This document shows positions 1 through 64,000 of a stretch of 64,000 nucleotides of DNA, piece by piece. The stretch lies in the sequence record MW341595, one strand, 5' to 3'. The number at the start of each line of letters is the position of its first letter. The stretch's first letter is position 1. The stretch is from Shigella phage Sfk20. A program made the position numbers and the translations under genes. Under the pieces are notes generated by a model. The model saw nothing but the letters and a program-made list of their open reading frames with translations, made no database searches and was not told where the DNA came from.

Positions 1-384
1 GCTATAGAAATTTTTACTTACACGAGCAAAAATATAACGACTTGCCGCTGCTTTTTGAACGGTACGAGAACCAAAGTTTCCTTGACCATCTAACAAAGGA
101 AAGTTATTATTCCAAGTATTAGCCATCAAAGCACCTGCGTCTTGTGCAGAGTTTTCACCATGATGATATCCAAGGTCTGCTACACCACCTGCAATAGAAG
201 CGAGTTTGTGAAACTTATCTTTATTTCCTCGTGCCAAATCAAGGGCTCGAGCAATAACAAATCGTTGAACTGGCTTAAATCCATCAATCATATTTGGGAT
301 AGCACGATTTTCAACCGTGTACATAGCATAAGCCAATGCTTCATTATCAATGATACTTTTTAAATCACGATTATTCAGTTGCAT
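1..384 (-). CDS. 52: DNA topoisomerase II medium subunit gp52, N-terminal part (gene continues past window start)
   Basis: Reverse translation from ATG at 382-384 gives MQLNNRDLKSIIDNEALAYAMYTVENRAIPNMIDGFKPVQRF..., matching remembered T4 gp52 N-terminus (GyrA-like). Confidence 0.9.
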   Translation of the reverse strand, partial: MQLNNRDLKSIIDNEALAYAMYTVENRAIPNMIDGFKPVQRFVIARALDLARGNKDKFHKLASIAGGVADLGYHHGENSAQDAGALMANTWNNNFPLLDGQGNFGSRTVQKAAASRYIFARVSKNFYS

Positions 385-388
385 AAAT

Positions 389-529
389 TTACCATACTAG
401 TGAATGTAGTGCCATAATAACATCAGAAATGAAAAGCACGACTTGAATTAATCCGAACATTACTCCATAATATAGTGCTACCAATAAAGTAGCAAGGGCT
501 AATGAATAGCCCAAGATTTTCTTAATCAT
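389..529 (-). CDS. small hydrophobic protein, 46 aa (MIKKILGYSLALATLLVALYYGVMFGLIQVV...)
   Basis: Hand-translated ORF ATG 527-529 to TAA 389-391; hydrophobic; overlaps stop of next ORF; below ORF-track size cutoff. Confidence 0.35.
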   Translation of the reverse strand: MIKKILGYSLALATLLVALYYGVMFGLIQVVLFISDVIMALHSLVW

Positions 530-680
530 TAGTAGATAACAACACAAATGTTAAATATGCACACATACCCTGGGCTAAAGCTTGTGAAAACACACTGCTA
601 GCATCGATACAGATAGTTAAAACACATGCTACTATCCAACAAATAAATGAAATAACTCCTAATAATTTTGCGATATTCAT
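522..680 (-). CDS. ac-family small membrane protein, 52 aa
   Basis: ORF-track ORF 522..710 begins at TTG; internal ATG at 678-680 preceded by GAGGAG gives MNIAKLLGVISFICWIVACV...; paralogous to 691..846. Confidence 0.5.
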   Translation of the reverse strand: MNIAKLLGVISFICWIVACVLTICIDASSVFSQALAQGMCAYLTFVLLSTND

Positions 681-690
681 AATATTCTCC

Positions 691-846
691 TCAACTATTT
701 TTAGAACCAATGTACGCGAATAATGATAAAATCGCTAATACGCCCTGAGCTGATGCCTGCAAAAATACTGAAGTTTCTCCAGTTATTACTGTTCCGACGC
801 ATAAAAAGAACCAGCAGAAAAAGGCTATACCGTGAACAAATTTCAT
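691..846 (-). CDS. ac-family small membrane protein, 51 aa (size matches T4 ac)
   Basis: Hand-translated MKFVHGIAFFCWFFLCVGTVITGETSVFLQASAQGVLAILSLFAYIGSKNS; ATG 844-846, stop 691-693; shares SVF-QA-AQG core with 522..680. Confidence 0.45.
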   Translation of the reverse strand: MKFVHGIAFFCWFFLCVGTVITGETSVFLQASAQGVLAILSLFAYIGSKNS

Positions 847-853
847 ATTTTCC

Positions 854-934
854 TCACTGGCGTCCGAAGACGCCTTTGGTTTTAAGATTGTTACGATAGA
901 ACTGCATCACATGTTCGTTATGGAAATTACTCAT
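854..934 (-). CDS. stp: Stp peptide, 26 aa (host anticodon-nuclease/restriction interplay)
   Basis: Hand-translated [26 protein letters not shown], matching the remembered T4 Stp; start overlaps ndd stop (TAATG). Confidence 0.8.
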
Positions 935-1389
935 TAATATGCCTGCAAAACAAATTTAAAGTTATCAGCCAACATACGGTTCATTTCTTCAAGCGTTTGA
1001 TACTCAGAATGATGATTACGAGTAAACGCTAAAGCTAACTGACCTTTTCCAAATCCCGTCGTCAGAGGTTTCATCTTAGAAGCAGGTAGATAAAATACCG
1101 TGTATGGAACATTGTTATTTACAATAGTACGCGCAAGCTGAGACCGACGTTGACGAATATGACTTAAAACTGCACTAAACCCTTGCTTAGAACGCTGATT
1201 ACCTACATAAAATCGTGCAGATACGCATGGACTACTAAATGGACCACCGAGTTTACTCACTAAAAAGTAAAATCCAGGTTTAGATAAAATATCTTTGTGC
1301 GGAGTTCCCAAAAACCATTCACCGCCCTTGATTGTACCAATAACAGTTGCGCCTGCATTATTCAAATCAGTAACAGTCATGTATTTCAT
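934..1389 (-). CDS. ndd: Ndd nucleoid disruption protein
   Basis: 151 aa, same length and map position (next to stp, before denB) as T4 Ndd; AGAGGA SD before ATG. Confidence 0.75.
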
Positions 1390-1420
1390 ATTAATTTCCT
1401 CTAATTATTTTCTACTCCAA

Positions 1421-1442
1421 GGCCGCATGAATACACACGGCC
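1421..1442 (-). terminator. GC stem-loop (ggccg...cggcc) between ndd.1-like ORF and ndd
   Basis: Inverted repeat ggccgcatgaatacacacggcc read from sequence. Confidence 0.35.
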
Positions 1443-1448
1443 GATAAA

Positions 1449-1664
1449 TTAATCGTCGCAGTCGACGCTCAATTCCCAGAACTCTTCTACAGTATAAGTT
1501 TCAGTATCATTTTCAATACAGAAACGTTCATTACTGTTGTTTGCTAAAGTAGCATTAACTGTCATTTTCTCGCTAGTGCTCTTAAGAGGTGAAATACGAA
1601 TTAACTGATCACCGCTATCCAAACAAAAAATTTCGCCAACTTTTACATCTTTAAAAATTTTCAT
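1449..1664 (-). CDS. hypothetical protein (ndd.1 position), 71 aa
   Basis: ORF track; ATG 1662-1664 with GAGGTGA SD. Confidence 0.5.
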   Translation of the reverse strand: MKIFKDVKVGEIFCLDSGDQLIRISPLKSTSEKMTVNATLANNSNERFCIENDTETYTVEEFWELSVDCDD

Positions 1665-1672
1665 AATTCACC

Positions 1673-1783
1673 TCAGGGAGTATAAAATCCAAATGCAGTT
1701 GTTGACCATCCCATCCAATACGGAAAATTTGCACCAACGTAAAACATGAGAATATAAAACCAACCACTCAGCAAATTTATCAT
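1673..1783 (-). CDS. small hydrophobic peptide, 36 aa
   Basis: Hand-translated MINLLSGWFYILMFYVGANFPYWMGWSTTAFGFYTP; ATGA start/stop overlap with upstream ORF. Confidence 0.3.
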   Translation of the reverse strand: MINLLSGWFYILMFYVGANFPYWMGWSTTAFGFYTP

Positions 1784-1977
1784 TTTACACCATTCCAAAT
1801 TGTTTCAACCACAGATTTTAAGCCATTTTGATGAATGTCCATTCCGACAACCGTCATCAAATAAATTCCAACTACAACTGAACCTAAGGCGAAAATCAGC
1901 ATGAAAATGAATAAAGCTGGAAAAATATTATCGAAAAACCATTCAATAAATGTAAAAGCACTGCGTTTACGCTTCAT
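1780..1977 (-). CDS. small membrane protein, 65 aa
   Basis: ORF track 1780..1998 trimmed to ATG 1975-1977 (MKRKRSAFTFIEWFF...) with GAGGAAA SD; hydrophobic core. Confidence 0.45.
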   Translation of the reverse strand: MKRKRSAFTFIEWFFDNIFPALFIFMLIFALGSVVVGIYLMTVVGMDIHQNGLKSVVETIWNGVK

Positions 1978-1984
1978 ATTTTCC

Positions 1985-2098
1985 TCACATAAATCCAAAG
2001 CAAGCGTTTAATACATCAATCATTAAAACGATTGGGAATATACTCAAAACTACTAATATTATAACTACATTCCATATAGCTTTAACAATCTTTTTCAT
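1985..2098 (-). CDS. small membrane peptide, 37 aa
   Basis: ATG 2096-2098 preceded by GGAGG; MKKIVKAIWNVVIILVVLSIFPIVLMIDVLNACFGFM. Confidence 0.4.
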   Translation of the reverse strand: MKKIVKAIWNVVIILVVLSIFPIVLMIDVLNACFGFM

Positions 2099-2126
2099 TT
2101 TGTGTTCCTCCGTAGTTGATAGGGTA

Positions 2127-2155
2127 ATAATACCACAGAGGAACAGTCTTGTAAA
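2127..2155 (-). promoter_or_regulatory. early (sigma70-type) promoter
   Basis: Reverse complement reads TTTACA-17 nt-TATTAT. Confidence 0.55.
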
Positions 2156-2163
2156 CAACTTTT

Positions 2164-2262
2164 TTAAAAATATTCGTAATAAATGTGAATACCAACTACT
2201 ACTGCTGAAACTTGCGCAACCCACCACGCACAAGCAATAAGCACAGAATTCAAAATTTTCAT
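2164..2262 (-). CDS. small hydrophobic peptide, 32 aa
   Basis: Hand-translated MKILNSVLIACAWWVAQVSAVVVGIHIYYEYF; GAGGT SD. Confidence 0.3.
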   Translation of the reverse strand: MKILNSVLIACAWWVAQVSAVVVGIHIYYEYF

Positions 2263-2373
2263 AATAACCTCATCACAAAAGTAAATGTTAAACAAATTAA
2301 TGGAATACTAATTAACCAAATAAAACACCACCACAATGAACTCATAGTTCAATCTCAACGATTTTCATTTTAC

Positions 2374-2580
2374 TCAATAATCTGCTAAAAGATCGACGAT
2401 TGCATCACGAAGACACTTATTCGCAATACGTTTAAGAGCAATTTCAGTTTCTGGAGCATTTTGAATAATCATTGAATTCAATTCAGCCTCAGCAAACTGA
2501 AGTTCTTTAACTAATTCAGCTTTATATTTTCCTTGCCCTTTCTTAGCTTTTGCTCGTTTTAATTCAGCTGTAGTAAACAT
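2374..2580 (-). CDS. hypothetical protein, 68 aa
   Basis: ORF track 2374..2592 trimmed to ATG 2578-2580 (MFTTAELKRAKAKK...) preceded by GGAGaataaa leader. Confidence 0.55.
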   Translation of the reverse strand: MFTTAELKRAKAKKGQGKYKAELVKELQFAEAELNSMIIQNAPETEIALKRIANKCLRDAIVDLLADY

Positions 2581-2614
2581 TTTATTCTCCAAATCCGTAT
2601 CAGTTGATAGTTGT

Positions 2615-2643
2615 ATAGTACCACAGTCCTTGTGGTATGTAAA
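2615..2643 (-). promoter_or_regulatory. early (sigma70-type) promoter with conserved leader
   Basis: Reverse complement TTTACA-17 nt-TACTAT; followed by repeated leader cassette. Confidence 0.55.
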
Positions 2644-2662
2644 CTGTTTTGTGAAAAATTTT

Positions 2663-3220
2663 TTAAATGGAAAGATACCATCCGTTGTAGTTGCTTTTTC
2701 TTACAACCTTACGAAGGTCTTCTCTATCACCGATGAACTTCGGAGTGTACTGGATGACACCTGGATGAATTTCTTTAGTGTTGAATATAATTATACAGTC
2801 AGCGACCTGATGATTCAGAATGGGCCCTAGATTTATTCCAGAACCGTATGGATACTCTCCGCTGCATCCGGTTGTTACCGAAATCCAACGTGAGTCAGTT
2901 TGATGTGTCTTAACTTCTACACGAAGCCCGCAGTATCTTGGATGCGCCAATACATCCCATGCGTATGTATACGGGTCATTAACATCCTCTTGGCCTTTGT
3001 TAACATACCCGCTTAGCCAATCTGCTACAAAAAACTCTGCGTACACCGCGATACGACATCTTTCGATAACTTCTGCTTTATCCTGGTTCGGGTTTTGTTT
3101 TAAAGAGTATCTTGCTGTATCAGCAATTTTGACCTTCATTTCACTAGTCAAGTCACTGTTCGATAGGGTAAATGTCGGAATCTGAAATAGTCTCTGTAAA
3201 CCCGGATTCGTTTTCTGCAT
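2663..3220 (-). CDS. denB: endonuclease IV
   Basis: 185 aa, same length and map position (between ndd region and rIIB) as T4 DenB. Confidence 0.8.
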   Translation of the reverse strand: MQKTNPGLQRLFQIPTFTLSNSDLTSEMKVKIADTARYSLKQNPNQDKAEVIERCRIAVYAEFFVADWLSGYVNKGQEDVNDPYTYAWDVLAHPRYCGLRVEVKTHQTDSRWISVTTGCSGEYPYGSGINLGPILNHQVADCIIIFNTKEIHPGVIQYTPKFIGDREDLRKVVRKSNYNGWYLSI

Positions 3221-3482
3221 TTAGACTTTCCTTTTTACCGCTGAGATAAGCGTTATATACTTTAAGAGTGCCGTAATAAATTCGGTCATTTTCGTCTAAA
3301 GACTCATGGTCGAGTTCATCAAGTTCCTTTTTATCCATGACTATAACATCATTACAGTAAAGAAACCCAAGTTTTTCGTGACCAAACTCAAATTTATTGC
3401 AGTACACAATATTAGCGTGATGGTTTCCGTGCAGTTTAATCTCTTTTATGTCGGAATCACTGATATTCATACAGTAAATCAT
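3153..3482 (-). CDS. hypothetical protein, 109 aa
   Basis: ORF track; overlaps denB start by about 68 nt in another frame. Confidence 0.45.
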   Translation of the reverse strand: MIYCMNISDSDIKEIKLHGNHHANIVYCNKFEFGHEKLGFLYCNDVIVMDKKELDELDHESLDENDRIYYGTLKVYNAYLSGKKESLNAENESGFTETISDSDIYPIEQ

Positions 3483-3500
3483 AATTTTTCCTTAAAACAA

Positions 3501-3517
3501 AAGGGCCGAAGCCCCTT
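3501..3517 (-). terminator. GC stem-loop (aagggccgaagcccctt) with A/T-rich flanks
   Basis: Inverted repeat read from sequence, just downstream of ORF 3521..3715. Confidence 0.5.
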
Positions 3518-3520
3518 ATT

Positions 3521-3715
3521 TTATTTGAATTGTGCAATTCTTTTTTCTAAACAATCTGCGTAAGATTTCATTGAGATGAACTGTGAAAGCAGTAATTCTT
3601 GCTCAACTTCATTAATTGTTAGAAACTTTGTACTTTCTAAAAATTTGCTCAGTGCATTAATTTTGAGCATTAATTGATCGTATTCTTCTTTTACTCGTGC
3701 TTGATAACCTAACAT
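3521..3715 (-). CDS. hypothetical protein, 64 aa
   Basis: ORF track; flanked by stem-loops at 3501-3517 and 3730-3745. Confidence 0.5.
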   Translation of the reverse strand: MLGYQARVKEEYDQLMLKINALSKFLESTKFLTINEVEQELLLSQFISMKSYADCLEKRIAQFK

Positions 3716-3729
3716 AATTTTCCTTAGTT

Positions 3730-3745
3730 AAGGGCCGAAGCCCTT
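3730..3745. terminator. perfect GC stem-loop AAGGGC-CGAA-GCCCTT overlapping the rIIB stop codon
   Basis: Palindrome read from sequence; orientation ambiguous. Confidence 0.45.
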
Positions 3746-4682
3746 ATTTAAATTGTTCAGTAACGTCTTCAACTACTTCGTATTGGCAGGTACGCATTTT
3801 AGCATCGTTGTAATCAATCGGAATTGATACTACATCGCGAGGATGTACTTTAACTTTTACAACTCGACTAGTTGAACTACCAAAGTGACGAATATAAGAT
3901 TTAGAACACACATGCAGACCACGAGAACAAGTTTGTGTATCATCATCGTTCACACGAGTACGTGGCATTTTAACTACTTTACCAGGACTGTTATCAAAAG
4001 TATTTGAATGACAGTCAAAGTAATTGCTGCGAACTACTTTCCAAGCATAGAAGTAGCCATCTTCTGTAATTTCAATATCGTTTGCTACCAAGAAATCAAA
4101 GAGTCGAGATACCGCTTTTTGGCTTGGGTTTTCCAACAGATTTTCCAGGAACGGAAAATAAAATTCAAAGTTTTCACCTTTTTCCATCGAATCGAGAATA
4201 CGATCAACTAAACCAGACCGCAATTCAATATTTTGATAGAACAAGCTTCCACCTTCAATTCGAACATCACCGGAAATATATTTTTCAACAGCGCGACGAA
4301 CATTAATTTTTTGTGCCGCTTCTTCCAATTTATCTGCAACAAGCAGATTAAGAATTTCCTGGAAGTTTGAATGAGTATTAGGAGTTGCGTTATAAGTTAC
4401 ACCGTCAACAGTAATTGAAATGAATTTTTTAGATGCATTCCAAATAATGTCAGATTTAGCAACTGGAGCAATAGCTACATCGCTATTAACTTTAACTGTA
4501 ATATCACCGCTAATAGTAACTTTAGAGCGCTCAGCTTCTTCAGCATTTTTCAAAACACGACGGATTGTGTCAACCGATACACCTTGCCAATCAGCCAATT
4601 CCTGTTGGGTATAATTACCACTTGAATACAGTTTGACAATTTCAGCTTGTTCGTTTTTGGTCAGGCATTTAATATTGTACAT
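3744..4682 (-). CDS. rIIB: rIIB protein
   Basis: 312 aa, same length as T4 rIIB and directly downstream of rIIA. Confidence 0.9.
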   Translation of the reverse strand: MYNIKCLTKNEQAEIVKLYSSGNYTQQELADWQGVSVDTIRRVLKNAEEAERSKVTISGDITVKVNSDVAIAPVAKSDIIWNASKKFISITVDGVTYNATPNTHSNFQEILNLLVADKLEEAAQKINVRRAVEKYISGDVRIEGGSLFYQNIELRSGLVDRILDSMEKGENFEFYFPFLENLLENPSQKAVSRLFDFLVANDIEITEDGYFYAWKVVRSNYFDCHSNTFDNSPGKVVKMPRTRVNDDDTQTCSRGLHVCSKSYIRHFGSSTSRVVKVKVHPRDVVSIPIDYNDAKMRTCQYEVVEDVTEQFK

Positions 4683-4693
4683 AATTTTCCTTA

Positions 4694-6871
4694 TTAGGCC
4701 GCAAGGGCCTTCATAGTTTTAGCGATTTGGGAAACTTCATCATCACTTAAAGAGTTGCGATAACCGATGAAGTCGGAAACAATACGGAATTTCTTGGTAA
4801 ACTCAGCAACCATTTTATCACTGTTTTTTGAAGCATTATATGATAGTGTTTCAAAAAGATTAGTTACTGTCCAGATGTCATGACCGATGGTACCTTTTCC
4901 ACCGTTGAAATATATACCCTGCAATGAACTAACCATATTACCAAGGCGAGTATATTCTTCGGAAACTTCATCTACACTGAAGTACTTCATCATAAAATCT
5001 AACTCAGGATACTTGATAATTTTATCAATATATCGTTTAGCTGAACTTGAATAACCTACATACTTATCATAATCTACATCATCAAAAGCATCTACATATA
5101 AATCACGTAGAGTTTCAAAAATACATTGGCACTGACCAAGTTCTTTTACCTTTTTCTGCAAAAGTGGACGAATAACATAAAATTCATTAATGCCAATAAG
5201 ATTAGCCATACGAGTCAAAATACTCGTAGACGGATTACAGAGCGATGTAGTACCATCCATAGAGAAAATATCAGAACGATGCATGTATGCTACATAACCA
5301 GTAATTTCATCTGCTTCTGACGTAAGTGTAAACAGTTCCTCTTTTTCCCAGCGCCCGTCTTTAATTTCAAACTTAAACGCAGTAGCAGCTTTAGGACGAG
5401 GAGCTTTACTTTTAACTGCCTTCGGAATATAACTTTTAACTAAAGCTTCAATTTCTGACAAATAATGAATGTTAACTTCATCACTTTCAAACATTGCCAT
5501 AATATCAGGGAGTAAATCAATCTGCGATTCTACTTCCGGATTAATAAACAAAAGACGCTCATTATGATGAATATTCAAAGTGTTATTAAATTCTTTATCA
5601 TCTAACGCATGCGCTAATCCACGGACAATATTAACACGATTTTTAATATTATCAATAACGATATTAATTTTTGTTGTATTAATACCGAACAGACGATAAC
5701 TTGATGCAACGGCTGAAGTTTCATGACTTTGCTTAATGCGTTTCAGTCGAGGGTCAAGATTTACTTCATACACAACTCCTGCATTACATAGTTTACTATC
5801 AGGTTCAAACATGCTTTGCATCTTCTTATATGACAGATTTTTAGTCGTAAATTTGACTGAATTACTAATCATATAATCTCGAGCAGAATATCCCATCTTC
5901 ATCAATTCACGGTATGTATGACGAGGAGATGTAGATTCTTTAAATCGTTTTACATCTTCATTGAATGCTTTCTCACTAAGCTCTTTAACACGCTCAATAA
6001 TATTTTTACGGGTACGATCATCTAGTGAAAGAGCTTCGCGTGATGGAGCAATATCAAGTGAACCCATTGGAAACTTAATGTAATTCACTTCATTGCGGAT
6101 GCTTAACCAGTTACGGTCTCTAATAACACCATCGATAGGATAAACAATACCACCATAGATAGCATACAATCCACCACGATCTGGCCAGTATCTTTCTGGA
6201 TTTACGCCGTAATAGTCATCAAAATCCGGAAAATAATCAATTTCGCGGTCAAGACCATTAATGATAGCTAAATCTTTGAATGGTCGCATGATATAAGAAA
6301 CTTCATAAGCAAAGTTTCTAAAGTCTTTTTCTTCAACTGGAACTACGATTTCAATACCAGTTTTATCATCTGGACCCATTTCTTTTACAAATGTAGGTTT
6401 AATTTGTGGACCATCGCCATCCATGTAAGCTACATAACCACGAATTTCGCCTTTATGATATGAAGTAATACTAAACGTATCAGTATAGCTAAACGGGGAT
6501 TTAGAACCTAAACCAAATCCGCCAATGAAATCATTAGATTCAGCCTTAGATGAACTAAAGTATGAATTATACAACCCAGGAGAATTATCATCACCTTGAA
6601 TATCAAAATCGCTCATACCTGGACCAAAATCTCGACAAACAAATCGCGGATCTAATCGTCCTGGAACTTGAATGATAAATTTTTCAGGATTTCCATTAAG
6701 AGCATGGGCATCAATCATGTTGGTAATCAATTCACGGACAACTGCGCGAATCTTGTTTGTATACAAGTCAGATGACAGAATTTTAAATACTTTAGGAGAT
6801 GCTGTGATGCTAAATGCTTTTGATTTAGAACCATTACCAAGAATTGTTTCTTTTTCAGTGGTGATAATCAT
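4694..6871 (-). CDS. rIIA: rIIA protein
   Basis: 725 aa, same length as T4 rIIA; N-terminus [27 protein letters not shown]... recognised. Confidence 0.95.
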
Positions 6872-6881
6872 AATTTCCTCA

Positions 6882-7085
6882 TTAATTCATATTGCGTTTA
6901 ATAACTTCAGCAACTTCTAGTAGTTCATCTTTAGTTGCGGTGTCGGATTGAATTTTATCTCTAATATCCTTAAAGCGGTTTTTAAACTCTTCAGCTTCTC
7001 CCATATCGAAAAAGCGTTGAATGATTCTATATTCTCGATGAACTGCTTTATCAAAAAGTTCTAAATTTACTTTATATGATTTCAT
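6882..7085 (-). CDS. hypothetical protein (rIIA.1 position), 67 aa
   Basis: ORF track; sits between rIIA and 39 as in T4. Confidence 0.55.
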
Positions 7086-7110
7086 TTCAATATCCTCATT
7101 TGCCCAATTA

Positions 7111-7139
7111 ATTATACCACATCCTTGTGGTAAAGTAAA
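7111..7139 (-). promoter_or_regulatory. early (sigma70-type) promoter upstream of rIIA.1/rIIA
   Basis: Reverse complement TTTACT-17 nt-TATAAT; -35 overlaps gene 39 stop. Confidence 0.6.
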
Positions 7140-8957
7140 CTACTGGCTCATCCATTCTTTACGAAGGTCAGCATTATCCCCCATGAGCATTTCAAAAAGC
7201 TCTTTCCAGTTCTCAGGAAGTTTAACAACATCATATACCGGGTTTTGAATCATCTCACGATATTCAGATTTTTCCAAAGAGCCAAGTCCCTTAATATAAC
7301 GGATGCTATGTTTAGGTAGAGCATCTTTGGAACTCTCATATTCAGCGACTGTATAAAACCATTCTTGTTTTTTACCGACCTGAGCGATGATTACGGGAGT
7401 TTTGACGAAGCGAATTCTTCCTTGTTCAAACAGTTCTGGCCAATTACTAAAAAATCCGAGCAGAGAAGGATAAATGCTTCCTAGACCATCGTGGTCAGCA
7501 TCAGTCATAATAGCAATATTATGATAATTCAAGTTTTCAGCCTTTTCACCAAGAACTAATCCAGTGATTGCGCAAATATCAAACAGTTCTTTGTTTTTAA
7601 GCATATCAGCATATGACATACCCCAACTGTTGAGAACTTTACCACGTAATGGATAACCGCCATGAAGTTCTTTATCACGAACATCAATAAGATATCCGAT
7701 AGCAGAATCACCCTCAGTCAAGAAAAGAGTCGTGTCAGCATCTTTACCACAAAGATTCGCTTTAATATGTTTATGAACCTTAGCTTTAGAGGCCTTTTTA
7801 GCTGCTTTAGTTTCTGCTGCTTTTTCTGCCGCCAATTTACGAGCCAAGGCAGCTTCAATAATTGGCATTAAAATTGCTTCATTATTTAAAATAGCGCGTG
7901 AAATCTTTTTAGCATCAAGCTGAATATGACTACGAATTTCACCAAATGGAGAAGTCAAACGCTCTTTAGTCTGAGAATCAAATCGCATGTTTTTCATATC
8001 ACGAACAAACATAACGATAGTCAAACATTCTTTAACACGTGCTTTAGTTACATCAATTTTGAACTTACGTTTGATTTGTGGAATAAGGTCTTCACAAATA
8101 TCATCCATAACGCAGTCAATATGATGGCCACCATTCTTAGTATGAATGTTATTGACGTATGTTAATTGACGAAAACCATCCGGTGAACGACCAACCGCAA
8201 TAGAACAATTTTCTTGTTCTTGAACAATAGCATGCTCATCATATTGGCGTGCATATTTCTTAAAATTACCCTGAACCTTTTTACCATTAAAGGTAAATTG
8301 AATATCAGGATAAACTACTGCAAGTGTCTGGAGACGATCTAATGTAATGTCAAGATAAACTTGAGATAGCTCATTAGTTTCAAATGACATAAAATCAGGA
8401 ATGAAAGTAACACGAGTTCCTTTCCATTTTCCAGGAATAGTTTCCCATGATTTATTTTCCATGCCATTTGAACAACGAACTACAATATTATTTTGACCGT
8501 CGCCAGTTTCACCGACAAACATCACAGAAAAAATGTTAGTTAAACTAGAACCAACACCGTTCATACCGCCAGTGACACGTTCTTTATCATCACCGAAGTT
8601 ACCACCTGCTTTTGGAATAGTCCAGGCGGCAACAGGACCGGGAATTTCTTCACCAGTAAGTGTTTTAACCATCGCTTGTGGAATACCACGACCGTTATCT
8701 TCAACTGTTACTTGATTGTTTTTGATAGTAACATTAATTTTATTCGCGAATTTAAACTTAGTACGAATACCTTCATCTACTGAGTTATCGATAATTTCAT
8801 CAATAAGCTTAACAAGACCAGGTACATACTGAACACTTTCCCATTTACCAAACAGAAAGCGCTCATGCATTTCATTAGCGGAAGAGCCAATGTACATGCC
8901 GCTACGCTTTTTGATATGTTCAATATCGCTCAGAATTTTAATTTCATTCTTAATCAT
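7140..8957 (-). CDS. 39: DNA topoisomerase II large subunit, unsplit 39 (39+60 equivalent), 605 aa
   Basis: ATG 8955-8957 (ORF track starts 3 nt earlier at GTG); MIKNEIKILSDIEHIKKRSGMYIGS... GyrB-like; continuous ORF covers the region split into 39 and 60 in T4. Confidence 0.95.
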   Translation of the reverse strand: MIKNEIKILSDIEHIKKRSGMYIGSSANEMHERFLFGKWESVQYVPGLVKLIDEIIDNSVDEGIRTKFKFANKINVTIKNNQVTVEDNGRGIPQAMVKTLTGEEIPGPVAAWTIPKAGGNFGDDKERVTGGMNGVGSSLTNIFSVMFVGETGDGQNNIVVRCSNGMENKSWETIPGKWKGTRVTFIPDFMSFETNELSQVYLDITLDRLQTLAVVYPDIQFTFNGKKVQGNFKKYARQYDEHAIVQEQENCSIAVGRSPDGFRQLTYVNNIHTKNGGHHIDCVMDDICEDLIPQIKRKFKIDVTKARVKECLTIVMFVRDMKNMRFDSQTKERLTSPFGEIRSHIQLDAKKISRAILNNEAILMPIIEAALARKLAAEKAAETKAAKKASKAKVHKHIKANLCGKDADTTLFLTEGDSAIGYLIDVRDKELHGGYPLRGKVLNSWGMSYADMLKNKELFDICAITGLVLGEKAENLNYHNIAIMTDADHDGLGSIYPSLLGFFSNWPELFEQGRIRFVKTPVIIAQVGKKQEWFYTVAEYESSKDALPKHSIRYIKGLGSLEKSEYREMIQNPVYDVVKLPENWKELFEMLMGDNADLRKEWMSQ

Positions 8958-8984
8958 CACTTATCCTCGTTTGGTTTCGGGAAT

Positions 8985-9009
8985 ATTATACTCCGGTAAT
9001 CATAAAGCT
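8985..9009 (-). promoter_or_regulatory. candidate MotA-dependent middle promoter upstream of 39
   Basis: Reverse complement aGCTTTA-12 nt-TATAAT (one mismatch to the MotA box). Confidence 0.35.
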
Positions 9010-9027
9010 AAAGGCCCGAAGGCCTTT
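9010..9027. terminator. perfect GC stem-loop AAAGGCC-CGAA-GGCCTTT
   Basis: Palindrome read from sequence between the 39.1-like ORF and 39. Confidence 0.45.
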
Positions 9028-9287
9028 TATTTAAAACGGATAGTCGAATCCTTGAAGAATAGACCAGAACATACGGTTCCTTCTACTTTCTGCCCGGTAG
9101 GTCCAATAGCACGAAATCCAGTATGTTGGAAATCATTTTCAGAGCAACCGAACCAATTGTATCCAGTGATTTCAATATTAGTAAACCCACTTGAAGACAA
9201 AACTTTGGTTGCATTATCAGCATCAGTACATCCTACTAAAGATACTGCTAATACTAATGCCGCGATAGAACGATTAACATATTTCAT
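9027..9287 (-). CDS. putative lipoprotein (39.1 position), 86 aa
   Basis: ORF track trimmed to ATG 9285-9287; MKYVNRSIAALVLAVSLVGC... signal peptide with lipobox-like LVGC. Confidence 0.5.
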   Translation of the reverse strand: MKYVNRSIAALVLAVSLVGCTDADNATKVLSSSGFTNIEITGYNWFGCSENDFQHTGFRAIGPTGQKVEGTVCSGLFFKDSTIRFK

Positions 9288-9291
9288 AATT

Positions 9292-9663
9292 TCACTCAAA
9301 TTTAATGGCTTGAAGGAGAATAATAATTCTTAAACGGCTTCTTTCATCTTTAACTGTAAAAGAAAGAGGGTCGCCAGATTTCATAGTGATAGTGCATTCA
9401 AAATCAAAATCTTCAGAAACTTCTTCGAAGAAGTCAAATTCTTCATCATAAATTAGAACATTACTCTGAAAACTGTGAAGAATTTTTCCATCATTTCCAG
9501 ATGCTGTACTAATCATTGTAACATTATTACCTTTCATATCTTCAACGATAAATTCGCTTGTAGATATTACGGCATTAATAGAACCATTCCTATAAATAGA
9601 AGAAAGTAGATATTTCTTTTCTTCACCTTCGCGAACACGATATTTCTTACCGATTTTAAACAT
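9292..9663 (-). CDS. hypothetical protein (39.2 position), 123 aa
   Basis: ORF track trimmed to ATG 9661-9663. Confidence 0.5.
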   Translation of the reverse strand: MFKIGKKYRVREGEEKKYLLSSIYRNGSINAVISTSEFIVEDMKGNNVTMISTASGNDGKILHSFQSNVLIYDEEFDFFEEVSEDFDFECTITMKSGDPLSFTVKDERSRLRIIILLQAIKFE

Positions 9664-9665
9664 AA

Positions 9666-9842
9666 TCACCCTTTAAGTAAGTCGTAAAATCCACCATTCA
9701 CATGCTTAGGAGCAGAAGGCCGACAAGTAGACAGACGATGACATTTAGGGCAAACATCATTTTCTCGTTCAGAAATCTTTTTAATTTTTTCATATTCATG
9801 CCCGCAATCTTCGGATTGGCATTTATAATCATACATTGGCAT
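9666..9842 (-). CDS. zinc-ribbon protein, 58 aa (CxxC-x16-CxxC, FmdB-like)
   Basis: Hand-translated MPMYDYKCQSEDCGHEYEKIKKISERENDVCPKCHRLSTCRPSAPKHVNGGFYDLLKG. Confidence 0.45.
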   Translation of the reverse strand: MPMYDYKCQSEDCGHEYEKIKKISERENDVCPKCHRLSTCRPSAPKHVNGGFYDLLKG

Positions 9843-9844
9843 AA

Positions 9845-10264
9845 TTATTCCTTAAAGTGAGCTTTCAACATCTGATACAAGGACCATGCCTGTTCATTAT
9901 TTTCAATAGTAACTTTCATGACAGGAAATTCTGTGAAATCTTCTATTTGTTCTTGCTCTTCCTGCTCTTGCTCTTCAGATGCCTGATATGGATTTTCCAC
10001 TTCATCAAAAAACCCAGCTTCACTTTTTGAAAGCCAAATAAAGTCTTCATCCAAAACATCTTTATCAGGAGATAGTACTAAATTTCCAGTAGATGACAAA
10101 ATTTTAATAGGACGCCCAAGAGAGTCCACATCTAAAATTTTAAAAGGATACATACCTAAACGGCGCGCATAAATTCCGTTATTAATATGGTCTTTAATAA
10201 AATTTTCTTGGGCTTGTTTATTTTTAAATTGATACCATTTATTAATTTCAAATCTAATAGCCAT
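9845..10264 (-). CDS. hypothetical protein (goF position), 139 aa, acidic EQEQEEQEQ tract
   Basis: ORF track; size and position similar to T4 goF, sequence not recognised. Confidence 0.45.
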
Positions 10265-10479
10265 TAATAAATTTCCTTCCAGTAAGTTGTACCGTCTTCA
10301 GTGATTTCACGGAATACACCATAAATTGGTTGTTTATCACCAACCTTTTCATACACATAAACCGAAGTCAAGTGAGTAAACTTAGCAGTGTTCTCTTTTT
10401 GAACTACTACCAAATCTGGATCGAATAATACATCTTCAAATTCGTCGTTGGTGCAATTTTGAACAATTTTACGTTTCAT
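10264..10479 (-). CDS. cef: hypothetical protein (cef position), 71 aa
   Basis: 71 aa, same length and position as T4 cef; GAGGA SD. Confidence 0.5.
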
Positions 10480-10579
10480 TACAATTTCCTCATTAATTGA
10501 ACATTGGAGCGATGTGTTTCAGAAGAGTAGTAGCACCTTTGGCAAATTTTCCATTTTATTCTCCAAGTTGTTTTCTGTA

Positions 10580-10620
10580 TCAGTAGTTGATATTGATATA
10601 GTACTATAATCAACTACTGA
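10580..10620. repeat. nested palindrome: 12-bp arms tcagtagttgat/atcaactactga around a 12-bp palindrome tatagtactata
   Basis: Read directly from sequence in the cef-motB intergenic region. Confidence 0.6.
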
Positions 10621-10651
10621 TGTATATAGTTTTATGAAAAAATTTTAAACT

Positions 10652-11140
10652 TTATGCATAGAGAGCTTTGCTATAGTGTTTAATCCAGCTTTCAGGAATG
10701 ACTTTGTATGTTCCTAAAAATACCACATTATACAGCTTAACACCGTCTTCTACCCACTGATCGGTAATGTATGCGCACATAGCACGAGTATAAACAGCCG
10801 CACCATCATCTTTGATAAATTTAAATTCACAAGGAGCAATGAACTTAATAGCCTGACCGAGTTTCCACTTAAAGTCTACACCTACGTGCGAAGTATCAAT
10901 CGTTTCAATTCCTTTAGCAGGAACAGCTTTCAAAAACGCAGACTCAAGAAATTTCGCGCGAACATAGCCAAACTGGGGTTTAGACTTTCCATCTTTAGGA
11001 ATGATACGCACTTTTACTTCAGAATCTTCATCTTTAACACCATGTTTAAGCTGAATGCTTACAATTTCAACCAATTTTCCTGCTGCTTTAGAACGGGATT
11101 TATCAGATACACGAGCAATTTCACCAATATTAATAATCAT
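10652..11140 (-). CDS. motB: MotB (modifier of transcription B)
   Basis: 162 aa, same length and position as T4 MotB. Confidence 0.65.
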   Translation of the reverse strand: MIINIGEIARVSDKSRSKAAGKLVEIVSIQLKHGVKDEDSEVKVRIIPKDGKSKPQFGYVRAKFLESAFLKAVPAKGIETIDTSHVGVDFKWKLGQAIKFIAPCEFKFIKDDGAAVYTRAMCAYITDQWVEDGVKLYNVVFLGTYKVIPESWIKHYSKALYA

Positions 11141-11184
11141 AGTTATCTCTCACTTGTTAAAAAGATTTTATACTCCACAGGACC

Positions 11185-11213
11185 ATTATACTCTGGTCCC
11201 AAGAGTTTGTAAA
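11185..11213 (-). promoter_or_regulatory. early (sigma70-type) promoter upstream of motB
   Basis: Reverse complement TTTACA-17 nt-TATAAT. Confidence 0.6.
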
Positions 11214-11216
11214 CTA

Positions 11217-11756
11217 TTAATTCAAAATAGCTACCACTGCACTACGAGGTACTACGCTAAAATCACCTGCATGAACAACGTTCAGAAGTTCAACACCATC
11301 TTCAATCCATTGGTCTGTTACCCAACCACAGACCGAAACAAATGGGGTCTTGATAGCTACAGCACGAGTTAGAAGGTCAGTAGGATCGCATTCTTGGAAG
11401 AGGATAAGCTCTGCTTCAAAGACTATAGTTTTAATTACTTCATCATTATCTAAGCGTTGTGCTCGAATCACATAAGCTTTATTCTTATCATGCCAATTAC
11501 TTTTTGAAAAACTTTTAACCACAAACTCGCCTTCACCCAAAACACTGGTCAATGCTTTATAACCCAAACTTAGTTCAGTAGTTTTAATTTCAGTTTCAAC
11601 CAGTTTGTAGATTTTGCCGATTTCAATAGCGGTAGTCATAGTAGGTTCCTTAATTTCCAGTGGTTTAACAGGGCATACATAAGTGCTTACAACATCAAAA
11701 TCAATCAGTTTAGCTACCGGATTTGGTGTGTATTCAGGATTATAATTAAATTTCAT
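11217..11756 (-). CDS. MotB-like paralogue, 179 aa
   Basis: C-terminal ITDQWIEDGVELLNVVHAGDFSVVP matches MotB ITDQWVEDGVKLYNVVFLGTYKVIP. Confidence 0.55.
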   Translation of the reverse strand: MKFNYNPEYTPNPVAKLIDFDVVSTYVCPVKPLEIKEPTMTTAIEIGKIYKLVETEIKTTELSLGYKALTSVLGEGEFVVKSFSKSNWHDKNKAYVIRAQRLDNDEVIKTIVFEAELILFQECDPTDLLTRAVAIKTPFVSVCGWVTDQWIEDGVELLNVVHAGDFSVVPRSAVVAILN

Positions 11757-11758
11757 AA

Positions 11759-12259
11759 TTATCTCATTTCAATAAAATCTATAAGTTCAGCATGGGATTT
11801 ACGGAACATTACTTGATGTCCGCCAATGATAACTTGGTCATCTGGCACTTCGTATACAGCAAGATAAAATCCTTTAGAAGATAATTCTTCACGCTCTTCT
11901 CGTGTGAACCATCTCATCATATCATATTCACTAGCGAAAGCAAAATGATAAAGAGCTATAAACCATCCTGGAATATGATATTCTACTCCAACATAATCTT
12001 TCTTGAACTTAGTATTAATTACTATATTAGCGTTTTTAACTAACAGTTTATCTTCATGTGGTACAGGAATTCTTTTATTATCATCACTATGATGCATAAA
12101 ATTAGGTCTACTATAACCTACCCGTAATAGCCACTCTTCGCTCCATGAATCTATTATACTCCTGTACGGCGTTATTTGAACACAAAGATTTCGACGTATT
12201 GTTATAGCATCTTCATAATCAAGAATACTAAACGATGATTCAACACGATAAATTTTCAT
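11759..12259 (-). CDS. hypothetical protein, 166 aa
   Basis: ORF track 11759..12298 trimmed to ATG 12257-12259 (MKIYRVESS...) with GAGGA SD. Confidence 0.5.
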   Translation of the reverse strand: MKIYRVESSFSILDYEDAITIRRNLCVQITPYRSIIDSWSEEWLLRVGYSRPNFMHHSDDNKRIPVPHEDKLLVKNANIVINTKFKKDYVGVEYHIPGWFIALYHFAFASEYDMMRWFTREEREELSSKGFYLAVYEVPDDQVIIGGHQVMFRKSHAELIDFIEMR

Positions 12260-12286
12260 TTTATTATCCTCAGTAGCTATGGTGTT

Positions 12287-12315
12287 ATAATACCACAACT
12301 AACAGAGGAAGTAAA
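12287..12315 (-). promoter_or_regulatory. early (sigma70-type) promoter
   Basis: Reverse complement TTTACT-17 nt-TATTAT. Confidence 0.55.
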
Positions 12316-12322
12316 CAACTTT

Positions 12323-13006
12323 TTATCGTTTTGTTGGAAGAGATAGAGGATCGCACTCTTCCTCTGACGGAGCATCTTCAAGACCCATAGCATATCGCAA
12401 AGCATACTTCATCATCAGGATGTCTTTTGCACAGTCATGAATAGAATCATGTGCAACGAATCCGTCTAAAGTTCCCTTTGGAAGAGGACATGTGGTCATA
12501 TCACGAACAAGCAGAAGTGCTTCAATTCTGGTACGAATATCACGTTGATTCCAGAATTTACAAGGTTCTAACTTAAACGTATCAAGCTCATTCTCGGAAA
12601 CGCCGTTAAGACGTTGAATATCACGAATGAGATCAACTAAAATTGGAAAATCAAACGACATTCCACGGCACCAGCCTTGAGATTTCCAAGGATCGATATT
12701 ATGCGCATTGATGTAATCATTAAATTTTGCAATACCATCGATGGTGCTTACATCTTCATCTGATGGTGCAATATTTTTTCGAGCTTCTGGAGATTGGTTT
12801 TTCCACCATTCGATAGTGCTTTTAGTAAAAAGACGATGTCCTTTTTGGCTTTTTAAATCAAATTTGATTTTAATGCCGCGTGAAACTAATTCATCAAATG
12901 TTTCAACTACTTCTGGATTAGGGTCAAAGGCAATAACAGCTAAGTCAATAACAGCTGCCTTTTCACCGCTTCCCATTGTTTCAAAATCTATAATAAAATC
13001 AAACAT
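12323..13006 (-). CDS. dexA: exonuclease A
   Basis: 227 aa, same length and position as T4 DexA; N-terminal DFETMG exonuclease-like motif. Confidence 0.8.
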   Translation of the reverse strand: MFDFIIDFETMGSGEKAAVIDLAVIAFDPNPEVVETFDELVSRGIKIKFDLKSQKGHRLFTKSTIEWWKNQSPEARKNIAPSDEDVSTIDGIAKFNDYINAHNIDPWKSQGWCRGMSFDFPILVDLIRDIQRLNGVSENELDTFKLEPCKFWNQRDIRTRIEALLLVRDMTTCPLPKGTLDGFVAHDSIHDCAKDILMMKYALRYAMGLEDAPSEEECDPLSLPTKR

Positions 13007-13248
13007 TAAATTTTCCTCGCTAAATCGCGAATTTGACCTACAGTATAATCTTGGATATAAACTTTATTAATGGGCTCATCAATAAATTTTGTCATAGATT
13101 CAATATCTTTTTGTATCTCTTCAAGACTGTATACTATCTTTAAAGCTTTTTCGCGAATAGTAACATTATCAGGTCCTGAATTTTCTTGAATGACAGCTTT
13201 AACATTTGCCATAAGAGACTTAAACTGATGCAAACTTAATTCAATCAT
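13006..13248 (-). CDS. small hypothetical protein, 80 aa; member of tandem small-protein set
   Basis: ORF track 13006..13281 trimmed to ATG 13246-13248; shares LEEIQKD and YTVGQI-like blocks with 13241..13501. Confidence 0.45.
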   Translation of the reverse strand: MIELSLHQFKSLMANVKAVIQENSGPDNVTIREKALKIVYSLEEIQKDIESMTKFIDEPINKVYIQDYTVGQIRDLARKI

Positions 13249-13501
13249 TAATAACCGCCTTATAAAGATGGCTAATTTCACCTAAAACATAATCACTGAT
13301 TGTAACAGTTTTCACTTCGCCGCAAAAGAATTCTAACGCAATCAAATCTCGTTCAATTTCTTCCAATTGAAGCATTAACTTGCCTGATTCAATTTTCACG
13401 TTTTTGCGATTTTTACTATAAGCTATTTCATAAATTTCGCTCACTTTATCTTGAAGCAGATAAAACTGGTCTTTAGTTATTTCCACGAATAGCTTCCTCA
13501 A
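13241..13501 (-). CDS. small hypothetical protein, 86 aa; paralogue of 13006..13248
   Basis: ORF track; start codon appears to be TTG. Confidence 0.4.
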   Translation of the reverse strand: MRKLFVEITKDQFYLLQDKVSEIYEIAYSKNRKNVKIESGKLMLQLEEIERDLIALEFFCGEVKTVTISDYVLGEISHLYKAVIND

Positions 13502-13733
13502 ATTTAATCAGCAGCTTACAGACACTTTCATCTAATGTAATTACCGTGTCTGTATTACTATGATATGATTGTTTTTCAATTCGTTTAATTGCTAGTATAG
13601 TATCACTTATAAGATTAAGCTTATAAAGGAGCTCAGCTCCTGTTACCATAACACTGAGGTTATCTTGCTTATCAGTGTGCTTCTTTATACCATCTATTAG
13701 ACGATTTAAATATTTTGAATTGATGTTAATCAT
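13473..13733 (-). CDS. small hypothetical protein, 86 aa
   Basis: ORF track; ATG 13731-13733. Confidence 0.45.
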   Translation of the reverse strand: MININSKYLNRLIDGIKKHTDKQDNLSVMVTGAELLYKLNLISDTILAIKRIEKQSYHSNTDTVITLDESVCKLLIKFEEAIRGNN

Positions 13734-13739
13734 ATATCC

Positions 13740-15059
13740 TCACACATAAAACACATCATAACGACCACGAGTGACACCAACATAAAGAAGCTGCTGAGCC
13801 AATTCAGCATCTGCATAATGAATACAAGGCGTATAGATGAAAGCCCGGTCTACAGACATGCCCTGAGCTTTGTGGAATGTTGATGCAGGAAGTGCTTTCA
13901 CTTTACTAAACTGTGATTTAGCATCCCAAAAATCACTCCACGGAGCTTTTCCACCTTTATTCCAATTTTTATAAGTTTCTGCAGTTTTACCTAAAAATAA
14001 GTTAAACTTATACAGCTCTTCATCAGATGAAATTATTTTAATCTTTTCACGATAATATTCATCATCGCCGTAAGTTTCTACCGTTAAATCCCAATGACGA
14101 ATTAGATATTCTCCAGAAACACCACGAGCTTTAACAAATGTTGATGTATACTCTGCTTCTATAATACGAACTAATTGTCCGTTATTAAAAATAATTTCTG
14201 ACACAGGCTTTCCATCAATTTTATATGTTTTAATTAATGGTTCCTGCATTACAATAATTTCACCAACGATAAAATCTTTATCAGTTTCAAAAATCTTTTT
14301 GCGAATAATGTTATTTAACTTATCAACAGATTTATTCGTAAATGCCATGACGCGATTTTCAAACAAATCATCTAGCGATTTTACGATTGAAAAATAATTT
14401 ACCATAAAATCGCGTAAAGCGGTATCACCAGTAAATCCACGTACTCCATGCCCGTCAACAACTTTATCATAAATCCACTTACCGTTGCGAACATCAGTAG
14501 CTACATCAATAATAGGAGCATTACTGCGTTTAACTTCAGTGAGTTCACACTGATAAAAATCTTTATGCGTAAAGAATGGACTGATATAAGCAGTGTTTTC
14601 TCCTGGGTCAACAGGTCTAATTTGCTTATTATCGCCTATTCCAATTATAGTACACCACGGCGGGATAGTTGAAAGCAGAATTTTAAATAGCTTTCTATCA
14701 TACATTGACACTTCGTCGCAGATTAATACTCTGCATTTAGCTAAATCCGGTACTTCTTTTTGTTCAAAAAGAACGTTTTCTTCATATGTTACTGGGTTAA
14801 TTTTAAGAATACTGTGAATAGTACTCGCTTCTTTCCCTGATAGTTTTGAAAGAATCTTTTTAGCTGCATGAGTAGGAGCTGCTAAAATAATGCCAGTTTC
14901 GCCTGTAGATATTAAAGCTTCAATGATGAACTTAGTAAGAGTAGTCTTACCAGTACCAGCAGGTCCATTAATAGTTACATGATGTTTCTTTTCTTTAATA
15001 GCCCTCATAACGATGTTAAAGGCATTTTTCTGGCCTTCGGTCAAATCATCAAATGTCAT
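13740..15059 (-). CDS. dda: Dda DNA helicase (SF1)
   Basis: 439 aa; Walker A GPAGTGKTT; sequence recognised as T4 Dda-like. Confidence 0.95.
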   Translation of the reverse strand: MTFDDLTEGQKNAFNIVMRAIKEKKHHVTINGPAGTGKTTLTKFIIEALISTGETGIILAAPTHAAKKILSKLSGKEASTIHSILKINPVTYEENVLFEQKEVPDLAKCRVLICDEVSMYDRKLFKILLSTIPPWCTIIGIGDNKQIRPVDPGENTAYISPFFTHKDFYQCELTEVKRSNAPIIDVATDVRNGKWIYDKVVDGHGVRGFTGDTALRDFMVNYFSIVKSLDDLFENRVMAFTNKSVDKLNNIIRKKIFETDKDFIVGEIIVMQEPLIKTYKIDGKPVSEIIFNNGQLVRIIEAEYTSTFVKARGVSGEYLIRHWDLTVETYGDDEYYREKIKIISSDEELYKFNLFLGKTAETYKNWNKGGKAPWSDFWDAKSQFSKVKALPASTFHKAQGMSVDRAFIYTPCIHYADAELAQQLLYVGVTRGRYDVFYV

Positions 15060-15367
15060 CGTAAATTCCCTGCAATTGGTATACTAACAATACGCCCAGT
15101 ATCTAAAATTCGCCGATATAATCTTTGTGTGTCTACATCAGGCTTAACATGTTTAACTTCTATTTTATTAAACCAAAACTTGCGTGGAGTCTCAACTAAT
15201 CTCGGAATTCCCATACCTAAAGCTAGTCGATACTGATCTTTAAGAGTGGTAAATACTTTATCAGCAATCTCCCTTTCAAAAAATACAGCAGGGCGGTGTT
15301 CATCAAGAGGAACAGGCACTGCAAATCCATCTTTGTCTCTATACACTATCGCATATACATAAAACAT
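15056..15367 (-). CDS. hypothetical protein (dda.1 position), 103 aa
   Basis: ORF track. Confidence 0.5.
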   Translation of the reverse strand: MFYVYAIVYRDKDGFAVPVPLDEHRPAVFFEREIADKVFTTLKDQYRLALGMGIPRLVETPRKFWFNKIEVKHVKPDVDTQRLYRRILDTGRIVSIPIAGNLR

Positions 15368-15368
15368 A

Positions 15369-16115
15369 TTATCCTCGGATAAGTTTAAAAATTGAACAAT
15401 TTAGCGGGTATCCTCTTTTCAGTTTAAGTTTATCAATAAAAGACAAGTTTTGATACCGCTCTACACCTTGAATAATTTTATCACACATATCATATTGCAT
15501 TTCTGCTTCTGACAACTTTTTCACAGTTTTCCAATCAGAGCCTTTAAGAAGAACGTTCAATTTAACAACTTCAGTGCCTTCTGCTATACGAGAACCATCA
15601 ATACGAGCTTTGAGTGCTACAATCGTTAGCTTAATGTCAGAGGTTTGTTTTGATTTAGAAAGCTGAGAAATGTGTTCAATTCGGTTTTCACGTTTTTTCT
15701 GTATAGCTTTAATTTGATTATAAGTCTTTTTGATTTTAGCCCATTTCTTTTCATCTAAATTTAGTTTATGAACTTTTTTCGCAGATGAACGACCAATTCG
15801 CAAAGCAAATAAATCACGCTTTTCAATCAACTCTTCTAAAGTATAATCAGAACGAAATGTATTGTACTTTTTCTTTACTGCAATAACATTCCCTTTAATG
15901 TATCCAACGTTATTATCAAAACGTTCTAATGATAATTTCTCTCCTTCAATACGATTATCAAAAGGTTCTCCTGAGTAAGCGCAAACTTTCTGATCTAAAA
16001 TGTTCTTAATGTAATTGAAGTCTAAGTTAAAATCTTTAGAACGTCTTTTAGCAGATGCCTGGGTATGCTCTAGACGACGTGTAATTTTACGAATTTGATT
16101 TTTAGACAGTTTCAT
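15369..16115 (-). CDS. srd: Srd-like protein (sigma-related), 248 aa
   Basis: Size and position between dda and modA as in T4; basic, coiled character. Confidence 0.6.
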   Translation of the reverse strand: MKLSKNQIRKITRRLEHTQASAKRRSKDFNLDFNYIKNILDQKVCAYSGEPFDNRIEGEKLSLERFDNNVGYIKGNVIAVKKKYNTFRSDYTLEELIEKRDLFALRIGRSSAKKVHKLNLDEKKWAKIKKTYNQIKAIQKKRENRIEHISQLSKSKQTSDIKLTIVALKARIDGSRIAEGTEVVKLNVLLKGSDWKTVKKLSEAEMQYDMCDKIIQGVERYQNLSFIDKLKLKRGYPLNCSIFKLIRG

Positions 16116-16146
16116 ATTTTTCTCACGGACGGGTTTAACTACTTAT

Positions 16147-16175
16147 ACTATAACATTTTCACTTCAGCTTGTAAA
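16147..16175 (-). promoter_or_regulatory. early (sigma70-type) promoter upstream of srd
   Basis: Reverse complement TTTACA-17 nt-TATAGT. Confidence 0.55.
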
Positions 16176-16232
16176 CAACTTTATGAAAAATGCTTTAAAA
16201 CTTTCATGGTATAATGAATCTAAGTCCTTCCA

Positions 16233-16835
16233 TTATAGATTAAATCCTTCAAAATCAAGAGTATAGATAGTGTATGTTGAATACTTTTTATACTCGTATC
16301 TATCCGCAATTCTAAATACGCTTCCAGCTGGTATCATTACTTCTTGTTCATCTGAAACTAATTCCATATTACGATAGCGATGGCTATCTGGAAACTTAAA
16401 ACTTGGACTATATTCTTTACAGCGTAGAGCTTTTATAGCATACTCCTGGAAATTAAACACCATAGGAGCTTTGAATTCAAAAATAACTTGCGTGTTGTAT
16501 TCTAATCCAGAAGCAAAATGTAGAGCTATATTTTTATCATATGAAGCTGATACTACTTTATCAAATGTAATAATATCAATTCCTTGATTTAACACCTGCT
16601 TAGTCTCAACTGGAACACCTCTCCAAAGAGGTTTATCGTTTGGTTCCAAACGAGATTTGATTATTTCATTTAACCAAGAATGATCGTCTGGCTTATTAGT
16701 AATACAATGAATTAAAAGTTCAATTTCGGATAAATTAAATCCTTCAGAAAGTAATTCTTCACGAATAGAAGCACGCACAGATGCATCCATTGATTTGATT
16801 TTAAAATCTTTTAATTGCATTGCTGAATATTTCAT
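16233..16835 (-). CDS. modA: ADP-ribosyltransferase ModA
   Basis: 200 aa, same length and position as T4 ModA; tandem with paralogue ModB. Confidence 0.75.
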   Translation of the reverse strand: MKYSAMQLKDFKIKSMDASVRASIREELLSEGFNLSEIELLIHCITNKPDDHSWLNEIIKSRLEPNDKPLWRGVPVETKQVLNQGIDIITFDKVVSASYDKNIALHFASGLEYNTQVIFEFKAPMVFNFQEYAIKALRCKEYSPSFKFPDSHRYRNMELVSDEQEVMIPAGSVFRIADRYEYKKYSTYTIYTLDFEGFNL

Positions 16836-17455
16836 TCAACTACCTCAATATCATACACTTTAAATGTTCCAAATGAATCGTGTAATTTTTCTTTTGAAAT
16901 AGAAGTTATTTTATACTTTCCAATTGGAATCATCCATTCTTGTTCACGCACAATCATCATTAAGTTATCAGTACGTTCTGAATCTAATCCATCAGTATCT
17001 TCATATGTATACTTAAACTCAGTATTAGGAGAAGAAAGTATAATATCACTGATATGGTCAGAATAATTAAAAGCTTTATCAGTTTTTAAGCGAAATATTA
17101 TTTCAGTGGAATATTCAACATAAGAAAAACCACATGCTGTGTGCAAACTAGTAGTAAATGAATCTACTCTGTTCGTTGAAAACACTTCTCCGACTTGTAA
17201 ATCTTTAATGAGTTCTTTTGTCGATTTTGATATACCACGATATAGCTGATAAGGCGATTTAGTTAAATGCTTTTTAACGATTTTATTCAACTGCCGGTGA
17301 AGAGCTTCATTCTTTTTGGCTTCCATACATTGCCAAAGAACTGACTGTTCAAAGTCAGTAAATTTTTCACAGACCTTTTTATACATATCATATTGAAAAT
17401 CGACACTTTCAGCTTTTATAGATAACTGTTCAACATCTGCAAGATTAATAATCAT
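16832..17455 (-). CDS. modB: ADP-ribosyltransferase ModB
   Basis: 207 aa, same length and position as T4 ModB; YRGIS...EQEWMIP pattern parallels ModA. Confidence 0.75.
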   Translation of the reverse strand: MIINLADVEQLSIKAESVDFQYDMYKKVCEKFTDFEQSVLWQCMEAKKNEALHRQLNKIVKKHLTKSPYQLYRGISKSTKELIKDLQVGEVFSTNRVDSFTTSLHTACGFSYVEYSTEIIFRLKTDKAFNYSDHISDIILSSPNTEFKYTYEDTDGLDSERTDNLMMIVREQEWMIPIGKYKITSISKEKLHDSFGTFKVYDIEVVE

Positions 17456-17481
17456 GATAGCCTCCGTATACTTCAGAAGCT

Positions 17482-17510
17482 ATCATATCATTGTTAGGAA
17501 GGAAAGTAAA
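17482..17510 (-). promoter_or_regulatory. early (sigma70-type) promoter upstream of modB
   Basis: Reverse complement TTTACT-17 nt-TATGAT. Confidence 0.55.
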
Positions 17511-17522
17511 CAACTTTTTGAA

Positions 17523-17705
17523 TTATTTTGCCCAGGGAGCCCAGGGCGGAGGGTCAAGATGGTATGAAGCTAGTTCTTCTAGAAGAGCATCTGGGGCTTC
17601 AATTCCATAATTCTGTAATACTATACGGTACTCTTTCTTATAATCACTAGAATCATTCTGGTTATTCGTAGAATGATTATCTTCTAACATCTCAAATAAA
17701 TCCAT
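17523..17705 (-). CDS. hypothetical protein, 60 aa
   Basis: ORF track. Confidence 0.4.
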   Translation of the reverse strand: MDLFEMLEDNHSTNNQNDSSDYKKEYRIVLQNYGIEAPDALLEELASYHLDPPPWAPWAK

Positions 17706-17713
17706 ATTAATTC

Positions 17714-18184
17714 CTAGCGATAAAAACCAAAATGACGATTAGCTTCAATAATCTTTCTTTCTTCTTCTGACATTCTCCAGCGTAGTCCAACATCAAAATG
17801 AGCCCAGACCATCTTAACAAATGCATTTATATCTTTAATATCTTCAATAATGAATGTTTTACTTTTATAAGGTTGACTAGCTAATTTAACTTTATCGTCT
17901 TCAAACAGGTCAAAAAGACCATATTCATGAGCTCTTTTATAGCCTTTAATAGTTAAAGCTTCAGAAGAAGAAAACGGTGAATCGGTATTCTGTAAAATAT
18001 CTTCAGTATGCTTTATAATTAGAATAACATTTTCTGGATATTTTCTTTCTTTTATATCTTTAATTAAAAAATCCGGATTTTCTGCTAAAGGAATAATTAA
18101 TGAGCAATTTTTATTAAGTGTATTTACTGATTTACCTTCTTTAGACATAAATTCTATTGAATATCGTTTTGCTACTTCAATCAT
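17714..18184 (-). CDS. hypothetical protein, 156 aa
   Basis: ORF track; ATG 18182-18184. Confidence 0.5.
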
Positions 18185-18329
18185 GTGATTTCCTTTTGCC
18201 TACTAATGGACCGTCAGGAATTTTGTTTTCCTGGATATATTTCTCATTTTCTTCCATCATTTTACTGCCAATTTTAAGAAGCAAATCCATTGCTTCATTT
18301 GCTTTAGCTTTAGCCTCTTCTAACGTCAT
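18177..18329 (-). CDS. small hypothetical protein, 50 aa
   Basis: Hand-translated [50 protein letters not shown]; overlaps downstream start. Confidence 0.35.
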
Positions 18330-18337
18330 ATCTCTGT

Positions 18338-18541
18338 TCACGATTTATCCCCATAGATGTCTCTCATCAATTTAAGCGCTGAGCGTTCTAATTTCTTTTC
18401 TTTCTCGGCACTAATCATTGATTTCATCCATTCTTCTGATTCATTCTGCATTTCTTTATTTGCTTGTTCAACCCAACCATCATCAATATACATTGAGTTT
18501 GGTCTATTGAACCATTCAAGCATTTTCTTCAGAACTTTCAT
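18338..18541 (-). CDS. hypothetical protein, 67 aa
   Basis: ORF track. Confidence 0.45.
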
Positions 18542-19013
18542 TTGTTTTACCTAAAATAACAGTAGGAGCATCATCAAATTCATGAATTTTTAGCAAATTT
18601 GGATGTAAACTATTCCATACAGAAGAAATAAAGTATGATAAAGCATCTTCACTTGCAATTATAAATTTATTTCCTTTATCTATTTTCCAACTATATACTG
18701 AATCATACGAATAAAAAGATAAAGGTTTATCATTATATTGTTCTGCGCTAACATTAATGTATTCTGATTTAGTAAATGCTTCAATTGCTCTAAATGGAAT
18801 ATTTGGTACAGTTTCAATAATACCAATCTTTTTAAGTTTTATTTCAGCATCTTCTGGAACTGGCATTGAAACGAAATTTTCTACGAGATACATTGGGTCA
18901 CAATAACCCTTATCAATCATTACTGCTACGGTAATTGGAACGTCTTTAGCAAACGACAAACTATTACTGCTAATATACATTTCAAACAAAATCGCTTCCA
19001 TAATTTTCCTCAA
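18516..19013 (-). CDS. hypothetical protein, 165 aa
   Basis: ORF track. Confidence 0.5.
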
Positions 19014-19348
19014 TCACAAGATGTAGATGAACAACTAGAATCACAAGAACTTCCACATGAATCGCCCGTCCATACATGAACAGGAACATTAGTATCATAT
19101 GAATCAGAACTAGACTGTGTATTCTGCGCATTAGATGATGTAGGTGTTGACCAACGCCAAGGATTTTTATAATATTCCTGGGCTTCTTCATAAGTCATAG
19201 TAACTGCTTCTACTGTTCCATCTCCCATATAAACATATTCAACTACAGTTAAAGGGAGGTAGTCATTTGAAATAGGAACTACACCTTCTCCGGGAGTCGT
19301 AGAGAAAAAATCCGTAAAGAAACTTTTAAACCAATTAAAGATAAACAT
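19010..19348 (-). CDS. hypothetical protein, 112 aa, Cys/Ser-rich C-terminal tail ([18 protein letters not shown])
   Basis: ORF track; low-complexity tail visible in translation. Confidence 0.5.
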
Positions 19349-19560
19349 TACAAAAAGCCTCTTTGAAATTCGACTCTTTGAAATCCACCCCAGTCAGTGT
19401 ATCGCATTTCAGCATTGAACTCGACTGAACCATCTGCATGCATCATGAATGAATGCGTGACGATATCACAATCCCAGCTTTTCATACCCCATTTATCAGA
19501 GATAGCTTTATCAAGAACCTTCTGGAGGTCTTCATTTGGTTTAATCCAACGATTTAACAT
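19348..19560 (-). CDS. hypothetical protein, 70 aa
   Basis: ORF track; preceded by early promoter 19587-19615. Confidence 0.45.
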   Translation of the reverse strand: MLNRWIKPNEDLQKVLDKAISDKWGMKSWDCDIVTHSFMMHADGSVEFNAEMRYTDWGGFQRVEFQRGFL

Positions 19561-19586
19561 AGTGCTCTCCTCTATAAGATAATTCT

Positions 19587-19615
19587 ATTATACCATACTT
19601 GTTTTGGAAAGTAAA
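19587..19615 (-). promoter_or_regulatory. early (sigma70-type) promoter
   Basis: Reverse complement TTTACT-17 nt-TATAAT. Confidence 0.6.
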
Positions 19616-19631
19616 CCGGTAAAATGAAAAA

Positions 19632-19651
19632 AGGACTCCCGAAGGAGTCCT
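19632..19651 (-). terminator. rho-independent terminator downstream of soc
   Basis: Stem aggactcc/ggagtcct, loop cgaa, followed on the minus strand by a U-run. Confidence 0.65.
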
Positions 19652-19658
19652 TGAATTA

Positions 19659-19904
19659 TTAACCACCAGTTACTTTCCACAAATCTTCGTTTGCAGTAAT
19701 CCATGCATCACGTTGATTTTCTTCGTATACAGTAGTATATGCTGCTTTTTCTGAAGGGAATGTCTGGTAATGAGCGCCAGAAATTTTGTGAACGTCAGAA
19801 TAAAGAGGGAAAGCTACAGAAATTTCCTTTCCTTCAATTTTCTTATTTCCATCTAATTTCTGCTCAAATGTTTTAATATTAACATAACCGCGAGTACTAG
19901 CCAT
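19659..19904 (-). CDS. soc: small outer capsid protein Soc
   Basis: MASTRGYVNIKTFEQKLDGNKKIEGKEISVAFPLYSDVHKISGAHYQTFPSEKAAY... recognised as T4 Soc-like. Confidence 0.9.
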   Translation of the reverse strand: MASTRGYVNIKTFEQKLDGNKKIEGKEISVAFPLYSDVHKISGAHYQTFPSEKAAYTTVYEENQRDAWITANEDLWKVTGG

Positions 19905-19934
19905 GTAATTCTCCTTTTATTTAAATTACATGAC

Positions 19935-19942
19935 TATTTATA
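19935..19942 (-). promoter_or_regulatory. late promoter TATAAATA upstream of soc
   Basis: Exact TATAAATA on minus strand about 30 nt upstream of soc ATG. Confidence 0.65.
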
Positions 19943-19976
19943 ATAAATTCTCACAGCTTTTAAGCCGTCGTTTATA

Positions 19977-20495
19977 TTAATAACCTCGGTCTTGACGAGC
20001 GAAGTTTTCAGCATTTTTCAGATAATAAAGTTTAAAGATTTCTTCAGCCGTAAGACCGAGACCTTGGAACATGTTCAGAACGAAATGAAGAATATCAATC
20101 ATTTCGAATTTAATTTCCAACTGGTCTTGTGGAGATAAGTCAGTAATCAGAGTTTCACGACGTTCACCGTGTTGCGACTTCCAAGGCTTCCATACAGCAG
20201 ATGCATCTTTTTCGCCATTGCTCATACCACCAAGAGAAGTCAGAAGTTCGCGGAATTCATCATCAATATAATCTTTCTGATTACGCAGCCAATCAACAAC
20301 TTCACCTGCAGTAGCCAAATCATCAGGATGACGGTTATATTCAGGTTTATCTTTAGCTAAACGAACCTGCAGAGATTTCTGCATATCAAGCATAACTTGC
20401 AACGGATCTTTTTCATCACCGAGAATATCCCAGTATTCATTTTGAGCTTTATCAGCGCCTTCAATCAGTTGACTACATTCATTAAAGTAAGCCAT
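19977..20495 (-). CDS. 56: dCTP pyrophosphatase gp56 (MazG-like)
   Basis: ORF track 19977..20588 trimmed to ATG 20493-20495 (MAYFNECSQLIEGADKAQNEYWDILG...), 171 to 172 aa as T4 gp56; AAGGAA SD. Confidence 0.8.
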   Translation of the reverse strand: MAYFNECSQLIEGADKAQNEYWDILGDEKDPLQVMLDMQKSLQVRLAKDKPEYNRHPDDLATAGEVVDWLRNQKDYIDDEFRELLTSLGGMSNGEKDASAVWKPWKSQHGERRETLITDLSPQDQLEIKFEMIDILHFVLNMFQGLGLTAEEIFKLYYLKNAENFARQDRGY

Positions 20496-20529
20496 TATTT
20501 TTCCTTTCAATTCATGGGTTAGTAGATTA

Positions 20530-20553
20530 ATTATACAATAAATATATAAAGCA
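20530..20553 (-). promoter_or_regulatory. candidate MotA-dependent middle promoter upstream of 56
   Basis: Reverse complement TGCTTTA-11 nt-TATAAT. Confidence 0.5.
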
Positions 20554-20566
20554 ATAAGGAGGACAT

Positions 20567-20767
20567 ATGGTACAAAAATTAATGGCACTTGTTAATGCCA
20601 TAAAAGGTAATAAAAAACGTATAGCTTTTACTATTTCTGCTATGGTAGGAATTTTACTCTGGAATTTTGTTTTATCACCAATTGCTATTGCTCATGGTGT
20701 TAATATTCCAGTAATTACTCTTGATACATTCGTAGATTTAGCATTTGCTTTGGTTGGGTTAATTTAA
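20567..20767 (+). CDS. small membrane protein, 66 aa, plus strand
   Basis: ORF track; AAGGAGGA 5 nt before ATG; two hydrophobic segments; convergent with gene 61, stop codons overlap. Confidence 0.4.
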   Translation: MVQKLMALVNAIKGNKKRIAFTISAMVGILLWNFVLSPIAIAHGVNIPVITLDTFVDLAFALVGLI

Positions 20768-21792
20768 ATCTTAGCATATTTAGATAGCCGCATTTTAGCC
20801 ATCAACCCTTGGGCAATATTATTTTTCATATATTCCATAATTTGTTCAGGGGTTGCACCTTCCTTTCTAATCATATCATTAACATCTTTTGATTTCCAGG
20901 GAGATTTATCCCAAAACATAACCCTTTCTCCTGCATCAACTAATTTAGTCATTCGTTTAATAGTGTCAGGGTGACGAGGTTCATTATCTAAAACCCACAC
21001 ACGTCTATCTTTAAATGGAACAATTTCTAGGTCTAATTGACCACCCGTAATAGCTATACCATTTTCAATAAAAAGTGAATCTATAGGTCCTTCTAGAACA
21101 TATACATCACCATCTTTGACTCGTTCAACTCCATAGATTTTTGTTGCCTCAGGATAAGCTTTGATGGTGATATATTTTTGAGGAGCATCTTTCTTTAATG
21201 CACGTCCTTGAAAAGACTCGGCTTTTCCGTTAGCGTTATAAATTGGAATAACAAGACGAGGCTCGGGCATTTCCTTTTTATATGTTCCTGGCGCTATACT
21301 ATTAACTAATTTAGGCCATTCGGTTGTAAACCAAAGATATTTCCATTTATTCTTTGGAATACAACGAGCTTTTACATATTTTATAATTGGATGGTCTTCC
21401 GCCAGTTTATCTAATCTAATGCATGACGGAAGAGATTTAATTATTTTCTTCTCAGGTTGTTTAGGAAGTTCTTTAGGTTTTTCTACTGGACGACTTTTAC
21501 CTTTTTCTTTTCTTATTTCAAAGATATACTCACGATATAAATCAGGTTCAAACTCCTTTAAATATATTCCAATTGGTGCATGATAGTTACAGTTATAACA
21601 ATGAATATTTCCTTCATTATTATCGCCATAATACCATCCACGGGCTTTATTTTGATCGGTTTTTGAATCTCCACAAACAGGGCATCTAAACCGTAATTTA
21701 AAAGTTGAACTATTATTTACTTGTGCGAATTTAGGTAAATGAGCCAATGCACGGTATGCAAACTCATTATCAATCCAAGGTATTGATGACAT
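20764..21792 (-). CDS. 61: DNA primase gp61
   Basis: 342 aa as T4 gp61; zinc-binding CPVCGDS...CYNC and Toprim-like region. Confidence 0.95.
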   Translation of the reverse strand: MSSIPWIDNEFAYRALAHLPKFAQVNNSSTFKLRFRCPVCGDSKTDQNKARGWYYGDNNEGNIHCYNCNYHAPIGIYLKEFEPDLYREYIFEIRKEKGKSRPVEKPKELPKQPEKKIIKSLPSCIRLDKLAEDHPIIKYVKARCIPKNKWKYLWFTTEWPKLVNSIAPGTYKKEMPEPRLVIPIYNANGKAESFQGRALKKDAPQKYITIKAYPEATKIYGVERVKDGDVYVLEGPIDSLFIENGIAITGGQLDLEIVPFKDRRVWVLDNEPRHPDTIKRMTKLVDAGERVMFWDKSPWKSKDVNDMIRKEGATPEQIMEYMKNNIAQGLMAKMRLSKYAKI

Positions 21793-21794
21793 TT

Positions 21795-21959
21795 TTACTC
21801 TTCTTTTTCTTTAGATTCCTCTTTTTTCTTTTTAGGAATCTGTTCAGGACCTTTATTTACTACAGCGCCTGACGTTGTTCCAGTAGAGATATTTTCAGGA
21901 TTACCACCTGAATCTCCAGCTACCATATCTTCTTTGATAAATTCTTTAAACGTTTTCAT
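21795..21959 (-). CDS. small hypothetical protein (61.1 position), 54 aa
   Basis: Hand-translated MKTFKEFIKEDMVAGDSGGNPENISTGTTSGAVVNKGPEQIPKKKKEESKEKEE. Confidence 0.35.
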   Translation of the reverse strand: MKTFKEFIKEDMVAGDSGGNPENISTGTTSGAVVNKGPEQIPKKKKEESKEKEE

Positions 21960-21971
21960 ATTAGCCTCTAA

Positions 21972-22265
21972 TTATTCACCTACCACTTCAGCGATGATAT
22001 TTTTATTATTAAAGTTTTTATCGCAATACAGAACATAATTATACTGCATTACACCACCAGACTTAAGCTGTTTTTGCACTTCGGCTTTCATTTCAGGGCG
22101 ATCACGCTCAACGATATTCATAATATCTGCTTCAATTTGAGTTTCAACCTCAGTCTGATCTGCAGTCATAGACCATTCACACAAATCTTTGTCATAACCC
22201 GCCATAGCAGGCTGAGCAGCACAAGAAGATAAAGCAAAAATTGTAGCAAAGATAAATTTTTTCAT
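21972..22265 (-). CDS. sp: Spackle periplasmic protein
   Basis: 97 aa, same length and position as T4 Sp; N-terminal signal peptide MKKFIFATIFALSSCAAQPAMA. Confidence 0.7.
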   Translation of the reverse strand: MKKFIFATIFALSSCAAQPAMAGYDKDLCEWSMTADQTEVETQIEADIMNIVERDRPEMKAEVQKQLKSGGVMQYNYVLYCDKNFNNKNIIAEVVGE

Positions 22266-22291
22266 GATAATCTCCTCAGTAGTTTATGTTT

Positions 22292-22320
22292 ATAGTATCT
22301 CAATTTCTAATAAAAGTAAA
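22292..22320 (-). promoter_or_regulatory. early (sigma70-type) promoter upstream of sp
   Basis: Reverse complement TTTACT-17 nt-TACTAT. Confidence 0.55.
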
Positions 22321-22323
22321 CAG

Positions 22324-22623
22324 TTATTTTAAAACTTCTGCATAATCACATGTTACAAACTGTTTCTCTAACTTGGCGATTTTACGAAAGTATCTTTTGC
22401 ATTGACGAATCTGTCGCTTTGTAGGGCGCACAGCAAACTTAATAAATTCCACTCGACCAAATGGAGGGCTTTCTTCTGCCGGAATATCTAATACTAATTC
22501 CCACGTATCTGCAATAAGTGCTTTGAATTGAGTATTTTTCCTGACGTTATACGGTGTAGGTTTAAATAAAACAATATGCATATTATCCTCGGCAATCCAC
22601 TTCGCATACTTTCTTGTCATCAA
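22324..22623 (-). CDS. hypothetical protein (61.4 position), 99 aa
   Basis: ORF track; synteny only. Confidence 0.45.
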   Translation of the reverse strand: MMTRKYAKWIAEDNMHIVLFKPTPYNVRKNTQFKALIADTWELVLDIPAEESPPFGRVEFIKFAVRPTKRQIRQCKRYFRKIAKLEKQFVTCDYAEVLK

Positions 22624-22765
22624 TGAAAGCTTTAACTAATGCTTTATTAACTTCAGCATATTGAGTAGTAGCCCATTGAACGTCATCTTTCATCATTGTG
22701 ATTTCTTTAGTAAACATGCTTTCATTCTTAAACCACCCCATAAAAACTACCTTTACCAATTCCAT
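22583..22765 (-). CDS. dmd: Dmd-like protein (61.5 position), 60 aa
   Basis: 60 aa, same length and position immediately upstream of gene 41 as T4 Dmd. Confidence 0.6.
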   Translation of the reverse strand: MELVKVVFMGWFKNESMFTKEITMMKDDVQWATTQYAEVNKALVKAFIDDKKVCEVDCRG

Positions 22766-22794
22766 AACAATCTCCTCATTTAACCAACAAGACT

Positions 22795-22823
22795 ACTATA
22801 CCATAGTCTTGTCGGCTTGTAAA
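22795..22823 (-). promoter_or_regulatory. early (sigma70-type) promoter upstream of dmd
   Basis: Reverse complement TTTACA-17 nt-TATAGT. Confidence 0.6.
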
Positions 22824-24251
22824 CTAAAATTTTAATTCATTTGCCAAAGCATCTAACTGAGCTCGAGCTGATTCGTTTCTTTGATAGCGATTCTGTTCAG
22901 CCTGAATCTGCTGTGAACCTGCTACTTCGTTCACTTCGGTTGGAGTAGAATCTTGCTCAATTTCTACCCATTTTTGATTTCCTTTTTGAACACCCATCAA
23001 AAACTTATTCCATTTATTCTTATCACCATATCGTGATTTGATTTGCTTAATGAGTTGTTGTTCAGCGGCTGCTAACTCCTCGGTTTCAATGACCGCAAGC
23101 ATAAAATCGGCTGTTGCTGGAAGACCGGCAGATTCTGCAATATCGCTCATGTTAACATCAGAAGAATCCCAAGCTTGTTTACCAACTTGTGCTGCGGTCC
23201 AAAGAACAGTTTCGGTTTCAACAGCCAGAGCACGCAATTCCTCTGCGATAGCTTTAACAGTTGTGTAACTATTTTCTGAATAAACTCTAATGCGGCAAGA
23301 TTTACAAATACCCAGATAGTCAACAATAATGATTGTTGGAACAAAATTCTTCTTGAGCTTCAATTCATTCAAGAGAGACCTGAATGTATTAGCGTCTGCT
23401 CCACCAGTAGGATACTGTTTAACGATTAAACGGCCGAGAGTAGATTTCTCACGCCATTTTTCCATTTTTCCTTTATACTCAGCGTAAGAAATATGCCCAT
23501 CATCAATGTCATCAAGAGAAACATCAAGCATATTAGCATCAATACGCTTAGCACAGACTTCTTCTGCCATTTCCATGGAAATGTAAAGAACATTATGTCC
23601 GAGCTGCAAATAATCTGCTGCCAATGAACACAATCCTAATGACTTACCGACGTTAACACCAGCCATTAAAACGTTCAGTGTTCCAGTTTCAGCTCCGCCT
23701 TTAGTAATTTTATTTAGAATTTTGAGTCTAAATGGAACCTTACGAGCTTTATTCATATAAGATAGCCAACGTGCTTCGTAGTCATCCATCCAATCATGAC
23801 CAACGTAACTATCAAATGAAATTGATAATGCTTGGCGCATGATGTCAGGAATAGCACCAACATCCGGCATTTTCTTATTTCGTTTTTCCGGAGGAAGCTC
23901 AGCATTAGTTTGAATTTCAATTATTTTAGATGTGGCGTTAAACATCGCCCTTTGCTGAACATATTTTTCTGTTTCTTTTACTAACCAGCTGTGGTCTTCT
24001 GGAGAATCGGCTAGTTTCGAAATAAGTGTTTTTACACCAGAATATTCTGTTTCAGTAAATGAACTATTTTCTAATGCAACATTTAACGCATTAATAGATG
24101 GAACGCTATGGTACTCATTAACATGAGATTTAATTAATTTGAATGTATTTTTAGCTGGACCACTTTCAAAATATTCTGAATCCATATATGGCCAAACTTT
24201 TGAAAAATAAGCTTGATCAAATATGAGATGAGAAAGAATAATTTCTACCAC
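22824..24251 (-). CDS. 41: replicative DNA helicase gp41 (DnaB-like)
   Basis: 475 aa as T4 gp41; Walker A GVNVGKS. Confidence 0.95.
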   Translation of the reverse strand: MVEIILSHLIFDQAYFSKVWPYMDSEYFESGPAKNTFKLIKSHVNEYHSVPSINALNVALENSSFTETEYSGVKTLISKLADSPEDHSWLVKETEKYVQQRAMFNATSKIIEIQTNAELPPEKRNKKMPDVGAIPDIMRQALSISFDSYVGHDWMDDYEARWLSYMNKARKVPFRLKILNKITKGGAETGTLNVLMAGVNVGKSLGLCSLAADYLQLGHNVLYISMEMAEEVCAKRIDANMLDVSLDDIDDGHISYAEYKGKMEKWREKSTLGRLIVKQYPTGGADANTFRSLLNELKLKKNFVPTIIIVDYLGICKSCRIRVYSENSYTTVKAIAEELRALAVETETVLWTAAQVGKQAWDSSDVNMSDIAESAGLPATADFMLAVIETEELAAAEQQLIKQIKSRYGDKNKWNKFLMGVQKGNQKWVEIEQDSTPTEVNEVAGSQQIQAEQNRYQRNESARAQLDALANELKF

Positions 24252-24260
24252 ACTTACTCC

Positions 24261-24605
24261 TTAAAAGAATTTAAATTTTTTCTTTGACCTTTTATTAAAT
24301 GCATCTTGTAGCTGCATTGTAATACATTTTTCTACATGAGGAGCTAACTCAGCTTTTCTTTCTTGGTCAAGAACAGCAAAGTCCATTACGACTTTTCCAT
24401 CAACCCAATCTAATTTTGTCACATACACAATGTGTGTAGAACCGTCTTCTAGTTTAATGACAATCTCCTGGATAACATTTTCCATGGCAGATTTAATTAT
24501 CTTAAGAGATTCATTAAAAAGACGTTCTTTTCTTTCTTCTTCCCCCTCCGAAGAGGGGGATTCGTCGATAATTTCTAGATCTAAATCCAAATCATCTTTA
24601 TTCAT
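24261..24605 (-). CDS. 40: gp40 head-assembly accessory protein
   Basis: ORF track 24261..24623 trimmed to in-frame ATG 24603-24605; 114 aa as T4 gp40; start overlaps uvsX stop. Confidence 0.65.
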   Translation of the reverse strand: MNKDDLDLDLEIIDESPSSEGEEERKERLFNESLKIIKSAMENVIQEIVIKLEDGSTHIVYVTKLDWVDGKVVMDFAVLDQERKAELAPHVEKCITMQLQDAFNKRSKKKFKFF

Positions 24606-25779
24606 TAAATTCTTCCATATCACTTAACTGATCTAGGTCAGTTTCTAAATCAGCTGCTGATTTACTTTTACTTTCTGGAGATTTAAATTTTTCAACCTTT
24701 GAGTTAATCAATTCATCAACTTCAGCTTCAACAATTTCATTACTATCAATAGCACCTAACTGATAAGCGCGTTTAATAGCATCTCGGAATGGTTGATGCT
24801 TAAATAAAGGACCCCAGAATGTAGTGCAGTTGGTATCTTTTGCACGCCAAGATTTTTCTTCGCGAATCATCTCGCCGGTTTCTTCGTCAAGAAATTCACG
24901 AGCATACCAGCCATTTTTAGGTTTTACCACAAATCCTAATTCAAGAGCCATATCTAACAATCCAGAATAAGGATCGATACCACCGTCAAATTTAACATCA
25001 ATAAAGAATTTACTTTTTTCTTTAACAGTGCGAGATTTTTCTACATTTAGAACAAATTGATACCCCTGAAGATCAGAACCATCTTTAATCTGGCGCTTAC
25101 CGATAATGAATACAGTATCAGCCGAATACATTACGCCTGTACCACCTGTCATCACGGTTTTACTAAACATTTCAATGGTTTCAATTGTATGGTTAACCGC
25201 AACACATGGAATGTTTTTAATACTAAAATAAGGAGTAACAATACGGAATAATGACTTCAGTGATTTAGCACGAGTCATATCTGCCACAGATTTTTCATTT
25301 AAGGCATCTTCCGTTTCTTTCTTAGAAGCCATATTACCAATTGAGTCGATGAATACAATAACTTTTTCACCGCGCTCAATAGCTTCAAGCTGATTCACCA
25401 TATCAATTTTCAGCTGTTCAACTGACTGAATTGGTGTATGAATTACTCGTTCCGGGTCAACTCCCATGGATCGCAAATAAGCTGGAGTAATACCAAATTC
25501 GCTATCATAAAATAGACATACCGCGTCAGGATATTTGTTCAAATACGCCGCAACCATAGTCAAAGACATATTTGATTTAAAGTGTTTAGAAGGACCTGCA
25601 AAAATGGTTAAACCAGACTGCATACCACCATCAATCGCACCAGAAATAGCGATATTAAGCATTGGGATTTTTGTACGGATTACATCCTTTTCATTAAAGA
25701 ATTTAGATGTAGTCAGTTCAGCAGTCATTTTAGAAGTGGAAGCTTTAATCAAACGGGATTTTAAATCTGCAATAGACAT
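24598..25779 (-). CDS. uvsX: UvsX recombinase (RecA-like)
   Basis: 393 aa; sequence recognised as T4 UvsX-like. Confidence 0.95.
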   Translation of the reverse strand: MSIADLKSRLIKASTSKMTAELTTSKFFNEKDVIRTKIPMLNIAISGAIDGGMQSGLTIFAGPSKHFKSNMSLTMVAAYLNKYPDAVCLFYDSEFGITPAYLRSMGVDPERVIHTPIQSVEQLKIDMVNQLEAIERGEKVIVFIDSIGNMASKKETEDALNEKSVADMTRAKSLKSLFRIVTPYFSIKNIPCVAVNHTIETIEMFSKTVMTGGTGVMYSADTVFIIGKRQIKDGSDLQGYQFVLNVEKSRTVKEKSKFFIDVKFDGGIDPYSGLLDMALELGFVVKPKNGWYAREFLDEETGEMIREEKSWRAKDTNCTTFWGPLFKHQPFRDAIKRAYQLGAIDSNEIVEAEVDELINSKVEKFKSPESKSKSAADLETDLDQLSDMEEFNE

Positions 25780-25856
25780 TCATTTTTTCCATAGGCAACA
25801 TTATATTTTCCTCACTGGTTAAAGATAGAATAATTATAACACAATAAATTTAGGCA

Positions 25857-26705
25857 TTAATCAACTGCTATTGGATGAATAGCATTAAACTTATGAAACG
25901 CTTCTGATTTTTCTTTGCGCGAAACACACATGCGAAGAACCTTTAATGGCTCGTCTTCTTCACCCAACGATTTTCTCTTTTCAATATTCGATGTTTTCCA
26001 ACGAGCTTGCTCTGGAAACTCTCTATTGATTTGCTCAAGAGCTCTATTATGTTTTGAATTACTACGAATTGAACTGCACCCGCCAGGAGCTTGCGCTTTT
26101 CCGGATACAACCAGATATTTGAACAAGGCCAAATGCGGATAACCTTGATTAATTAAATTGAGAAATGCATACATATCTTCGCATAAATCAATTTTTCCAT
26201 ACCCAATTTGTTCTGTTGTAAGTTTTCCGAGGTCATACCAAGTATTCGTGAATCCATATGAATTTTCACGATAATTACCCCAAGATGAAGTAATTTTAAA
26301 AATTGGTAAACGAGCATGACCATGATAATACCCGCAATCCATGGCATCTTCAACGTATTGAATCAATTCATAGAACTGTTCACGAGTTAACTGATTAATT
26401 TTATCTACGCAGCGACGATCATCTTTCTTTCGCATTGAACTCATACGAATAGTAGTATCATCATCAATCATCCAAATTCGTTGACCTGCATACATATCAG
26501 TAATTGCTTTACGAGTACCAGCAATTCCATTAACATCATCAGGAATAGTTATAATTTTAGCTCTAGACCCGTAAGCGTCATAATAAGCTTTTTCTTCGTG
26601 TTCACGTACTACAATATGAGGTTCATAATCAGTCGGAAACATATCAAGGGCAGAAACTGCCCCTACGCGTTGATAGCTTGGAATTACGAATTGAATCATT
26701 TCCAC
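25857..26705 (-). CDS. putative glycosyltransferase occupying the beta-gt locus (candidate beta-alpha glucosyltransferase), 282 aa
   Basis: Position between uvsX and 42; sequence does not match remembered T4 beta-gt (351 aa); DxD-like MIDDD motif. Confidence 0.5.
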   Translation of the reverse strand: MEMIQFVIPSYQRVGAVSALDMFPTDYEPHIVVREHEEKAYYDAYGSRAKIITIPDDVNGIAGTRKAITDMYAGQRIWMIDDDTTIRMSSMRKKDDRRCVDKINQLTREQFYELIQYVEDAMDCGYYHGHARLPIFKITSSWGNYRENSYGFTNTWYDLGKLTTEQIGYGKIDLCEDMYAFLNLINQGYPHLALFKYLVVSGKAQAPGGCSSIRSNSKHNRALEQINREFPEQARWKTSNIEKRKSLGEEDEPLKVLRMCVSRKEKSEAFHKFNAIHPIAVD

Positions 26706-27436
26706 TCACCATTATAATCTTTTTTCGCAATATGAGTTTCGCCAGTTTTCCACCAATGGTCAACCAAATAAAAATGACGGGAATACACATGAAGGCTTCC
26801 GACATTCCATATAATGGAACCTGCTTTATACTGACGAGTTGAATCACCTGCATTCAAATCAGATACTAATTTATCTAGTACGTATTTTTGCCATGCATAA
26901 TCATTACGGAATCCGAAGACCACGTCATTTGAACGCATGCTTACTACTGCATTGACTTTCTTATCACGAATCAGGTACTGTACTGTATTCGTACACATGA
27001 AATCTGACATACCATCTTTATTGTAGTCAAACTGCATGGATGGACGAGTATAAATCATGATACCACGTCGAGAATCAGGATTTTGACCAAGTTCAGCTAA
27101 ACACATATCATACTGGGCATAGTTATCTTCTGACCAGATGGCCCAACCATAATTCGAGTTAATTTCGCCTTTAGAAGATGCTACCTGTTGCCAAATCTTC
27201 GGTGTTTCACCCGGAATATCTTTAACAAACAAACTTTTAGATTTATACCATTCAAGTTCACGCTGAATGTATTCATCATTAAGAGCGCCAAAAATAAACG
27301 GTTCATCTGCTACAAATGATGCGCCAATAATTTCAATAGTTTTAACGCCAGTTTTATCAATTACGAAATCTTTTTCCTTTAACGCAATTCCCAAATGAAG
27401 ACGAGTTTCTTCAACTGTCAAAGAGTCATTAATCAT
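26696..27436 (-). CDS. 42: dCMP hydroxymethylase gp42
   Basis: 246 aa as T4 gp42; sequence recognised. Confidence 0.95.
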   Translation of the reverse strand: MINDSLTVEETRLHLGIALKEKDFVIDKTGVKTIEIIGASFVADEPFIFGALNDEYIQRELEWYKSKSLFVKDIPGETPKIWQQVASSKGEINSNYGWAIWSEDNYAQYDMCLAELGQNPDSRRGIMIYTRPSMQFDYNKDGMSDFMCTNTVQYLIRDKKVNAVVSMRSNDVVFGFRNDYAWQKYVLDKLVSDLNAGDSTRQYKAGSIIWNVGSLHVYSRHFYLVDHWWKTGETHIAKKDYNGEWK

Positions 27437-27443
27437 TTAAACC

Positions 27444-27593
27444 TCAATTGATACATTCATATTTAACTTGTAACAGTAATAAACTCCACCCTATAATAAG
27501 CGTTGGAATCATACAAGGAACCGTTACGCTATAGTATATACTTATTATAATCATCAAGATTAAAAGCAATACTGTTAAAATTTTGCTTTTCAT
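27444..27593 (-). CDS. small membrane peptide, 49 aa
   Basis: Hand-translated MKSKILTVLLLILMIIISIYYSVTVPCMIPTLIIGWSLLLLQVKYECIN; ATGA overlap with imm stop; GAAGGA SD. Confidence 0.35.
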   Translation of the reverse strand: MKSKILTVLLLILMIIISIYYSVTVPCMIPTLIIGWSLLLLQVKYECIN

Positions 27594-27841
27594 TCCTTCT
27601 CTCTGATGATAATTACTTGATTTGGTTGTGCGGATTTTTTAGTTTCACCCGCAATTGACCAAATAAATGTAATAAACCAACCAATAATTGACCAGTTAAA
27701 CAGTAAAGATGTAAAAAAGATTCCTACTGTCGATTTTGACCCGCGCATCAAGGCGATGAACCATGGAAGCATGTATATAATAATAGCCAACACGCCTGAT
27801 ACTAAAACCATAAAAATTGAACCTGCTACTAAAGTTTCCAT
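27590..27841 (-). CDS. imm: Imm superinfection immunity membrane protein
   Basis: 83 aa as T4 Imm; two hydrophobic helices. Confidence 0.9.
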   Translation of the reverse strand: METLVAGSIFMVLVSGVLAIIIYMLPWFIALMRGSKSTVGIFFTSLLFNWSIIGWFITFIWSIAGETKKSAQPNQVIIIREKE

Positions 27842-27848
27842 GCTTTCC

Positions 27849-28229
27849 TCACTTAGTCAAATTTTTTACACATGAATTATAAGAATTCACTACATACTCC
27901 ATCGGAGCATTTTTACCTGTGCGCCATTGGTAATTATTAGCCCAATTAGCCCAAAGTTCGGCGCAGTAGTTTTCAATTTTTTCTTCGCGTGTAATTACAT
28001 CTGAATTACGATATGCTTGAGCAGATTCATCTGGACGAATAGCTTCGTCAAAATTCGCCTGCATTTGTTCTACTGTCTGTTTTGGAGCCTCTTTATAACA
28101 CTTAACATTAGGATTATAAAATTTGCTTGAACAATTTACAATTTTTCCTGCATCAGACTGATTTACTACCGGTCCTTGAGCTACACAACCAGTAAGACCC
28201 AATGCAATAACCAAAATAGCGATTTTCAT
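27849..28229 (-). CDS. putative lipoprotein (imm.1 position), 126 aa
   Basis: ORF track trimmed to ATG 28227-28229; MKIAILVIALGLTGC... lipobox; GGAG SD in conserved leader. Confidence 0.55.
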   Translation of the reverse strand: MKIAILVIALGLTGCVAQGPVVNQSDAGKIVNCSSKFYNPNVKCYKEAPKQTVEQMQANFDEAIRPDESAQAYRNSDVITREEKIENYCAELWANWANNYQWRTGKNAPMEYVVNSYNSCVKNLTK

Positions 28230-28263
28230 TTCATTCTCCAAATCTGTATCAGTTGATAGTTAT

Positions 28264-28292
28264 ATAGTACCAAAGAGGAACAGTCTTGTAAA
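28264..28292 (-). promoter_or_regulatory. early (sigma70-type) promoter with conserved leader
   Basis: Reverse complement TTTACA-17 nt-TACTAT. Confidence 0.6.
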
Positions 28293-28382
28293 CAGTTTTG
28301 TGAAAAATTTTTTAATGAATTCCAAAGGTCCAGAATCATCTATTTTTTCCTAAGTATAGATTTATATTACTTGTATGAAAAA

Positions 28383-28398
28383 GGGACCCGGAGGTCCC
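28383..28398 (-). terminator. rho-independent terminator downstream of gene 43
   Basis: Stem gggacc/ggtccc, loop cgga, then U-run on the minus strand. Confidence 0.6.
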
Positions 28399-28411
28399 CA
28401 GATTTATTCTA

Positions 28412-31108
28412 TCAGCCAAACAGGAAGTCTAACGAAGCTTTTTCCTCATAGTCCATACCTGCCGATTCACACATACCAGCAAGAGGTTTAACAAACGATT
28501 TTTGGAACAAAGTTGAGTAGTCAATCCAAGACAGTACGTCAGAACGAATTTCTTTTGGAAGTTCTGTACCCGACGGCCAAGCAATGCACTTGTCACCAAA
28601 CGGATTTCCTTCGCGTAATGGAAGAACCATTACCTTATTTCCATCCAAAATTGGAGCTACACCTAAACCGCTAACAGCTCGACGATAAGTTAGCACACCG
28701 CGAATATGGAACGGGCATTTAAATCCTGGCCAGCCTTTATCATCATATTTCGCTATATCGTTCGCAGTTTTTACTTCAGCAATAACTTTATAGTCAAGTT
28801 GACGATATTCTTTCTCAAAGTTCTTGTAGTATTCTTGGACAGACTCTTCACCTTCCTGAAGAATACGACGAATACTTTCTTCGAGAGCTTCTTGTACTGC
28901 TTTTGGTGTTGAACTCTGTTGAGTTTCCATACCCATGATTTTTAAATGCGGTTCGGCAAATCGCTTATCTTCCATATCATAAACGTTCAGAGCATAACGT
29001 TTTTTCGCTTTCCAAAATCCACCAACACCCTTTGAACCAAGTGGAGGGCAAGAAATAGCTTCACGGTCCATATGCATCAGATGCTCGCGGTTATTCATAT
29101 AATCACATAACTCACGATATGCAACATCAATCATAGGTTCCATCTTTTTCTTACCAAACTGATTCATGAATTCAACTAAATCATTTTGTTCTTTAAAGCG
29201 ATCAAGACCTACTTTTTCAATAACTTTATCTACACAAACATATACCGAATCAGTATCACCTGCTGCGATGAAATCTTCACCATTAGTTCCACATACTTTA
29301 TTTAGATACTCATTAATTTTACGAGCAATCCATTGAATACCGACTTGACCGAAAATTGTGATAGCAGTAGCATTTCGCAAATCATAGTAGCGAAAATGAA
29401 TATTACCAAGAGCACCATAAAGACTGTTAATAAGAATTTTACGGTTCAGCTGATTTGTGTTAGCAAGCGTAGCTGCTTTTTCACATTCTTCGATCAGACT
29501 ATTAAGAACAGATTCAGTGTAATTCGATAATTCGTTTAAGAAATCATCATTGAACTTAACATATCGTTCAACTTCCGGTTTAGTTGAACAGGACCCTGCA
29601 CCTTTCATAATAATCTTTTTAATAGCTTCGGCATTCATTTCTTCCGCGAACATTTTCTTTTTCCAATCTTTACGCTGGAAAAATACTTTAGCGATTTCCT
29701 TTGGAATGATACCTTCTTGGTGCTTATCATACATCCATCCATTCGGAGAGCAAGAATATTCATCACTTGGCTTAGGAGCTGTTCCTGCGATATATTCATG
29801 AATTGGATGAACTTTAAACTGCCCACGAATAGTCTCAGGACTAATGTTAACCTGACGAATAATGCTAGGATACAGAGACGTCAAGTCAAAACTCATAATG
29901 TATCGACGAGCAATCGGTTTAGGTTCAAACACAAATGCACCTGGAAAACTCTGTTTAACGTGCGAACCTTGTTGAGGAATAACCTTATGTTCACCTTTCA
30001 GTGAGTTAAAAATAATAGCATCCCAAGTTTTAATAGGACTCATTACACCAGAAAAAGGCATTTTAGCGTAATAAGACATACTTAAAACTAGATCGATAAA
30101 CCCACGAATTTTATCAATTGCTTGAACTGATTCTACGTCAATGATGTTATAACTAATGTATCGTTGATGATTAGTCTCACGAAGTTTATTAATAGGACCA
30201 TCGTACGGCAATTTACCTTTTTTGGTTTCATGTTGAGCAACTGATTCCAAAGAGAACGATGGCAAATTAGTAAATGCGAATTTCTTGTACAAATCTAAAT
30301 AATCAAGAATAGATACGCCATCAATAGAATAAATTTCTTTACTACCGTACATATTTTGAATTAGTTTAGATTTTACTCGACCGATTGGAGAGAAGCGTTT
30401 CATACTACGTTCACCGAGAACCATTTTAACACGATTCATGATATACGGAACGTCAAATCCCTCAATATTCCAACCGGTAAAAATAGCAGGTCGTTTCTGT
30501 TCCCAGAGATTAATATATTCCATGAGCATATCACGCTCATTATCAAATGGCATATAAATTACTCGGTCAAGAATTTCTTGAGGAACTTCATCACCACCTT
30601 CACAGTCAAGCTTAGCAGCTAACTTTGCGTCCCATTTTGATACTGAACCGTACATTGAATTCAACAAATCAAAGACGTAAAAACGGTCGTCAATTGAATC
30701 ATAATGAGTGATAGCATCAATTTCATATTCTGCTTTCATTGGGTCAGGAAATTTATCACCAGTAACCTCAATGTCACAGTTAGCTACACGAACAAATTTT
30801 CGGTCATAAACAATTTCTGAACCATATGTATCACTGATATAAGCGAGTTTAAAATCGTTCATACCGAGAGCTTCGAGACCGATGTCTTCCATTCGCTTCA
30901 TCCAGTCTCGTGCATCTTTCATTGATGGAAATTTTTGAGGAGCACAGTTTTTACCATAAATGTCTTTGTACTTTGACTCTTCCTTACAATGCCTAAACAT
31001 AGTCGGAAGATATTCTACTTCACGAGTACGTTCCTTTCCATTTTCATCAATATAACGCTCAACAATATTATTTCCGACTGTTTCGATAGAGATATAAAAT
31101 TCTTTCAT
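28412..31108 (-). CDS. 43: DNA polymerase gp43 (family B)
   Basis: 898 aa as T4 gp43; sequence recognised (exonuclease and polymerase motifs incl. YGDTDS). Confidence 0.97.
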   Translation of the reverse strand: MKEFYISIETVGNNIVERYIDENGKERTREVEYLPTMFRHCKEESKYKDIYGKNCAPQKFPSMKDARDWMKRMEDIGLEALGMNDFKLAYISDTYGSEIVYDRKFVRVANCDIEVTGDKFPDPMKAEYEIDAITHYDSIDDRFYVFDLLNSMYGSVSKWDAKLAAKLDCEGGDEVPQEILDRVIYMPFDNERDMLMEYINLWEQKRPAIFTGWNIEGFDVPYIMNRVKMVLGERSMKRFSPIGRVKSKLIQNMYGSKEIYSIDGVSILDYLDLYKKFAFTNLPSFSLESVAQHETKKGKLPYDGPINKLRETNHQRYISYNIIDVESVQAIDKIRGFIDLVLSMSYYAKMPFSGVMSPIKTWDAIIFNSLKGEHKVIPQQGSHVKQSFPGAFVFEPKPIARRYIMSFDLTSLYPSIIRQVNISPETIRGQFKVHPIHEYIAGTAPKPSDEYSCSPNGWMYDKHQEGIIPKEIAKVFFQRKDWKKKMFAEEMNAEAIKKIIMKGAGSCSTKPEVERYVKFNDDFLNELSNYTESVLNSLIEECEKAATLANTNQLNRKILINSLYGALGNIHFRYYDLRNATAITIFGQVGIQWIARKINEYLNKVCGTNGEDFIAAGDTDSVYVCVDKVIEKVGLDRFKEQNDLVEFMNQFGKKKMEPMIDVAYRELCDYMNNREHLMHMDREAISCPPLGSKGVGGFWKAKKRYALNVYDMEDKRFAEPHLKIMGMETQQSSTPKAVQEALEESIRRILQEGEESVQEYYKNFEKEYRQLDYKVIAEVKTANDIAKYDDKGWPGFKCPFHIRGVLTYRRAVSGLGVAPILDGNKVMVLPLREGNPFGDKCIAWPSGTELPKEIRSDVLSWIDYSTLFQKSFVKPLAGMCESAGMDYEEKASLDFLFG

Positions 31109-31126
31109 AGATATTCCTTAGTTTAT

Positions 31127-31145
31127 AGCCCGAGTTATTAGGCTC
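31127..31145 (-). promoter_or_regulatory. stem-loop at the position of the gp43 translational operator
   Basis: Hairpin gagcc-taataact-cgggct about 20 nt upstream of gene 43 ATG; T4 gp43 autoregulates via an operator hairpin here. Confidence 0.5.
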
Positions 31146-31166
31146 TTGATATATTATACTCCAAAT

Positions 31167-31184
31167 AAGGGGCCGAAGCCCCTT
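31167..31184 (-). terminator. GC stem-loop AAGGGGC-CGAA-GCCCCTT just downstream of regA
   Basis: Palindrome read from sequence. Confidence 0.5.
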
Positions 31185-31186
31185 GC

Positions 31187-31555
31187 TTAATTACCAATCG
31201 TATATTTAGGAACGAGTTTCCATTCATGTTTTTGTTTAAAAGAAATAACTCGGAAGTTATTGGTTAAATCTTTCATAAAAGTTCTTTGACCAGGAACGAT
31301 TTCAATCAATCCCCAATCTTCTAATAGCCATGCAATCGAATCACGACGAACTTCATCTTCTTCTGTCATTTCAACCTGACGGCCATCCATACGAAGCATT
31401 TCTTTAAAATGGACGATATAGTATAGTCCTTTTTTCTGAAGAATGTGGCAGGACTGATACAGAACTTTATCTTTATTATTAGCAATTCCCATACGAGTCA
31501 AAGTTTCTTTTACTTTCAGAAAATCTTCAGGTTTTTTAAGAGTAATTTCAATCAT
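31187..31555 (-). CDS. regA: RegA translational repressor
   Basis: 122 aa as T4 RegA; sequence recognised. Confidence 0.9.
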   Translation of the reverse strand: MIEITLKKPEDFLKVKETLTRMGIANNKDKVLYQSCHILQKKGLYYIVHFKEMLRMDGRQVEMTEEDEVRRDSIAWLLEDWGLIEIVPGQRTFMKDLTNNFRVISFKQKHEWKLVPKYTIGN

Positions 31556-31556
31556 T

Positions 31557-32120
31557 TTACCATTCCAATGCTAGTTTTTTGAGTTGTTTCTGTTCTTTTA
31601 CGTTCTTAGTCACTTCTTTCAAAAAATCATCCGTGACTAAACCTTTTAGTTCTTTTAATACTAAAGGAAGTTTTCCATTTTTAGTAAGAATTGATTTATA
31701 GTTAATTGCATCATTTGTATTAACTTGATACCGCTTAGCAAGTAACTTAATAATCAATACTTCAGTAGAATCTTCGACAAGTTTTGCCCATTTACCATAT
31801 CTTTTACCCCGAGGAACAGCAGCCATCAGATAATTAAAATGGGCTTCATCGCTTAAACCTGATCCAATTAAATTCATAGCATATACAGCTGGCATGCATT
31901 CAGGAAATTGTGATAATGCATTCTCAACCATGTATTTTGAATAATCTTTTTGAACAATAGAGCATTTAGTTTTATTATTAATAGCTCCAATTATTTCAAA
32001 AAATTCATTTTCAGCTTTTTCCTTAAAAGAATCAGCAGCAGATTGGACAGCTGTCCAATCTTTTGAATACCAAGCAACTTGATGCTCGTTTAATTGAATA
32101 TCATCTTCAAATAAGCTCAT
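31557..32120 (-). CDS. 62: clamp loader small subunit gp62
   Basis: 187 aa as T4 gp62; position between regA and 44. Confidence 0.9.
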
Positions 32121-32121
32121 A

Positions 32122-33081
32122 TCACTTCCACTGCATTTCGCATGCTAATTGAATGAAAAGATATGCTAAATGTAATTCCGTATTAGCCGCAATTCCATGA
32201 TACTGGTTATTTTCACCAACAATTTCATACATACGAATAATACTTTGCGGAGTTACGCGTGTATAGATTTCTTCGGCAAGTTTACCAACGAACCACGAAT
32301 AATCAGCTGCATATTTTGGCGCTAAAGCTCTGAGCTGTTTAACATCTTTATTTTTGAGAGATTCAAGAACATCATCAATAGCACCACGATCGTTAGTAAC
32401 CAGTGATAAAATACCAGCATCCAAAACACCTTTAGATGAATAACTATCGAGCTCACCAATAGTTTTACGAAAATCAGGAAAATTCTTTTTAACCAAAGCT
32501 GCTACAACTTTCATATCAGCTATAGCAATTCCTTCATGCTTGCAGATTTCAGTCAATCGACGAATCATCTGCTTCATCATTTCAATTTTATCTTCATCGG
32601 TCGGTTGACCGAATGTAATAACTCGGCAGCGTGACTGAAGCGGTTTAATAATACCATCAATATTGTTAGCAGTAATAATAATACTGCAGTTTGAACTATA
32701 AGCTTCCATAAAGGAACGAAGATGTCGCTGAGACTCTGCTAACCCTGAGCGGTCAAATTCATCAATAACGATTACTTTTTGACGACCATCAAATGAAGCT
32801 GCACTAGCAAAATTAGTCAAAGGACCACGAACGAAATCAATTTTACAGTCTGATCCATTCACAAACATCATATCAGCATTTACATCATGACACAATGCTT
32901 TTGCTACAGTTGTTTTACCTGTTCCTGGAGAAGGAGAATGAAGAATAATATGTGGAATTTTACCTTTACTTGTAATAGATTTAAAGGTTTCTTTATCAAA
33001 GGCGGGAAGAATACATTCATCGATAGTAGATGGACGATATTTCTGTTCAAGAATGTGTTCTTTTTCATTTACAGTAATCAT
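32122..33081 (-). CDS. 44: clamp loader subunit gp44 (AAA+)
   Basis: ORF track trimmed to ATG 33079-33081 (319 aa as T4 gp44); Walker [11 protein letters not shown]. Confidence 0.95.
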
Positions 33082-33112
33082 AATTTCCTCATTCAAGTTT
33101 TAGTGTAAATTT

Positions 33113-33128
33113 AAGGGCCGAAGCCCTT
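33113..33128. terminator. GC stem-loop AAGGGC-CGAA-GCCCTT between 45 and 44
   Basis: Palindrome read from sequence. Confidence 0.45.
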
Positions 33129-33130
33129 TA

Positions 33131-33817
33131 TTAAAAGTCGTGGGTAGAATCAGCTTCAAGAGCTACTACATAATTCGCGTGTTCACCTTCAAATTTAGCA
33201 GCACCTTGTTTACCTTTTGCCCAGAGCAGAAGTTTATAATTTCCTGGTTGCATTTTCATATTTGCCATGTTGATAATGAAATTAAATGTATTTTCACCAT
33301 CATAATCACCAAGAGTCAAAGAATATTTAACACGGGTCAAAGCAGAATCTTCTACTTTATTAAAACCGTTAATTACGATTTTACCTTCTTTTACTGTGAT
33401 AGCAATTGTATCAATCTGCAGACCACGAGATACACGCAACAGCTGTTGAAGGTCTTCAGCTTTAATTTCAGTAACAACAGATGCTACCGGGAATGGAATT
33501 GGTTTATTAGGAGCAACTACTGTGCTCGGATCGGCTGCTGGCCAAAAAATTGTTGAACGAGCATCAGCAATTTTAATATTTCCATCTTCTGACTGGGAAA
33601 TTTCTGCATCGTCATTAACTAGGGACAGAATACCGAGAAAACCGTTCAAATCGTAAATTGCTACATCAAAATCAATAGTGTCAGAAATATTTGCTTCCGC
33701 ATAAGTTGTACCATTAACTGCGCGAGTCATAATAAATTGACCAGATTTAAGCATAATACCAGAGTTAATAGTAGCGAAATTTTTAAGCAGAGCAGTAGTA
33801 TCTTTAGACAGTTTCAT
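33131..33817 (-). CDS. 45: sliding clamp gp45
   Basis: 228 aa as T4 gp45; sequence recognised. Confidence 0.95.
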   Translation of the reverse strand: MKLSKDTTALLKNFATINSGIMLKSGQFIMTRAVNGTTYAEANISDTIDFDVAIYDLNGFLGILSLVNDDAEISQSEDGNIKIADARSTIFWPAADPSTVVAPNKPIPFPVASVVTEIKAEDLQQLLRVSRGLQIDTIAITVKEGKIVINGFNKVEDSALTRVKYSLTLGDYDGENTFNFIINMANMKMQPGNYKLLLWAKGKQGAAKFEGEHANYVVALEADSTHDF

Positions 33818-33848
33818 GTAATTTCCTTCAATTCAAATGAGATTTAAT

Positions 33849-33871
33849 TTTATAACTAATTTAATAAAGCA
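33849..33871 (-). promoter_or_regulatory. candidate MotA-dependent middle promoter upstream of 45
   Basis: Reverse complement TGCTTTA followed about 10 nt later by TATAAA; spacing slightly short. Confidence 0.4.
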
Positions 33872-33872
33872 A

Positions 33873-34262
33873 TTAACGATTAAAATCGGCAGCAATTGTT
33901 TCCGCGACAATTTGAGCAGCAACAATTAGACGTTCATCTGCATTACCGCAATAATCATCTTCAAGGCGTTCACCACATGAAGTCATAATAAATTTAGCAC
34001 CAGCATTTAAAGATTCTGTCGTATGTTTGCGCATTAGTTCAATCCATTTATTACTTACTTCACGATCGATAGCTTCATAATACGCATGACGAGCAGGTGC
34101 AGATTTAATTTTGTTCTGAATAACTTCCATCGCGTTATCAGAAAGAGACAAAACCCATGCTCGACGAATTTTATTTTGGTTTTGTGGATTTGAATCAGAA
34201 CGCACGTGTTTTGGCTGAATATCTTTTACATCAACAGTATAATTCACAGTAATTTTAGTCAT
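33873..34262 (-). CDS. rpbA: RpbA (RNA polymerase-binding protein)
   Basis: 129 aa as T4 RpbA; position between 45 and 46. Confidence 0.6.
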
Positions 34263-34271
34263 AATACACCT

Positions 34272-34460
34272 TTAGTCATAATAATCAGTAACAGTCCAAG
34301 CTTCATTTCTGTTGGACATTATTTTCGTATATTCTGCTTTAAATGCATTCTTAAGCATAGATTCAGTAACTATATGCTCTTCATTAGAAAAATTATTTCT
34401 CAGAATATATCGTTTTATTTCAGGAATAGTTAATAGATGCTGTCCAGTTGAATATTCCAT
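34272..34460 (-). CDS. hypothetical protein (45.2 position), 62 aa
   Basis: ORF track. Confidence 0.45.
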   Translation of the reverse strand: MEYSTGQHLLTIPEIKRYILRNNFSNEEHIVTESMLKNAFKAEYTKIMSNRNEAWTVTDYYD

Positions 34461-34477
34461 GTTTTTCCTCCATAGAG

Positions 34478-34501
34478 ATTATACTCTAATAAATTAAAGC
34501 A
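34478..34501 (-). promoter_or_regulatory. candidate MotA-dependent middle promoter
   Basis: Reverse complement aTGCTTTA-11 nt-TATAAT, both elements canonical. Confidence 0.55.
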
Positions 34502-34515
34502 TAATCTCTTATAAA

Positions 34516-36198
34516 TTAAACCATTACAGTAAATCGACCAACTTTCTTCATTTGAAGATGCTGACCATATGCTTGCGGGTCGTGGTCTCTATGTGAAATA
34601 ACAAAAACATTAGTATTTTTTAAACTATCTAAAATAGTTGAAATAGCTTTTACACCTTCAACATCAGTTGCTGAATCAAAAACTTCATCGAGAATTAGTG
34701 TGTTTATTTTAACACCTGAAACTTTTTCAGCAATATCACGCCAAGTAAATAGAAGAGCAATATCAATTCGTGCTTTTTCGCCTTGACTAAATGAAGCATA
34801 ACTAAAATCTTCGCGACCGCGGGATTTAATTGTCTCATTAAATTCTTCATCTAATGTAAACACATAATCCGCTTCCATTATTTTAAGATAATGGTTAATC
34901 TGCTTATTAAATAATGGAATGTACTTTTTAATAATAGCACCTTTAATACCAGAATCTTTGAGCATATCAGTCAAAATTCCTCTGTGGTATTTTTCCATTA
35001 CTAAATTAGTTTTTGTCTTAACAATTTTATCAAGTTCTTCTTGAAGCAGTGCTATTTCATCAGCATGGTCAATAAACTCAGATGATGCTTTTTCTATAGC
35101 TGCTTTAACTTTTTTAGCTTTATCTACAGTCGTGATTAGAGATTGCTTTTTATTGCGAATATCATTCGCCAACGTCTGTTGGGTTTTAATATTATCTCGG
35201 TATTCATCAACGAGAACTTTTAAATTATCACGATGTGTTGAAAGCTGTTCAAACGAATGCGTGCATTCAGAAACTTTATCTTTAATTTTAGAAACAACTT
35301 TATCGCCGGAACTTAATTGTGACAAACAGGTTGGACATAATCCACCTTCGTGATACATATTAATGACTTTATTATATGAGTCAATTTTTGATTTAATTAA
35401 AAATGCTTCTTGACCAATTTTATTAAATGCATCAGTCGGGTCTTCATCCAAAACAATATTAACTAATCTTTCATTAGCTTCTTCTATTTCCGATTTTAGC
35501 GTTCTAGCTTCTTTTGCCAAATCATCATACATATTCTGTAGACGAGTAAGGTTATCACCAGTTAATTTTTTCTGGCGTTCAACGTTATCATTATATATTT
35601 TAATTTGTTGGATAATACTATCTTTTTTAACATCAAGCACTTGGTTTTGTGAATTCAATTCACGTATTAGTGCTTTATTAAGCTTATCCATTTCAGCTAA
35701 TGTTCCTACCTCGAGCAGGTCTTCGACGAGTTTTCTTCTTGCAGGAGTGGATAGGCCCATAAAAGGGGTATATCCAGCCGTGCCGAGTACGACGATCTGT
35801 TTGAAACTGGCATATGACATTCCGATAAGCTGTTCAAATTCTGCTTGGAAATCTTTACTGCTGGCAGATTCATTAAGACGTGTACCGTTAACGGTGATTT
35901 CGAAAACGTTTGGTTTTTGTCCTCTTTTGATATAGTACTTTTTCTCATCATATTCCATCCACAGTTCAACTAAAAGTTCTTTCTTATTCGTGCTGTTTAT
36001 TAATTGACCTTTCTTTACATCACGAAATGGCTTGCCAAAAAGCCCAAATGTGATGGCTTCTAACATAGTAGACTTACCACCGCCATTTCGCCCAGTAATA
36101 AGAGTTTTTTGAACCTTATCTAGTTGAATGTCAATAGGATTTCCACCTACTGACATTATATTTTGATACCTAACTCGGTTTAGTTTAAAATTCTTCAC
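34516..36198 (-). CDS. 46: recombination nuclease subunit gp46 (SbcC/Rad50-like ATPase)
   Basis: 560 aa as T4 gp46; Walker A GRNGGGKST, long coiled coil, CPTC zinc hook. Confidence 0.95.
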   Translation of the reverse strand: MKNFKLNRVRYQNIMSVGGNPIDIQLDKVQKTLITGRNGGGKSTMLEAITFGLFGKPFRDVKKGQLINSTNKKELLVELWMEYDEKKYYIKRGQKPNVFEITVNGTRLNESASSKDFQAEFEQLIGMSYASFKQIVVLGTAGYTPFMGLSTPARRKLVEDLLEVGTLAEMDKLNKALIRELNSQNQVLDVKKDSIIQQIKIYNDNVERQKKLTGDNLTRLQNMYDDLAKEARTLKSEIEEANERLVNIVLDEDPTDAFNKIGQEAFLIKSKIDSYNKVINMYHEGGLCPTCLSQLSSGDKVVSKIKDKVSECTHSFEQLSTHRDNLKVLVDEYRDNIKTQQTLANDIRNKKQSLITTVDKAKKVKAAIEKASSEFIDHADEIALLQEELDKIVKTKTNLVMEKYHRGILTDMLKDSGIKGAIIKKYIPLFNKQINHYLKIMEADYVFTLDEEFNETIKSRGREDFSYASFSQGEKARIDIALLFTWRDIAEKVSGVKINTLILDEVFDSATDVEGVKAISTILDSLKNTNVFVISHRDHDPQAYGQHLQMKKVGRFTVMV

Positions 36199-36410
36199 AA
36201 AAGATTCCTTTTAATGTATCTTTTAGACCATTCTATCATATCATCATAATCTAAAAAGTATTCATCAAATTCAGCCATGCAAACAACACCTTGTGCTGCT
36301 TTTGATGTGATATAAATTATTCCAACATATCTAGAATCTTCTTCGGTGTAATCAATATTTGCTATGAATTCATCGTTAATGTCAAATGTCGAAAACTTCA
36401 CAGTATGCAT
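36195..36410 (-). CDS. hypothetical protein (46.1 position), about 71 aa
   Basis: ORF track 36195..36458 trimmed to an internal ATG; start uncertain. Confidence 0.35.
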   Translation of the reverse strand: MHTVKFSTFDINDEFIANIDYTEEDSRYVGIIYITSKAAQGVVCMAEFDEYFLDYDDMIEWSKRYIKRNLL

Positions 36411-36645
36411 CCTTAATACAAGATACAGCCATATCTTGTAATGATTTAGGTGTGTCATTATCTAAAATGTTGAAGTTAAAAGATACAGCCCAGTCAGTGC
36501 AGACCGTAACCTTTTTAATACAATTATCTTCAACCTCTAGCGGTTCAAACCAATATTCAATAATTTCTTTATGCCCAATATCATCTTTTACTTCGCATTC
36601 AAAATGCTGACTCATCATAACATTTTTAAATTCATCAAAAGTCAT
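36382..36645 (-). CDS. hypothetical protein (46.2 position), 87 aa
   Basis: ORF track. Confidence 0.45.
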   Translation of the reverse strand: MTFDEFKNVMMSQHFECEVKDDIGHKEIIEYWFEPLEVEDNCIKKVTVCTDWAVSFNFNILDNDTPKSLQDMAVSCIKDAYCEVFDI

Positions 36646-37661
36646 TGTGTTGCCTCTACATATAACTGATTTGCATATTGAATAAGTGCTTCGCGATCAG
36701 AATCAGTGATGTCTGGAATTGCATTAATGTATTCTTCCATCAATGTCTGGAGAGATTGAACTTCAACTTCTTCACTATCATCTGACTCGACAGAGTTATC
36801 AATCTTTGACACAACTCGTAATGAATGCACAACTTTTTCTAGTTCAGATTCGAACTTCGTTAGATTTTTGTCTACTTCAGTTACTATAACACGCACTGAT
36901 AGATTTGTAAAATCTTTATAGTCAATTTTTCCCTTAAATGGATATTGAATTCGACGATGCCAGGTAGTGTTGTTTGGAATAAATTCCATTCGTTCTGTTT
37001 CTGTATCAAACATCCAGAACCCACGAGGGTCATTCTCGTCACCCGCAGTTAGTGTCCATGGTGTCCCAATATATCTGACGTTAGCAGCCTCAGAGATAGT
37101 ATGGAAGTGACCAGACCACACCTCTTTATAAGTCTTAAGGAAATCAGGTTCAAGACCGTGAGATTTCATTCCTTTATAAAAATAAAATCCATTCAGTTCC
37201 CAGTGACCAACACAAAAAGAAGCAGATGAAGTTTTGATGTGTTCAAGAATTTCACCAGTATTTTCTTCGCACATCCAAGGAATTAAATCAATCAAACATC
37301 CGTCAAAATCTACTGTAGTAGGCTTATCATATACTTTAACATTAGGATATTTAGCCAAAAGCTCAGTAGAAGCATTTGGAGTTAAAGTATTTTTAAAGTG
37401 CATATCATGGTTTCCTACGACAGTATGTAGGGTAATACCAGCATCATCAAGCATTTGAACTATTTCACGAGCGAACTCCATAGTTTTATGTGTGATTGCT
37501 TTTCGCACATCAAAAATATCGCCGTATTGAATCCATGTAGTAATTCCGTTTTTCTTAGAATATTCTATTGCTTGTTTAATTCCATCCAACTGAATGGATT
37601 GAACCCACTCATCATCGGCTTTAACACCTAAATGCCAATCACCTAAATTTAAAATTTTCAT
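36642..37661 (-). CDS. 47: recombination nuclease subunit gp47 (SbcD/Mre11-like phosphoesterase)
   Basis: 339 aa as T4 gp47; N-terminal GDWHLG and GNHD phosphoesterase motifs. Confidence 0.95.
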   Translation of the reverse strand: MKILNLGDWHLGVKADDEWVQSIQLDGIKQAIEYSKKNGITTWIQYGDIFDVRKAITHKTMEFAREIVQMLDDAGITLHTVVGNHDMHFKNTLTPNASTELLAKYPNVKVYDKPTTVDFDGCLIDLIPWMCEENTGEILEHIKTSSASFCVGHWELNGFYFYKGMKSHGLEPDFLKTYKEVWSGHFHTISEAANVRYIGTPWTLTAGDENDPRGFWMFDTETERMEFIPNNTTWHRRIQYPFKGKIDYKDFTNLSVRVIVTEVDKNLTKFESELEKVVHSLRVVSKIDNSVESDDSEEVEVQSLQTLMEEYINAIPDITDSDREALIQYANQLYVEATQ

Positions 37662-37821
37662 ATATCAAGAACCGTCATTGAAATGCAAAATAAAATTATT
37701 GAAATAAATCCATCTGGAGTGCTAAAGAACCCAATCCAACATGCTCTAGTGAATAGATAAAACGCGAGAAAAAGTATCACATATCCAAGAAATATCATTA
37801 TATCAAACTCCGTATAAAGCT

Positions 37822-37839
37822 AAAGGGCCGAAGCCCTTT
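37822..37839. terminator. GC stem-loop AAAGGGC-CGAA-GCCCTTT overlapping the alpha-gt stop
   Basis: Palindrome read from sequence. Confidence 0.45.
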
Positions 37840-39040
37840 ATTTTGTAATAATGTCAAACTGTTCTTTAAAGCAGAAGCTTGAATCTTGATGCTGATACAA
37901 AAATTCATAAGCTTTTTCGCGTTCACGGTCATAAAGATTTCGGTCAGATGACAGTTCTTTAATACGCTCAAATGTTGATTCCATGTCATTTTCATCAAAC
38001 CAAACGATACCGCTATCATGAGAAATTAACGGAGTATTATCAACACGGAATTTTAAATTTTCGCCAGTAGATTTCCAAAATACTGGAATTGTTCCACATG
38101 CACCAAGCTCGAGATGAGTATATTCTAAAGAACGTTGTAGATATTTTTTATCCAACTTACTCAGCTGATAACCAAATCCGGATTTACTCATGCGTTCAAG
38201 CATTTCGCTATTTACATAACGGTCAAGAATTTGCGTTGGCAAATTAGGAGCAATTTTAATTTGGTCTACTTGATGAAGACGATAATACTCATATGGAATT
38301 CCTTTTTCTTTAATAGGAATGAACGCAGGAGAACGTTCCAGACCTTCCATAATAGTACTTAGCCCAGCAGGTTTAAGATGTTTTTCGTGAAAATCAAACA
38401 TCTGATAAAAACCTTTCCATGTAGTCGTACGACCAATCCAACGGTTGACATTCATGTTAATTTCAGAAACATCTTTCCAGTAGGTTGATCGAACTTTCGC
38501 AATATCCATAGGAGGCTGAAAGTTGTATACGGTCGGTGCTTCTTCAATATCATCAAACAGAGAAACGGTTTCTGGATACCATTCTTTCATCAGAACTTTA
38601 TTAAAATCACCATTATCAGAATGACTAAAAATAACATCTGCTCGACGAACAGTTTCTTCTAATCCCAAATTTCGGCGCAAAGAAAGAGAAGAATGGTCAT
38701 GTTGATAAACTACAACACGAACCGAAGGTTTAATGTTATCAATAATTTTTTTATAGTTATTAATAGTGTCTTCTTCGACTGAAGTAGCAGGAACTGAATT
38801 GATAATTAGAATATCACAATCATTTACCAGCTTAAGTGTTTTATCGTATTCTTTTGCCAATAAAACCGGAATTGAAAATGATTTATAATCATGCGCGCAA
38901 TTACGGGTAAATGATTTATCTTTAGCATAAACCAAAGTTACTTCATGACCATTTTTAATAAACCAATCACGCTGCTCGAGAGAAAATTTAGTTACGCCGC
39001 AACCTTCAAGACCTCGAGCCATAAAAATGCATACTTTCAT
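37838..39040 (-). CDS. a-gt: alpha-glucosyltransferase (hydroxymethylcytosine DNA)
   Basis: 400 aa; MKVCIFMARGLEGCGVTKFSLEQRDWFIKNGHEVTLVYAKDK... recognised as T4 alpha-gt-like. Confidence 0.9.
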   Translation of the reverse strand: MKVCIFMARGLEGCGVTKFSLEQRDWFIKNGHEVTLVYAKDKSFTRNCAHDYKSFSIPVLLAKEYDKTLKLVNDCDILIINSVPATSVEEDTINNYKKIIDNIKPSVRVVVYQHDHSSLSLRRNLGLEETVRRADVIFSHSDNGDFNKVLMKEWYPETVSLFDDIEEAPTVYNFQPPMDIAKVRSTYWKDVSEINMNVNRWIGRTTTWKGFYQMFDFHEKHLKPAGLSTIMEGLERSPAFIPIKEKGIPYEYYRLHQVDQIKIAPNLPTQILDRYVNSEMLERMSKSGFGYQLSKLDKKYLQRSLEYTHLELGACGTIPVFWKSTGENLKFRVDNTPLISHDSGIVWFDENDMESTFERIKELSSDRNLYDREREKAYEFLYQHQDSSFCFKEQFDIITK

Positions 39041-39064
39041 TTAATATCCTCATTGTTTTGGTTT

Positions 39065-39088
39065 ATTTTACCAAAAATTTATAAAGCA
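39065..39088 (-). promoter_or_regulatory. candidate MotA-dependent middle promoter upstream of alpha-gt
   Basis: Reverse complement TGCTTTA-11 nt-TAAAAT. Confidence 0.45.
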
Positions 39089-39090
39089 AT

Positions 39091-39110
39091 ATAGGAGCCG
39101 AAGCTCCTAT
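39091..39110 (-). terminator. GC stem-loop ataggagc-cgaa-gctcctat
   Basis: Palindrome read from sequence, overlapping stop of small ORF 39107..39280. Confidence 0.45.
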
Positions 39111-39280
39111 CCGCATAATACACCATACAGAGGCTCATTAGAGCTTCTAAATTTTATACGCTTATATGTTATAGTTCCTTCTGCTTTAGCTTTATCATGA
39201 GACTCTTTAAAGCGTCTCATCATTTCTGCTTTAGAGGAACGAATTTTATTATAATCTATTTCAGAAGTCTGGGTGTTCAT
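39107..39280 (-). CDS. small hypothetical protein, 57 aa
   Basis: Hand-translated MNTQTSEIDYNKIRSSKAEMMRRFKESHDKAKAEGTITYKRIKFRSSNEPLYGVLCG. Confidence 0.3.
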   Translation of the reverse strand: MNTQTSEIDYNKIRSSKAEMMRRFKESHDKAKAEGTITYKRIKFRSSNEPLYGVLCG

Positions 39281-39283
39281 CTT

Positions 39284-39490
39284 TCACAGTTGCCACCATT
39301 TTTTGACTTGATAGGAATCAACCCACACTTTCATATTAGGGTCTGCTCTTACAATAGGAGGATTAACTTCTTTAATTGAACTATCATGGTATTCTTTTTC
39401 AGAAATTTTCACACAAAGATGACCGTTCAAAGATTCAGTAAATCCTGCATTAATTTTAAGACGCTTGAATTTTACGTGTGTAAGCATCAA
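39284..39490 (-). CDS. hypothetical protein, 68 aa
   Basis: ORF track. Confidence 0.4.
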   Translation of the reverse strand: MMLTHVKFKRLKINAGFTESLNGHLCVKISEKEYHDSSIKEVNPPIVRADPNMKVWVDSYQVKKWWQL

Positions 39491-39773
39491 TCATATCCTC
39501 AATCTGCGATCTAGTAGTCTTCCAAAGAATACTAATGAGTTCATCGTTATATGGCTGTTTTAGAATATCCCGACTTTTCTTGATAGCATATTCGTATTGA
39601 GCAAAATTATTGTTTTCAGCTGCAATCTGAGCGTGTTTATAAAGACGGTTCAGTTCGCGTTTGTTTTTAGACAATAACTTATTTGCTTTTCTTTCTGCTT
39701 CAAGACGGTTCTTTTCTTCAATAGAAGAAATAAGCTTTTCCACTTCATCATTAATTTCGGGTTTATCAGTCAT
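39456..39773 (-). CDS. hypothetical protein, 105 aa
   Basis: ORF track. Confidence 0.45.
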   Translation of the reverse strand: MTDKPEINDEVEKLISSIEEKNRLEAERKANKLLSKNKRELNRLYKHAQIAAENNNFAQYEYAIKKSRDILKQPYNDELISILWKTTRSQIEDMIDAYTRKIQAS

Positions 39774-39774
39774 A

Positions 39775-39993
39775 TTATTTCTCTAATATAAAATAAAAAT
39801 CATCATCTGTTAAATGATACCGATAGTTTAATTCTACACCATTAGATTTAAAAGCGGTATCGTACGGATTTTCTGGATCAATATCAATGTCAAGAGCTAA
39901 AACTTCCCTGAGATACATTTTAAGTAAATAGGGAATAGCTTCAACTTCAGGTATTTCTTCCAAGAATCCGGAGAGGTTAATCGTTAGCCTCAT
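39775..39993 (-). CDS. hypothetical protein, 72 aa
   Basis: ORF track. Confidence 0.45.
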
Positions 39994-40534
39994 ATAAAAA
40001 ATCCAAACTAGGAGAATCGTCTACAACACTTTTCTTTTCAGCCCCCGGTGTTCTATAGGTTGATTCTTCGTAATGCGTCATTTTATCGTAGATGTCTTGA
40101 ATAAAAGTTTCATCTACTAACGCAACCATATCGTCGTCACGACTGTCATAGACATTGTGAACGAAGTAACTGTATTTCTTTGCAACTTCCTTACGTTCTT
40201 TTTTAATACGTTGGACGAATGCATTAAAACAAGCTTGAGTTATATATGCATGCGGGTTTTTATATTTCGTTTCATCAAAATTATGAAGCCCCTTAATAGA
40301 AGCTTCTATACCATCTGCAATCATTTCTTGTTTCCAGGATTGGGTGTATCCTGAAAAGTTGAAACGTTTAGATAAGCCTTCTGCAATAAGCATAATGGCT
40401 AATCCGATAGTATCATTCTGACGAACTACTTTATTTGGGTCTTTATTATTTGCTAATTCTGTTTTCCAATCAATAATAGCTTGTAAAAGCTCTTTATTGT
40501 TTACGTAATTATATTTAGGCTTAGTTTCTGACAT
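39977..40534 (-). CDS. 55: late sigma factor gp55
   Basis: ORF track trimmed to ATG 40532-40534 ([24 protein letters not shown]..., 185 aa as T4 gp55); AGAGGTGA SD. Confidence 0.9.
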
Positions 40535-40612
40535 TTTCACCTCTTAGCTCAATTCATAGATCTATTATATCATAATATTTGAAGATCTATCTTAAAGCAT
40601 AGAGGATATCAG

Positions 40613-40882
40613 TTATCTAAGTAAGCAGTATGCTTGGAACACTTTCTCCATCATCTTTTTAAATTCATGAATATCTATGTAATGACTAGTTAAATCAGCG
40701 TGATATAAAAAGTCTAAAAACTTTTCATGCGTGCTAACATATTCACTTTCATTTAATTCAGAAACATGGCTTTCCCAATATCCAACACCAGTCTTATTTG
40801 GGAAAAATGAAATTTTCATGTATTGATCAACATAGAAAATGCCATAATTTTCAATAGTAATAGAAATATTAATAAATTTCAT
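40613..40882 (-). CDS. hypothetical protein, 89 aa
   Basis: ORF track. Confidence 0.45.
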   Translation of the reverse strand: MKFINISITIENYGIFYVDQYMKISFFPNKTGVGYWESHVSELNESEYVSTHEKFLDFLYHADLTSHYIDIHEFKKMMEKVFQAYCLLR

Positions 40883-41100
40883 GCATTCATCAACTTAGCC
40901 GCTTCAAGAGCTGCATCTAGTGAATCAAACTGGTCAACGTATTCAATCAATTCGCCATAATTAGCGTATAACCACCATTGGCTAAATTCATACTCAAGGA
41001 TGAATCCATTTCCTTCAATTTGAGTTAAACCAATGCCATTTGTATTTACTTCATATCCGGCAAGACGTAAATCGTTAATAAGAGCTTCGTTCATATTCAT
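40879..41100 (-). CDS. hypothetical protein, 73 aa
   Basis: ORF track. Confidence 0.45.
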   Translation of the reverse strand: MNMNEALINDLRLAGYEVNTNGIGLTQIEGNGFILEYEFSQWWLYANYGELIEYVDQFDSLDAALEAAKLMNA

Positions 41101-41423
41101 ACCTTAGCAATTTTCAGATCAGCAAATTTTTTCTTGCGTTGATTTTTCATACGACGAATAGTTTTATCAGAAATTTCATGCTTTTGATAAGCTTTAGATT
41201 CTACGCCAAAAGCTTTAACATCAAATTCTGACAAGATATATTGAACCAACAATTCACGGACAGTATTGCGACCAATTTTCTGATCATTCTGTTTCATCGT
41301 CTGATGAAGCTCTTTTTCCCATTTATCCAAAATTTGAGGAGTTACAATATTGCCTTTTTCTAGCAAAGAAACTACTTTATCATATGCGTAAGAATTGATG
41401 GCGTTTTTAATTTGAATAGTCAT
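41097..41423 (-). CDS. hypothetical protein, 108 aa
   Basis: ORF track. Confidence 0.45.
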   Translation of the reverse strand: MTIQIKNAINSYAYDKVVSLLEKGNIVTPQILDKWEKELHQTMKQNDQKIGRNTVRELLVQYILSEFDVKAFGVESKAYQKHEISDKTIRRMKNQRKKKFADLKIAKV

Positions 41424-41461
41424 ACATTATCCTCAATTTCATTAAAATTTTATTATCCAAA

Positions 41462-41477
41462 AAGGGCCGAAGCCCTT
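41462..41477 (-). terminator. GC stem-loop AAGGGC-CGAA-GCCCTT with A-rich downstream flank
   Basis: Palindrome read from sequence at the stop of ORF 41476..41676. Confidence 0.5.
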
Positions 41478-41676
41478 AGCTAAACTGTTTGGCACCCTTC
41501 CAGCCTTCGTACATCATTGCAGCTGATATTAATATTGCTCCTGCGCATTTTGAATATTTGTGATTCCAAAACCAATTTAGAAAAACTTCGTCATCAATAC
41601 CTTGGGCTATCATATTTTCAAAGAACTGACGACGAGCTTCAGCAATTCGTTGCGATAATTTAGATTCAGGATTCAT
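41476..41676 (-). CDS. hypothetical protein, 66 aa
   Basis: ORF track. Confidence 0.45.
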   Translation of the reverse strand: MNPESKLSQRIAEARRQFFENMIAQGIDDEVFLNWFWNHKYSKCAGAILISAAMMYEGWKGAKQFS

Positions 41677-41808
41677 TTAAATTTTCCAGTTACCATTTTC
41701 ATCAATAAATTTAATCCAATCATTTACTGACCACTTGGTCGTATCGCCTTTTGGAGCAACATTTAAAGTGTATAATCCTTGTTTAAAAAGCATGCGTTTG
41801 ATATTCAT
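41677..41808 (-). CDS. small hypothetical protein, 43 aa
   Basis: ORF track 41677..41892 trimmed to ATG 41806-41808 with GAGGA SD. Confidence 0.35.
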   Translation of the reverse strand: MNIKRMLFKQGLYTLNVAPKGDTTKWSVNDWIKFIDENGNWKI

Positions 41809-41815
41809 ATTTTCC

Positions 41816-42109
41816 TCAGCTGTAACGATAGCACTCGTTTGATTTGCGCTTAGCAACTCGTTGAGAAGTATTATAATCAAAATCATCATCAATGTAAACT
41901 GATTTTTTCAACTTTCTTACTTCACCACGTAATTGGCGATTTAGCTCATCTTTAACTTCTGAATCAATGCCTTTCATTCTACGCCATTTATCTGAGCGAA
42001 AAATGTTTTCAACCATATCTTTATGACTTACACCATCAGGAGCTTTACGCTTTCCGAAATAGTCATAATCACGAACTTTCAAGTCTTTACGACGATACGT
42101 TTTACCCAT
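41816..42109 (-). CDS. hypothetical basic protein, 97 aa
   Basis: ORF track 41816..42148 trimmed to ATG 42107-42109. Confidence 0.4.
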   Translation of the reverse strand: MGKTYRRKDLKVRDYDYFGKRKAPDGVSHKDMVENIFRSDKWRRMKGIDSEVKDELNRQLRGEVRKLKKSVYIDDDFDYNTSQRVAKRKSNECYRYS

Positions 42110-42278
42110 GGAGTTTAATTTCCTTAGCAACTGAACTAAATACAGCACGATCGCAAATCATCTGTTTATTCCATTTAAGTACAGTATAATGAACATCTAG
42201 ATCATCTACTGCTGTAACAATAACAATATGTCCGTTAACACGATAATACTGATCTCTTTTAATCTCTTTATCAACCAT
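42102..42278 (-). CDS. small hypothetical protein, 58 aa
   Basis: Hand-translated MVDKEIKRDQYYRVNGHIVIVTAVDDLDVHYTVLKWNKQMICDRAVFSSVAKEIKLHG; GAGGA SD. Confidence 0.35.
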   Translation of the reverse strand: MVDKEIKRDQYYRVNGHIVIVTAVDDLDVHYTVLKWNKQMICDRAVFSSVAKEIKLHG

Positions 42279-42308
42279 ATCAAATCCTCAAAGGCAATTC
42301 ATATGTTA

Positions 42309-42337
42309 ATAATACCACAGTTTGAACTTGTTGTAAA
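42309..42337 (-). promoter_or_regulatory. early (sigma70-type) promoter
   Basis: Reverse complement TTTACA-17 nt-TATTAT. Confidence 0.55.
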
Positions 42338-42418
42338 CAACTTTGTGAAAATTATTTTAGGGAATGATAAGAAGGGAACGATAGTTAGAATGGTAATATA
42401 CAGAATGTGAGAAAGAAA

Positions 42419-42431
42419 GGCCCAGAGGGCC
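42419..42431 (-). terminator. GC stem-loop ggccc-aga-gggcc downstream of nrdH
   Basis: Palindrome read from sequence. Confidence 0.45.
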
Positions 42432-42435
42432 CATC

Positions 42436-42744
42436 TTAGTCTTCTATGATATCTCTATCATATCCAAGTGAAATGAGAGTTTCTTTGAAGTGTTTAATGT
42501 TCTTTTGTCTAGAATCATTGATGAAAATGACTGGATAACGAATGTTAAGAGATGTGAATCCAGCGCGTTTAGCAAGAGATACAATCAGTGGACGATCATA
42601 CTCAATCTTACCATTATTTGTAAGAACTTTATAGAAAGTAAAAGGAGCATTGAGCTCCTTTAGAAGTTTTGTAACTGATTGACATCCAGGACAACGACCT
42701 ACTTCATCTGGAATTCCATAGACTTCAATCTTGTTCTGTTTCAC
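42436..42744 (-). CDS. nrdH: glutaredoxin-like protein NrdH
   Basis: 102 aa; CPGC redox motif; position upstream of nrdG/nrdD. Confidence 0.8.
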   Translation of the reverse strand: MKQNKIEVYGIPDEVGRCPGCQSVTKLLKELNAPFTFYKVLTNNGKIEYDRPLIVSLAKRAGFTSLNIRYPVIFINDSRQKNIKHFKETLISLGYDRDIIED

Positions 42745-42746
42745 AA

Positions 42747-42959
42747 CTATTCCTTACTAAGAGCAGAATTCAGCTTATTAGTAATTTTATCCAGACGCTC
42801 ATTGAACTCGCTAGAAGACAGTCCTTTTTCTGGAGAAATCAAACTAATCACGAAAAATATAGCAATAAAAGGAATAAGGAAAATAGCTCCAACTGCCATA
42901 AACAGAAAGAATGTTACAGTTGTAAGAAAATCAGCTAAACCTTTGCGAAATTTATACAT
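42747..42959 (-). CDS. small membrane protein, 70 aa
   Basis: ORF track; hydrophobic segment. Confidence 0.45.
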   Translation of the reverse strand: MYKFRKGLADFLTTVTFFLFMAVGAIFLIPFIAIFFVISLISPEKGLSSSEFNERLDKITNKLNSALSKE

Positions 42960-43074
42960 ATTTTACCCTTAATTGATTAACCAAGCATTGATAAGCACTA
43001 AACTATATTGCGAATAAAATTCTGGACCAAAATGAAAAATCATATCATTTATAGTGTCCATAATATAATTCAAT

Positions 43075-43545
43075 TTAATCATGTTTCCACACCCCATCGG
43101 TATTTGACCAAAGTCGCTGATTATCTGATCCTCGCCACAGCTTTTTAGTCGGAAGATTTTTCTCATACTTCCCATCAATAATAACATCAACATATTTAAG
43201 CATTTCTAGTTGTTTAATATCTTCAAATTTATATCCTGTCCACAACCAAATGCTTTTATTGGGATAAAGATTTTTTACTGTTTGAACCACAGAGTGAACA
43301 ACATCTCGGTTATCAGGATAGAGAGGGTCTCCTCCAGTTATAGTTAATCCTTCTATATAATCGTTATTCAAACATTCAATTAATTGTTCCAGTGTTTCAC
43401 CAGTGAATGGAACGCCATTTCTAGCATTCCATGTTGATTTATTATAACACCCTTCGCATTTATGCAAACAGCCTGTGACGAAAAGAACGACCCTGCATCC
43501 AGGGCCATTCACAAAATCGCATGGATAAAATCTATCATAATTCAT
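43075..43545 (-). CDS. nrdG: anaerobic ribonucleotide reductase activating protein NrdG (radical SAM)
   Basis: 156 aa; radical SAM cysteine cluster CLHKCEGC. Confidence 0.9.
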   Translation of the reverse strand: MNYDRFYPCDFVNGPGCRVVLFVTGCLHKCEGCYNKSTWNARNGVPFTGETLEQLIECLNNDYIEGLTITGGDPLYPDNRDVVHSVVQTVKNLYPNKSIWLWTGYKFEDIKQLEMLKYVDVIIDGKYEKNLPTKKLWRGSDNQRLWSNTDGVWKHD

Positions 43546-45359
43546 TGGTGTTTAACCCTATGCATGATTTCTTTATTTTTGCCGAGATTAAATCCGCGTT
43601 CGTTCGGATTTCCTAAATAACCGCAAGTTCTTCTTATTGTGTTCATCTTTTTAGGATCAGTTTCTCCACAAATAGAACAAACAAACCCGTTTTCAGTAGG
43701 AGTCATTTCATGTGTACTTCCGCATGTAAAACACTTATCTACTGGCATATTAACGCCAAAATAATCTAAATGCTGTGCAGCATAATCCCATACAGCCTCA
43801 AGACCTTTTAGGTTATTTTTCATATCAGGAAGTTCAACATAAGAAATGTGACCACCTGTCGCAATGAAATGATATGGAGCTTCGCGGGAAATCTTTTCAA
43901 ATGGAGTAATATTTTCTTCTACTGAAACATGGAAACTATTAGTGTACCAGCCTTTATCAGTAACATCCTTTACACTTCCATATTTTTCAGTATCAAGTTT
44001 ACAGAAGCGATAGCACAGGTTTTCAGCAGGTGTAGAATACAAACTAAAAGCAAAACCGGTTCTTTCAGTCCACTGCTTAAGACGAGCATTCATTTTAGTT
44101 AAAATTTCCTGTCCAATATCACGACCGACAAGAATATTCAATTCGTGAATACCAATGTATCCCAAAGACACTGAACTTCTACCGTTTTTAAATAACTCAA
44201 TTATGTCGTCATCAGGTTTAAGACGAACCCCGAATGCACCTTCTTGGTAAAGAATAGGAGCAACAGTCGCTTTAACTCCTTTTAAAGAATTAATTCTACA
44301 CATCAAAGCTTCAAAGCATAAATCCATTCGCTCATTGAACAATTCGGCAAATTTTTGTTCATTGAACTGTGTTCCAATATAAGAATCTAACGCAATGCGA
44401 GGAAGATTCAGTGTTACAACACCAAGATTATTACGTCCATCAAGAATTTCATTACCAGTCGAATCTTTCCATACGCTTAAGAAACTACGGCAACCCATTG
44501 GAGAAACAGGAATAGATGAACCAGTGATAGCTTTATTGTTCTTAGCTGAAATAATATCAGGATACATTCTTTTGCTTGCACACTCTAGAGCAAGCTGCTT
44601 AATATCATAGTTCGGATCATCTTTATAAAGATTAACACCTTCTTCAACGAACATAACAAGCTTAGGGAAAATAGGAGTTATCCCATCGCGACCAAGACCT
44701 TTAATACGATTTTTCAGAATTGCTTTCTGAATCATTCGTTCAGTCCAGTCAGTTCCCGTACCAAATGTAATTGTTACAAAAGGCGTTTGTCCGTTTGAAC
44801 TAAAAAGAGTATTTACTTCATATTCATAAGCTTGGAATGCATCGTATACGTCTTTTTCTGTTTTAGATTGAGCATAATTCAACGCATCAGCGATTTGCCA
44901 TTTTTCTGCGTCCTCAATATGTTTTGCATAGGTGCGTTTAACATAAGGAGAAAGTACTTTATCTACATTCGCAAAAGTCGTTCCACCATATTGGTGAGAA
45001 GCAACCTGTGCAGTAATTTGTGCCATAATTGCAGTAGCAACGCCGATTGATTTAGGAGTTTCAATCTGTGCATTACCGAGCTTAAATCCGTTTTCAAGCA
45101 TTCCTTTTAAATCTACTAAACAGCAATTAGTAAATGGAAGAGCAGGGGAATAATCAATATCATGGAAATGGATAATTCCGCTTTCATGCGCTTTCATAAT
45201 AAAAGACGGGACCATATTTTTGGCAATGTGTTTAGACACAATACCAGCCATAAGGTCCCGTTGAGTTGGAAAAACACGAGAATCTTTATTAGCATTCTCG
45301 TTCAAAAGGTCTTTATTAGTTTTATGAATCAATCCTTCAATTTCTTTTTCAATTGTCAT
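43542..45359 (-). CDS. nrdD: anaerobic ribonucleoside-triphosphate reductase NrdD, uninterrupted
   Basis: 605 aa continuous ORF; C-terminal glycyl-radical motif RRTCGYLG and zinc-ribbon cysteines; overlaps nrdG by 4 nt. Confidence 0.95.
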   Translation of the reverse strand: MTIEKEIEGLIHKTNKDLLNENANKDSRVFPTQRDLMAGIVSKHIAKNMVPSFIMKAHESGIIHFHDIDYSPALPFTNCCLVDLKGMLENGFKLGNAQIETPKSIGVATAIMAQITAQVASHQYGGTTFANVDKVLSPYVKRTYAKHIEDAEKWQIADALNYAQSKTEKDVYDAFQAYEYEVNTLFSSNGQTPFVTITFGTGTDWTERMIQKAILKNRIKGLGRDGITPIFPKLVMFVEEGVNLYKDDPNYDIKQLALECASKRMYPDIISAKNNKAITGSSIPVSPMGCRSFLSVWKDSTGNEILDGRNNLGVVTLNLPRIALDSYIGTQFNEQKFAELFNERMDLCFEALMCRINSLKGVKATVAPILYQEGAFGVRLKPDDDIIELFKNGRSSVSLGYIGIHELNILVGRDIGQEILTKMNARLKQWTERTGFAFSLYSTPAENLCYRFCKLDTEKYGSVKDVTDKGWYTNSFHVSVEENITPFEKISREAPYHFIATGGHISYVELPDMKNNLKGLEAVWDYAAQHLDYFGVNMPVDKCFTCGSTHEMTPTENGFVCSICGETDPKKMNTIRRTCGYLGNPNERGFNLGKNKEIMHRVKHQ

Positions 45360-45829
45360 TTTAAACTCTTTCTAAGCTGCTTCTTAAATGAAGCTATTAA
45401 TTGTGTTTTAGTGTCAGATTCATTATATTCAAATCCTCTTTGAAGCATCTCAGCCATCATTTCCTCTTTTCCTAAACGAGAAAATTCCTTTGATTTATCT
45501 CCAACGAAGTTAGGGTGAATATTATTTTGGGTGTAATCGGATTTTAAATAAGTAAGTAAATTTTCTAACCATTCAAGATAATCAACGCCTTGTCCCTTTA
45601 AGCCAGAACGATTAAATTTGTGCTTCATTTGACCTTCCGCTGCATTGCAAAGATTACAGAGCAATCCACGCACCTTTCCTGCTTTTGGTCCATTTAATTC
45701 ATGGTCATGGTCAAGGTGATTAGCTTGAACATCAGGATTTAGTTCTCGTTGGCAAATTAAGCATTTACCATTTTGTGCATTATAAAATTTTTGTTTTTCT
45801 TCTTTGTATAATTTGCCAGTCAATAACAT
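45356..45829 (-). CDS. 49: endonuclease VII gp49 (Holliday junction resolvase)
   Basis: 157 aa as T4 gp49; N-terminal zinc-binding cysteines. Confidence 0.9.
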   Translation of the reverse strand: MLLTGKLYKEEKQKFYNAQNGKCLICQRELNPDVQANHLDHDHELNGPKAGKVRGLLCNLCNAAEGQMKHKFNRSGLKGQGVDYLEWLENLLTYLKSDYTQNNIHPNFVGDKSKEFSRLGKEEMMAEMLQRGFEYNESDTKTQLIASFKKQLRKSLK

Positions 45830-45835
45830 AATAAA

Positions 45836-45860
45836 ACCCTTACCTTGAATAGATAAGGGT
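45836..45860 (-). promoter_or_regulatory. stem-loop immediately upstream of the gene 49 start
   Basis: 7-bp stem accctta/taagggt with 11-nt loop; only a U-run lies between it and the ATG, no SD visible. Confidence 0.45.
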
Positions 45861-45871
45861 ATTTATTATTT

Positions 45872-46048
45872 TCAAGTATTGTAAAACATTCGATGCAATC
45901 GCTTATATTGCCGAATCATCTTTTTAGTAGGACGAGAATAAGTTCCTACACAAGTGGTCATATTAGAGTCGGTATGACTTCCTTTAATAAAAAGTTTCCA
46001 AACCTTACCACCATTTAACTTTTCAGTATAAATTAATTCGGTTTTCAT
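45872..46048 (-). CDS. small hypothetical protein, 58 aa
   Basis: Hand-translated MKTELIYTEKLNGGKVWKLFIKGSHTDSNMTTCVGTYSRPTKKMIRQYKRLHRMFYNT. Confidence 0.3.
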   Translation of the reverse strand: MKTELIYTEKLNGGKVWKLFIKGSHTDSNMTTCVGTYSRPTKKMIRQYKRLHRMFYNT

Positions 46049-46512
46049 TAAAACGCTCGGTCAGAAAAAGAATTTTGAGTTTCAAGCCATTCAATATATT
46101 CTGCCGCAGCTTGCATCAAATTTCCTTCATAACCATCGTTATTTTCTTGTGCAGCTAATTTAGCTAATGCGTATGAAATACGTTCACCTTGAAAAGCGGC
46201 TTCAGGTTTATGAATAACTTGATCAACTCGTTCTACGACCTCTTCAATTTCGCCATTTTCTACTGATTCAGTATTCCATAAGCACCAATAGGCAGTTGGC
46301 TTATCGTAGATGTTAATAATCTTTCCACCAGAAAGTTCAATTTCAATAATTCCAGTATCAGGTTCTATATCATCTTCACATTCTTTTACAAGTTCACGAA
46401 CTTTAAAGACAGTACCTGCACCAAGTTCCGGCCAGTAATTACACAGCTCTTTATCAGCACGATTAATTTTAAACCACTTATCTACTGCAATCATATCCCA
46501 TCTCCATATCAA
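46048..46512 (-). CDS. hypothetical protein (pin position), 154 aa
   Basis: ORF track; synteny with T4 pin only. Confidence 0.4.
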   Translation of the reverse strand: MIWRWDMIAVDKWFKINRADKELCNYWPELGAGTVFKVRELVKECEDDIEPDTGIIEIELSGGKIINIYDKPTAYWCLWNTESVENGEIEEVVERVDQVIHKPEAAFQGERISYALAKLAAQENNDGYEGNLMQAAAEYIEWLETQNSFSDRAF

Positions 46513-46617
46513 TTAAGTCGTTTATCGTTGGTTCATTATATACTGTTTCTTCATCAGTGTAAACCGGTTCTTCCGGCTCTGGCTCTACAGTTTCCCATCT
46601 AGCCGCCCACCAAGGTT

Positions 46618-46938
46618 TTATAGCGTAATCCATTCTCGTACTGTCTGAGTTACTACACGTTCACGGGGCTCGACTAGTTCAACAGTCGGAACTGCATAAT
46701 ACCAGTCAGAATGGTAAGAACCTGAGCGAGTTTCATTTACTGAAACATGTACATTGTGTTTTGGACTAAAATAAACACACTGGCGATATTGGCATTTACC
46801 ATCTTGTACCCAATCTTCTATTTCGATAGGTTTAAGATAATCCGAAAAATCGAAATCATAATTTTCTGAAAATGCATCATGGTCTTCGATGATTTCACTC
46901 AGAACTGCATCAACATCTAATTTATTTTCAATATTCAT
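46618..46938 (-). CDS. hypothetical protein, 106 aa
   Basis: ORF track. Confidence 0.45.
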   Translation of the reverse strand: MNIENKLDVDAVLSEIIEDHDAFSENYDFDFSDYLKPIEIEDWVQDGKCQYRQCVYFSPKHNVHVSVNETRSGSYHSDWYYAVPTVELVEPRERVVTQTVREWITL

Positions 46939-46948
46939 TTTTCACCAA

Positions 46949-47158
46949 TTAATTTCGCAATTTATTAAGTTCTTCATAATCAATCCAGGATTCTAGTCCT
47001 GATGGCAAATCAGATTCAATTTCCCAAAGAAGTTCTTCAATTTTCTGAAGACGATCCAGTTCTTCAGCTGGAATAGTAACCATTGATGGAGCTCTTGATA
47101 CACTAATATCGTAAATCATATTTACCCCAGTTTGACCATACAATCGCCATATTTCCAT
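46949..47158 (-). CDS. hypothetical protein, 69 aa
   Basis: ORF track. Confidence 0.4.
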   Translation of the reverse strand: MEIWRLYGQTGVNMIYDISVSRAPSMVTIPAEELDRLQKIEELLWEIESDLPSGLESWIDYEELNKLRN

Positions 47159-47337
47159 TTAGAAATAGACTTTTCACCATTAGAATAATAAACTTCGAGT
47201 TTAGCGCGGCCATTTTTAATTTGAATAACCTTTGCTGTCATCAAAGTTCCATATCCATAATAAACTGCAACCTCATCACCTACATATACCGCGCTTCCGC
47301 GGTAGTCATGGATATAATCAGTTCTTTCGAGCATCAT
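47122..47337 (-). CDS. hypothetical protein, 71 aa
   Basis: ORF track. Confidence 0.4.
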   Translation of the reverse strand: MMLERTDYIHDYRGSAVYVGDEVAVYYGYGTLMTAKVIQIKNGRAKLEVYYSNGEKSISKWKYGDCMVKLG

Positions 47338-47597
47338 TTAAAGTATTCCCGCAATTGATCAAATCCACCAATATGACTTCCATCAGGAGCAAATACTTGT
47401 GGCATTGTCAAACCAATTTGAGTATCACGACCTAGTTTCGTCAGAAGCTCAGCGATTTTCTCATCATCAAAAACACCTTTTTCCGGCATAATATTGATAA
47501 ATTCAAACGGTTGTTTCTTAACAGTCAAAAGACGTTTTGCATTATCGCAATACACACATTTGTGGATGTTGCTATCATAACCATATACTTTAAACAT
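47334..47597 (-). CDS. nrdC: thioredoxin/glutaredoxin NrdC
   Basis: 87 aa; MFKVYGYDSNIHKCVYCDNAKRLL... with CVYC active site, recognised as T4 NrdC-like. Confidence 0.9.
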   Translation of the reverse strand: MFKVYGYDSNIHKCVYCDNAKRLLTVKKQPFEFINIMPEKGVFDDEKIAELLTKLGRDTQIGLTMPQVFAPDGSHIGGFDQLREYFK

Positions 47598-47598
47598 A

Positions 47599-47856
47599 TT
47601 ATTCCTTAATTCCTAGTACTTGTTTAAAAGTCTCGTCGTAATCAAGACTTTGGCCCGTTTGTTCTTTATGTTTGTATATAATATCACTTACTTCTGATAG
47701 CATATTTTTATATGAACGAGTTAAAGCAGATTTAAGCACGCTGTATCTATCAGGAAATTTACCGTGTTCATTATAATACGCTATTGCTAATTCACGGACT
47801 GCCTTTTCAGCAATCTCCATATATTCTTTACGCTTGGTCATTTTCTTCTCGGTCAA
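47599..47856 (-). CDS. hypothetical protein, 85 aa
   Basis: ORF track. Confidence 0.45.
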
Positions 47857-48145
47857 ATCGGTGTTTGCAATGACGGCATTTATAACGAAGATTACTAGTC
47901 TGCCAATGGACTAATTGAACCTGTTCAGTACCGCATTCAGGACAATTAGGAACGTTTTTAGAAGCCCTTTCGCGACGTTCAACCATAGTCATAATAGCAT
48001 CCCAGGCTGGAGGTTTAAAATCTAAATCATCACAACCATGAATCTTTCCACGCATTTCCAGATCGTCTTCTTCACCATCCATAATAATTTTAATTAGACT
48101 GGAATTACTTGAAGCTGCAATGTCTTCTAATAGACGCTTTTTCAT
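47828..48145 (-). CDS. zinc-ribbon protein, 105 aa (CPECG...CRHC)
   Basis: ORF track; CxxC-x17-CxxC visible. Confidence 0.5.
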
Positions 48146-49071
48146 TTCAATACCTCAATGGCATTACGTAAACCATTTGCTTTTGCATTAAGAGCTTTTA
48201 ACAATTTGGTGTGTTCTGCAATTTGGGCTTCAACTTCAATCAAACGAGCATTGAGATATTCGCGTTCTTCGCTCAGGTTATCAACCTTTTCTACTTTAGG
48301 TTCTTTTACAACTGGCTTATACGTATTAGGGTTCTTCAGTTTAATTAGAATGCGTGAGCTGTATAACATTGAACCATTATCTTCGGTTTCATCATACATT
48401 TCCACTACGTCCATGATTTTTAACATCATGCGGAGTTTATAAGACAACGAACGAATAGTTTTGTTGTGCTTATTAATTTCTCTAGAGTTCATGGTGCCGA
48501 GATTACGTGAGTAATAATAAGGAACCTGGATATTAATTAACACTGATGAACCACCTGACTTGTGTGTTACTTCATCAGCAATAACCCAATCCTTAACATG
48601 AACTGTATTTGTACGGTCATCGCCTGCGGTAAATAGTTTGCGAGCATGCTTAAAAAGCATATTCACTTGGGTATTGAATTGACAAGCAAATTTATCAGCA
48701 AATTTAGTTTCAGGAATGGTAGATAACCAATCAGCTAAATGGGTCTTTTTAACATCGTTAACAATAGTAAATTCAACCAAATCGGTTATAGATGTCGCAG
48801 ATTTAATGAAGCTCGGCTTCATAAAGTTTTTAATGTTATCGCGAGCTACAGTAGAAGATAACATACGAGAACGTTTAAACCATTCAAGCAAATTGCCTAA
48901 CGAATGAGAATAAGCGTTTTGAGTATCTTTACAGATATGATTTTCCTGGCCAACATATTGAAGGAAATCACGAAGAATATTATTGATTACTGCTCTGTGT
49001 CCGATCTGATAATTACGGTGTTTAGTAATAAGACTGTCAAAATAATCAATATAATGTTTACGAGTTTTCAT
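48142..49071 (-). CDS. hypothetical protein with C-terminal coiled coil, 309 aa
   Basis: ORF track; C-terminal heptad-like segment; first of four similar-architecture genes. Confidence 0.55.
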   Translation of the reverse strand: MKTRKHYIDYFDSLITKHRNYQIGHRAVINNILRDFLQYVGQENHICKDTQNAYSHSLGNLLEWFKRSRMLSSTVARDNIKNFMKPSFIKSATSITDLVEFTIVNDVKKTHLADWLSTIPETKFADKFACQFNTQVNMLFKHARKLFTAGDDRTNTVHVKDWVIADEVTHKSGGSSVLINIQVPYYYSRNLGTMNSREINKHNKTIRSLSYKLRMMLKIMDVVEMYDETEDNGSMLYSSRILIKLKNPNTYKPVVKEPKVEKVDNLSEEREYLNARLIEVEAQIAEHTKLLKALNAKANGLRNAIEVLK

Positions 49072-49123
49072 GTTCTTCTCACTTGGTTAATGATTTATAC
49101 TCCGAGCCATCCTTGGCTTTAAA

Positions 49124-50125
49124 TTACTTAATTAATTGTAAAGCTTGTTCAAGACGATCCAGGCGATTAACAGATTCTTCCCAAATCCTTTTAGCCTGCT
49201 CATATTCTTTCTGCGCTTTATTAGAAATTTCTAGAACTTCCTTATAAGCTTTTTCTAATGCAATAACTTCTGGACGAATTTCTACCGGTTCAGGTGAATC
49301 ATCAAGATTATCCATTAGTTCCTCAAGGGTAGTTTCTTCTTTAGGAGTATTCACAATTTCTTCACATTTTTGTTGGTAAATTTCTTTATCAGTCGGTGAG
49401 TACGCACATTTCACTTCACGAAGGCTAATTATAATTTTATATCCTTCCCAACCACACATATTTTTGAAAGGATATGTATGAATACTTTTTACAGTTTCCA
49501 TACAGCCCAAAGCCGCCTCTAATTGATAAGTTATAGTGCTAGCAATTGAGAAAAATTTATTAATATTCTTTTGGTTAGCGTTTGGTGTAAAAAATCCATA
49601 ATTCACAAAAATAGCTACTTTATTTTTATCAAGCTCATTTTCTTTTACGATAATCATATCAGAAGCCAAAGGATGAATTTGACGATAATCGCCATAACAT
49701 AATTTAGAAGCTGATTTTAGAATTTGTCCTTTGAAAAGTCTGAAATTACTAATCCACCGACGAGTAAAAATATTCTCAGGGTCTTCTTTATTATTAAGAT
49801 GATAAGAATTAACATCACCGAACCAATTATATCCTACTACATCTTTAGTTCGTTTAATTTCTTTCCCAAATTTACTAAGAATATCTCTGTTGACTAAGTA
49901 TGAAAGAAGACGAGAACCTTTAAAGGTTTCCTTAATGTCATCTTTATATGTACGACTAGAAATTTCACAAACTTCATAAATAAATTTGTCGGAAGAAACA
50001 ATACTTGCACTAGTATTATTGATCCATTGATTGATAATAGAAATCACACTATTCTGACTAGACATAGGTTTAACTTTATCATCAATAACGCTATTGAACG
50101 ATTTGATATATTCGTTACGAGTCAT
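49124..50125 (-). CDS. hypothetical protein with C-terminal coiled coil, 333 aa
   Basis: ORF track 49124..50176 trimmed to ATG 50123-50125 with GAGGAG SD. Confidence 0.55.
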   Translation of the reverse strand: MTRNEYIKSFNSVIDDKVKPMSSQNSVISIINQWINNTSASIVSSDKFIYEVCEISSRTYKDDIKETFKGSRLLSYLVNRDILSKFGKEIKRTKDVVGYNWFGDVNSYHLNNKEDPENIFTRRWISNFRLFKGQILKSASKLCYGDYRQIHPLASDMIIVKENELDKNKVAIFVNYGFFTPNANQKNINKFFSIASTITYQLEAALGCMETVKSIHTYPFKNMCGWEGYKIIISLREVKCAYSPTDKEIYQQKCEEIVNTPKEETTLEELMDNLDDSPEPVEIRPEVIALEKAYKEVLEISNKAQKEYEQAKRIWEESVNRLDRLEQALQLIK

Positions 50126-50153
50126 ATTAATCTCCTCAGTAGAAAGTAAGAAC

Positions 50154-50182
50154 ATTATACCACATCCTTGTGGCAAAGTAAA
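50154..50182 (-). promoter_or_regulatory. early (sigma70-type) promoter
   Basis: Reverse complement TTTACT-17 nt-TATAAT. Confidence 0.6.
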
Positions 50183-51205
50183 CTAGTTCAGTGCATTTAG
50201 TGCATTGTTCAGTTTAGAACGTTGCTTTGTCAGATTTTGAACCCTTGACTGAGCTTGTTCTAACACCTTTTCAGCTTCTAGCACTTCATTGGTCGCTTTA
50301 ACGAGTTCATCATCTACTGCCTTAAGAGACTTCTCAATCGCGTCAGCGTGCCATTTTTCTACAGGTTTAAAATTTGAATTTTCAGTAGGAAGAAAACTCA
50401 CTTTATTAAGTTTACATGCATCTATATTGCTTGAGCTATACATCCAAAATTTAGGATCGTTTGATGAGTAATTGGATAAATTTAAGTTATCTTGCACTTC
50501 CTGCTTTTTCTCTTGCGGGACTTCGTCCTTTCTCAAAAAATCGTATTTAAATGAAACGATCATATCAAGTTCATATGTTGTTGTGTCTAATTTAAATCGC
50601 TCAAAACGAGGTAAAATCTTAGACTGAACAGCGGCAACAACATTCATATACTTAAATGCTTCTGTCAACTGCGATTTAAGGCATTCGCAAATTGAAAGAG
50701 AATTTTTTGTATTAGGTTTAAAGCTAATTCGCGCAGTTCTGTTATTTTCTTTTAATGGTCTTACTTCCATCTGAAGAGTATAACCATCAAATTTCAGGTT
50801 CTTTAAGTTAATGTCAGAACCTTTTAATCGACTAGCAGTCGACAAAATTTGCTTTAATTGTCTACGGAACAGAGCAATAAATCTCCATTCAATACGATAA
50901 TGATTTGGATTAAAAAATCCAGATGATAAATCGACCTTACTTTGACCAACACCTTGAACAAATAGAGGATTTTTATAATCAATAGTTTTACAGAAATTGG
51001 TGAGTTGCTCACGAGCCGTCATTTGTGTAATATACCCCGCTTTACTAAAATTACTCACCCATTCACTGCTATTTAGATATTTAAAGTGATGAATAGCACG
51101 ATTAACTTTATCAGGGTCTAAATTATTTTCGCACAAAAATGTCATAACATTACGAGTATCGCTGGCAGTACGAACCATATCTTCAATTTGAGAACGAGTT
51201 TTCAT
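50183..51205 (-). CDS. hypothetical protein with C-terminal coiled coil, 340 aa
   Basis: ORF track; C-terminal heptad-like segment. Confidence 0.55.
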   Translation of the reverse strand: MKTRSQIEDMVRTASDTRNVMTFLCENNLDPDKVNRAIHHFKYLNSSEWVSNFSKAGYITQMTAREQLTNFCKTIDYKNPLFVQGVGQSKVDLSSGFFNPNHYRIEWRFIALFRRQLKQILSTASRLKGSDINLKNLKFDGYTLQMEVRPLKENNRTARISFKPNTKNSLSICECLKSQLTEAFKYMNVVAAVQSKILPRFERFKLDTTTYELDMIVSFKYDFLRKDEVPQEKKQEVQDNLNLSNYSSNDPKFWMYSSSNIDACKLNKVSFLPTENSNFKPVEKWHADAIEKSLKAVDDELVKATNEVLEAEKVLEQAQSRVQNLTKQRSKLNNALNALN

Positions 51206-51213
51206 GGTATTCC

Positions 51214-52119
51214 TTAAGATTTAAGTAAATCGACAATTTTAATTAACTTTTCACGCTCAGATTTAGCTTTACTACTCAGTCCAGATAGTCTGAAAATTTC
51301 ATCATCATATTGTTGAATAGAAATATTCAGCTCTTCAATCTGTTTATTAAAATAATCAATTTGTTCAGAATGTTTTTCGTTACTACGAACTGGTACAGGT
51401 GTCGTAGGCAATGTAGTTGAACTGGATTCATCCGGGCGATAAATTAAAATACAACTTGAACCAATAGGGCATTTTGCACCAGATGAATATTCTAATGTTC
51501 CAGCTTCTTTTAAAACTTCAAAAGCTAAACAGAGATGATGACCCATATTGACATAATCTGTAGAGTGAGCTCTGATATAATAATCATCGCCACGAGTAAT
51601 AAATTTAAAGCATTTAAGGTCTTCTGTATTATTAGTCTTAAAAATCATTTGTTTATCTAGACCTTTAGCTAATCGAGCGCCTAATGCTAATAATCGTCTT
51701 TGATTTTCCCACAAATCCACAATCATTTGATCGAATGATAATTTTGGCATTAGTCGACCATAAAGGTCATATCCTTTATTATAATTACGAAGGATTTCAC
51801 TCGCGTTAATACGAGACAATGCTCCAATTTTATTAAGGGCTTTCATAATGCGATTAGATAAACTCATTCCAGACCCATTTGTTCGCTGCAAATGTTTTTC
51901 TAATCCAAATCCAATATCAACTTTAAACTTATCTAAAATTTCTGCATGAACATCTCTGTCAATAACATTCAAATCCAAAGTTGGGTTAAATCTATGAAAA
52001 AATTTATCCGGCTCTCCACGGCGAAATACAGTCCATTCATTCATCATTTTTTTATTAACTAAAGATTTAATTACTACATTGACATTATTAATTACTACTG
52101 ACATATTTTCCTCACTCAA
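51214..52119 (-). CDS. hypothetical protein with C-terminal coiled coil, 301 aa
   Basis: ORF track; C-terminal heptad-like segment. Confidence 0.55.
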   Translation of the reverse strand: MSEENMSVVINNVNVVIKSLVNKKMMNEWTVFRRGEPDKFFHRFNPTLDLNVIDRDVHAEILDKFKVDIGFGLEKHLQRTNGSGMSLSNRIMKALNKIGALSRINASEILRNYNKGYDLYGRLMPKLSFDQMIVDLWENQRRLLALGARLAKGLDKQMIFKTNNTEDLKCFKFITRGDDYYIRAHSTDYVNMGHHLCLAFEVLKEAGTLEYSSGAKCPIGSSCILIYRPDESSSTTLPTTPVPVRSNEKHSEQIDYFNKQIEELNISIQQYDDEIFRLSGLSSKAKSEREKLIKIVDLLKS

Positions 52120-52513
52120 TTTTACTAATTACGCGAAATAAGATTGAACAGACTATATAAGTACCGCATATAGACTGAACTAATGCCATTCCAAAGAACC
52201 AAATAATATTATCAAACCATGTCTGTTTTACGTCGAAAGGACGTAAACTTACAGTAATATTATCACCTTTTTCTATTGAAGAATACATCTCTGGGGAAAT
52301 ATATTCACTAAATCTATAACCGTCTTTGAGTTCATATACGGCAATAAACGATAAACTAGACCCTTTTCCTTGTGTTCCTGTAATGGTATTAACTACAGTA
52401 GCATCATAATCTTTATAATGCATATAATCATTAATTGCGTAATAACCATATGCAATTACTACACATAAACAACATATCAATAAATTCAATCTTTTAATTA
52501 TCAACTGTTTCAT
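52112..52513 (-). CDS. membrane protein, 133 aa
   Basis: ORF track; N- and C-terminal hydrophobic segments. Confidence 0.5.
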   Translation of the reverse strand: MKQLIIKRLNLLICCLCVVIAYGYYAINDYMHYKDYDATVVNTITGTQGKGSSLSFIAVYELKDGYRFSEYISPEMYSSIEKGDNITVSLRPFDVKQTWFDNIIWFFGMALVQSICGTYIVCSILFRVISKIE

Positions 52514-52568
52514 AATAATCTCAATTAAAAGGGCTTAGAACCATTATACCATCCTTGGTATAAAGCGG

Positions 52569-53096
52569 TTATGCGAGTACCGTCTTTAACCGTTCTTCAA
52601 ACTTCCGAAGAGTATTTTGGCGTTCAGCTCTTTGCTTTTTGTAAGTTTCAATACGCTCTGAAATGAGAGTGTATCGTTCATTTACCGATTCTTTCATAAA
52701 ATCAGGAATTTCACGAGAAGCTTTAATCTCGTCAAATTTATCAATAACAGCTTGCTCTTCAGCAATTAAGTTATCATACATCAAAATATCTTTCTTGATG
52801 AACTCAATATCTTCTTGAGTTACACGAGATAATTTAGATGCTTTATCCTTTTTGTACTGTTCATTAGTATCACGAGACCAGTGTAATGTACGATTTTTAT
52901 TCGTATTCTTGTAAATTTCTACAATACCGATCTCATCGATAATAACGATCCAATTCCAACGGGATTTGTAAATTTGTCCTCCATCAACAGTGATTTCACC
53001 TCCGATTGAGATGTCATTAAAGAACTTGCTTTGTGCCTCAGATTTAAATTTACCATCGTTGTAATTTACCAAGTTGAAAATATCTTTAGCGTTCAT
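52569..53096 (-). CDS. hypothetical protein, 175 aa, C-terminal coiled coil
   Basis: ORF track; ATG 53094-53096 with GGAGG SD. Confidence 0.5.
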   Translation of the reverse strand: MNAKDIFNLVNYNDGKFKSEAQSKFFNDISIGGEITVDGGQIYKSRWNWIVIIDEIGIVEIYKNTNKNRTLHWSRDTNEQYKKDKASKLSRVTQEDIEFIKKDILMYDNLIAEEQAVIDKFDEIKASREIPDFMKESVNERYTLISERIETYKKQRAERQNTLRKFEERLKTVLA

Positions 53097-53124
53097 TTTC
53101 TGTTCCTCCGTAGTTGATAGTTGT

Positions 53125-53153
53125 ATAGTACCACAGAGGAACAGTCTTGTAAA
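53125..53153 (-). promoter_or_regulatory. early (sigma70-type) promoter
   Basis: Reverse complement TTTACA-17 nt-TACTAT; cassette near-identical to 2107-2156. Confidence 0.6.
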
Positions 53154-53156
53154 CCA

Positions 53157-53471
53157 CTAAAAGAAACTTCTTTCACAATTTTTTCCACTGAACCATGCAC
53201 TTACCGCTTTCTTAGTCTCAGGAGCAGTGTTATCCATAAACCATTCAAAGGCAGCCTTTTTGTGATTCTGGAGGGCTTCTCGGGCTTTAATCTGCTCACG
53301 GTCTATTAACACTAACATATGAGCCTTTCTTGTCACCATGGGCTTCTTATGATTTTTTGAATACTCCCAGTCATTTGTCCATCGCATTGTCGTTGCGAAC
53401 TGAAATACTGCTTCTTTAATTTTAGTTTCGTAAATTTCACGAGCCTTTGAGTATAACATCACTACCTCCAT
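53157..53471 (-). CDS. hypothetical protein, 104 aa
   Basis: ORF track. Confidence 0.45.
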   Translation of the reverse strand: MEVVMLYSKAREIYETKIKEAVFQFATTMRWTNDWEYSKNHKKPMVTRKAHMLVLIDREQIKAREALQNHKKAAFEWFMDNTAPETKKAVSAWFSGKNCERSFF

Positions 53472-53560
53472 TCACCAGTTTAATTCTAGTCATCTTTTTA
53501 ATGGCAGTCCATATAATCTATTTCTGAACTGCCTTTTTGTCATAGAAGTCCTCTTATGAA

Positions 53561-54529
53561 TTATTTCAGAAGAGTAACCTCAGCGATTTCTTCCCAACCA
53601 TTTTTGTCGGTCATAATAAAGTCAGCAAGATAAAGAGCAGTACGCAGTGAAACATTGCGTAAACGATTAACATTAACTTTCATCCATGATAATGCTTTAT
53701 AAGTTTCTTCATCAGAAAGACCACGCTTTTGCATCATGTCAGTTGAAAGAATAACATCTTCAACCCTGACCATAATTTCTTCATTAGTGTGAACACCCAA
53801 ATCTAAATAAACTGAGCGGGACACTAATGCTTGTAAATGTGGAGCAAGTTTAGTACCACGGTCTAATTCGCGGTCAATGTCAACGTTTGTGATAAAAACA
53901 ATCGTTCCTTTAAATTCAAACTCACGCTCAATGCCTTTTTCTTCTAAGTAAGAAGATGCAGTGCTCCAGCAGACTTTACGGGTCTCTCCAGTGTCCAGAG
54001 CGGCTTTTAGAAGATTAAGAATGTCCATATCAGAGAAAACATCCACATCATCAATCAAAAGGACAGAATTCTCTTCACGATTATTCCAAAGCTGCTCATA
54101 AAGACCAATACCAGAGATTTTACCATTAATGCTTTTATATTCAATGTATCCAATATCATTTGCTTTATTTAAAGCTTTATCTAAAGAATACGTTTTACCA
54201 ATACCTGCTGCGCCAGAGATAATTAATGAACGAATATTTCCGTTAATAATACCATTCGTCATCATTCCCATAACATTAAATCTTTTATTAATGCGGGTTT
54301 TCATATCTTCATATGATTCTTTAACTTCTTCAACTTTTACACCATCATATGAAATATCTGATTTGTAAACCCAAACACCGCGACGTTTACCGTCAATTTC
54401 AACAAAAACTTTACCATCTCCTTGCGCATCTACTGGAGCATTATCTGGGAACCATTCGCCTAAGAGCTCAAAAGTTCCAGAGATTTCTTTACCGAAGTAG
54501 ATACCCTTATTGATAGTTACAGTTTTCAT
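53561..54529 (-). CDS. P-loop NTPase, 322 aa
   Basis: ORF track 53561..54598 trimmed to ATG 54527-54529 (GGAGaataaa leader); Walker A GAAGIGKT, Walker B LLIDDVD. Confidence 0.6.
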   Translation of the reverse strand: MKTVTINKGIYFGKEISGTFELLGEWFPDNAPVDAQGDGKVFVEIDGKRRGVWVYKSDISYDGVKVEEVKESYEDMKTRINKRFNVMGMMTNGIINGNIRSLIISGAAGIGKTYSLDKALNKANDIGYIEYKSINGKISGIGLYEQLWNNREENSVLLIDDVDVFSDMDILNLLKAALDTGETRKVCWSTASSYLEEKGIEREFEFKGTIVFITNVDIDRELDRGTKLAPHLQALVSRSVYLDLGVHTNEEIMVRVEDVILSTDMMQKRGLSDEETYKALSWMKVNVNRLRNVSLRTALYLADFIMTDKNGWEEIAEVTLLK

Positions 54530-54574
54530 TTTATTCTCCAAATCCGTATCAGTTGATAGTTGTATAGTACCATA

Positions 54575-54592
54575 GGGAGCCCGAAGGCTCCC
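54575..54592 (-). terminator. GC stem-loop gggagcc-cgaa-ggctccc
   Basis: Palindrome just downstream of the NTase stop, directly abutting a -10 element and conserved leader. Confidence 0.45.
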
Positions 54593-54594
54593 TA

Positions 54595-55608
54595 TCATTT
54601 ATAATAACTTCGGTGGTTTTCAAGATAAACCCTCTCAAGGAAGTCATCCCAGAAACCCATGTCTACTTTTTGCTGCATACCGTTCTTAGAAGCTTCAATG
54701 GATGCTGCTTCTACTTGATCGACCACATCTTCCAAAAACTCTTGAACAGTTTTAAATGGATGTTTACCCAACTTCACGTCGAGAATAAATGGAGCGTCTT
54801 GAAGTGGATAGACTAAGTCACCAGTTTTGTAAATTTCCAATAGTTGGAGCCCACCACGACAAGCATGACTCAGAGCTTTCCAGTCAATGCCCTCATTCGC
54901 TTCAGCCTTACGAGCACGTTCGCCGTATTCAGCATCAAGTTTATTCAAAGATTGCTTAAGCTCGATAAGAGAAAGTGTTGTTTGATATTTACGACCCAAC
55001 ACAGTGTAGAACGTTTGTGGACCTGTTTTCTCATGATTATGGAATACCCATTCACAGAATTCGTTCTCTGGAAGACGATGCTTAATATCTTCAACTTTAG
55101 TTCGACGCTGCTTAATGGAACCGTCTTCTTGGTAATCAACCCATTGCTCAGGGATTTGATTAACTACTTTCAATACATCACGTAATGCGGCCAAACGAGA
55201 ACCCTTAACACCGTATTTAGAAGCTTGCTTGCGAACATATCCTAAGTAGGATTTCATGTTAGTCGTATAAAAACGAGAACGATTGTCTTGAATAAACTTC
55301 CATACATCAGGCAAATCAGATTTAATTACTAGTTCCGGTGGAGTGTGGAGCATATCCAATGCTACAGTTTCACCATCTGCTGCTAATTTAAAGAAATACT
55401 TAAGACTGTATAGTTCATGGTCAATATCATCTTTAGTGTTTTTAGATGATGTGTTGTTAGTGTTTTTACTCATATGCTCTTTAACATTTCCGATAAGAAT
55501 ATCACGAGCAGGAGGAACAAAGATTTCTTTAAAATCTACATCAGATTCTGGAGTAGAAGTTCCATAAAGATGACTACCAAAATAGCTTTTCATTACTGTT
55601 TTCATCAT
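54595..55608 (-). CDS. putative nucleotidyltransferase (Pol-beta superfamily fold), 337 aa
   Basis: N-terminal GS-x9-DxD signature (GSHLYGTSTPESDVDF) in ORF-track translation. Confidence 0.55.
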   Translation of the reverse strand: MMKTVMKSYFGSHLYGTSTPESDVDFKEIFVPPARDILIGNVKEHMSKNTNNTSSKNTKDDIDHELYSLKYFFKLAADGETVALDMLHTPPELVIKSDLPDVWKFIQDNRSRFYTTNMKSYLGYVRKQASKYGVKGSRLAALRDVLKVVNQIPEQWVDYQEDGSIKQRRTKVEDIKHRLPENEFCEWVFHNHEKTGPQTFYTVLGRKYQTTLSLIELKQSLNKLDAEYGERARKAEANEGIDWKALSHACRGGLQLLEIYKTGDLVYPLQDAPFILDVKLGKHPFKTVQEFLEDVVDQVEAASIEASKNGMQQKVDMGFWDDFLERVYLENHRSYYK

Positions 55609-56066
55609 TCAGCCTTATATTCAATAACAGGACATACTTTAGCTTTACGCACTTTTAAAAATTCGACGATAATAGATTTCTTGGGTTGAATAGGAGGTAA
55701 ACCTTTATACGCCCTATCAATATTTTCTACATGTAAAGCATAATCCTTTTTCCATTTATAATCTTTATATTTTTCATGCAGTTGTGCAGGAATAACAAAT
55801 GAACCAATAATAAGTAAAACAAGCAAAATGGCAAGTATAAATGCTGATGGAATAAGAGTCCATAAACTACCAAAAATAAACCATTTCTGCATGATTTCTG
55901 CACAGATAATAGTTAGACCTGTGAGTATAGTACATCCGAAAAAAGAAACGAAAAATGTAGGGATAACAATAGACCAAAAGTATGCGCACAGTGTCTTAGG
56001 TCGTTTCCATTCATCATTAAACAGTTTGAATAATTTATAGTGCCAAGAGTTTTCATTAATAATCAT
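55605..56066 (-). CDS. membrane protein, 153 aa
   Basis: ORF track; several hydrophobic helices. Confidence 0.5.
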   Translation of the reverse strand: MIINENSWHYKLFKLFNDEWKRPKTLCAYFWSIVIPTFFVSFFGCTILTGLTIICAEIMQKWFIFGSLWTLIPSAFILAILLVLLIIGSFVIPAQLHEKYKDYKWKKDYALHVENIDRAYKGLPPIQPKKSIIVEFLKVRKAKVCPVIEYKAE

Positions 56067-56068
56067 AA

Positions 56069-56590
56069 TTATCCTTTCATTGAAGGTGTAACAGTTGTTA
56101 AATACTTAATCATAGCTTCAGCTTCTGATTTTGATAATGAAATTTCTCCATTGTTTTGACGAATAGAAATAAAATCCGGATGACGGTCACCACCAGCTTT
56201 TAAAACACACATATAAGTATCAGTTTCATCTTCAATATCTGAAATAATTGAAGCAGTTCCGCATGAATGTGGTTTTTGATAAATCAATGCAGCTTTTCTT
56301 CCACCGTTTGACTGTTCATAAACTTTTAACACATCAAACAAATCGCTTCTTTTATCAATAGCTAAGATGTTGTTTTCATCTTCAATGTTAAATCCTTCGG
56401 ATACTTCATAAAGTGTCACCCATAAATCACCTATATCGATAGTAGCATTTCCTTTTCCACGACTTTCAAGAATGTGACAAATTTTCTTAATTTCATCATA
56501 ACTCATTTTAATAATATCATCTCCTTGACTAAGGAAGATGTCATTTTTAAATTCAACGCGAATTAAACCACTTCCACTTGAAATAAACAT
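56069..56590 (-). CDS. hypothetical protein, 173 aa; paralogue of 56597..57154
   Basis: Shared GFNIE(D/S)E and C-terminal I-RQ...E(A/E)...YL..V.P.M blocks. Confidence 0.5.
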   Translation of the reverse strand: MFISSGSGLIRVEFKNDIFLSQGDDIIKMSYDEIKKICHILESRGKGNATIDIGDLWVTLYEVSEGFNIEDENNILAIDKRSDLFDVLKVYEQSNGGRKAALIYQKPHSCGTASIISDIEDETDTYMCVLKAGGDRHPDFISIRQNNGEISLSKSEAEAMIKYLTTVTPSMKG

Positions 56591-56596
56591 ATTTCC

Positions 56597-57154
56597 TCAC
56601 TTTGAAATCATAGTTGGAATGACAGAATCAAGATAAGTCTTTAGCGCAATAGCTTCGTCTTTGGTAAATGTGACAATATGCGATCGAAAATCATCAATTT
56701 GACGAATAGTTAAGACATCACCATCTTCATAGCATTTTGATACGTTTAAAACAGTTTCATCATTCTGATTGCAAGCGTTAGTAATAATAGCATTGCAATT
56801 TTTGAGCCATTTTAAACTATGTTTTCTTTCATTAGAATAATAAAAATATTTAATCTTATCTATAAAACTATCCCAATGAATAACTGATAAACATATTGAC
56901 TCGCTTTCAATATTAAATCCTGGGCATGAAGAATAAAAATGAATTTTATGCTCATCATTAATGCTTACAATTTTATCAGTATAAGGATTTTCAATTTGGG
57001 TTAAATGAATGATTTCACTAGGCGTAAAATACATCATATCATCTTCTTGCGTCAAACGATACATATTATTTACTTTTTCTATAGCTAATTCACCAAAAAG
57101 TGAACTAACTTCTAATACTAATCGTTTCATATTGATTCTCTTCGACTCACTCAC
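56597..57154 (-). CDS. hypothetical protein, 185 aa; paralogue of 56069..56590
   Basis: ORF track (GTG start; alternative ATG at 57130). Confidence 0.5.
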   Translation of the reverse strand: MSESKRINMKRLVLEVSSLFGELAIEKVNNMYRLTQEDDMMYFTPSEIIHLTQIENPYTDKIVSINDEHKIHFYSSCPGFNIESESICLSVIHWDSFIDKIKYFYYSNERKHSLKWLKNCNAIITNACNQNDETVLNVSKCYEDGDVLTIRQIDDFRSHIVTFTKDEAIALKTYLDSVIPTMISK

Positions 57155-57156
57155 AA

Positions 57157-57261
57157 TTACATACTCCTTTGAATAATATCAATAATGTTGTTCACCAGAT
57201 TATAAGTAAACATTGGGTAATTATATTGAATCATCACATACACAACAAACAAAACTTTCAT
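57157..57261 (-). CDS. small upstream ORF, 34 aa
   Basis: AAGGAG SD and ATG 57259-57261; stop 2 nt before the GTG start of the downstream gene. Confidence 0.3.
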   Translation of the reverse strand: MKVLFVVYVMIQYNYPMFTYNLVNNIIDIIQRSM

Positions 57262-57289
57262 TCTCTTCTCCTTGACAGTTGACAAGATT

Positions 57290-57318
57290 ACTATACCATA
57301 ACCTTGCCAACTTGTAAA
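57290..57318 (-). promoter_or_regulatory. early (sigma70-type) promoter
   Basis: Reverse complement TTTACA-17 nt-TATAGT. Confidence 0.55.
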
Positions 57319-57321
57319 CCA

Positions 57322-57495
57322 TTAAATGACGTTTTCAATAAAATTCTGAAGCTTTGTGTGAGCATCAACCATGATTTTCATTTCTTCCTTTGCGAAAGCT
57401 GTACCTCTTTCTCGAGCAGAATACTCATAGTCAGAAACTGCATTAGCATATTCTTCAATTAGCTTCATTAAAAACATCTGCTTTTCAGTTTTCAT
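57322..57495 (-). CDS. small hypothetical protein, 57 aa
   Basis: Hand-translated MKTEKQMFLMKLIEEYANAVSDYEYSARERGTAFAKEEMKIMVDAHTKLQNFIENVI; AGGTGG SD. Confidence 0.4.
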   Translation of the reverse strand: MKTEKQMFLMKLIEEYANAVSDYEYSARERGTAFAKEEMKIMVDAHTKLQNFIENVI

Positions 57496-57679
57496 TATTC
57501 CACCTAATCATTTCAAGATATTGAACTAACTTAGCTTTGGATTTATCCAAATCCTTTTTAGCTGCTTCTATACCATCGTATGAGTATCCTTCACAATGCT
57601 CAACTGCTAATTGGTATGAATCTATTTCAATATCACGTGCTAATTTAATGATTTTTTCAAACTGTTCACGTGTTAGCAT
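57485..57679 (-). CDS. hypothetical protein, 64 aa
   Basis: ORF track. Confidence 0.45.
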   Translation of the reverse strand: MLTREQFEKIIKLARDIEIDSYQLAVEHCEGYSYDGIEAAKKDLDKSKAKLVQYLEMIRWNNEN

Positions 57680-57681
57680 AC

Positions 57682-57921
57682 TTAAACTCTCGTATTATGA
57701 TCGATAATTTCATCAAGAAACATATCTAAAGCTTCTACAGCATTATCAACTTTAGCTTCAAGTTCTTCAGCACCTTTATTTGCAATGCCCGACGAAAACC
57801 AAGCAAAGTCACTAAGTTCCTCATCTGCTTTGCGAATTAAAGCTACCAATTCTTTAATTTTATCTGCTTGTTCAATGCTAATCATTATTCCACCACATAT
57901 GAAAGAGAGAATATTGCACAC
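57682..57921 (-). CDS. hypothetical protein, 79 aa
   Basis: ORF track. Confidence 0.45.
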
Positions 57922-58073
57922 GCCATGTGAGTTGCAGCTTCATCACACATATCATAACGTTTCTTAAGAAGTTCTACAAGTTCTTCACTAGTAACGTCAT
58001 CCATGTTGACGAAAAAATCACCATTAATGATGACGTAGATGTTTCCTTCTTGATTGAGTGCTTCAATTTTCAT
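57885..58073 (-). CDS. hypothetical protein, 62 aa
   Basis: ORF track 57885..58118 trimmed to ATG 58071-58073 with GAGGAG SD. Confidence 0.4.
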
Positions 58074-58100
58074 GATGTTCTCCTCTTTATCCGATAGTTG

Positions 58101-58129
58101 TATAGTATCACAGCTCAAATGGAAAGTAA
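58101..58129 (-). promoter_or_regulatory. early (sigma70-type) promoter
   Basis: Reverse complement TTTACT-17 nt-TACTAT. Confidence 0.6.
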
Positions 58130-58145
58130 ACCGGTAAAATGAAAA

Positions 58146-58163
58146 AAGTCTCCCGAAGGAGAC
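58146..58163 (-). terminator. rho-independent terminator
   Basis: Stem gtctcc/ggagac, loop cgaa, U-run on the minus strand; same module as 19632-19651. Confidence 0.6.
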
Positions 58164-58168
58164 TAATG

Positions 58169-58555
58169 TTATTCGAGGGAAAGAAGATATTTGCTCTGGT
58201 AAAACATCCCAGTAATATCATCTATCGTGCTTTGAATGGCTGGAGGCATTTCTTTATAAATGCTGTTAGATTGGTCTAGTATGCGATCAATCATTTTAAT
58301 TGTGTCGGTAGGAAGTTTACTGGCATCTGGAATAGAAGGCGTGTATTTTCTACCAGAATACCCCAAATATTGCTCACCAAATTTATCAATCAAATCTGGC
58401 AACTCAGAGAAAATAAAATCGTATGCTTTGTGTCTAGCATAACTTTTAGTTTCAAAATGCGCAGAATGAAAATAAGCTTGTGCAGCCATTAATAAACCTA
58501 AGTATTCATCTGCCTTTGAAGGTTTTCCACTTTGTGAAAAGTCGCTGAATTTCAT
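58169..58555 (-). CDS. hypothetical protein, 128 aa
   Basis: ORF track. Confidence 0.5.
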
Positions 58556-58845
58556 TCAGTCTCCAATTTAATGTTCATAATTCTAGCGTATGATTGTGCC
58601 ATCTCCGCGCCTCGCTCTATACATTCAAAATCGGAAGAGCACGGGTCATTTTTATAAGTCGTTCGCATAAAACTATAGAACTGTTCAGATGATTCTACGC
58701 TTTTATTTTCAAAAAGCGTGTAAACATGTCTAATACCAGATTCCATAAATTTATCAAAATGAGGATCGACATTCGCTTCAATTGGTGGAGATAAAGCAAA
58801 CGCTAATCCTAGCATGGCAAATAGTGCCGTTGCTTTTAAGGCCAT
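58552..58845 (-). CDS. rI: lysis inhibition regulator rI
   Basis: 97 aa; MALKATALFAMLGLAFALSPPIEANVDPHFDKFMESGIRHVY... recognised as T4 RI-like. Confidence 0.9.
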   Translation of the reverse strand: MALKATALFAMLGLAFALSPPIEANVDPHFDKFMESGIRHVYTLFENKSVESSEQFYSFMRTTYKNDPCSSDFECIERGAEMAQSYARIMNIKLETE

Positions 58846-58857
58846 AAAGGCCTCCTA

Positions 58858-59070
58858 TCATTTTTGTCCTGTATTTACTTTATGCCGATGCACGGCCTTA
58901 ACTTTATCAAGGTATTTTTCAAAATTTCGCAATCTAGTATAGTCTGCCGGAGATTGGTTGAGTGATACTTCTCGACGCAAAGCTGAAATGATATTTCCAA
59001 CTTCCCTACGAATTTCATCTAATTGAAGAACAGTAAGATTGCGAAGTTGCTTTTCAGTTAATTGTAGCAT
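58858..59070 (-). CDS. hypothetical protein (rI.1 position), 70 aa
   Basis: ORF track; AAGGGG SD. Confidence 0.5.
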
Positions 59071-59095
59071 ATATACCCCTTTAGTTAGATAAACC

Positions 59096-59103
59096 TATTT
59101 ATA
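59096..59103 (-). promoter_or_regulatory. late promoter TATAAATA upstream of rI.1/rI
   Basis: Exact TATAAATA on minus strand about 26 nt upstream of the rI.1 ATG. Confidence 0.6.
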
Positions 59104-59112
59104 ACTTTTGCA

Positions 59113-59694
59113 CTAACCGAGCTTTTTAGTTAATTCATTCCAATGTTTTCTACACAAAGAAACATAAATTTCATCACCAATACAGATTTGATTACCTTCT
59201 TTAACTGGTGTTCCATCTTCCATTAATCGAGCTGTCATAATCGCTTTTTTACCACAATGACAAACTGCCTTTAGTTCAATAAGTTTATCTGCAATCGCCA
59301 AAAGTTCTTTAGAACCTTCAAATAATTTTCCAGCGAAATCAGTCCTTAGCCCATAAGCCATAACAGGAACATTATATGTATCAACAATTCGGCTTAATTG
59401 ATGCACCTGTTCAGTTTTTAAAAACTGGGCTTCATCTACAAATACGCAATGAATATCTTTTTGTGCTTCAGCCCATTTATAGAACTCAAAAATATCCATA
59501 TCATCCGTAATAATATTCGCTTCCTGTTTAATTCCAATGCGAGAAACGACTTCACAGACAGAATCGCGAGTATCAATAGCAGGCTTAAGAACTAATACAC
59601 CCATTCCACGTTCTTTATAATTATGTGCAGCAGTCAAAAGAGAAGCAGATTTTCCAGCATTCATTGCTGCATAAGTAAAAATTAAACTCGCCAT
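59113..59694 (-). CDS. tk: thymidine kinase
   Basis: 193 aa as T4 Tk; P-loop AAMNAGKS and C-terminal zinc cysteines. Confidence 0.95.
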   Translation of the reverse strand: MASLIFTYAAMNAGKSASLLTAAHNYKERGMGVLVLKPAIDTRDSVCEVVSRIGIKQEANIITDDMDIFEFYKWAEAQKDIHCVFVDEAQFLKTEQVHQLSRIVDTYNVPVMAYGLRTDFAGKLFEGSKELLAIADKLIELKAVCHCGKKAIMTARLMEDGTPVKEGNQICIGDEIYVSLCRKHWNELTKKLG

Positions 59695-59695
59695 C

Positions 59696-59884
59696 TTAGT
59701 CCTTAGTTAAATTTTCTAAATATGTTTCTAAATCATTTTCAGCTTTATCGATAGATTTTACTAATTCGTAATATGTTTCGGCATCTCCATAATCTGAAGC
59801 CGCTTCAAAAGATAAATCTCGTTCTAAACTAATAATTTCACCAACTAAAAATAATATTTCGTTCTTTTGTTCGCGGGTAATCAT
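59696..59884 (-). CDS. hypothetical acidic protein, 62 aa
   Basis: ORF track. Confidence 0.45.
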   Translation of the reverse strand: MITREQKNEILFLVGEIISLERDLSFEAASDYGDAETYYELVKSIDKAENDLETYLENLTKD

Positions 59885-60066
59885 AAGGAATTTATATAAT
59901 CAATAAGTTCTTGTTCTTTATCGTCGAAATCTTTACACAGTTCTTCGTATTCGTCAGTATTAAAAGGACCGCATTCATCACAAACTTTTTCCAATTCACT
60001 GTTTTTATCCATAACTTCGTGAATAAGAGAAAACAGCTTGTCTTTTTGTTCTTTACTTAGGCTCAT
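59881..60066 (-). CDS. hypothetical acidic protein, 61 aa
   Basis: ORF track. Confidence 0.45.
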   Translation of the reverse strand: MSLSKEQKDKLFSLIHEVMDKNSELEKVCDECGPFNTDEYEELCKDFDDKEQELIDYINSL

Positions 60067-60236
60067 ATATTAATTTCCAAAAGTTTTAAAATAATTCGCT
60101 TTTGCTTAAATATTTCCATAGTTAAATGATCAGTATCTTTTTGGCCAATTCCAATTGCAAAACCTTTATTAACAGCTAGTTCAATTAAATTATCAAGTTC
60201 ACGTAACACTTCATATTGTAGCTCAGAACTATTCAT
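60063..60236 (-). CDS. small hypothetical protein, 57 aa
   Basis: Hand-translated MNSSELQYEVLRELDNLIELAVNKGFAIGIGQKDTDHLTMEIFKQKRIILKLLEINI. Confidence 0.3.
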   Translation of the reverse strand: MNSSELQYEVLRELDNLIELAVNKGFAIGIGQKDTDHLTMEIFKQKRIILKLLEINI

Positions 60237-60460
60237 TTCGGTTTACCTTCTTTAACGAAATCAGGATAAGGATAAAATCCTGAATAAAATCCTTCACCTT
60301 TATGATTGATGCATCCTTTATTAGAACAATAGCACCAATAATCGAAATCACAAGCCATTTCATCATTACATAAAGCAAAAACAACCGGCCATTCACACTT
60401 TTCGCAGTGGGCATTTTTAAGAATACTAGTTTGACTCATAACCATGTAACCTTTAAGCAA
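60233..60460 (-). CDS. Cys-rich small protein, 75 aa
   Basis: ORF track; 8 cysteines (CEKCE, CNDEMAC, CYC, GC). Confidence 0.45.
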   Translation of the reverse strand: MLKGYMVMSQTSILKNAHCEKCEWPVVFALCNDEMACDFDYWCYCSNKGCINHKGEGFYSGFYPYPDFVKEGKPK

Positions 60461-60648
60461 TATTCTTCTACATGTTGTTTACGACCTTTTTTATCAATAA
60501 AGGTATATTCAACGAATGTTCCAATATAATCTTTATCTACATCATGTGGACTATTAATTGGGCATTTAGTACGGCAAATGCGTTCCCATTGACGAATAAT
60601 TTCCACTTTGTTTTTAGGATCAAACGGATGCGGGTAATGTACTTTCAT
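60436..60648 (-). CDS. hypothetical protein, 70 aa
   Basis: ORF track. Confidence 0.45.
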   Translation of the reverse strand: MKVHYPHPFDPKNKVEIIRQWERICRTKCPINSPHDVDKDYIGTFVEYTFIDKKGRKQHVEEYCLKVTWL

Positions 60649-61099
60649 AATCCACCACTATTAAATCAATATCAGGAGTAAACATGTCGATTAATTTAGA
60701 AACCTTATCCCAATCGCCGCCAGCAATACCACAACCGATGCGTGGAATGTAAATTACTGGTTTAAACAAAAGGGTTTCTGCCTGTAGATTTAATTCTATC
60801 ATACAGTTTACTAAAGCACCATAATCAAGATTAGGACCCGGTTCGTATTGCGTATACAAATTATAGCACATACTAAATCCTGTAGGATTATGTTTAAAAA
60901 CAATAGACATATCGCCTAATTTATCACGAGAACCGTACTCGGTAGTGGTTTTATCTATTTCTAAAATTTTGGGATAGGCTCTTGCTAATTGACCTGCTAC
61001 GCCAGAGCCCATTGTGTGGAAGCAATTACACCCGTGCGCAATAATATTACCTTGAAGAAATAGGGCGACAATATCGCCCTTGATATATTTTACAATCAT
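60620..61099 (-). CDS. macro-domain-like protein (predicted ADP-ribose binding/processing), 159 aa
   Basis: N-terminal GDI...IAHGCNC...GSGVAG and later GCGIAGGDW resemble the macro-domain ligand-binding loops. Confidence 0.5.
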   Translation of the reverse strand: MIVKYIKGDIVALFLQGNIIAHGCNCFHTMGSGVAGQLARAYPKILEIDKTTTEYGSRDKLGDMSIVFKHNPTGFSMCYNLYTQYEPGPNLDYGALVNCMIELNLQAETLLFKPVIYIPRIGCGIAGGDWDKVSKLIDMFTPDIDLIVVDYESTLPASV

Positions 61100-61443
61100 C
61101 TAGTACTCAATCCTCGATTATAAGAATCTACTAAACGGTCAACCATTGAATGACAAGCGGCTTTATCTTTCTCCTCCGCAACTGAACATTCTAAGGTATT
61201 CCACTTTTTAGCATATCGTTTTAACAATGTATCATTTTTGTATCTGCTTGATTTATCTCTTTCTCCGTCTTTATATGCATATATTAATTTCTGTGCAAAT
61301 TCAGCTTGGCATGCTTTATTTTTCCCGCAATAATCTGCGGCAGTACGGTTTACATACTCTCTAATTTCAGTATATGATGTATCTGCTGATGCAGAAGCAG
61401 AAAATGAAATTAATCCTATACATAAAACCAAAATTTTAGTCAT
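61096..61443 (-). CDS. secreted/periplasmic protein, 115 aa
   Basis: ORF track; N-terminal signal peptide MTKILVLCIGLISFSASASA. Confidence 0.5.
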   Translation of the reverse strand: MTKILVLCIGLISFSASASADTSYTEIREYVNRTAADYCGKNKACQAEFAQKLIYAYKDGERDKSSRYKNDTLLKRYAKKWNTLECSVAEEKDKAACHSMVDRLVDSYNRGLSTR

Positions 61444-61981
61444 TTACTATTTCCAAAAGTTTATTATTTTTAAGGTAATTAGCCTTTTCTAGGACTTCAG
61501 AAGCATATTTAGAACCTGCTTTAACGTTCCATCCCGAATTATAAGAGGATATCGCCTTTCTTATATCGCCCTTATGTATATTTAACCAATAAGAAAGTTC
61601 AATGTACGCCCAGGAAGCTGAATTGGATCGTTTATTCAACATTCTTTTTATTTCAGCATCGGTCATATTATAACCAAGTTCCTTAACTCTCGCTCGCATA
61701 GTCGGCAAATAATTTTGGAACATTCCATAGGCATGATGCTTTGGTTTAGATTTTAAATTAACTCCGGCAGAGCTTTCTTGCCATAAAATAGCAGCCATTA
61801 TATGACCCAATCCGCTCTTGTGGATATTTTTGTGTGTTTTATATTTTCCATCCTTAGAAAATTGTTCCCCGAATTGATATGCGTAGCGCATGTTATCGAG
61901 TTGGACATTACTGAAAGTATGCTCGGAGCTATGTGCCATCATTGAAATGGCCAATAGACCAGCGAGTAGTGCTTTTCTCAT
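61436..61981 (-). CDS. periplasmic lytic transglycosylase-like protein, 181 aa
   Basis: Signal peptide plus ILWQESS...YGMFQ resembling the SLT catalytic E-S / G-MQ motif. Confidence 0.5.
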   Translation of the reverse strand: MRKALLAGLLAISMMAHSSEHTFSNVQLDNMRYAYQFGEQFSKDGKYKTHKNIHKSGLGHIMAAILWQESSAGVNLKSKPKHHAYGMFQNYLPTMRARVKELGYNMTDAEIKRMLNKRSNSASWAYIELSYWLNIHKGDIRKAISSYNSGWNVKAGSKYASEVLEKANYLKNNKLLEIVND

Positions 61982-61988
61982 GCTTACC

Positions 61989-62450
61989 TCATTGAGTTTT
62001 AATTACTGCTTTAGAAGCCTTTCCTGGTAAACGACGACTGTTGATAATTGCCATCCTACATTGAAGCGACGGGTCTTTGAACTTCGCATTAGGTTTACAA
62101 ACTGTAAATCCAAGCCAAAGATTTCCATCTGTGATTTCTAAACGTCCAGGGCGATATTCAACCCCATCAATAAAATCCTCGTCAATGTCAGGACGCGGAG
62201 GCATACTCAGGAATTCATTAACTTCTAAAACATGGTCTTTTATTTTGTGGAATAATTCAAAAACATATGTCTCATCAATCTCTCGTTGAATTGCACGATC
62301 AAGAAGATGCTGAGAATATTTTAGATGAAACGATGAGACCCCTGCTGCTTTTGATGCCTCACGAATCTCATTGTTAATTTGACGAAACTCCGACTCAAAG
62401 TGACGACGAAGCTTATTTCGACGGATAAAAACTTCTGTGTTGATAGTCAT
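61989..62450 (-). CDS. regB: RegB site-specific endoribonuclease
   Basis: 153 aa as T4 RegB; position downstream of the tk block. Confidence 0.8.
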   Translation of the reverse strand: MTINTEVFIRRNKLRRHFESEFRQINNEIREASKAAGVSSFHLKYSQHLLDRAIQREIDETYVFELFHKIKDHVLEVNEFLSMPPRPDIDEDFIDGVEYRPGRLEITDGNLWLGFTVCKPNAKFKDPSLQCRMAIINSRRLPGKASKAVIKTQ

Positions 62451-62477
62451 GTTATTCTCCTCTTAACTGATAGAAAA

Positions 62478-62506
62478 ATTATACCACAGTCAAGAGGAAA
62501 AGTAAA
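62478..62506 (-). promoter_or_regulatory. early (sigma70-type) promoter upstream of regB
   Basis: Reverse complement TTTACT-17 nt-TATAAT. Confidence 0.6.
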
Positions 62507-62509
62507 CAG

Positions 62510-62830
62510 TTATTCTTTAAATCTAATCAATTTATTCATAGACTTTGAAACTTCTGCACGGACCTCATGTAGGTTTTTAAGCTGTTCAAGACGTTGCTCA
62601 TAATAAGCAATTTCATCTTCTTCAAGACAGTCCTGTGAATCTTCTTTAAGATAACGCGCATAGTCCTGGAAAGCTTTACGGACTACTTCCTGGAAGTCAT
62701 CAAGACTTTGAATTTTCTTAGGAGCAACAGATACACGACGAGGGGCAGTATAATACTCATAACCAAACCCTGCGCTTAATTGAGCCATTAATATTTTTCC
62801 TCTGGTTGGAACACAGCACGACAAGCCCAC
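62510..62830 (-). CDS. hypothetical protein (vs.3 position), 106 aa
   Basis: ORF track. Confidence 0.45.
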
Positions 62831-63090
62831 ATACTGGCTTCTTTGAGTTTCGTTTTAGCAATAGTTAACTGATCGAGGCTTTCAGCATAATTCTTCGCGA
62901 ATTCACAGTCTTCACAATTATCCAGTGCTTCCCAGAATTCATCGTATAAAGCGTCAAAGATAAGTCCTAAACGAACTTCAGCATCTTTGATAGCATTCAC
63001 TTTACCGATTTTCTCTTCAGTATGTGGCTTATAACCTTTAATATCTTCAATCATATTTGACTTCCTCACCAGTACATAAATCATATTCAA
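62788..63090 (-). CDS. hypothetical protein (vs.4 position), 100 aa
   Basis: ORF track; synteny only. Confidence 0.45.
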
Positions 63091-63268
63091 CTAAACGAAT
63101 AGGTTCATGAATGCCATATCCTTGAACAGAAATTTCTGTCGTAGGATAAATTCCATCAATATCACCCATGGTCCACGCTTCATTAAATTGCTGTTCGCCT
63201 GAATTACTAAACCACTCGGCGAAAGCATTTAACACATCTTTAGAACCTTCAATAATTATCTTTGCCAT
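63047..63268 (-). CDS. hypothetical protein, 73 aa
   Basis: ORF track. Confidence 0.45.
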   Translation of the reverse strand: MAKIIIEGSKDVLNAFAEWFSNSGEQQFNEAWTMGDIDGIYPTTEISVQGYGIHEPIRLVEYDLCTGEEVKYD

Positions 63269-63630
63269 TACAAGCTCTCAGTAAAGGTACGAGCGATAAC
63301 GTCGCGCTGCTGTTCCGGAGTCAGAGAGTTAAAGCGAACTGCATAACCGGATACACGGATGGTCAGCTGCGGATATTTTTCCGGATGCTTAACTGCATCT
63401 TCCAGAGTTTCACGACGCAGAACGTTAACGTTCAGGTGCTGACCACCTTCAATTTTAACTGTAGGCTGTGGTTCAATTTCAATTTCACGGGTGTGCAAAC
63501 CGTAGAAAATTTCTGGGTCTACAAAAGAGTCCTCTTTAAAGGTTTTAGAAACAATAATTCGTGCTTGAATACCATCTTCAAAATAAATAGTACCTTTATG
63601 TGTGCCTTCAAGAATTTGATATGCTTTCAT
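63268..63630 (-). CDS. autonomous glycyl-radical cofactor (GrcA/YfiD-like), 120 aa
   Basis: C-terminal 59 aa [60 protein letters not shown] match remembered E. coli GrcA incl. RVSGY motif; 3' part visibly GC-rich. Confidence 0.85.
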
Positions 63631-63636
63631 ATAACC

Positions 63637-63966
63637 TCAATTAGAAAATAAATTTATCCAAGACTGTTCTTTAATTAAAAATGGCTCAGAATCATATGCC
63701 ATTAAACTTTGGGTGATTAGTCCTTTAAAAGGTCCATCAATAAATTCCATGGTAAAATATGGAATTTTATTCATTAATCTTGCATTAGGAGCAGTACACA
63801 AAACTCTGCATCCTTTGAATACACCTTTTTGTAATTTGTATTGCTTAGGATAAAATTCGCTCAAGACGTTGTTATTTGCCAAAATTTCAAAATGATTCAC
63901 CAATTTATTTTTAATAGTTTTTGGCGAAAAATAAAGATATTCGAAAAGCTGTGTGTCTGTCATCAT
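63637..63966 (-). CDS. hypothetical protein, 109 aa
   Basis: ORF track. Confidence 0.45.
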   Translation of the reverse strand: MMTDTQLFEYLYFSPKTIKNKLVNHFEILANNNVLSEFYPKQYKLQKGVFKGCRVLCTAPNARLMNKIPYFTMEFIDGPFKGLITQSLMAYDSEPFLIKEQSWINLFSN

Positions 63967-64000
63967 TGCATTCCGATTACGAAAAACTGCGGACGAGTAA

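Follow-up and report, generated by a model that had tools for sequence, protein, structure and literature searches.

The stretch of DNA analysed here (the window) comprises 64,000 nucleotides of Shigella phage Sfk20 (MW341595) and is that of a T4-like member of the genus Tequatrovirus. Of the early region it contains the part that begins near gene 52 and rIIB, continues with rIIA, 39, 56, 61, 41 and 43, and ends at about regB. The genome of Escherichia phage EC121 is collinear with the whole window at 92–98% identity, the exceptions being two short off-diagonal repeats. A 2-kb stretch around the junction of genes 56 and 61 has matches in 729 phage records, nearly all of them from T4-like coliphages, with EC121 as the best match (99.0%), and the 272-bp junction itself (20496–20767) is 100% identical in Shigella phage ESh16.

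The junction is flanked by two minus-strand genes, which were located from the list of open reading frames and whose orthologues are annotated as gp56 and gp61 in T4, T6 and EC121. Gene 56, encoding a dCTP/dUTP pyrophosphatase of 172 residues, occupies positions 19977–20495, with its ATG at 20495–20493 and a Shine-Dalgarno sequence AAGGA that is the complement of 20502–20506; a GTG-started ORF of 203 residues at the same place is a mere upstream extension of gene 56. Gene 61, encoding the DNA primase (342 residues), occupies 20764–21792, with its stop codon at 20764–20766. The two genes are 268 bp apart, and the gap of about 270 bp in the original prediction, from a gp56 start at 20495 to a gp61 stop from 20764, is thereby confirmed. 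Between them, on the plus strand, lies an ATG-started ORF of 66 residues (20567–20767), to which we refer as dam.1, its name in the annotation of T6. As had been predicted, it converges on gene 61 with overlapping stop codons, which share the palindrome TTAA at 20764–20767. It is preceded by the Shine-Dalgarno sequence AAGGAGG (20556–20562, plus strand), separated from the ATG by 4 nt (ACAT), or by 3 nt when counted from AAGGAGGA; the strong Shine-Dalgarno sequence claimed for this ORF is therefore present, but its distance to the ATG had been given as 5 nt. The GGAG(G) core is found at the same site in all 11 sequences examined. The further claim that this is the sole convincing plus-strand ORF in the window agrees with the annotation of EC121, in which the orthologue gp030 is the sole annotated plus-strand CDS in the first ~75 kb.

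The gap also contains the candidate MotA-box middle promoter that had been proposed for gene 56. This predicted MotA-dependent promoter (20530–20556, minus strand) is composed of the box TATTGCTTTA (20556..20547), an 11-nt spacer and TATAAT (20535..20530), and both sequence and spacing fit the consensus (a/t)(a/t)(a/t)TGCTTtA at 12±1 bp from TAtaaT (PMC2988021). The region aligns with the 56-dam intergenic region of T4, and the promoter is the orthologue of T4 P(M)16.53, an annotated mot-box whose transcript is annotated in T4 as the oriA primer. An extended −10 element (TGn) is not claimed, as the G directly abuts TATAAT. Reading out of the MotA box (...AAGCAAT), the window goes directly to AAGGAGG and the ATG of dam.1.

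In T4 the annotated gene order is 56 (16270–16785), dam (16846–17625) and 61 (17935–18963), so that the position of dam was given correctly in the original prediction, which had noted its absence from the Sfk20 junction. This absence was borne out by a tblastn search with T4 Dam, in which no homologue was identified in the 64-kb window (best E = 0.77). A whole-genome search, which had been suggested as a check, was performed on the complete genome of the relative EC121 with both T4 Dam and E. coli Dam as queries, and likewise gave no homologue (best E values 0.69–1.5). A 2010 review of T4-related genomes makes no mention of dam.

The suggested comparison of the junction across phages separated two alleles. 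Of 503 records matching the 272-bp junction, 334 match it essentially from end to end and are dam-less like Sfk20, T6 among them. In the remaining ~169 records, including T4, which carries dam, the match begins at query position 61, i.e. at the start of the dam.1 Shine-Dalgarno sequence. The dam-less junction is thus the majority state in Tequatrovirus, with about two thirds of the records. Dam proteins at least 90% identical to that of T4 were found in 182 phage records, approximately the number with a T4-type junction, which suggests that the dam-less phages have no dam gene elsewhere either. As the Sfk20 sequence analysed covers 64 kb, the absence of dam from its whole genome is probable, by analogy with these relatives. 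Phages of the genera Mosigvirus, Gaprivervirus and Dhakavirus also have no dam at the 56-61 site. Together with the many dam-less records this indicates that the empty site is widespread and probably ancestral, and that dam was probably inserted in part of the genus Tequatrovirus.

The dam gene is carried by an optional cassette, the site of which is flanked by dam.1 and the middle promoter of gene 56. T2 and most other dam-positive Tequatroviruses have a cassette composed of an ORF of 186 residues and dam, and that of T4 is composed of dam and a remnant of that ORF. The cassettes of T4 and T2 share this locus, and in T4 the limits are the gene 56 middle promoter on one side and the Shine-Dalgarno sequence of dam.1 on the other. 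In Sfk20, as in T6, EC121 and most of the genus, the cassette was either never acquired or lost, and Dam is probably not made. The explanation that best accounts for the data, and in which we place good confidence, is that the Sfk20 junction represents the 'empty' allele of a variable site, with the small conserved gene dam.1 beside it.

The same dam.1 ORF is found in T4, intact and of identical length (66 residues), between dam and gene 61 (NC_000866, 17738–17938). The T4 protein differs from that of Sfk20 by four conservative amino-acid substitutions, and the gene has its own AAAGGAGG. Since T4 has this intact ORF beside dam, dam.1 is no substitute for dam. The ORF is not annotated in the reference T4 records NC_000866 (RefSeq) and AF158101 (GenBank). 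In other genomes it has been annotated under various labels, i.e. 'dam.1' in T6, ORF033w in VR7 ('similar to RB32 ORF030w') and 'hypothetical protein' in hundreds of further records, and it is included in PHROGs as phrog_2024, so that dam.1 is a gene that was already known. The phrog_2024 profile is matched over its full length (hmmscan E = 5.4e-31, residues 2–66 against profile positions 1–65 of 65), and T6 dam.1, RB32 ORF030w, VR7 ORF033w and phrog_2024 show no material difference from the Sfk20 gene. One peculiarity of T6 is an ATT where Sfk20 has its first ATG, with the Shine-Dalgarno sequence kept; expression of T6 dam.1 may therefore be reduced, or may begin at M6.

A tblastn search with the dam.1 protein gave matches in 703 phage records, 502 of them at 80% identity or more and 201 below 60% (43–54% amino-acid identity). 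In the latter group blastn shows almost no similarity at the DNA level, and yet every low-identity homologue inspected is encoded directly 3' of gene 61 on the opposite strand. Within Tequatrovirus the protein is 92–100% identical, and the ORF is identical in ESh16 and EC121. The convergent position beside gene 61 is kept in T4, T6, ESh16, Mosigvirus, Gaprivervirus, Dhakavirus, Moonvirus, Jiaodavirus and two metagenomic contigs, the latter representing lineages with 68% and 52% identity and the same synteny. In Gaprivervirus a tandem duplicate of dam.1 is present with an intact reading frame. When this divergent second copy was used as query, the family could be extended to Dhakavirus JS98, in which the gene is unannotated, and weak matches sharing the conserved motif were found at the same position in Moonvirus CF1 (E = 0.06) and Jiaodavirus PKO111 (E = 1). 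All homologues are 63–66 residues long.

Several lines of evidence indicate that this ORF is translated. Most pairs of Tequatrovirus dam.1 sequences have a dN/dS of 0.12–0.3, and the variable sites are distributed over codon positions 1, 2 and 3 as 8, 2 and 14. The ratio of synonymous to nonsynonymous changes is 15:10 in the dam.1 frame, compared to 3–11:13–21 in the other five frames. Residues W32, N33, P38, A40, G44 and P48 are shared by at least 80% of 10 aligned divergent homologues; the family is characterized by the motif W-N-x4-P-x-A-x3-G-x3-P with a basic cluster ahead of it, and an acidic residue at position 53 is also kept. A Shine-Dalgarno sequence followed by ATG was found in 10 of the 11 sequences examined, T6 (ATT) being the exception. 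From these sequence comparisons we conclude that dam.1 is a genuine protein-coding gene under purifying selection, in the same place and orientation in at least six genera of the Tevenvirinae.

The family is a narrow one. Searches of Pfam and NCBIfam with the 66-residue protein gave no match, and a profile search against 1.84 billion representative proteins gave only seven hits. Apart from members of the family and fragments, these included a single weak match (E = 1.6e-4), to the repeats of a protein of 1255 residues, which was taken as spurious. Using Foldseek against BFVD, only members of the family itself and two proteins of 63 residues were found, one from phage CIP9 and the other unnamed. 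In the PDB, neither Foldseek nor a sequence search gave anything usable; a structural hit to NqrE (E = 0.048) appears to reflect hydrophobic composition.

The dam.1 protein is hydrophobic, with a GRAVY value (Kyte-Doolittle) of 1.25. The two hydrophobic segments of the original prediction are both visible in the Kyte-Doolittle profile, residues 19–42 having a mean of ~1.9 and residues 47–66, which contain D53 and D57, a mean of 1.2–1.95. AlphaFold2, run with a shallow alignment of 9 sequences, predicts helices at residues 2–12, 16–42 and 52–65 (mean pLDDT 77), i.e. a basic N-terminal helix, a transmembrane helix, a short loop and a C-terminal helix. The second segment is probably not a transmembrane span, as only 11–15 residues follow the conserved acidic residue in four homologues (the second copy of MN01, JS98, CF1 and PKO111). 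The basic residues K13, K16, K17 and R18 precede the hydrophobic core, and the acidic residues D53 and D57 follow it. Because of the short C-terminal segment in these four homologues and this charge distribution, a single-pass topology is favoured over a two-span hairpin, and dam.1 is probably a small N-in single-pass inner-membrane protein with a short hydrophobic periplasmic tail. In this model K13–R18 would remain in the cytoplasm, residues ~19–42 would span the inner membrane, and the last ~24 residues, with the conserved motif G-x3-P-x-V-x-[LM]-[DE], would be located at the periplasmic face.

The orientation of dam.1 gives an indication of when it may be expressed. In T4 the early and middle transcripts all run in one direction, and the use of either strand is confined to late transcripts (PMC2988020). 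As early and middle transcription in T4 is all on the other strand, a plus-strand gene at this locus would have to be late, and dam.1 is probably a late gene. A late-promoter-like box AATAAATA is present on the plus strand at 20537–20544. This box precedes the ATG by 22 nt and falls within the spacer of the gene 56 middle promoter on the other strand. It is the A(−13) variant of TATAAATA, a variant found in 9 of the 50 listed T4 late promoters (PMC2988020). With a TATAAATA-type −10 box close upstream, and no −35 element being needed, dam.1 has the arrangement of a late gp55-dependent unit.

The ATAAATA core of this box is rare in the window, with 7 occurrences on both strands compared to 39.6±5.8 in shuffled sequences (~5.6-fold depleted). 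Four of the seven are located 22–30 nt upstream of a Shine-Dalgarno sequence and start codon on the same strand, and belong to soc, dam.1, an ORF of 121 residues and an ORF of 70 residues. The soc box lies at 19935–19942 on the minus strand, and a late promoter of soc is annotated in T4 records. According to the coordinates of EC121, the ORFs of 121 and 70 residues are the counterparts of gene 49 and of the ORF upstream of rI, and both regions have late promoters in T4. A close parallel to dam.1 is T4 soc, also a short gene among early and middle genes, with a TATAAATA-type box 22–30 nt before the ATG and a strong Shine-Dalgarno sequence. The two genes differ in orientation, soc sharing the strand of its neighbours and dam.1 being opposed to them, and in product, which is a capsid decoration protein for soc and a hydrophobic protein for dam.1; a further difference is the A(−13) promoter variant of dam.1.

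Of 11 sequences examined, 9 have NATAAATA at 16–22 nt before the dam.1 ATG, an occurrence to which shuffling assigns a probability of 2–5% in each sequence; these probabilities are not independent, since the sequences are related by descent. A perfect TATAAATA is present in no lineage, and Moonvirus CF1 and the P0028 lineage have looser matches only. The source of the motif differs between the two alleles of the junction: in the dam-less allele it is provided by the spacer of the gene 56 middle promoter, and in T4 by the right end of the dam cassette. These observations support a conserved module of putative late promoter, Shine-Dalgarno sequence and ORF. In Sfk20, transcription from the gp55-type box AATAAATA would start near 20550 and give a leader of ~17 nt, with translation from AAGGAGG. 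We also considered that a late box in the spacer of the gene 56 promoter might shut off oriA priming. As a mechanism of general validity this was rejected, since oriA is defined in T4, and there the two promoters lie ~0.9 kb apart, with the dam cassette between them.

Class II holins and pinholins, such as S68/S71 of phage 21, are hydrophobic late proteins of about 65–70 residues. The dam.1 protein resembles them in size, in hydrophobicity, in its predicted late expression and, in Tequatrovirus, in having two in-frame Met codons, so that it might be regarded as a holin, pinholin or antiholin of the two-transmembrane class II type with a dual start at M1 and M6. This reading is unlikely, although it survives better than the other alternatives. 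In its favour are the small size, the hydrophobicity and the late-type promoter, the title 'Holin' of one UniRef entry for a 63-residue member, and the Tequatrovirus start MVQKLM, with a lysine between the two Met codons. This title is unreviewed and stands alone beside about 150 entries named 'hypothetical protein', and neither Pfam nor NCBIfam gave a holin match. A dual-start motif was rejected because M6 is kept only in Tequatrovirus and one metagenomic lineage, being absent in Mosigvirus, Gaprivervirus, Dhakavirus, Moonvirus and Jiaodavirus. The protein also lacks the charged C-terminal tail of class II holins, as it ends in ...FALVGLI with nothing charged after D57, and its second hydrophobic segment, with 11–15 residues in four homologues of other genera, is probably too short there. 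Finally, dam.1 lies outside the lysis cassette: its neighbours are genes 56 and 61 and no lysis gene adjoins it, while a T-type holin and spanins are encoded elsewhere (gp153 and gp181/182 in EC121), as is the lysozyme. By these sequence features dam.1 does not qualify as a class II holin.

The predicted inner-membrane protein may instead contact another membrane protein through its conserved WN..P.A...G...P face and thereby tune an event at the envelope late in infection, for example the timing or the inhibition of lysis, a speculative proposal to which we would give something like a one-in-several chance. Slightly more doubtful still is the wider proposal that dam.1 is an overlooked T4 gene for a late inner-membrane protein with a specific envelope role in at least six genera of the Tevenvirinae, for example in lysis timing or inhibition, or in late superinfection exclusion.

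A role at the RNA level has also been considered, in which late plus-strand transcription runs antisense into gene 61 and silences the primase mRNA late in infection, the peptide being secondary. The convergent arrangement with overlapping stop codons would allow this, a search of the following 500 bp revealed no terminator on the plus strand, and some sites of T4 are known to be transcribed on both strands, though not at the same time (PMC2988020). Against it, the protein sequence itself is under selection, and in Jiaodavirus PKO111 and the P0028 lineage an inverted repeat, a possible terminator, separates the ORF from gene 61, so that read-through into gene 61 may not be conserved. As the main role of the locus, antisense silencing is improbable, somewhat more so than a holin.

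The ORF could further be regarded as untranslated, its 200 bp being kept for signals on the minus strand, either those that end or terminate the gene 61 transcript or promoter-proximal elements, with an open frame that is incidental. A pattern scan identified a terminator-like hairpin on the minus strand at 20582–20601, with the structure ATGGCATT-AACA-AGTGCCAT followed by the T-run TAATTTTTGT. It is located within codons 6–12 of dam.1, follows the stop codon of gene 61 at a distance of 163 nt, and may terminate the gene 61 transcript. The scan gave 2 such sites in 1 kb, compared to 0.7 expected. The lack of annotation in RefSeq T4 also fits an incidental frame, as does the literature: our searches, which extended to T4 start-mapping work, gave no evidence for dam.1 from transcripts, ribosome profiling or proteomics in any phage. 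The pattern of substitution points the other way, with the third-position bias, the low dN/dS and the best synonymous to nonsynonymous ratio of the six frames in the frame of dam.1. Moreover, amino-acid similarity of 43–54% persists where blastn finds almost no DNA similarity, and the Shine-Dalgarno sequence with ATG (in 10 of 11 sequences) and the length of 63–66 residues are maintained. Inspection by eye revealed no evident hairpin in the Mosigvirus and Gaprivervirus sequences, and an Rfam scan of 20200–21000 gave chance-level matches to eukaryotic snoRNAs and miRNAs only. We therefore consider an untranslated ORF very unlikely. That the dam-less junction is a recent deletion in Sfk20 or an assembly artefact, and not a standing allele, is the least probable of all, almost negligibly so: the breakpoints are in AT-rich sequence and short similar stretches (ATTAATT) occur at both ends of the T4 cassette, but the identical junction is found in 334 independent records, T6 included, the site is also dam-less in Mosigvirus, Gaprivervirus and Dhakavirus, and a search of the 71-bp spacer detected no remnant of dam.

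Taking dam.1 as a translated gene, the reference annotation of T4 lacks a gene on which purifying selection acts and which has been conserved in at least six genera. Studies of expression or of the proteome based on this annotation are blind to dam.1, as both NC_000866 and AF158101 omit it. Its short length makes it a tractable candidate for knockout or tagging, in a phage for which lysis inhibition, exclusion and the late biology of the membrane have otherwise been mapped well. Whether dam itself is present or absent is a common polymorphism in Tequatrovirus, of little value for discovery; in the dam-less state, adenine methylation of GATC sites in the phage DNA would rest on the host alone.

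Insertions recur in the interval that separates gene 56 from dam.1. The window, T6 and EC121 have no insert there, and in T4 the interval is occupied by dam (2122..2901 of L001, the T4 segment). In phage Killian the middle promoter is separated from gene 56 by an HNH endonuclease gene (L021, the Killian stretch, 899..1549). The insert at the 56-dam.1 gap of the Jiaodavirus PKO111 (L025 1391..4102) encodes a 495-residue GIY-YIG-domain protein that carries an NPPF motif, and also holds a 'DNA methyltransferase' fragment and two further ORFs. The soc-56 spacer is a second variable site adjoining gene 56. It measures only 72 bp in the window (19905..19976); T4 carries the homing endonuclease gene segF at this position and T6 two small ORFs, T6ORF029 and soc.2.

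In most dam-positive Tequatroviruses (about 155 records, including T2), dam is preceded by an ORF of 186 residues, the stop codon of which overlaps the dam start codon (ATGA); an example is found on the minus strand of L011, a dam-positive Tequatrovirus stretch, at 841..1401. In this ORF FDIVIS...EIK forms a PD-(D/E)XK-like motif, and there is a weak, sub-threshold Pfam match (E = 0.0045; 16.8 bits, cutoff 23) to DpnII, a GATC-specific restriction enzyme; a sequence search of the PDB with the ORF gave no match. In T4 and a few other phages the ORF is reduced to its last 28 or so codons (in T4, L001 2915..2977, i.e. NC_000866 ~17639-17701, minus strand). The position of this ORF beside dam, its motif and DpnII similarity, and the short stretch of codons kept in T4 together suggest that T4 dam may be what is left of a restriction-modification-like cassette of two genes. 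GATC is strongly under-represented both in the window (75 observed, 201 expected) and in the EC121 genome, which lacks dam (199 observed, 552 expected), the two sequences to which these counts apply.

The late-promoter core ATAAATA is also under-represented in the window, an early region, by about 5.6-fold (7 sites, about 40 expected). The soc late-promoter box (19935-19942) lies inside the soc-56 spacer. For three plus-strand sites, at 9592, 49976 and 63583, no ORF with a ribosome-binding site was found within 80 nt downstream; they could be antisense late promoters or could match by chance.

Within the 5' portion of dam.1, the minus strand has a terminator-like hairpin and, directly after it, a T-run (20582..20601); this sequence is identical in T4. 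The hairpin could end the gene 61 transcript ahead of the gene 56 middle promoter. In T6 dam.1, ATT is found at the position of the first ATG (L002, the T6 stretch, 2572..2574), with the Shine-Dalgarno sequence retained. The T6 annotation begins at M6, a start that lacks its own ribosome-binding site, and gives a protein of 61 residues; a family member of the same length is likewise annotated in phage F26. The T6 gene would either be initiated at AUU or be weakly expressed. Gaprivervirus genomes carry two dam.1 paralogues in tandem (2495..2692 and 2701..2901 in L006; second copy at 2701..~2900 in L005). The second copy of VR7 is unannotated, with a 1-nt indel difference near the 3' end. In Dhakavirus JS98 the gene is present solely as the second-type copy (L024 1501..1698), which is also unannotated.

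Follow-up and report, generated by a model that had tools for sequence, protein, structure and literature searches.

The closest described relative of the locus studied here is the block of small early genes that phage T4 carries between the primase gene 61 and the helicase gene 41. Several of its members have been characterized. T4 Dmd, the product of 61.5, acts on RnlA (PMC3014915, PMC9391042). The product of 61.4 is TifA, an inhibitor of ToxN (PMC9391042, PMC10853763). Gene 61.2 encodes AdfA, an anti-DarT factor that was described alongside AdfN (PMC11257639). In T4, dmd and 61.4 share an early promoter that precedes dmd (PMC9391042).

The region has been termed a possible 'anti-TA island' and its remaining genes 'attractive anti-toxin candidates' (Srikant, Guegler & Laub 2022, PMC9391042). 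That the neighbors of Dmd have counter-defense roles is therefore an idea already known: it was tested and published between 2022 and 2024 for tifA and adfA.

Gene content and order

Our window, the whole 64-kb stretch of Shigella phage Sfk20 DNA that was analyzed, comes from a Tequatrovirus, a T4-like phage. The ORF listing reproduces four minus-strand ORFs within positions 21795-22765 of the window, at the coordinates and between the two genes where the first-pass annotation had put them. The region is very probably the orthologue of the T4 early block 61.1-sp-tifA(61.4)-dmd(61.5), in a Tequatrovirus without adfA (61.2). In order of position, the features of the locus are:

20764-21792, minus strand: gene 61, DNA primase, the downstream flank; a 342-aa ORF, 97.7% identical to T4 gp61
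21795-21959, minus strand: gene 61.1, 54 aa; 53 of 54 residues identical to T4 gp61.1; phrog_1823 at 6.8e-34
21960-21971, minus strand: spacer of 12 nt between sp and 61.1, reading TTAGAGGCTAAT on the minus strand, from the junction alignment
21972-22265, minus strand: sp (spackle, 61.3), 97 aa; superinfection exclusion protein of the periplasm that inhibits the gp5 tail lysozyme; 95 of 97 residues identical to T4 Sp
22292-22321, minus strand: T4-type early promoter upstream of sp, GTTTAC-N18-TACTAT, from the enriched pattern class and conservation
22324-22581, minus strand: tifA (61.4), 85 aa; its product binds RNA and inhibits ToxN, a type III toxin; 83 of 85 residues identical to T4 TifA
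22583-22765, minus strand: dmd (61.5), 60 aa, antitoxin mimic; 60 of 60 residues identical to T4 Dmd
22795-22824, minus strand: T4-type early promoter of the dmd-tifA operon, GTTTAC-N18-TATAGT with a TGG extension, from a sigma-70 scan and the pattern class
22824-24251, minus strand: gene 41, replicative helicase, the upstream flank; a 475-aa ORF, 99.4% identical to T4 gp41

The first-pass annotation had assigned the genes by length and synteny and had proposed alignment to the T4 proteins as the check, with a failure to align as the refuting outcome. All four proteins align with their T4 counterparts over their length and without gaps, at 98-100% identity. Sfk20 differs from T4 by two substitutions in Sp (A13S and K53E), two in TifA (V69A and I83V), one in gp61.1 (I26T) and none in Dmd. 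None of the four proteins matched an NCBIfam model, and at gathering thresholds no Rfam RNA family was found anywhere in the 64-kb window.

The likeness to the T4 dmd-tifA operon with sp and 61.1 extends to the genes, their order, strand and spacing, the promoters and the coupling. The locus is also syntenic with those of KNP5, SHFML-26 and T2, and in the records of these three phages the counterpart of gene 61 is annotated as primase. Against 502 T-even phage records, the nucleotide identity of the region is 90-98%. The flanks are the same as in T2, and both phages have a plus-strand ORF of 66 aa downstream of gene 61. The gene 56 side of the Sfk20 window is T2-like as well. We found no evidence that contradicts orthology to the T4 block.

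The cluster thus described consists of ordinary, well-studied small early genes of T4. It is real, was correctly read and is already known. As a finding it adds little, these being textbook T4 genes.

Promoters and transcription

Two early promoters had been proposed to drive the cluster, at 22292-22320 and 22795-22823. Both sites belong to a strongly enriched class with a strand bias. The pattern GTTTAC-N18-TAnnnT, which we take to be the T4 early-promoter consensus, occurs at 22 sites in the 64-kb window compared to 3.3 expected from a shuffle control, and 20 of the 22 sites lie on the minus strand. Conservation of both promoter sites extends to T4, T2 and SHFML-26. Over 81 aligned positions, the dmd promoter has two differences from T4; the sp promoter shows a 2-bp indel downstream of the -10 and is otherwise conserved. 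Judged by pattern and conservation, the proposal stands, and the two sites are presumably active early in infection.

A generic sigma-70 scan reports the dmd promoter as TTTACA-17-TATAGT with an extended TG. The sp promoter, which scores 8 of 12, goes unreported in that scan. Its -10 (TACTAT) is weak.

Straight after infection, the host sigma-70 RNA polymerase would transcribe dmd and tifA from the promoter at 22824 to 22795, and sp and 61.1 from the promoter at 22321 to 22292. A terminator scan of positions 21500-23100 found none, so transcripts probably read through into gene 61. The middle-promoter pattern with a MotA box occurs at 23 sites in the window, none of them inside the cluster. 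Three copies of the late-promoter sequence TATAAATA exist in the window, one of them upstream of soc, as expected; 61.1 has none nearby.

The genes dmd, tifA and sp

The 60-aa ORF that the first-pass annotation had matched to Dmd by its length is Dmd by sequence. It is the first gene of the early operon, directly downstream of gene 41 and followed by 61.4. The protein matches Pfam PF17587 over residues 1-60 (1.6e-46) and the solved T4 structure, chain B of PDB entry 5hy3, named 'Antitoxin Dmd' (1.8e-37). Because its sequence is identical to that of the characterized T4 protein, Sfk20 Dmd would be expected to inhibit RnlA and LsoA, binding these RNase toxins in place of their labile antitoxins.

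The gene for TifA follows immediately. A single base separates the dmd stop from the tifA ATG at 22581 (TAA-T-ATG), and a GAGGA lies shortly before that ATG. By this layout, dmd and tifA are translationally coupled. The first-pass annotation had listed a 99-aa ORF at the 61.4 position. The frame is indeed open, from a TTG start at 22623 to 22324 on the minus strand, and its identity as 61.4 stands; its length does not, as the gene runs for 85 aa from the ATG. That translation nevertheless starts at the TTG and yields a 99-aa product is highly improbable. The extension, 14 codons, overlaps dmd by 41 nt, and the PHROG and Pfam matches begin only at or after residue 15 of the long frame. In T4, KNP5 and T2 the annotated length is 85 aa, and the position of the ATG behind GAGGA and the dmd stop is typical of coupled genes. 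Furthermore, the form shown experimentally to be active is the 85-aa protein (PMC9391042).

Sfk20 TifA matches Pfam PF23945 (DUF7279, 2.1e-20) and phrog_2375 (6.8e-38). It retains all five residues of the Pro-Thr cap and the basic C-terminal helix (P53, T54, K55, R56 and R59), a region that is required for RNA binding and ToxN inhibition (PMC10853763). TifA would bind ToxN together with RNA through this helix and so trap the toxin in an inactive ribonucleoprotein. When overexpressed, the homologues from T2 and T6, which share more than 96% identity with T4 TifA, neutralize ToxN in vivo (PMC10853763).

The strength of the inhibitor is a separate matter. It is set by residue 41 at the predicted ToxN interface, where Ser41 is the naturally stronger and Phe41 the weaker variant (PMC10853763). 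Sfk20 carries Phe41, as does wild-type T4, whereas KNP5 carries Ser41. With a single copy of tifA, Sfk20 is therefore predicted to inhibit ToxN too weakly to escape toxIN of E. coli. For annotation, 61.4 of Sfk20 should be named tifA, with a length of 85 aa and a weak F41 allele. The KNP5 RefSeq record names gp61.4 'DNA polymerase', which is misleading.

The third characterized gene, sp, had been described as coding for a periplasmic protein with a signal peptide, and this description agrees with what we find. The signal peptide spans residues 1-22 and the mature protein Gly23-Glu97. Sp matches the Pfam family T4_Spackle over its full length (PF25676, 6.8e-45) and the solved T4 structures in PDB entries 6x6o (2.2e-61), 7cn6 (1.4e-46), 6xc0 and 6xc1. 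In the alignment to T4 Sp, the export signal, the Cys29-Cys81 pair and the contact residues S32-A35, Q37 and N76 are unchanged; these are the features of T4 Sp and its inhibition of gp5 (PMC7677548). Sfk20 Sp would reach the periplasm and inhibit the gp5 lysozyme of superinfecting T-even phages. Of its two substitutions, K53E reverses a charge and lies outside the interface helices by our reading of the named contacts.

Absence of adfA

The one difference in gene content from T4 lies between sp and 61.1. Where T4 has adfA (61.2, 627 bp), Sfk20 has an empty slot and 61.1 adjoins sp. The 12-nt spacer corresponds to the final ~12 nt of adfA and still contains AGAGG, which serves 61.1 as ribosome-binding site. 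These retained nucleotides fit a precise deletion of adfA, short of proving one. Searches of the 64-kb window for the AdfA family (PF23813) by tblastn, with T4 AdfA and T2 gp61.2 as queries, gave no match. The first-pass annotation did not remark on the absence of adfA.

T2, in contrast to Sfk20, retains a gene in this slot, a short adfA-like 61.2 of 357 bp that encodes 118 aa. Its product is related to the C-terminal half of AdfA only (34% identity; PF23813 at 7e-8).

Sfk20 shares its arrangement with a minority of T-even phages. Among about 500 related phage records, 24 have 61.1 and sp directly abutting, with an identical or near-identical junction; they include RB3, RB7, RB10, KNP1, KNP5, W143 and SA20RB. 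KNP1 and KNP5 are 98.3% identical to the region over 1.2 kb. As a member of this minority, Sfk20 offers a natural test case for the importance of AdfA next to AdfN. Its sensitivity to DarTG1 would depend on adfN (gp30.3), which lies beyond the window, and not on the absent adfA.

gp61.1 and the major capsid protein

The fourth gene, 61.1, is of a different kind. We found no functional study of gp61.1 in the literature searched. The protein has three segments: an N-terminal MKTFKEFIKE, a conserved core DMVAGDSGGNPENISTGTTSGAVVNKGPE and a tail rich in Lys and Glu. Residues 2-38 align with residues 57-93 of T4 gp23 (BLASTP, E 4e-9). The core corresponds by homology to the N-terminal part of mature gp23 (residues 66-93), and I8-K9-E10 falls exactly on L63-T64-E65, the cleavage site of gp23, which is cleaved after residue 65 (PMC9546572).

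The homology does not depend on including gp23 in the profile. We counted only profiles built from family-only alignments, from which gp23 was left out to avoid circularity. Against the PDB, such a profile has gp23 as its sole match (E 1.5e-7), and a profile made from the long forms of gp61.1 alone also matches gp23 (E 1.9e-12). The homology, which takes in gp23 residues ~57-101 with the prohead-protease site and the N-arm, was not found in the searchable literature.

The N-terminus of gp61.1 resembles another set of head proteins. MKTFKEFIKE agrees with the N-terminus of the internal proteins IPII and IPIII, MKTYQEFIAE, at 7 of 10 positions, and both end in I-x-E. In this capsid targeting sequence (CTS), residues 4 and 7 determine targeting and residues 8 and 10 processing (PMC9026906). 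gp61.1 keeps the aromatics at 4 and 7, Ile at 8 and Glu at 10. It shares the CTS-like decapeptide with IPII and IPIII and the core with gp23, but it differs from all three: it has 54 aa, its gene belongs to an early unit without a late promoter close by, and an acidic residue follows the putative cut.

The family is widespread. We find it in 1398 phage records across Straboviridae, from phages of Escherichia, Klebsiella, Acinetobacter and Aeromonas, and in every locus inspected the gene lies just upstream of the primase gene. In Aeromonas phage 31, no gene other than the 61.1 homologue stands between 41 and 61. Throughout these records and in 53 cluster representatives at 50% identity, the 28-residue core is nearly invariant. 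A Glu stands one or two residues before the MVAGD core in all 64 family members with a recognizable module, and in 59 of the 64 the P3 residue, two before that Glu, is L, I, V, M or F.

Homologues in other genera are long forms with a conserved N-terminal domain of ~100 aa. Pfam gave no match on these long forms. An HMM of the N-terminal domain matched nothing in our window, in T4 1-50 kb or in the T4 head genes. An AlphaFold2 model of gp61.1 shows short helices only, with low confidence (mean pLDDT 61, pTM 0.21).

Possible functions of gp61.1

The gp23-like core, the CTS-like N-terminus and the spread across Straboviridae beside the primase gene are pointers to head biology. The first-pass annotation had named the unassigned neighbors of Dmd as candidates for counter-defense. 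For 61.4 this was right, since it is the published tifA. For gp61.1, the wide spread, primase adjacency and homology to gp23 are atypical of host-specific counter-defense and, as far as sequence can tell, point to the head instead.

Tentatively, gp61.1 may be a head-associated peptide that is directed into the core of the prohead by its CTS-like N-terminus and cleaved by the prohead protease gp21 after E10, between I8-K9-E10 and D11. The cut would release a 44-aa mimic of the N-arm and N-fist of mature gp23; in other genera, the ~100-aa N-terminal domain would do the targeting. The alignment to gp23 with its cleavage site, the family-only profiles, the retained targeting and processing determinants, the constant Glu with its hydrophobic P3 and the distribution across Straboviridae all favor such a peptide. 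Yet the promoters upstream of 61.1 are early only, although a protein made early may persist until proheads assemble. After the putative cut comes Asp or Glu, whereas gp23, IPII and IPIII have a small residue there, and the mature fragment of the T4 type lacks the basic character of the internal proteins. The low confidence of the AlphaFold model also counts against a head peptide. We found no report of gp61.1 in heads, and a search combining 61.1 with capsid targeting returned a spurious match only. Somewhat more doubtful still is the full scenario, in which a previously undescribed family copied gp23 ~63-101 (the protease site plus N-arm and N-fist) and fused it to a CTS in T-even phages and to the ~100-aa domain in other genera; its members would be delivered to the prohead core, where gp21 would cleave them at the invariant Glu, and would serve to assemble the head or be packaged and possibly injected as a peptide, and not act as a toxin-antitoxin countermeasure.

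It is unlikely that gp61.1 is a further counter-defense factor, for example an early decoy of the gp23 N-terminus against a host sensor, or a toxin neutralizer. Like Dmd and TifA it is small, non-enzymatic and expressed early, and it lies in the possible anti-TA island (PMC9391042). Capsid proteins can trigger bacterial immunity (title of PMC9712102; Gol-Lit, PMC3014915). Similarity to gp23 would suit a decoy. The region shared with gp23, however, stops at about what we take to be the start of the Gol segment, which counts against one. Moreover, gp61.1 occurs in phages of diverse hosts, upstream of primase in all loci inspected, whereas the accessory genes dmd, tifA and adfA have a patchy distribution, and the literature searched holds no experimental link to counter-defense. 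Still less probable is a functionless remnant of gene 23 or a leader ORF coupled to the primase gene. In Sfk20 the 61.1 stop lies 2 nt before the start of gene 61, and the purine-rich 3' end of 61.1 (ending in GAAGAAGAGTAA) must hold the ribosome-binding site of gene 61. In other genera, however, the two genes are separated by 36-57 nt or have ORFs between them; therefore the coupling is not conserved. The near-invariance of the core, in turn, shows selection on the peptide.

Should gp61.1 indeed enter proheads, one of the most thoroughly studied pathways of virus assembly would contain a part that has so far been overlooked.

The RefSeq name of gp61.1, 'major capsid protein', is misleading.

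Conserved genes between 61 and 41

Judged by its sequence, the phage is T4-like (Tequatrovirus). A 1.2-kb query around the cluster hits 502 phage records, with nucleotide identities of 90-98%; KNP1 and KNP5 are the best matches (98.3%). All genes of the cluster lie on the minus strand in the ORF listing of the window.

Genes of the cluster and its flanks
20764-21792, minus strand, gene 61 primase (flank), 342 aa
21795-21959, minus strand, 61.1, 54 aa
21972-22265, minus strand, sp, 97 aa
22324-22623, minus strand, mechanical ORF from TTG, 99 aa
22324-22581, minus strand, tifA (61.4), corrected extent, 85 aa, ATG at 22581
22583-22765, minus strand, dmd, 60 aa
22824-24251, minus strand, gene 41 helicase (flank), 475 aa

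In T4 the order is 61, 61.1, 61.2, sp, 61.4, dmd, 41. The four ORFs, which the first-pass annotation had assigned by length and synteny, are T4 orthologues: they align without gaps to T4 gp61.1 (53/54 identical), Sp (95/97), gp61.4 (83/85) and Dmd (60/60). Pfam reports T4_Spackle (6.8e-45), Dmd (1.6e-46) and DUF7279 (2.1e-20) in the cluster, and PHROG matches are concordant. Solved T4 structures are matched by Sp (6x6o, 6xc0, 6xc1, 7cn6) and Dmd (5hy3); for TifA no relative of solved structure was found. RefSeq names at the KNP5 locus (NC_055713.1) are wrong by transfer, calling gp61.4/TifA a 'DNA polymerase' and gp61.1 a 'major capsid protein'.

The description of the cluster is confirmed with two corrections: 61.4 has 85 codons instead of 99, and adfA is absent. 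The 99-aa TTG ORF is an over-extension, and we rejected it. Its alignment to T4 begins only at residue 15, and the 14 extra codons fall within dmd. The ATG at 22581 lies one base past the dmd stop (TAA-T-ATG), with GAGGA upstream. The gene is annotated as 85 aa in T4, KNP5 and T2, and the 85-aa protein is the form studied experimentally (PMC9391042). Hence, we place tifA at 22324-22581.

The absence of adfA is a point that the earlier reading had missed. T4 carries 61.2, now named adfA for its anti-DarT activity (PMC11257639), between 61.1 and sp; its product matches PF23813 (1e-135). In the window only a 12-nt spacer (21960-21971) separates sp from 61.1. It corresponds to the last bases of adfA, with the AGAGG ribosome-binding site of 61.1 still in place. 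T4 AdfA and the short T2 form are both without a match anywhere in the 64 kb. Counted among about 500 related records, the slot has at least three states in T-even phages: full adfA (232 records encode AdfA at least 90% identical to that of T4), a 118-aa protein in T2-type phages that is related to AdfA in its C-terminal half, and the empty junction, common to 24 records including RB3, RB7, RB10, KNP1, KNP5 and W143. Deleting adfA from T4 gives no DarTG1 phenotype, and the main anti-DarTG1 factor is AdfN (gp30.3) (PMC11257639). By analogy, a dramatic effect of the missing gene is therefore unlikely.

Predicted counter-defence and exclusion functions

We take gene functions by analogy from published work on near-identical proteins. 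[quoted passage not shown] TifA, identified in 2022, binds ToxN; toxIN restricts T4, which escapes by amplifying dmd-tifA (PMC9391042). TifA also binds RNA, using a basic C-terminal helix with a P53-T54 cap, and traps ToxN in a ribonucleoprotein; function is lost in the variants K55A/R56A/R59A and P53A/T54A (PMC10853763). The TifA of the window differs from that of T4 only by V69A and I83V, retaining P53, T54, K55, R56, R59 and F41. We infer that, as with T4, E. coli toxIN would restrict the phage when tifA is present in a single copy. Residue 41 tunes strength, and T4 TifA is improved by F41S and F41H (PMC10853763). KNP5 carries Ser41, the substitution that T4 acquired experimentally for better ToxN inhibition, whereas the window carries Phe41. 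Hence, this residue is polymorphic among very close relatives.

The proposal that the neighbours of Dmd are counter-defence candidates was correct, yet already published for tifA. The same study notes adfA nearby, suggests that the region "may be an anti-TA island" and calls the remaining genes "attractive anti-toxin candidates" (PMC9391042). The interpretation is thus supported and the finding already known.

Mature Sp spans Gly23-Glu97, has a Cys29-Cys81 disulfide and uses helices α1, α4 and α5 to bind the gp5 lysozyme domain (PMC7677548); published studies regard it as soluble. Both cysteines and the named gp5-contact residues are unchanged in the window; Sp departs from T4 at two residues, A13S within the signal peptide and K53E. 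Signal peptide residues 12-15 (22221-22232, minus strand) form a lipobox-like L-S-S-C, for which T4 has L-A-S-C, ahead of the accepted cleavage site AMA|G. The PEC04 record annotates Sp as a lipoprotein.

Putative early promoters

A generic sigma-70 scan reports the site 22823->22795 (TTTACA-17-TATAGT, extended TG, 10/12 matches) and not the second site, upstream of sp. We also searched for GTTTAC-N16-19-TAnnnT, which we take to represent the T4 early-promoter consensus. The window holds 22 such sites, compared to 3.3 ± 1.8 in shuffles (maximum 10). Twenty of them are on the minus strand, the reading direction of every gene examined in that part of the window; the matching first 50 kb of T4 has all its annotated genes in this direction too. 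Both early promoters proposed for the cluster are among the matches (22292-22321 and 22795-22824); the two intergenic regions in which they lie are conserved across T4, T2 and SHFML-26. An early promoter upstream of dmd drives dmd-61.4 transcription in T4 (PMC9391042), and Spackle is an early gene product (PMC7677548). Window scans show no terminator, MotA box or late promoter within the cluster.

The GTTTAC-N18-TAnnnT sites on the minus strand (n=20, about 3 expected by chance; for example 2156, 2644, 7140, 12316, 19616, 28293, 53154 and 62507) can serve as a map of candidate early promoters across the window. The late-promoter motif TATAAATA occurs only three times in the window, once upstream of soc at 19942.

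A capsid-like module in gp61.1

Our literature search found no functional study of gp61.1. Residues 2-38 resemble T4 gp23 57-93 (17/37 identical, E 4e-9). I8-K9-E10|D11 aligns onto L63-T64-E65|A66, the point where gp21 cuts off the first 65 residues of gp23 (PMC9546572). A profile of 14 family members finds gp23 as its sole PDB match (E 1.5e-7). An HMM of 24 long-form members, built without T-even sequences and searched among 2203 ORFs, matches gp61.1 of the window (3e-19) and T4 gp23 37-103 (1.9e-12). Hence, the homology does not rest on a single sequence pair. The 'major capsid protein' labels on this 54-aa protein presumably stem from the same similarity.

The N-terminus, MKTFKEFIKE, agrees at 7/10 positions with the capsid targeting sequence (CTS) of IPII/IPIII, MKTYQEFIAE. 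It retains positions 4 and 7, which matter for targeting, and 8 and 10, which matter for processing (PMC9026906). Across all six translated frames of the window, only gp61.1 has a CTS-like peptide.

The family occurs across Straboviridae, in 1398 phage records by tblastn (hosts Escherichia, Klebsiella, Acinetobacter, Aeromonas and others). The gene lies directly upstream of 61 in the window, T4, T2, KNP5, SHFML-26 and 5/6 distant loci inspected. Krischvirus FL04 has two small ORFs in between, whereas in Aeromonas phage 31 the homologue is the sole gene between 41 and 61. An exhaustive HMM search gave 53 representatives at 50% identity. Short forms have 50-70 aa; long forms (130-165 aa) join a conserved N-terminal domain, which has no Pfam match, through a linker to the same module. 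All 64 members with a recognisable module have a Glu 1-2 residues before the MVAGD core, and in 59 of these P3, two positions before that Glu, is L/I/V/M/F. By sequence, this pattern is that of a gp21-type [L/I]-x-E site.

These observations favour a head-related role, in which gp61.1 would be targeted to the prohead core and cut at E10. Besides the gp23 homology and CTS-like N-terminus, the distribution, the two architectures and the role of the copied gp23 region argue for such a head peptide. [quoted passage not shown] The poor model of gp61.1 alone (pLDDT 61) is consistent with that disorder. However, no late promoter lies near 61.1, an acidic residue follows the putative cut, and the mature fragment of the T4-type form lacks basic character. 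We hold the head peptide to be a tentative reading. A decoy or counter-defence factor is unlikely, and the observations fit a host-specific role of this kind less well; a remnant or leader ORF is more improbable still. The relationship between gp61.1 and gp23 is a modest lead.

Other features of the window

With T4 proteins as tblastn queries, dam, segF, segA and beta-glucosyltransferase have no match in the 64 kb. A 66-aa hydrophobic ORF (20567-20767, plus strand), opposite to all its neighbours, overlaps the gene 61 3' end by 4 nt. It lacks a Pfam match, and the records of KNP5, SHFML-26 and T2 ('similar to RB69ORF029w') list it as hypothetical. Identity to T4 falls to 73% for gene 56 (dCTPase), compared to 95-99% for its neighbours. 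The arrangement, viewed at 19977-20767 and over the window, is closer to that of T2 than to that of T4.

Follow-up and report, generated by a model that had tools for sequence, protein, structure and literature searches.

A T2/T6-type beta-glucosyl-HMC-alpha-glucosyltransferase gene in the beta-gt slot of Shigella phage Sfk20

Introduction

In phage T4 the beta-glucosyltransferase gene, beta-gt, lies between uvsX and gene 42. What does the same interval encode in Shigella phage Sfk20? A preliminary description of the stretch analysed here (64,000 nt of record MW341595; hereafter the window), made from the letters alone, had placed a glycosyltransferase-like gene there and had pointed to phages T2 and T6. 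The T2/T6 gene, known as ba-gt or ggt, is said to have been cloned by Winkler and Rueger in 1993. As that description noted, its product makes beta-1,6-glucosyl-alpha-glucosyl (gentiobiosyl) 5-hydroxymethylcytosine (hmC) in T2 and T6, and the literature bears this out (PMC6024577, PMC13216743). Here we confirm that this interval of Sfk20 holds ba-gt of the T2/T6 type, a gene already known, ordinary for T4-like coliphages, annotated in hundreds of genomes and studied by genetic and chemical means in relatives.

Organization of the slot between uvsX and gene 42

The list of open reading frames agrees with the position given earlier: ba-gt lies between uvsX and gene 42, on the same strand as both, with its start overlapping the gene 42 stop (Table 1). 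When window positions 24000-28500 were compared by blastn with T4 positions 21000-31000, only two matches were obtained, at 24001-25767 (90.4%) and 26714-28500 (94.6%). On the uvsX side, similarity to T4 breaks off about four codons into the gene (25767); on the other side it returns at 26714, within the final 18 nt of gene 42. The layout of the slot in T2, T6 and RB32 is the same as in the window. Tblastn searches of the whole window with T4 beta-gt and T4 segA gave best E values of only 1.2 and 5.0, respectively. GC content is uniform across the region (0.33-0.39), so the composition gives no hint that foreign DNA was recently inserted. That another gene occupies the beta-gt slot stands as a statement of position; it does not stand as one of functional replacement, since the enzyme acts on the product of alpha-gt and not on bare hmC.

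Table 1. Location of ba-gt, its flanking genes and its partner genes in the window
Feature	Position	Strand	Description
Stretch without DNA similarity to T4	25768..26713	.	946 bp; stands where T4 has 1941-bp segA + beta-gt
uvsX recombinase, downstream flank of the slot	24598..25779	-	ORF; syntenic with annotated uvsX in T2, T6 and ECP2301
ba-gt / ggt / TAGT CDS, beta-glucosyl-HMC-alpha-glucosyltransferase	25857..26699	-	280 aa; ORF, ATG start from homologues and ATGA overlap
Gene 42, dCMP hydroxymethylase	26696..27436	-	246 aa, full length; PHROG 160 thymidylate-synthase family, E 6.8e-66
Gene 56, dCTPase/dUTPase	19977..20588	-	PHROG 173 nucleoside triphosphate pyrophosphohydrolase, E 3.1e-46
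alpha-gt, DNA alpha-glucosyltransferase	37838..39040	-	400-aa ORF; Pfam AGT PF11440, E 1.6e-235, profile 1-354/355

Where the T4-type slot (segA with beta-gt) is exchanged for the T2/T6-type one (ba-gt), the borders are sharp and fall within conserved flanking genes (window 25768-26713; compared T4 segment 2557-4497). The T4 slot also bears the homing endonuclease gene segA, of which the window slot is free. In the T4 version a GIY-YIG homing endonuclease gene adjoins beta-gt, and such a gene might help the T4 cassette to spread during mixed infections.

Start codon and expression signals of ba-gt

The ORF as listed runs over 25857..26705 on the minus strand and encodes 282 aa from a GTG start. 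In all annotated homologues inspected (ECP2301, two records of T2, T6 AP018814 and RB32) the start is at the ATG that corresponds to position 26699, two codons inside the listed GTG, and all database homologues have N-termini of the form MIQF... or M..IQF.... The ba-gt ATG and the TGA stop of gene 42 share the sequence ATGA: gene 42 ends in ...GGT GAG TGG AAA TGA and ba-gt begins with ATG ATT CAA..., with GAGTGG 4 nt ahead of the ATG. Because of the annotated starts of the homologues, their MIQF N-termini and the ATGA overlap, we moved the start to 26699. Judged from these sequence features ba-gt is best placed at 25857..26699, and the length of 282 aa in the preliminary description is corrected to 280 aa. 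Through the ATGA overlap, translation of ba-gt is probably coupled to that of gene 42.

A scan for sigma-70 promoters around ba-gt, which leaves T4-type early, middle and late promoters outside its scope, found no more sites than shuffled sequences would give (12 vs. 9.6 +/- 3.6 expected) and carries no information on expression. Within codons 12-19 of ba-gt there is a G+C-rich hairpin (26645-26665, minus strand; GGGGCAG-TTT-CTGCCCT) with up to 9 pairs and a weak T-rich tail after it. This hairpin is kept in T2 and T6, and in the annotation of phage DalCa it is a rho-independent terminator. It is indistinguishable from chance in the terminator scan (2 sites vs. 1.0 +/- 1.0 expected) and by its fold z-score of -1.5; attenuation of ba-gt with respect to gene 42 by this hairpin is conceivable in principle.

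Identity and distribution of the protein

The preliminary description had proposed a profile search against glycosyltransferase families and a comparison with T2 and T6, and both were carried out. The protein matches PHROG 842 'beta-glucosyl-HMC-alpha-glucosyltransferase' from end to end (E 1.9e-89), and Pfam PF20691 (TAGT, TET-associated glycosyltransferase) over positions 2-205 of the 205 in the profile, with 38.8 bits against a curated gathering cut-off of 27.5 (E 1.2e-09). BLASTP showed 276 of 280 residues identical to the T2 ggt product (MH751506) and 256 of 261 identical to the annotated T6 product (MH550421), which makes it a close orthologue of both; in ECP2301 the amino-acid sequence is identical and the CDS bears the same name as the PHROG. 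At the same time, T4 beta-gt did not match the protein (best BLASTP E 3.4), as had been noted before, and the Pfam search gave no match to the beta-GT family PF09198. The proposal of a glycosyltransferase-like gene of the T2/T6 type is thus upheld by a near-identical (98-99% aa) orthologue in the same slot, by PF20691 and PHROG 842, and by the GT-A model described below.

At a threshold of at least 90% nucleotide identity, megablast found the gene in 479 phage records, mostly Tequatrovirus isolates of Escherichia, Shigella and Yersinia, and the 24-kb neighbourhood is approximately 98% identical to phages ECp13, ESh16 and pSs-1. The rarity implied for this arrangement was not borne out: within the genus, most phages are organized in this way. 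It is alpha-GT together with beta-GT that is rare, found in only 6 of 753 transferase-bearing phage genomes (T4 and close relatives), and the usual state among the 753 is alpha-GT or beta-GT, plus TAGT (PMC13216743).

Predicted fold and conserved motifs

The 280-aa protein contains the motifs IPSYQR (residues 6-11), DDD (79-81) and E174-D175. Eleven homologues, the most distant at 29% identity, came from one search of a large protein collection, and most of them had a precomputed PF20691 assignment. In an alignment of nine homologues with the window protein, I6, P7, S8, Y9, R11, D79, D80, D81 and D175 are invariant and E174 nearly so. An AlphaFold2 model, built from a shallow alignment of homologues, reached a mean pLDDT of 70.7 and a pTM of 0.75. 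Strands and helices alternate in the model, and DDD follows the strand 74-79; the protein combines a DxD metal/nucleotide-sugar motif behind a beta-strand with an N-terminal IPxY(N/Q). From this model, the fold is predicted to be GT-A (nucleotide-diphospho-sugar transferase) and not GT-B. IPSYQR and DDD also align, in a weak match, to IPTYNR and DDDD of the GT2 enzyme 9jma_A. A PDB search with the single protein sequence gave chance matches only (E >= 0.78), so by sequence the ba-gt family has no solved structure.

The TAGT family of Pfam has a GT-A fold and is sister to GT2, and the window protein shares with it the full-profile match, the predicted GT-A fold and DDD. It differs in its setting: hmC of the T-even phages comes from dCMP hydroxymethylase (gene 42) and not from a TET/JBP oxygenase, and the acceptor of ba-gt is a sugar already on the DNA. 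With T4 beta-glucosyltransferase (PF09198, GT63) ba-gt has in common the slot, UDP-glucose, a beta linkage and phage hmC DNA. The two differ in that their sequences are unrelated, the T4 enzyme has a GT-B fold vs. the predicted GT-A fold, and the T4 acceptor is bare hmC vs. alpha-glucosyl-hmC for ba-gt.

Partner genes and the proposed modification pathway

The enzymes that make the acceptor, dCMP hydroxymethylase and alpha-gt, are encoded together with ba-gt. The alpha-gt gene is clearly present, as first described, with a full-length match to its family. Gene 42 lies in a region with 94.6% nucleotide identity to T4, and its counterparts in T2, T6 and T4 carry the annotation dCMP hydroxymethylase. 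Gene 56 is listed from a GTG, and its true start is probably internal. With alpha-gt, a full-length gene 42 and a gp56-type gene, the window holds the steps that supply alpha-glucosyl-hmC. The protein's identity, family and predicted fold, its synteny and the presence of its partner genes are established here, and we are highly confident that the gene encodes a T2/T6-type beta-glucosyl-HMC-alpha-glucosyltransferase acting in the gentiobiosyl-hmC pathway. The partners are those of T2 and T6 (alpha-gt, 42 and 56), where ba-gt likewise encodes 280 aa and lies in the gene 42-uvsX slot with the ATGA overlap.

In the pathway that we propose, ba-gt would be transcribed leftward together with early replication genes. 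The gp56 and gp42 proteins would swap dCTP for hm-dCTP, gp56 keeping dCTP out of phage DNA and gene 42 supplying hm-dCMP, and hmC would enter the DNA at replication. The alpha-gt product would then add glucose from UDP-glucose in alpha linkage, giving the alpha-glucosyl-hmC acceptor, and ba-gt, as a GT-A-fold, GT2-like, inverting enzyme, would place a second glucose from UDP-glucose onto the alpha-glucose in beta-1,6 linkage to give gentiobiosyl-hmC. The bulkier sugar may guard the DNA against readers of mono-alpha-glucosyl-hmC (the Brig1 glycosylase and the BapA deglucosylase), and not against GmrSD-type enzymes. For the chemistry and the defence effects we rely on published work with T2, T6 and relatives, and we infer by analogy that they hold in Sfk20, and to what extent.

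In that literature, T6 with ba-gt deleted has alpha-glucosyl-hmC only; its DNA is cut by Brig1 in vitro and is a BapA substrate, and in vivo the phage is more sensitive to Brig1 (PMC11078745, PMC13160076). Gentiobiosyl DNA remains a target of GmrSD (PMC13216743). The earlier expectation that the second glucose changes sensitivity to glucose-specific defences is thus borne out for Brig1 and BapA, while GmrSD still targets the DNA (PMC11078745, PMC13160076, PMC13216743). The gentiobiosyl share of hmC is ~5% in T2 and ~72% in T6, with bare hmC at ~25% in both (PMC6024577, PMC11078745, PMC13160076, PMC13216743). Ten field Tequatrovirus isolates with alpha-GT and TAGT and without beta-GT, analysed by HPLC/MS, fell into two patterns: hmdC, alpha-glucosyl and alpha-gentiobiosyl forms at ~1:2:2, or about one third hmdC and two thirds gentiobiosyl (PMC13390438).

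For DNA hypermodification the window represents a Tequatrovirus of the T2/T6 type and not of the T4 type, for which alpha-glucosyl- and gentiobiosyl-hmC, some bare hmC and no beta-glucosyl-hmC are predicted. Such a modification matters for how sensitive the phage is to Brig1, Brig3/BapA, GmrSD/BrxU, restriction enzymes and CRISPR nucleases, as well as for the behaviour of the DNA in sequencing and cloning. The assignment is a useful annotation for phage-therapy and host-range work and opens no new question.

Comparison with the alleles of laboratory T2 and T6

The T2 protein differs from that of the window at four residues (R11H, K92R, I101V and P251S in T2) and the T6 protein at five (Y40N, D55G, K92R, I101V and R106H in T6). 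The positions that separate the window protein from T6 are variable among homologues. Both T2 records carry R11H at an invariant column inside IPSYQR (CGT to CAT; window 26667-26669) and P251S at a nearly invariant column. The exact sequence of the first 60 nt of the T2 gene was found by megablast of the phage collection in only eight records, seven named T2 and one SV76; in the next match tier RB32 differs from it by the single CGT/CAT change and has Arg11. A degenerate DNA pattern searched in IMG/VR found H11 in no contig and R11 in 3, a number of T-even contigs too small to be informative.

The two public T6 genomes have different changes in ba-gt, both apparently damaging. MH550421 has a TAG (amber) at codon 10 (~3951-3953 of the compared segment, minus strand; window 26670-26672), where the window has CAA and AP018814 has CAG. 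Because of this amber codon the annotated CDS of that record begins at Met20 (261 aa), and a product started there would be without the first strand and IPSYQR. In AP018814 one GAT is missing from the GATGATGAT run (~3735-3745 of the compared segment, minus strand; window 26457-26465), which turns the invariant DDD into DD and gives 279 aa.

The window allele is free of R11H and P251S and of the lesions of the two T6 records, and agrees with the consensus at all invariant columns. From these comparisons we suggest, tentatively and with considerable doubt, that it is a consensus and presumably fully active ba-gt, and that the T2 and T6 laboratory strains carry private changes. It is a guess that R11H may lie behind the low gentiobiosyl content of T2. 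If R11H were hypomorphic, it would explain the sixty-year-old observation of ~5% gentiobiosyl-hmC in T2 vs. 72% in T6, and Sfk20 would be predicted to be gentiobiosyl-rich, as the field isolates are.

Alternative readings

The ba-gt orthologue might contribute little in Sfk20, with DNA carrying mostly mono-alpha-glucosyl-hmC and bare hmC and a few per cent gentiobiosyl. T2 is the precedent, as it has a 99%-identical gene yet only ~5% gentiobiosyl-hmC (PMC6024577, PMC11078745), and the level therefore depends on factors invisible in gene presence. As near-identical enzymes accompany 5% in T2 vs. 72% in T6, the amount of gentiobiosyl-hmC in Sfk20 is not derivable from sequence. We consider a low contribution unlikely, however: the two T2 substitutions at conserved columns are absent from the window allele, and ten of ten field Tequatrovirus isolates measured had ~40-67% gentiobiosyl-hmC (PMC13390438).

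A TAGT-family transferase with a donor or acceptor other than those of the T2/T6 enzyme, e.g., one using another sugar or acting directly on hmC, is very improbable. The family shows much diversity, and TAGT homologues occur in many phages that have neither alpha- nor beta-GT (PMC13216743), but the few differences to T2 (4/280) and T6 (5/261), those to T6 at variable positions, and the same synteny and partner genes speak for the T2/T6 specificity. We give practically no credence to a T4-type beta-glucosyltransferase (GT-B, PF09198) that has diverged or been truncated and acts on bare hmC: its only support is the position in the T4 beta-gt slot, and it is ruled out by the lack of similarity to T4 beta-gt, the lack of a Pfam beta-GT match and the predicted GT-A fold. 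Equally far-fetched is the reading that the ORF encodes something other than a glycosyltransferase, or is no genuine gene; it is ruled out by family, fold and orthology, by its occurrence in 479 phage records and by motifs kept down to 29% identity.

Neighbouring genes

Between gene 56 and a 342-aa ORF (20764..21792), which we take to be the primase gene 61, there is a gap of only ~175 bp (window 20589-20763), so there is no room at this place for a gene such as dam. The Tequatrovirus isolates of one study that had no Dam-like gene in the examined region formed the gentiobiosyl-rich group (PMC13390438). The Mrh transcription-modulator family PHROG 1234 is matched by two neighbouring ORFs on the minus strand, 17714-18184 (156 aa; E 5.6e-52) and 18516-19013 (165 aa; E 1.5e-61), suggestive of paralogues in tandem. 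A 49-aa hydrophobic ORF (27444-27593, minus strand) sits between imm and gene 42; it overlaps the imm stop, matches PHROG 3610 (E 1.7e-25) and is called 42.1 in RB32.

Follow-up and report, generated by a model that had tools for sequence, protein, structure and literature searches.

Four neighbouring coiled-coil-ended nrdC genes of Shigella phage Sfk20 probably form an array of diverged paralogues with a candidate role in counter-defence

Why do four adjacent early genes in a T4-like phage each end in what appears to be a coiled coil, and are their products one family or separate proteins carrying a similar tail? We addressed this question in a 64,000-nucleotide stretch of the Shigella phage Sfk20 genome (record MW341595; hereafter, the window). 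The window comes from a Tequatrovirus (T4-like) genome, the region of interest is 98.7% identical to that of Shigella phage KNP5, and the Sfk20 nrdC.3-nrdC.6 region has matches in 656 T4-like records. Judging from their sequences, the four neighbouring minus-strand ORFs are orthologues of T4 nrdC.3, nrdC.4, nrdC.5 and nrdC.6, and the gene order nrdC.2-3-4-5-6-7-8 in the window is that of T4 and KMB40; the names nrdC.3 to nrdC.8 are taken from the T4 reference. The genes are as follows, with blastp identities to the T4 proteins.

48142..49071, minus strand: nrdC.3 orthologue, 309 aa, 61% identical to T4 NrdC.3; a hypervariable allele
49124..50125, minus strand: nrdC.4 orthologue, 333 aa, 88% identical
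50183..51205, minus strand: nrdC.5 orthologue, 340 aa, 93% identical over the full length
51214..52104, minus strand: nrdC.6 orthologue, 296 aa from the ATG at 52104, 96.5% identical over the first 259 aa

All four ORFs are present on the minus strand, and the initial annotation gave the right coordinates for three of them. For nrdC.6 it had placed the start at a TTG (position 52119), which is less likely than the ATG at 52104 (MSVVINN...), the start used in T4 and in about 100 homologues.

Each of the four proteins ends in a heptad-periodic helix of 45-60 residues. Coiled coils were called from monomer structure models and a heptad score of our own making, in place of COILS or Marcoil; a number of other small ORFs in the window are also high on the heptad measure. 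The C-termini of the four ORFs and of the nearby ORF at 52569-53096 are all among the 8 best-scoring of the 108 ORFs on the minus strand, with scores above the 99th percentile of 15,974 windows of 28 residues. When the fit of the last 42 residues to a single register was compared with that of 5000 shuffled versions of them, the resulting p-values were 0.0002 for nrdC.3, 0.011 for nrdC.4, <0.0002 for nrdC.5 and 0.0012 for nrdC.6. In both proteins modelled with AlphaFold2, a single unbroken C-terminal helix is predicted to follow a disordered linker, spanning residues 285-332 in nrdC.4 (48 residues; model pLDDT 82.8) and residues 281-339 in nrdC.5 (59 residues at pLDDT 76-92, in a model that is otherwise poor, with pLDDT 51). 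The corresponding coding regions are listed below; the linker and helix boundaries of nrdC.6 were drawn from an alignment (A2) and not from a structure model.

48145..48276, minus strand: helix-coding region of nrdC.3, about aa 266-309 (register, terminal motif and shuffle test)
49127..49273, minus strand: helix-coding region of nrdC.4, aa 285-333, ending ...RLEQALQLIK (AlphaFold2 helix and shuffle test)
50186..50365, minus strand: helix-coding region of nrdC.5, aa 281-340, ending ...KLNNALNALN (AlphaFold2 helix and shuffle test)
51217..51384, minus strand: region of nrdC.6 coding for the conserved PVPVRSNEKH linker motif and the helix, about aa 241-296, ending ...KLIKIVDLLKS (alignment and shuffle test)

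Counted from the C-terminus, the heptad register is identical in all four proteins, which also have in common the terminal motif KLxx[A/I][I/L/V/M]xx[L/I][K/N]. In the form L..[AI][ILMV]..L[KN] it stands at the extreme C-terminus of three of the four ORFs, with the variant L..AL..IK in nrdC.4, and a search of the 186 ORFs of the window (19,647 residues) found it nowhere else. The coiled-coil ends proposed in the initial annotation are thus borne out by the heptad ranks, the shuffle tests and the predicted helices, and the alignable C-terminal module by the common register and the motif. The helices differ between the paralogues except in the last ~10 residues; within each orthologue group the C-terminal module is the least variable segment, and in nrdC.4 the helix region is the most conserved segment of its alignment (A1). 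As encoded in the T4 reference, NrdC.6 has no such helix, which suggests that the helix may be dispensable for NrdC.6 in the laboratory.

Two further features of the locus had been pointed out, namely an early promoter before the second gene and an ORF close by with a similar end.

50154..50182, minus strand: sigma-70/T4-early-type promoter-like site upstream of nrdC.4 (GTTTACT, 17 nt, TG-TATAAT)
52569..53096, minus strand: nrdC.8, 175 aa, matching phrog_2274; heptad rank 4 of 108

The promoter-like site is a good match to the consensus, followed by a GAGGAG ribosome-binding site and the ATG of nrdC.4; its status is that of a consensus match, since promoter-like matches in the region are not enriched over shuffled sequence (40 found, 38 expected). 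The C-terminus of nrdC.8 is indeed a heptad-periodic helix (shuffle p = 0.0022), and hhalign comparison of nrdC.8 with all four families of nrdC.3-6 detected no homology (E > 0.03).

The remainder of the four proteins is where our results depart from the initial annotation, which had described the N-terminal regions as dissimilar. These parts are homologous, although for nrdC.6 the link is probable rather than certain. The nrdC.3 and nrdC.4 proteins match each other by blastp (E 9e-9) and, with the N-domains only, by hhalign (E 2e-13, probability 98%), the homology spanning about 230-270 N-terminal residues. A metagenomic member of PF26897 (protein P0232) aligns to nrdC.5 with an E value of 2e-5, and merged nrdC.3/4 profiles reach nrdC.5 at E 7.7e-8 and then, with two bridging sequences included, at E 1.4e-10 (hhalign against the nrdC.5 profile, probability 96.9%, colinear over 240 columns). 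When an nrdC.3/4 HMM was run over all ORFs of the window, the best non-self match was nrdC.5 (E 0.0027). At the level of sequence, these comparisons establish nrdC.3, nrdC.4 and nrdC.5 as paralogues. Structure prediction points the same way: a Foldseek search with the AlphaFold model of nrdC.4 matched nrdC.3 (E 3.9e-8) along with proteins of 280-375 aa from T4-like phages of Acinetobacter, Pectobacterium, Klebsiella, Erwinia and Serratia; two of its targets (Serratia CBH8 and Erwinia Cronus) were also matched by the low-confidence nrdC.5 model, and the order of secondary-structure elements is identical in the nrdC.4 and nrdC.5 models. The kinship of nrdC.6 is suggested by one Foldseek match of the nrdC.4 model, to JS10 nrdC.6 (E 1.7e-5, full length, 339 columns), and by sequence-profile matches to the other three that are weak (E 2e-3 to 2e-2) yet colinear. 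Because the N-terminal parts are homologous, the locus is better described as an array of whole-length paralogues than as a module shuffled onto unrelated domains.

Existing family assignments capture this relationship in part. Pfam entry PF26897 ('Phage_T4_Y04OP'), precomputed on nrdC.3/nrdC.4 homologues that are 40-95% identical, already unites these two, which also have phrog_1435 in common (E 1.6e-116 for nrdC.3 and 3.5e-163 for nrdC.4). Pfam places nrdC.5 and nrdC.6 in separate entries: nrdC.5 matches DUF7235 (PF23882) over the whole model with 396 bits (E 1.5e-118; gathering threshold 30 bits), and PF26899 is precomputed on all 105 nrdC.6 homologues, nrdC.6 also matching phrog_2257 (E 1.9e-150). 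The evidence presented here joins the members of PF26897, PF23882 and PF26899 into one superfamily, with the nrdC.6 link being probable. When 1.8 billion proteins were searched exhaustively by HMM, only 10 matches came back, and PADLOC defence-system models matched nothing in these proteins beyond a 13-bit coiled-coil match to BrxC.

The shared architecture is best explained as a helical N-domain, a small alpha/beta core, a disordered linker and one heptad-periodic C-terminal helix. In the predicted nrdC.4 model, these elements correspond to residues 1-84, about 88-235, 266-284 and 285-332, respectively; the N-terminus M(K)TR... occurs only in nrdC.3, nrdC.4 and nrdC.5. The modelled alpha/beta core of nrdC.4 may resemble tail-terminator and tail-completion proteins (lambda gpU 3fz2, SPP1 gp17-like, DUF3168), with no sequence similarity (3-11% identity), and, unlike tail terminators, the nrdC proteins have a helical N-domain in addition, as well as a coiled-coil tail. 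A search for a solved structure related to the family found none.

The same architecture recurs in the nrdC-to-nrdC.10 interval of Mosigvirus, Gaprivervirus and Acinetobacter phage Acj61. In Mosigvirus KMB38 the order is nrdC.6-like, nrdC.5-like, nrdC.3-like; Gaprivervirus SP18 carries nrdC.6, an nrdC.5-like gene that is split, and nrdC.4; and in Acj61 the coiled-coil-ended p120 and p121 are found in the interval bounded by nrdC and nrdC.10. Copy number ranges from one to four within Tequatrovirus and from two to three in other genera; Yersinia phage fPS-2 lacks nrdC.4 and nrdC.5, and phage ACG-C40 retains only nrdC.6 intact. Individual genes vary as well. The nrdC.3 alleles in phage records fall into three classes (roughly 90-99%, 75-78% and about 60% identical), and between the window and T4 residues 91-270 of nrdC.3 are only 40-56% identical, with both ends at 76-100%. 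This hypervariable core, held between a conserved N-terminus and the helix, is the likely target-binding surface.

Functional information comes from nrdC.5. In T4, this gene lets the phage overcome the Dsr1 immune protein (Srikant et al. 2022, eLife, PMC9391042), and nrdC.5 alone, expressed from a plasmid, rescues a T4 multi-gene deletion clone on Dsr1-carrying cells (PMC9391042). The TPR sensor of Dsr1 is triggered by the major capsid protein (PMC12803255), and the nrdC.1-6 block can be deleted from T4 (PMC9825161). The initial annotation had named clear single-copy orthologues of known function as evidence against its reading, and such evidence exists in part, the function of nrdC.5 having been published; in that study nrdC.5 figures as a single early gene that had not been characterised, with no description of its paralogy with nrdC.3/4/6, its coiled-coil tail or its fold.

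The reading we favour, with a probability of roughly 0.6 for the whole, is that nrdC.3-nrdC.6 form a tandem array of full-length, strongly diverged and fast-diverging paralogues (nrdC.6 probably, not certainly), belonging to a single family of accessory early genes in the Straboviridae, that would serve as accessory counter-defence proteins with an oligomerising coiled-coil tail, a function demonstrated only for nrdC.5, by plasmid complementation. The array would then be a diversifying set, in which the variable globular core may bind and neutralise a host immune protein and the conserved C-terminal helix may drive formation of a homo-oligomer, giving higher avidity or a fit to an oligomeric target. 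For NrdC.5 the target would be Dsr1, most likely bound directly, in the manner of DSAD1 on DSR2. DSAD1, from Bacillus phage SPbeta, inhibits DSR2, a SIR2-domain NADase defence protein, by binding (PMC10981675, PMC11087589). We use it as a working model for NrdC.5 in the sense of a functional analogue that may work alike, not of a family member, and the targets differ (DSR2 for DSAD1, Dsr1 for NrdC.5). A more far-reaching and doubtful proposal concerns origin: a structural protein with a tail-terminator/tail-completion fold might have been recruited to early expression, and its descendants might now serve as oligomeric plugs or decoys against bacterial pattern-recognition sensors that detect the structural folds of phages (for instance Avs TPR sensors, those of the Dsr1/Avs7 type included), with paralogues and allele classes each tuned to a different sensor, in which case nrdC.3, nrdC.4 and nrdC.6 would be three undiscovered anti-sensor proteins.

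Several other explanations deserve consideration. Variable or unrelated N-domains could be tethered by the common coiled-coil module to one partner, either a host protein or a phage hub, as the extreme C-terminal motif and heptad register common to all four might suggest; the conservation of the helix within orthologue groups also exceeds what a generic oligomerisation helix needs. The homology of the N-terminal parts speaks against this view, as does the loss of members singly or in blocks in natural phages, and our analysis turned up no candidate partner. Since the helices diverge outside the last ~10 residues, nrdC.5 alone suffices against Dsr1 and genomes carry one to four copies, self-association fits better than obligatory docking to a common partner, which we regard as unlikely. 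We hold it to be quite unlikely, too, that the paralogues assemble through their helices into one hetero-oligomeric complex with a single function. The genes sit side by side on one strand, where they are probably transcribed together, they have helix register, length and terminal motif in common, and the adjoining nrdC.8 is also coiled-coil-ended, all of which would suit such a complex; the variable copy number, both within one genus and among others, the activity of plasmid-borne nrdC.5 by itself in a multi-gene-deletion clone and the helix-less NrdC.6 of the T4 reference would not.

A further alternative, very improbable in our view, is that these are diverged tail-terminator/tail-completion relatives acting in virion morphogenesis and not in counter-defence. 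Unlike the genes for tail terminators, however, the nrdC genes are early, outside the structural module and dispensable: nrdC.3-6 belong to the early region, in the interval from nrdC to nrdC.10, with an early-type promoter in front of nrdC.4, and neither the location in the late structural module nor the essential virion role of a gpU-like family was found, the block being deletable and members missing from natural phages. Finally, charged, helix-rich C-termini might simply be common in AT-rich phage genomes, the four ORFs being otherwise unrelated. The high heptad scores of other small ORFs in the window lean that way, but the account is already contradicted by periodicity beyond composition in the shuffle tests, by a terminal motif unique to these C-termini among the 186 ORFs, by the profile and fold evidence for homology and by the synteny of the architecture in distant phages, and we consider it exceedingly improbable.

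T4 is the reference phage for work on counter-defence, although few of its early accessory genes have a known function. Should nrdC.3, nrdC.4 and nrdC.6 be paralogues of the anti-Dsr1 gene nrdC.5, they become three testable candidate inhibitors of other immune sensors. In that case the family would extend across the Straboviridae, recognisable by structure and invisible by sequence, and could help to mine anti-defence genes in phages of Acinetobacter, Klebsiella, Serratia and Erwinia.

The four consecutive ORFs correspond to the T4 genes nrdC.3 to nrdC.6, as judged against the annotated T4 reference and phage KMB40; all genes of the region lie on the minus strand.

Genes of the region, with window coordinates, strand and identity to T4
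48142-49071, minus strand: nrdC.3, 61% amino-acid identity to T4
49124-50125, minus strand: nrdC.4, 88% amino-acid identity to T4
50183-51205, minus strand: nrdC.5, 93% amino-acid identity to T4
51214-52104, minus strand: nrdC.6, 96.5% identity to T4 over the first 259 residues
52112-52513, minus strand: nrdC.7, predicted membrane protein
52569-53096, minus strand: nrdC.8
Beyond nrdC.8, minus strand: nrdC.9, then nrdC.10 (AAA-type ATPase) and nrdC.11 (RlaP-like nucleotidyltransferase)

Three of these ORFs keep the coordinates of the initial annotation; the fourth most likely starts at ATG 52104, where T4 and about 100 homologues begin, and not at TTG 52119. The stretch (3,978 bp) shares 98.7% identity with Shigella phage KNP5, and 656 T4-like phage records match it. 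Among protein family libraries, Pfam returned only DUF7235, the family of nrdC.5, and neither NCBIfam nor PADLOC assigned a family. In many deposited T4-like genomes (GenBank records under matches H3, H7, H12 and others) nrdC.1-nrdC.11 are labelled 'thioredoxin', apparently copied on from the gene-name prefix, from which a 2026 paper likewise took nrdC.8 to be a nucleotide reductase; none of the nrdC.1-nrdC.11 proteins resembles thioredoxin or a reductase. At 53561-55608 lie nrdC.10 (345 aa), a P-loop ATPase for which Pfam gave weak AAA and 'novel STAND NTPase' matches, and the overlapping RlaP-like nrdC.11 (337 aa); Acinetobacter phage Acj61 also has this conserved pair.

Coiled-coil propensity was measured with a simple self-written heptad score, using the best 28-residue windows of 108 minus-strand ORFs. 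Those of nrdC.3-nrdC.6 and nrdC.8 ranked in the top 8 of the 108, exceeded the 99th percentile of all windows and each lay at most about 25 residues from the C-terminal end. With one register fixed over the last 42 residues and 5000 shuffles of those residues as reference, the p-values for nrdC.3, nrdC.4, nrdC.5 and nrdC.6 were 0.0002, 0.011, <0.0002 and 0.0012, respectively, and that for nrdC.8 was 0.0022, indicating that the heptad periodicity is more than composition. The AlphaFold2 model of nrdC.4 (pLDDT 82.8) contains a single helix at residues 285-332 after a disordered linker (266-284), and that of nrdC.5 a helix at 281-339 with pLDDT 76-92. Aligned from the C-terminus, the four tails share one common heptad register (nrdC.3, last 10 protein letters not shown; nrdC.4 ...RLEQALQLIK; nrdC.5 ...KLNNALNALN; nrdC.6 ...KLIKIVDLLKS), and in every orthologue group no segment varies less than the C-terminal helix. 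The pattern L..[AI][ILMV]..L[KN] stands at the very end of only three of the four proteins and in none of the 186 other window ORFs (19,647 residues). The initial annotation had predicted four C-terminal coiled coils as a shared module and a similar tail on nrdC.8, and these results confirm that the observation is real. It had also placed an early promoter ahead of the second gene, where we find a good T4-early-type match (GTTTACT, 17 nt, TG-TATAAT, then GAGGAG and ATG) in a promoter scan that overall showed no enrichment relative to shuffles.

The N-terminal parts, initially described as dissimilar, instead proved homologous in nrdC.3, nrdC.4 and nrdC.5 and probably also in nrdC.6, by blastp, hhalign, merged profiles and Foldseek. 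Among direct pairwise blastp comparisons of the four, only nrdC.3 versus nrdC.4 was significant, with about 280 residues aligned at 24% identity (E 9e-9); the two also have phrog_1435 in common and, with the helices removed, match in hhalign at 98% probability (E 2e-13). First-pass family profiles tied in nrdC.5 and nrdC.6 only weakly (E ~1e-3), with nrdC.4 and nrdC.5 matching over two stretches that were separate but colinear (E 1e-3 and 7e-4), and the nrdC.5 link reached significance only once bridging sequences were added. An exhaustive nrdC.3/4 HMM search of 1.84 billion representatives returned just 10 proteins, with no bacterial relatives or relatives of known function among them. One of the 10, the metagenomic protein P0232, carries PF26897 'Phage_T4_Y04OP' and combines an nrdC.4-like body with a tail (...TQRGKLLRAIQALK) closely resembling that of nrdC.5, with whose family it aligns over 251 columns (E 2e-5). 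Widened profiles, in which nrdC.3/4 were joined by P0232 and a second bridging sequence, P0226, and nrdC.5 by distant relatives from Mosigvirus and Gaprivervirus, matched each other at 96.9% probability (E 1.4e-10, 240 columns). Within the window, nrdC.5 was the top non-self match of the nrdC.3/4 HMM, and all three proteins begin with M(K)TR. Judging from these sequence comparisons, nrdC.3, nrdC.4 and nrdC.5 can securely be assigned to one family.

Family HMMs found no further paralogues among the window ORFs. As a fifth member, nrdC.8 was rejected, showing no profile similarity to the family. An 80-aa minus-strand ORF at 13006-13248, third in the window by heptad score, was the top non-self match of the nrdC.6 HMM at an insignificant E of 0.013.

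The nrdC.4 model runs from a helical N-domain (1-84) through an alpha/beta core (about 88-235), two short helices and a linker to the long helix, and the nrdC.5 model has the same order of elements. Apart from its helix, the latter model is poor (mean pLDDT 51) because the family is >76% identical throughout, and its fold matches therefore serve as support only. PDB profile searches with nrdC.4, nrdC.5 and nrdC.6 returned nothing meaningful and no sequence-related solved structure. Residues 30-86 of nrdC.3, in the N-terminal helical domain, gave sub-threshold matches to the N-terminal SAM-like (core-binding) domain of tyrosine recombinases (Pfam PF02899, E 0.072; NCBIfam NF001399, E 0.00098).

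By sequence, nrdC.6 matches the other three weakly (E 2e-3 to 2e-2), colinearly every time. A Foldseek search of BFVD with the nrdC.4 model recovered the JS10 nrdC.6 model (339 columns, E 1.7e-5, probability 1.0, TM 0.41/0.48), as well as nrdC.3 (E 3.9e-8). Thus, nrdC.6 is a probable family member, tied mainly by predicted fold. In the T4 reference (NC_000866, about 10000-10120), nrdC.6 (275 aa) carries a 1-nt deletion, GCTGAATATT to GCTGATATT, and is frameshifted relative to window positions 51214-51330, so that the annotated product lacks the coiled coil; the other frame still encodes the intact helix (ISIQQYDDEIFRLSGLSSKAKSEREKLIKIVDLLKS), and in re-sequenced T4 (MT984581) nrdC.6 matches in one piece. 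A sequencing error or a laboratory-strain polymorphism accounts for the deletion. The nrdC.6 of Shigella phage Sf25 (P0120, 378 aa) has a tandem duplication of about 82 residues (IRAHSTDY...QIEEL) immediately ahead of the coiled coil.

In the Foldseek search with the nrdC.4 model, uncharacterised proteins of 280-375 aa also matched over their full length (E 1e-7 to 1e-3); they belong to T4-like phages of Acinetobacter (Acj61), Pectobacterium, Klebsiella, Enterobacter, Erwinia, Yersinia and Serratia. The two matches in Acj61, p120 and p121, are adjacent genes that occupy the nrdC-nrdC.10 interval, as the array does in T4, and each has at its end a heptad helix carrying an L..AL motif; they have no detectable sequence similarity to the T4 proteins of the array. 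About 30 kb from these genes, Acj61 (6229-8938 of the compared sequence) has a nicotinamide phosphoribosyltransferase adjoining a ribose-phosphate pyrophosphokinase, and such NAD-salvage pairs have been described as a counter-measure to NAD-depleting defences.

Gene content varies among relatives. Mosigvirus KMB38 has nrdC.6-like, nrdC.5-like and nrdC.3-like genes in that order, and Gaprivervirus SP18 has nrdC.6, a split nrdC.5-like gene and nrdC.4; the split (L012, 7970-8874) leaves the N-terminal part in gp093 and the C-terminal part with the coiled coil in gp092, both matching the nrdC.5 profile (E about 3e-9). In the Tequatrovirus Yersinia phage fPS-2, nrdC.3 comes directly after nrdC.6 with the same 8-nt spacer, joined at the MKTR start common to nrdC.5 and nrdC.3 (L015, 4001-5826). 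In ACG-C40, another Tequatrovirus, nrdC.6 alone is intact, beside remnants of nrdC.5 (71 aa) and nrdC.3 (last 72 codons; L014, 5805-6216). The protein P0056, an apparent nrdC.5-PF26897 hybrid, was rejected as evidence of module exchange: it is an in-frame deletion fusion of nrdC.5 to nrdC.3 and hence uninformative on homology. All three cases are natural deletions within the array. By tblastn, nrdC.3, nrdC.4, nrdC.5 and nrdC.6 occur in 653, 553, 535 and 741 phage records, respectively. There are three nrdC.3 allele classes, and between the window and T4 residues 91-270 of nrdC.3, the alpha/beta core, are 40-56% identical, as against 76-100% for the N-terminus and helix. Between nrdC.11 and nrdC.10, ACG-C40 also has two inserted genes (L014, 1388-2407), one encoding a ModB-like ADP-ribosyltransferase and the other a DUF4031 protein; the window and the T4 reference annotation lack these inserts, marking the interval as a variable accessory-gene hotspot.

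The paralogues form a tandem, syntenic array that varies in copy number; their core is hypervariable, their coiled-coil tail conserved. One of them has a published function: a T4 clone with a multi-gene deletion did not plate on ECOR17 or on dsr1-carrying MG1655 (Srikant et al. 2022, PMC9391042), and plasmid-expressed T4 nrdC.5 restored its plating (PMC9391042). A 2026 preprint (PMC12803255) reports the phage major capsid protein as the trigger of the Dsr1 TPR sensor, and tail terminators and other structural folds as what other Avs sensors recognise. No account of what nrdC.3, nrdC.4 or nrdC.6 do, of the family's paralogy or of its coiled-coil tails turned up in our literature search.

The initial annotation had suggested that a shared C-terminal module docks the family to a common partner. 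Such docking may hold for the shared terminal motif, but we disfavour it because the helices differ from paralogue to paralogue, nrdC.5 suffices alone and members have been lost independently. Assembly of the paralogues into one hetero-complex is given lower weight in an array of such variable content, as is a trivial compositional effect behind the shared C-termini, given the shuffle tests. A morphogenetic role for the four proteins also ranks lower. Both the nrdC.4 and nrdC.5 models weakly matched 'tail completion' and 'neck terminator' proteins in Foldseek, but nitroreductases and RNA polymerase subunit L scored almost equally, so this likeness is a fold-level lead and not a family assignment; T4 tolerates deletion of the nrdC.1-6 block (PMC9825161). 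We rather propose that these proteins act in counter-defence and make up a diversifying family, in which the variable core would bind a host immune protein and the helix would render the inhibitor oligomeric. For NrdC.5 the target would be Dsr1, probably bound directly, by analogy with the SPbeta inhibitor DSAD1, which binds DSR2 in this manner.

That these genes are T4 ORFs, one with a published function, was already known; what appears to be new is the union of the four in a single family whose common architecture recurs across Straboviridae. This kinship makes nrdC.3, nrdC.4 and nrdC.6 three further candidate anti-defence genes that are directly testable.
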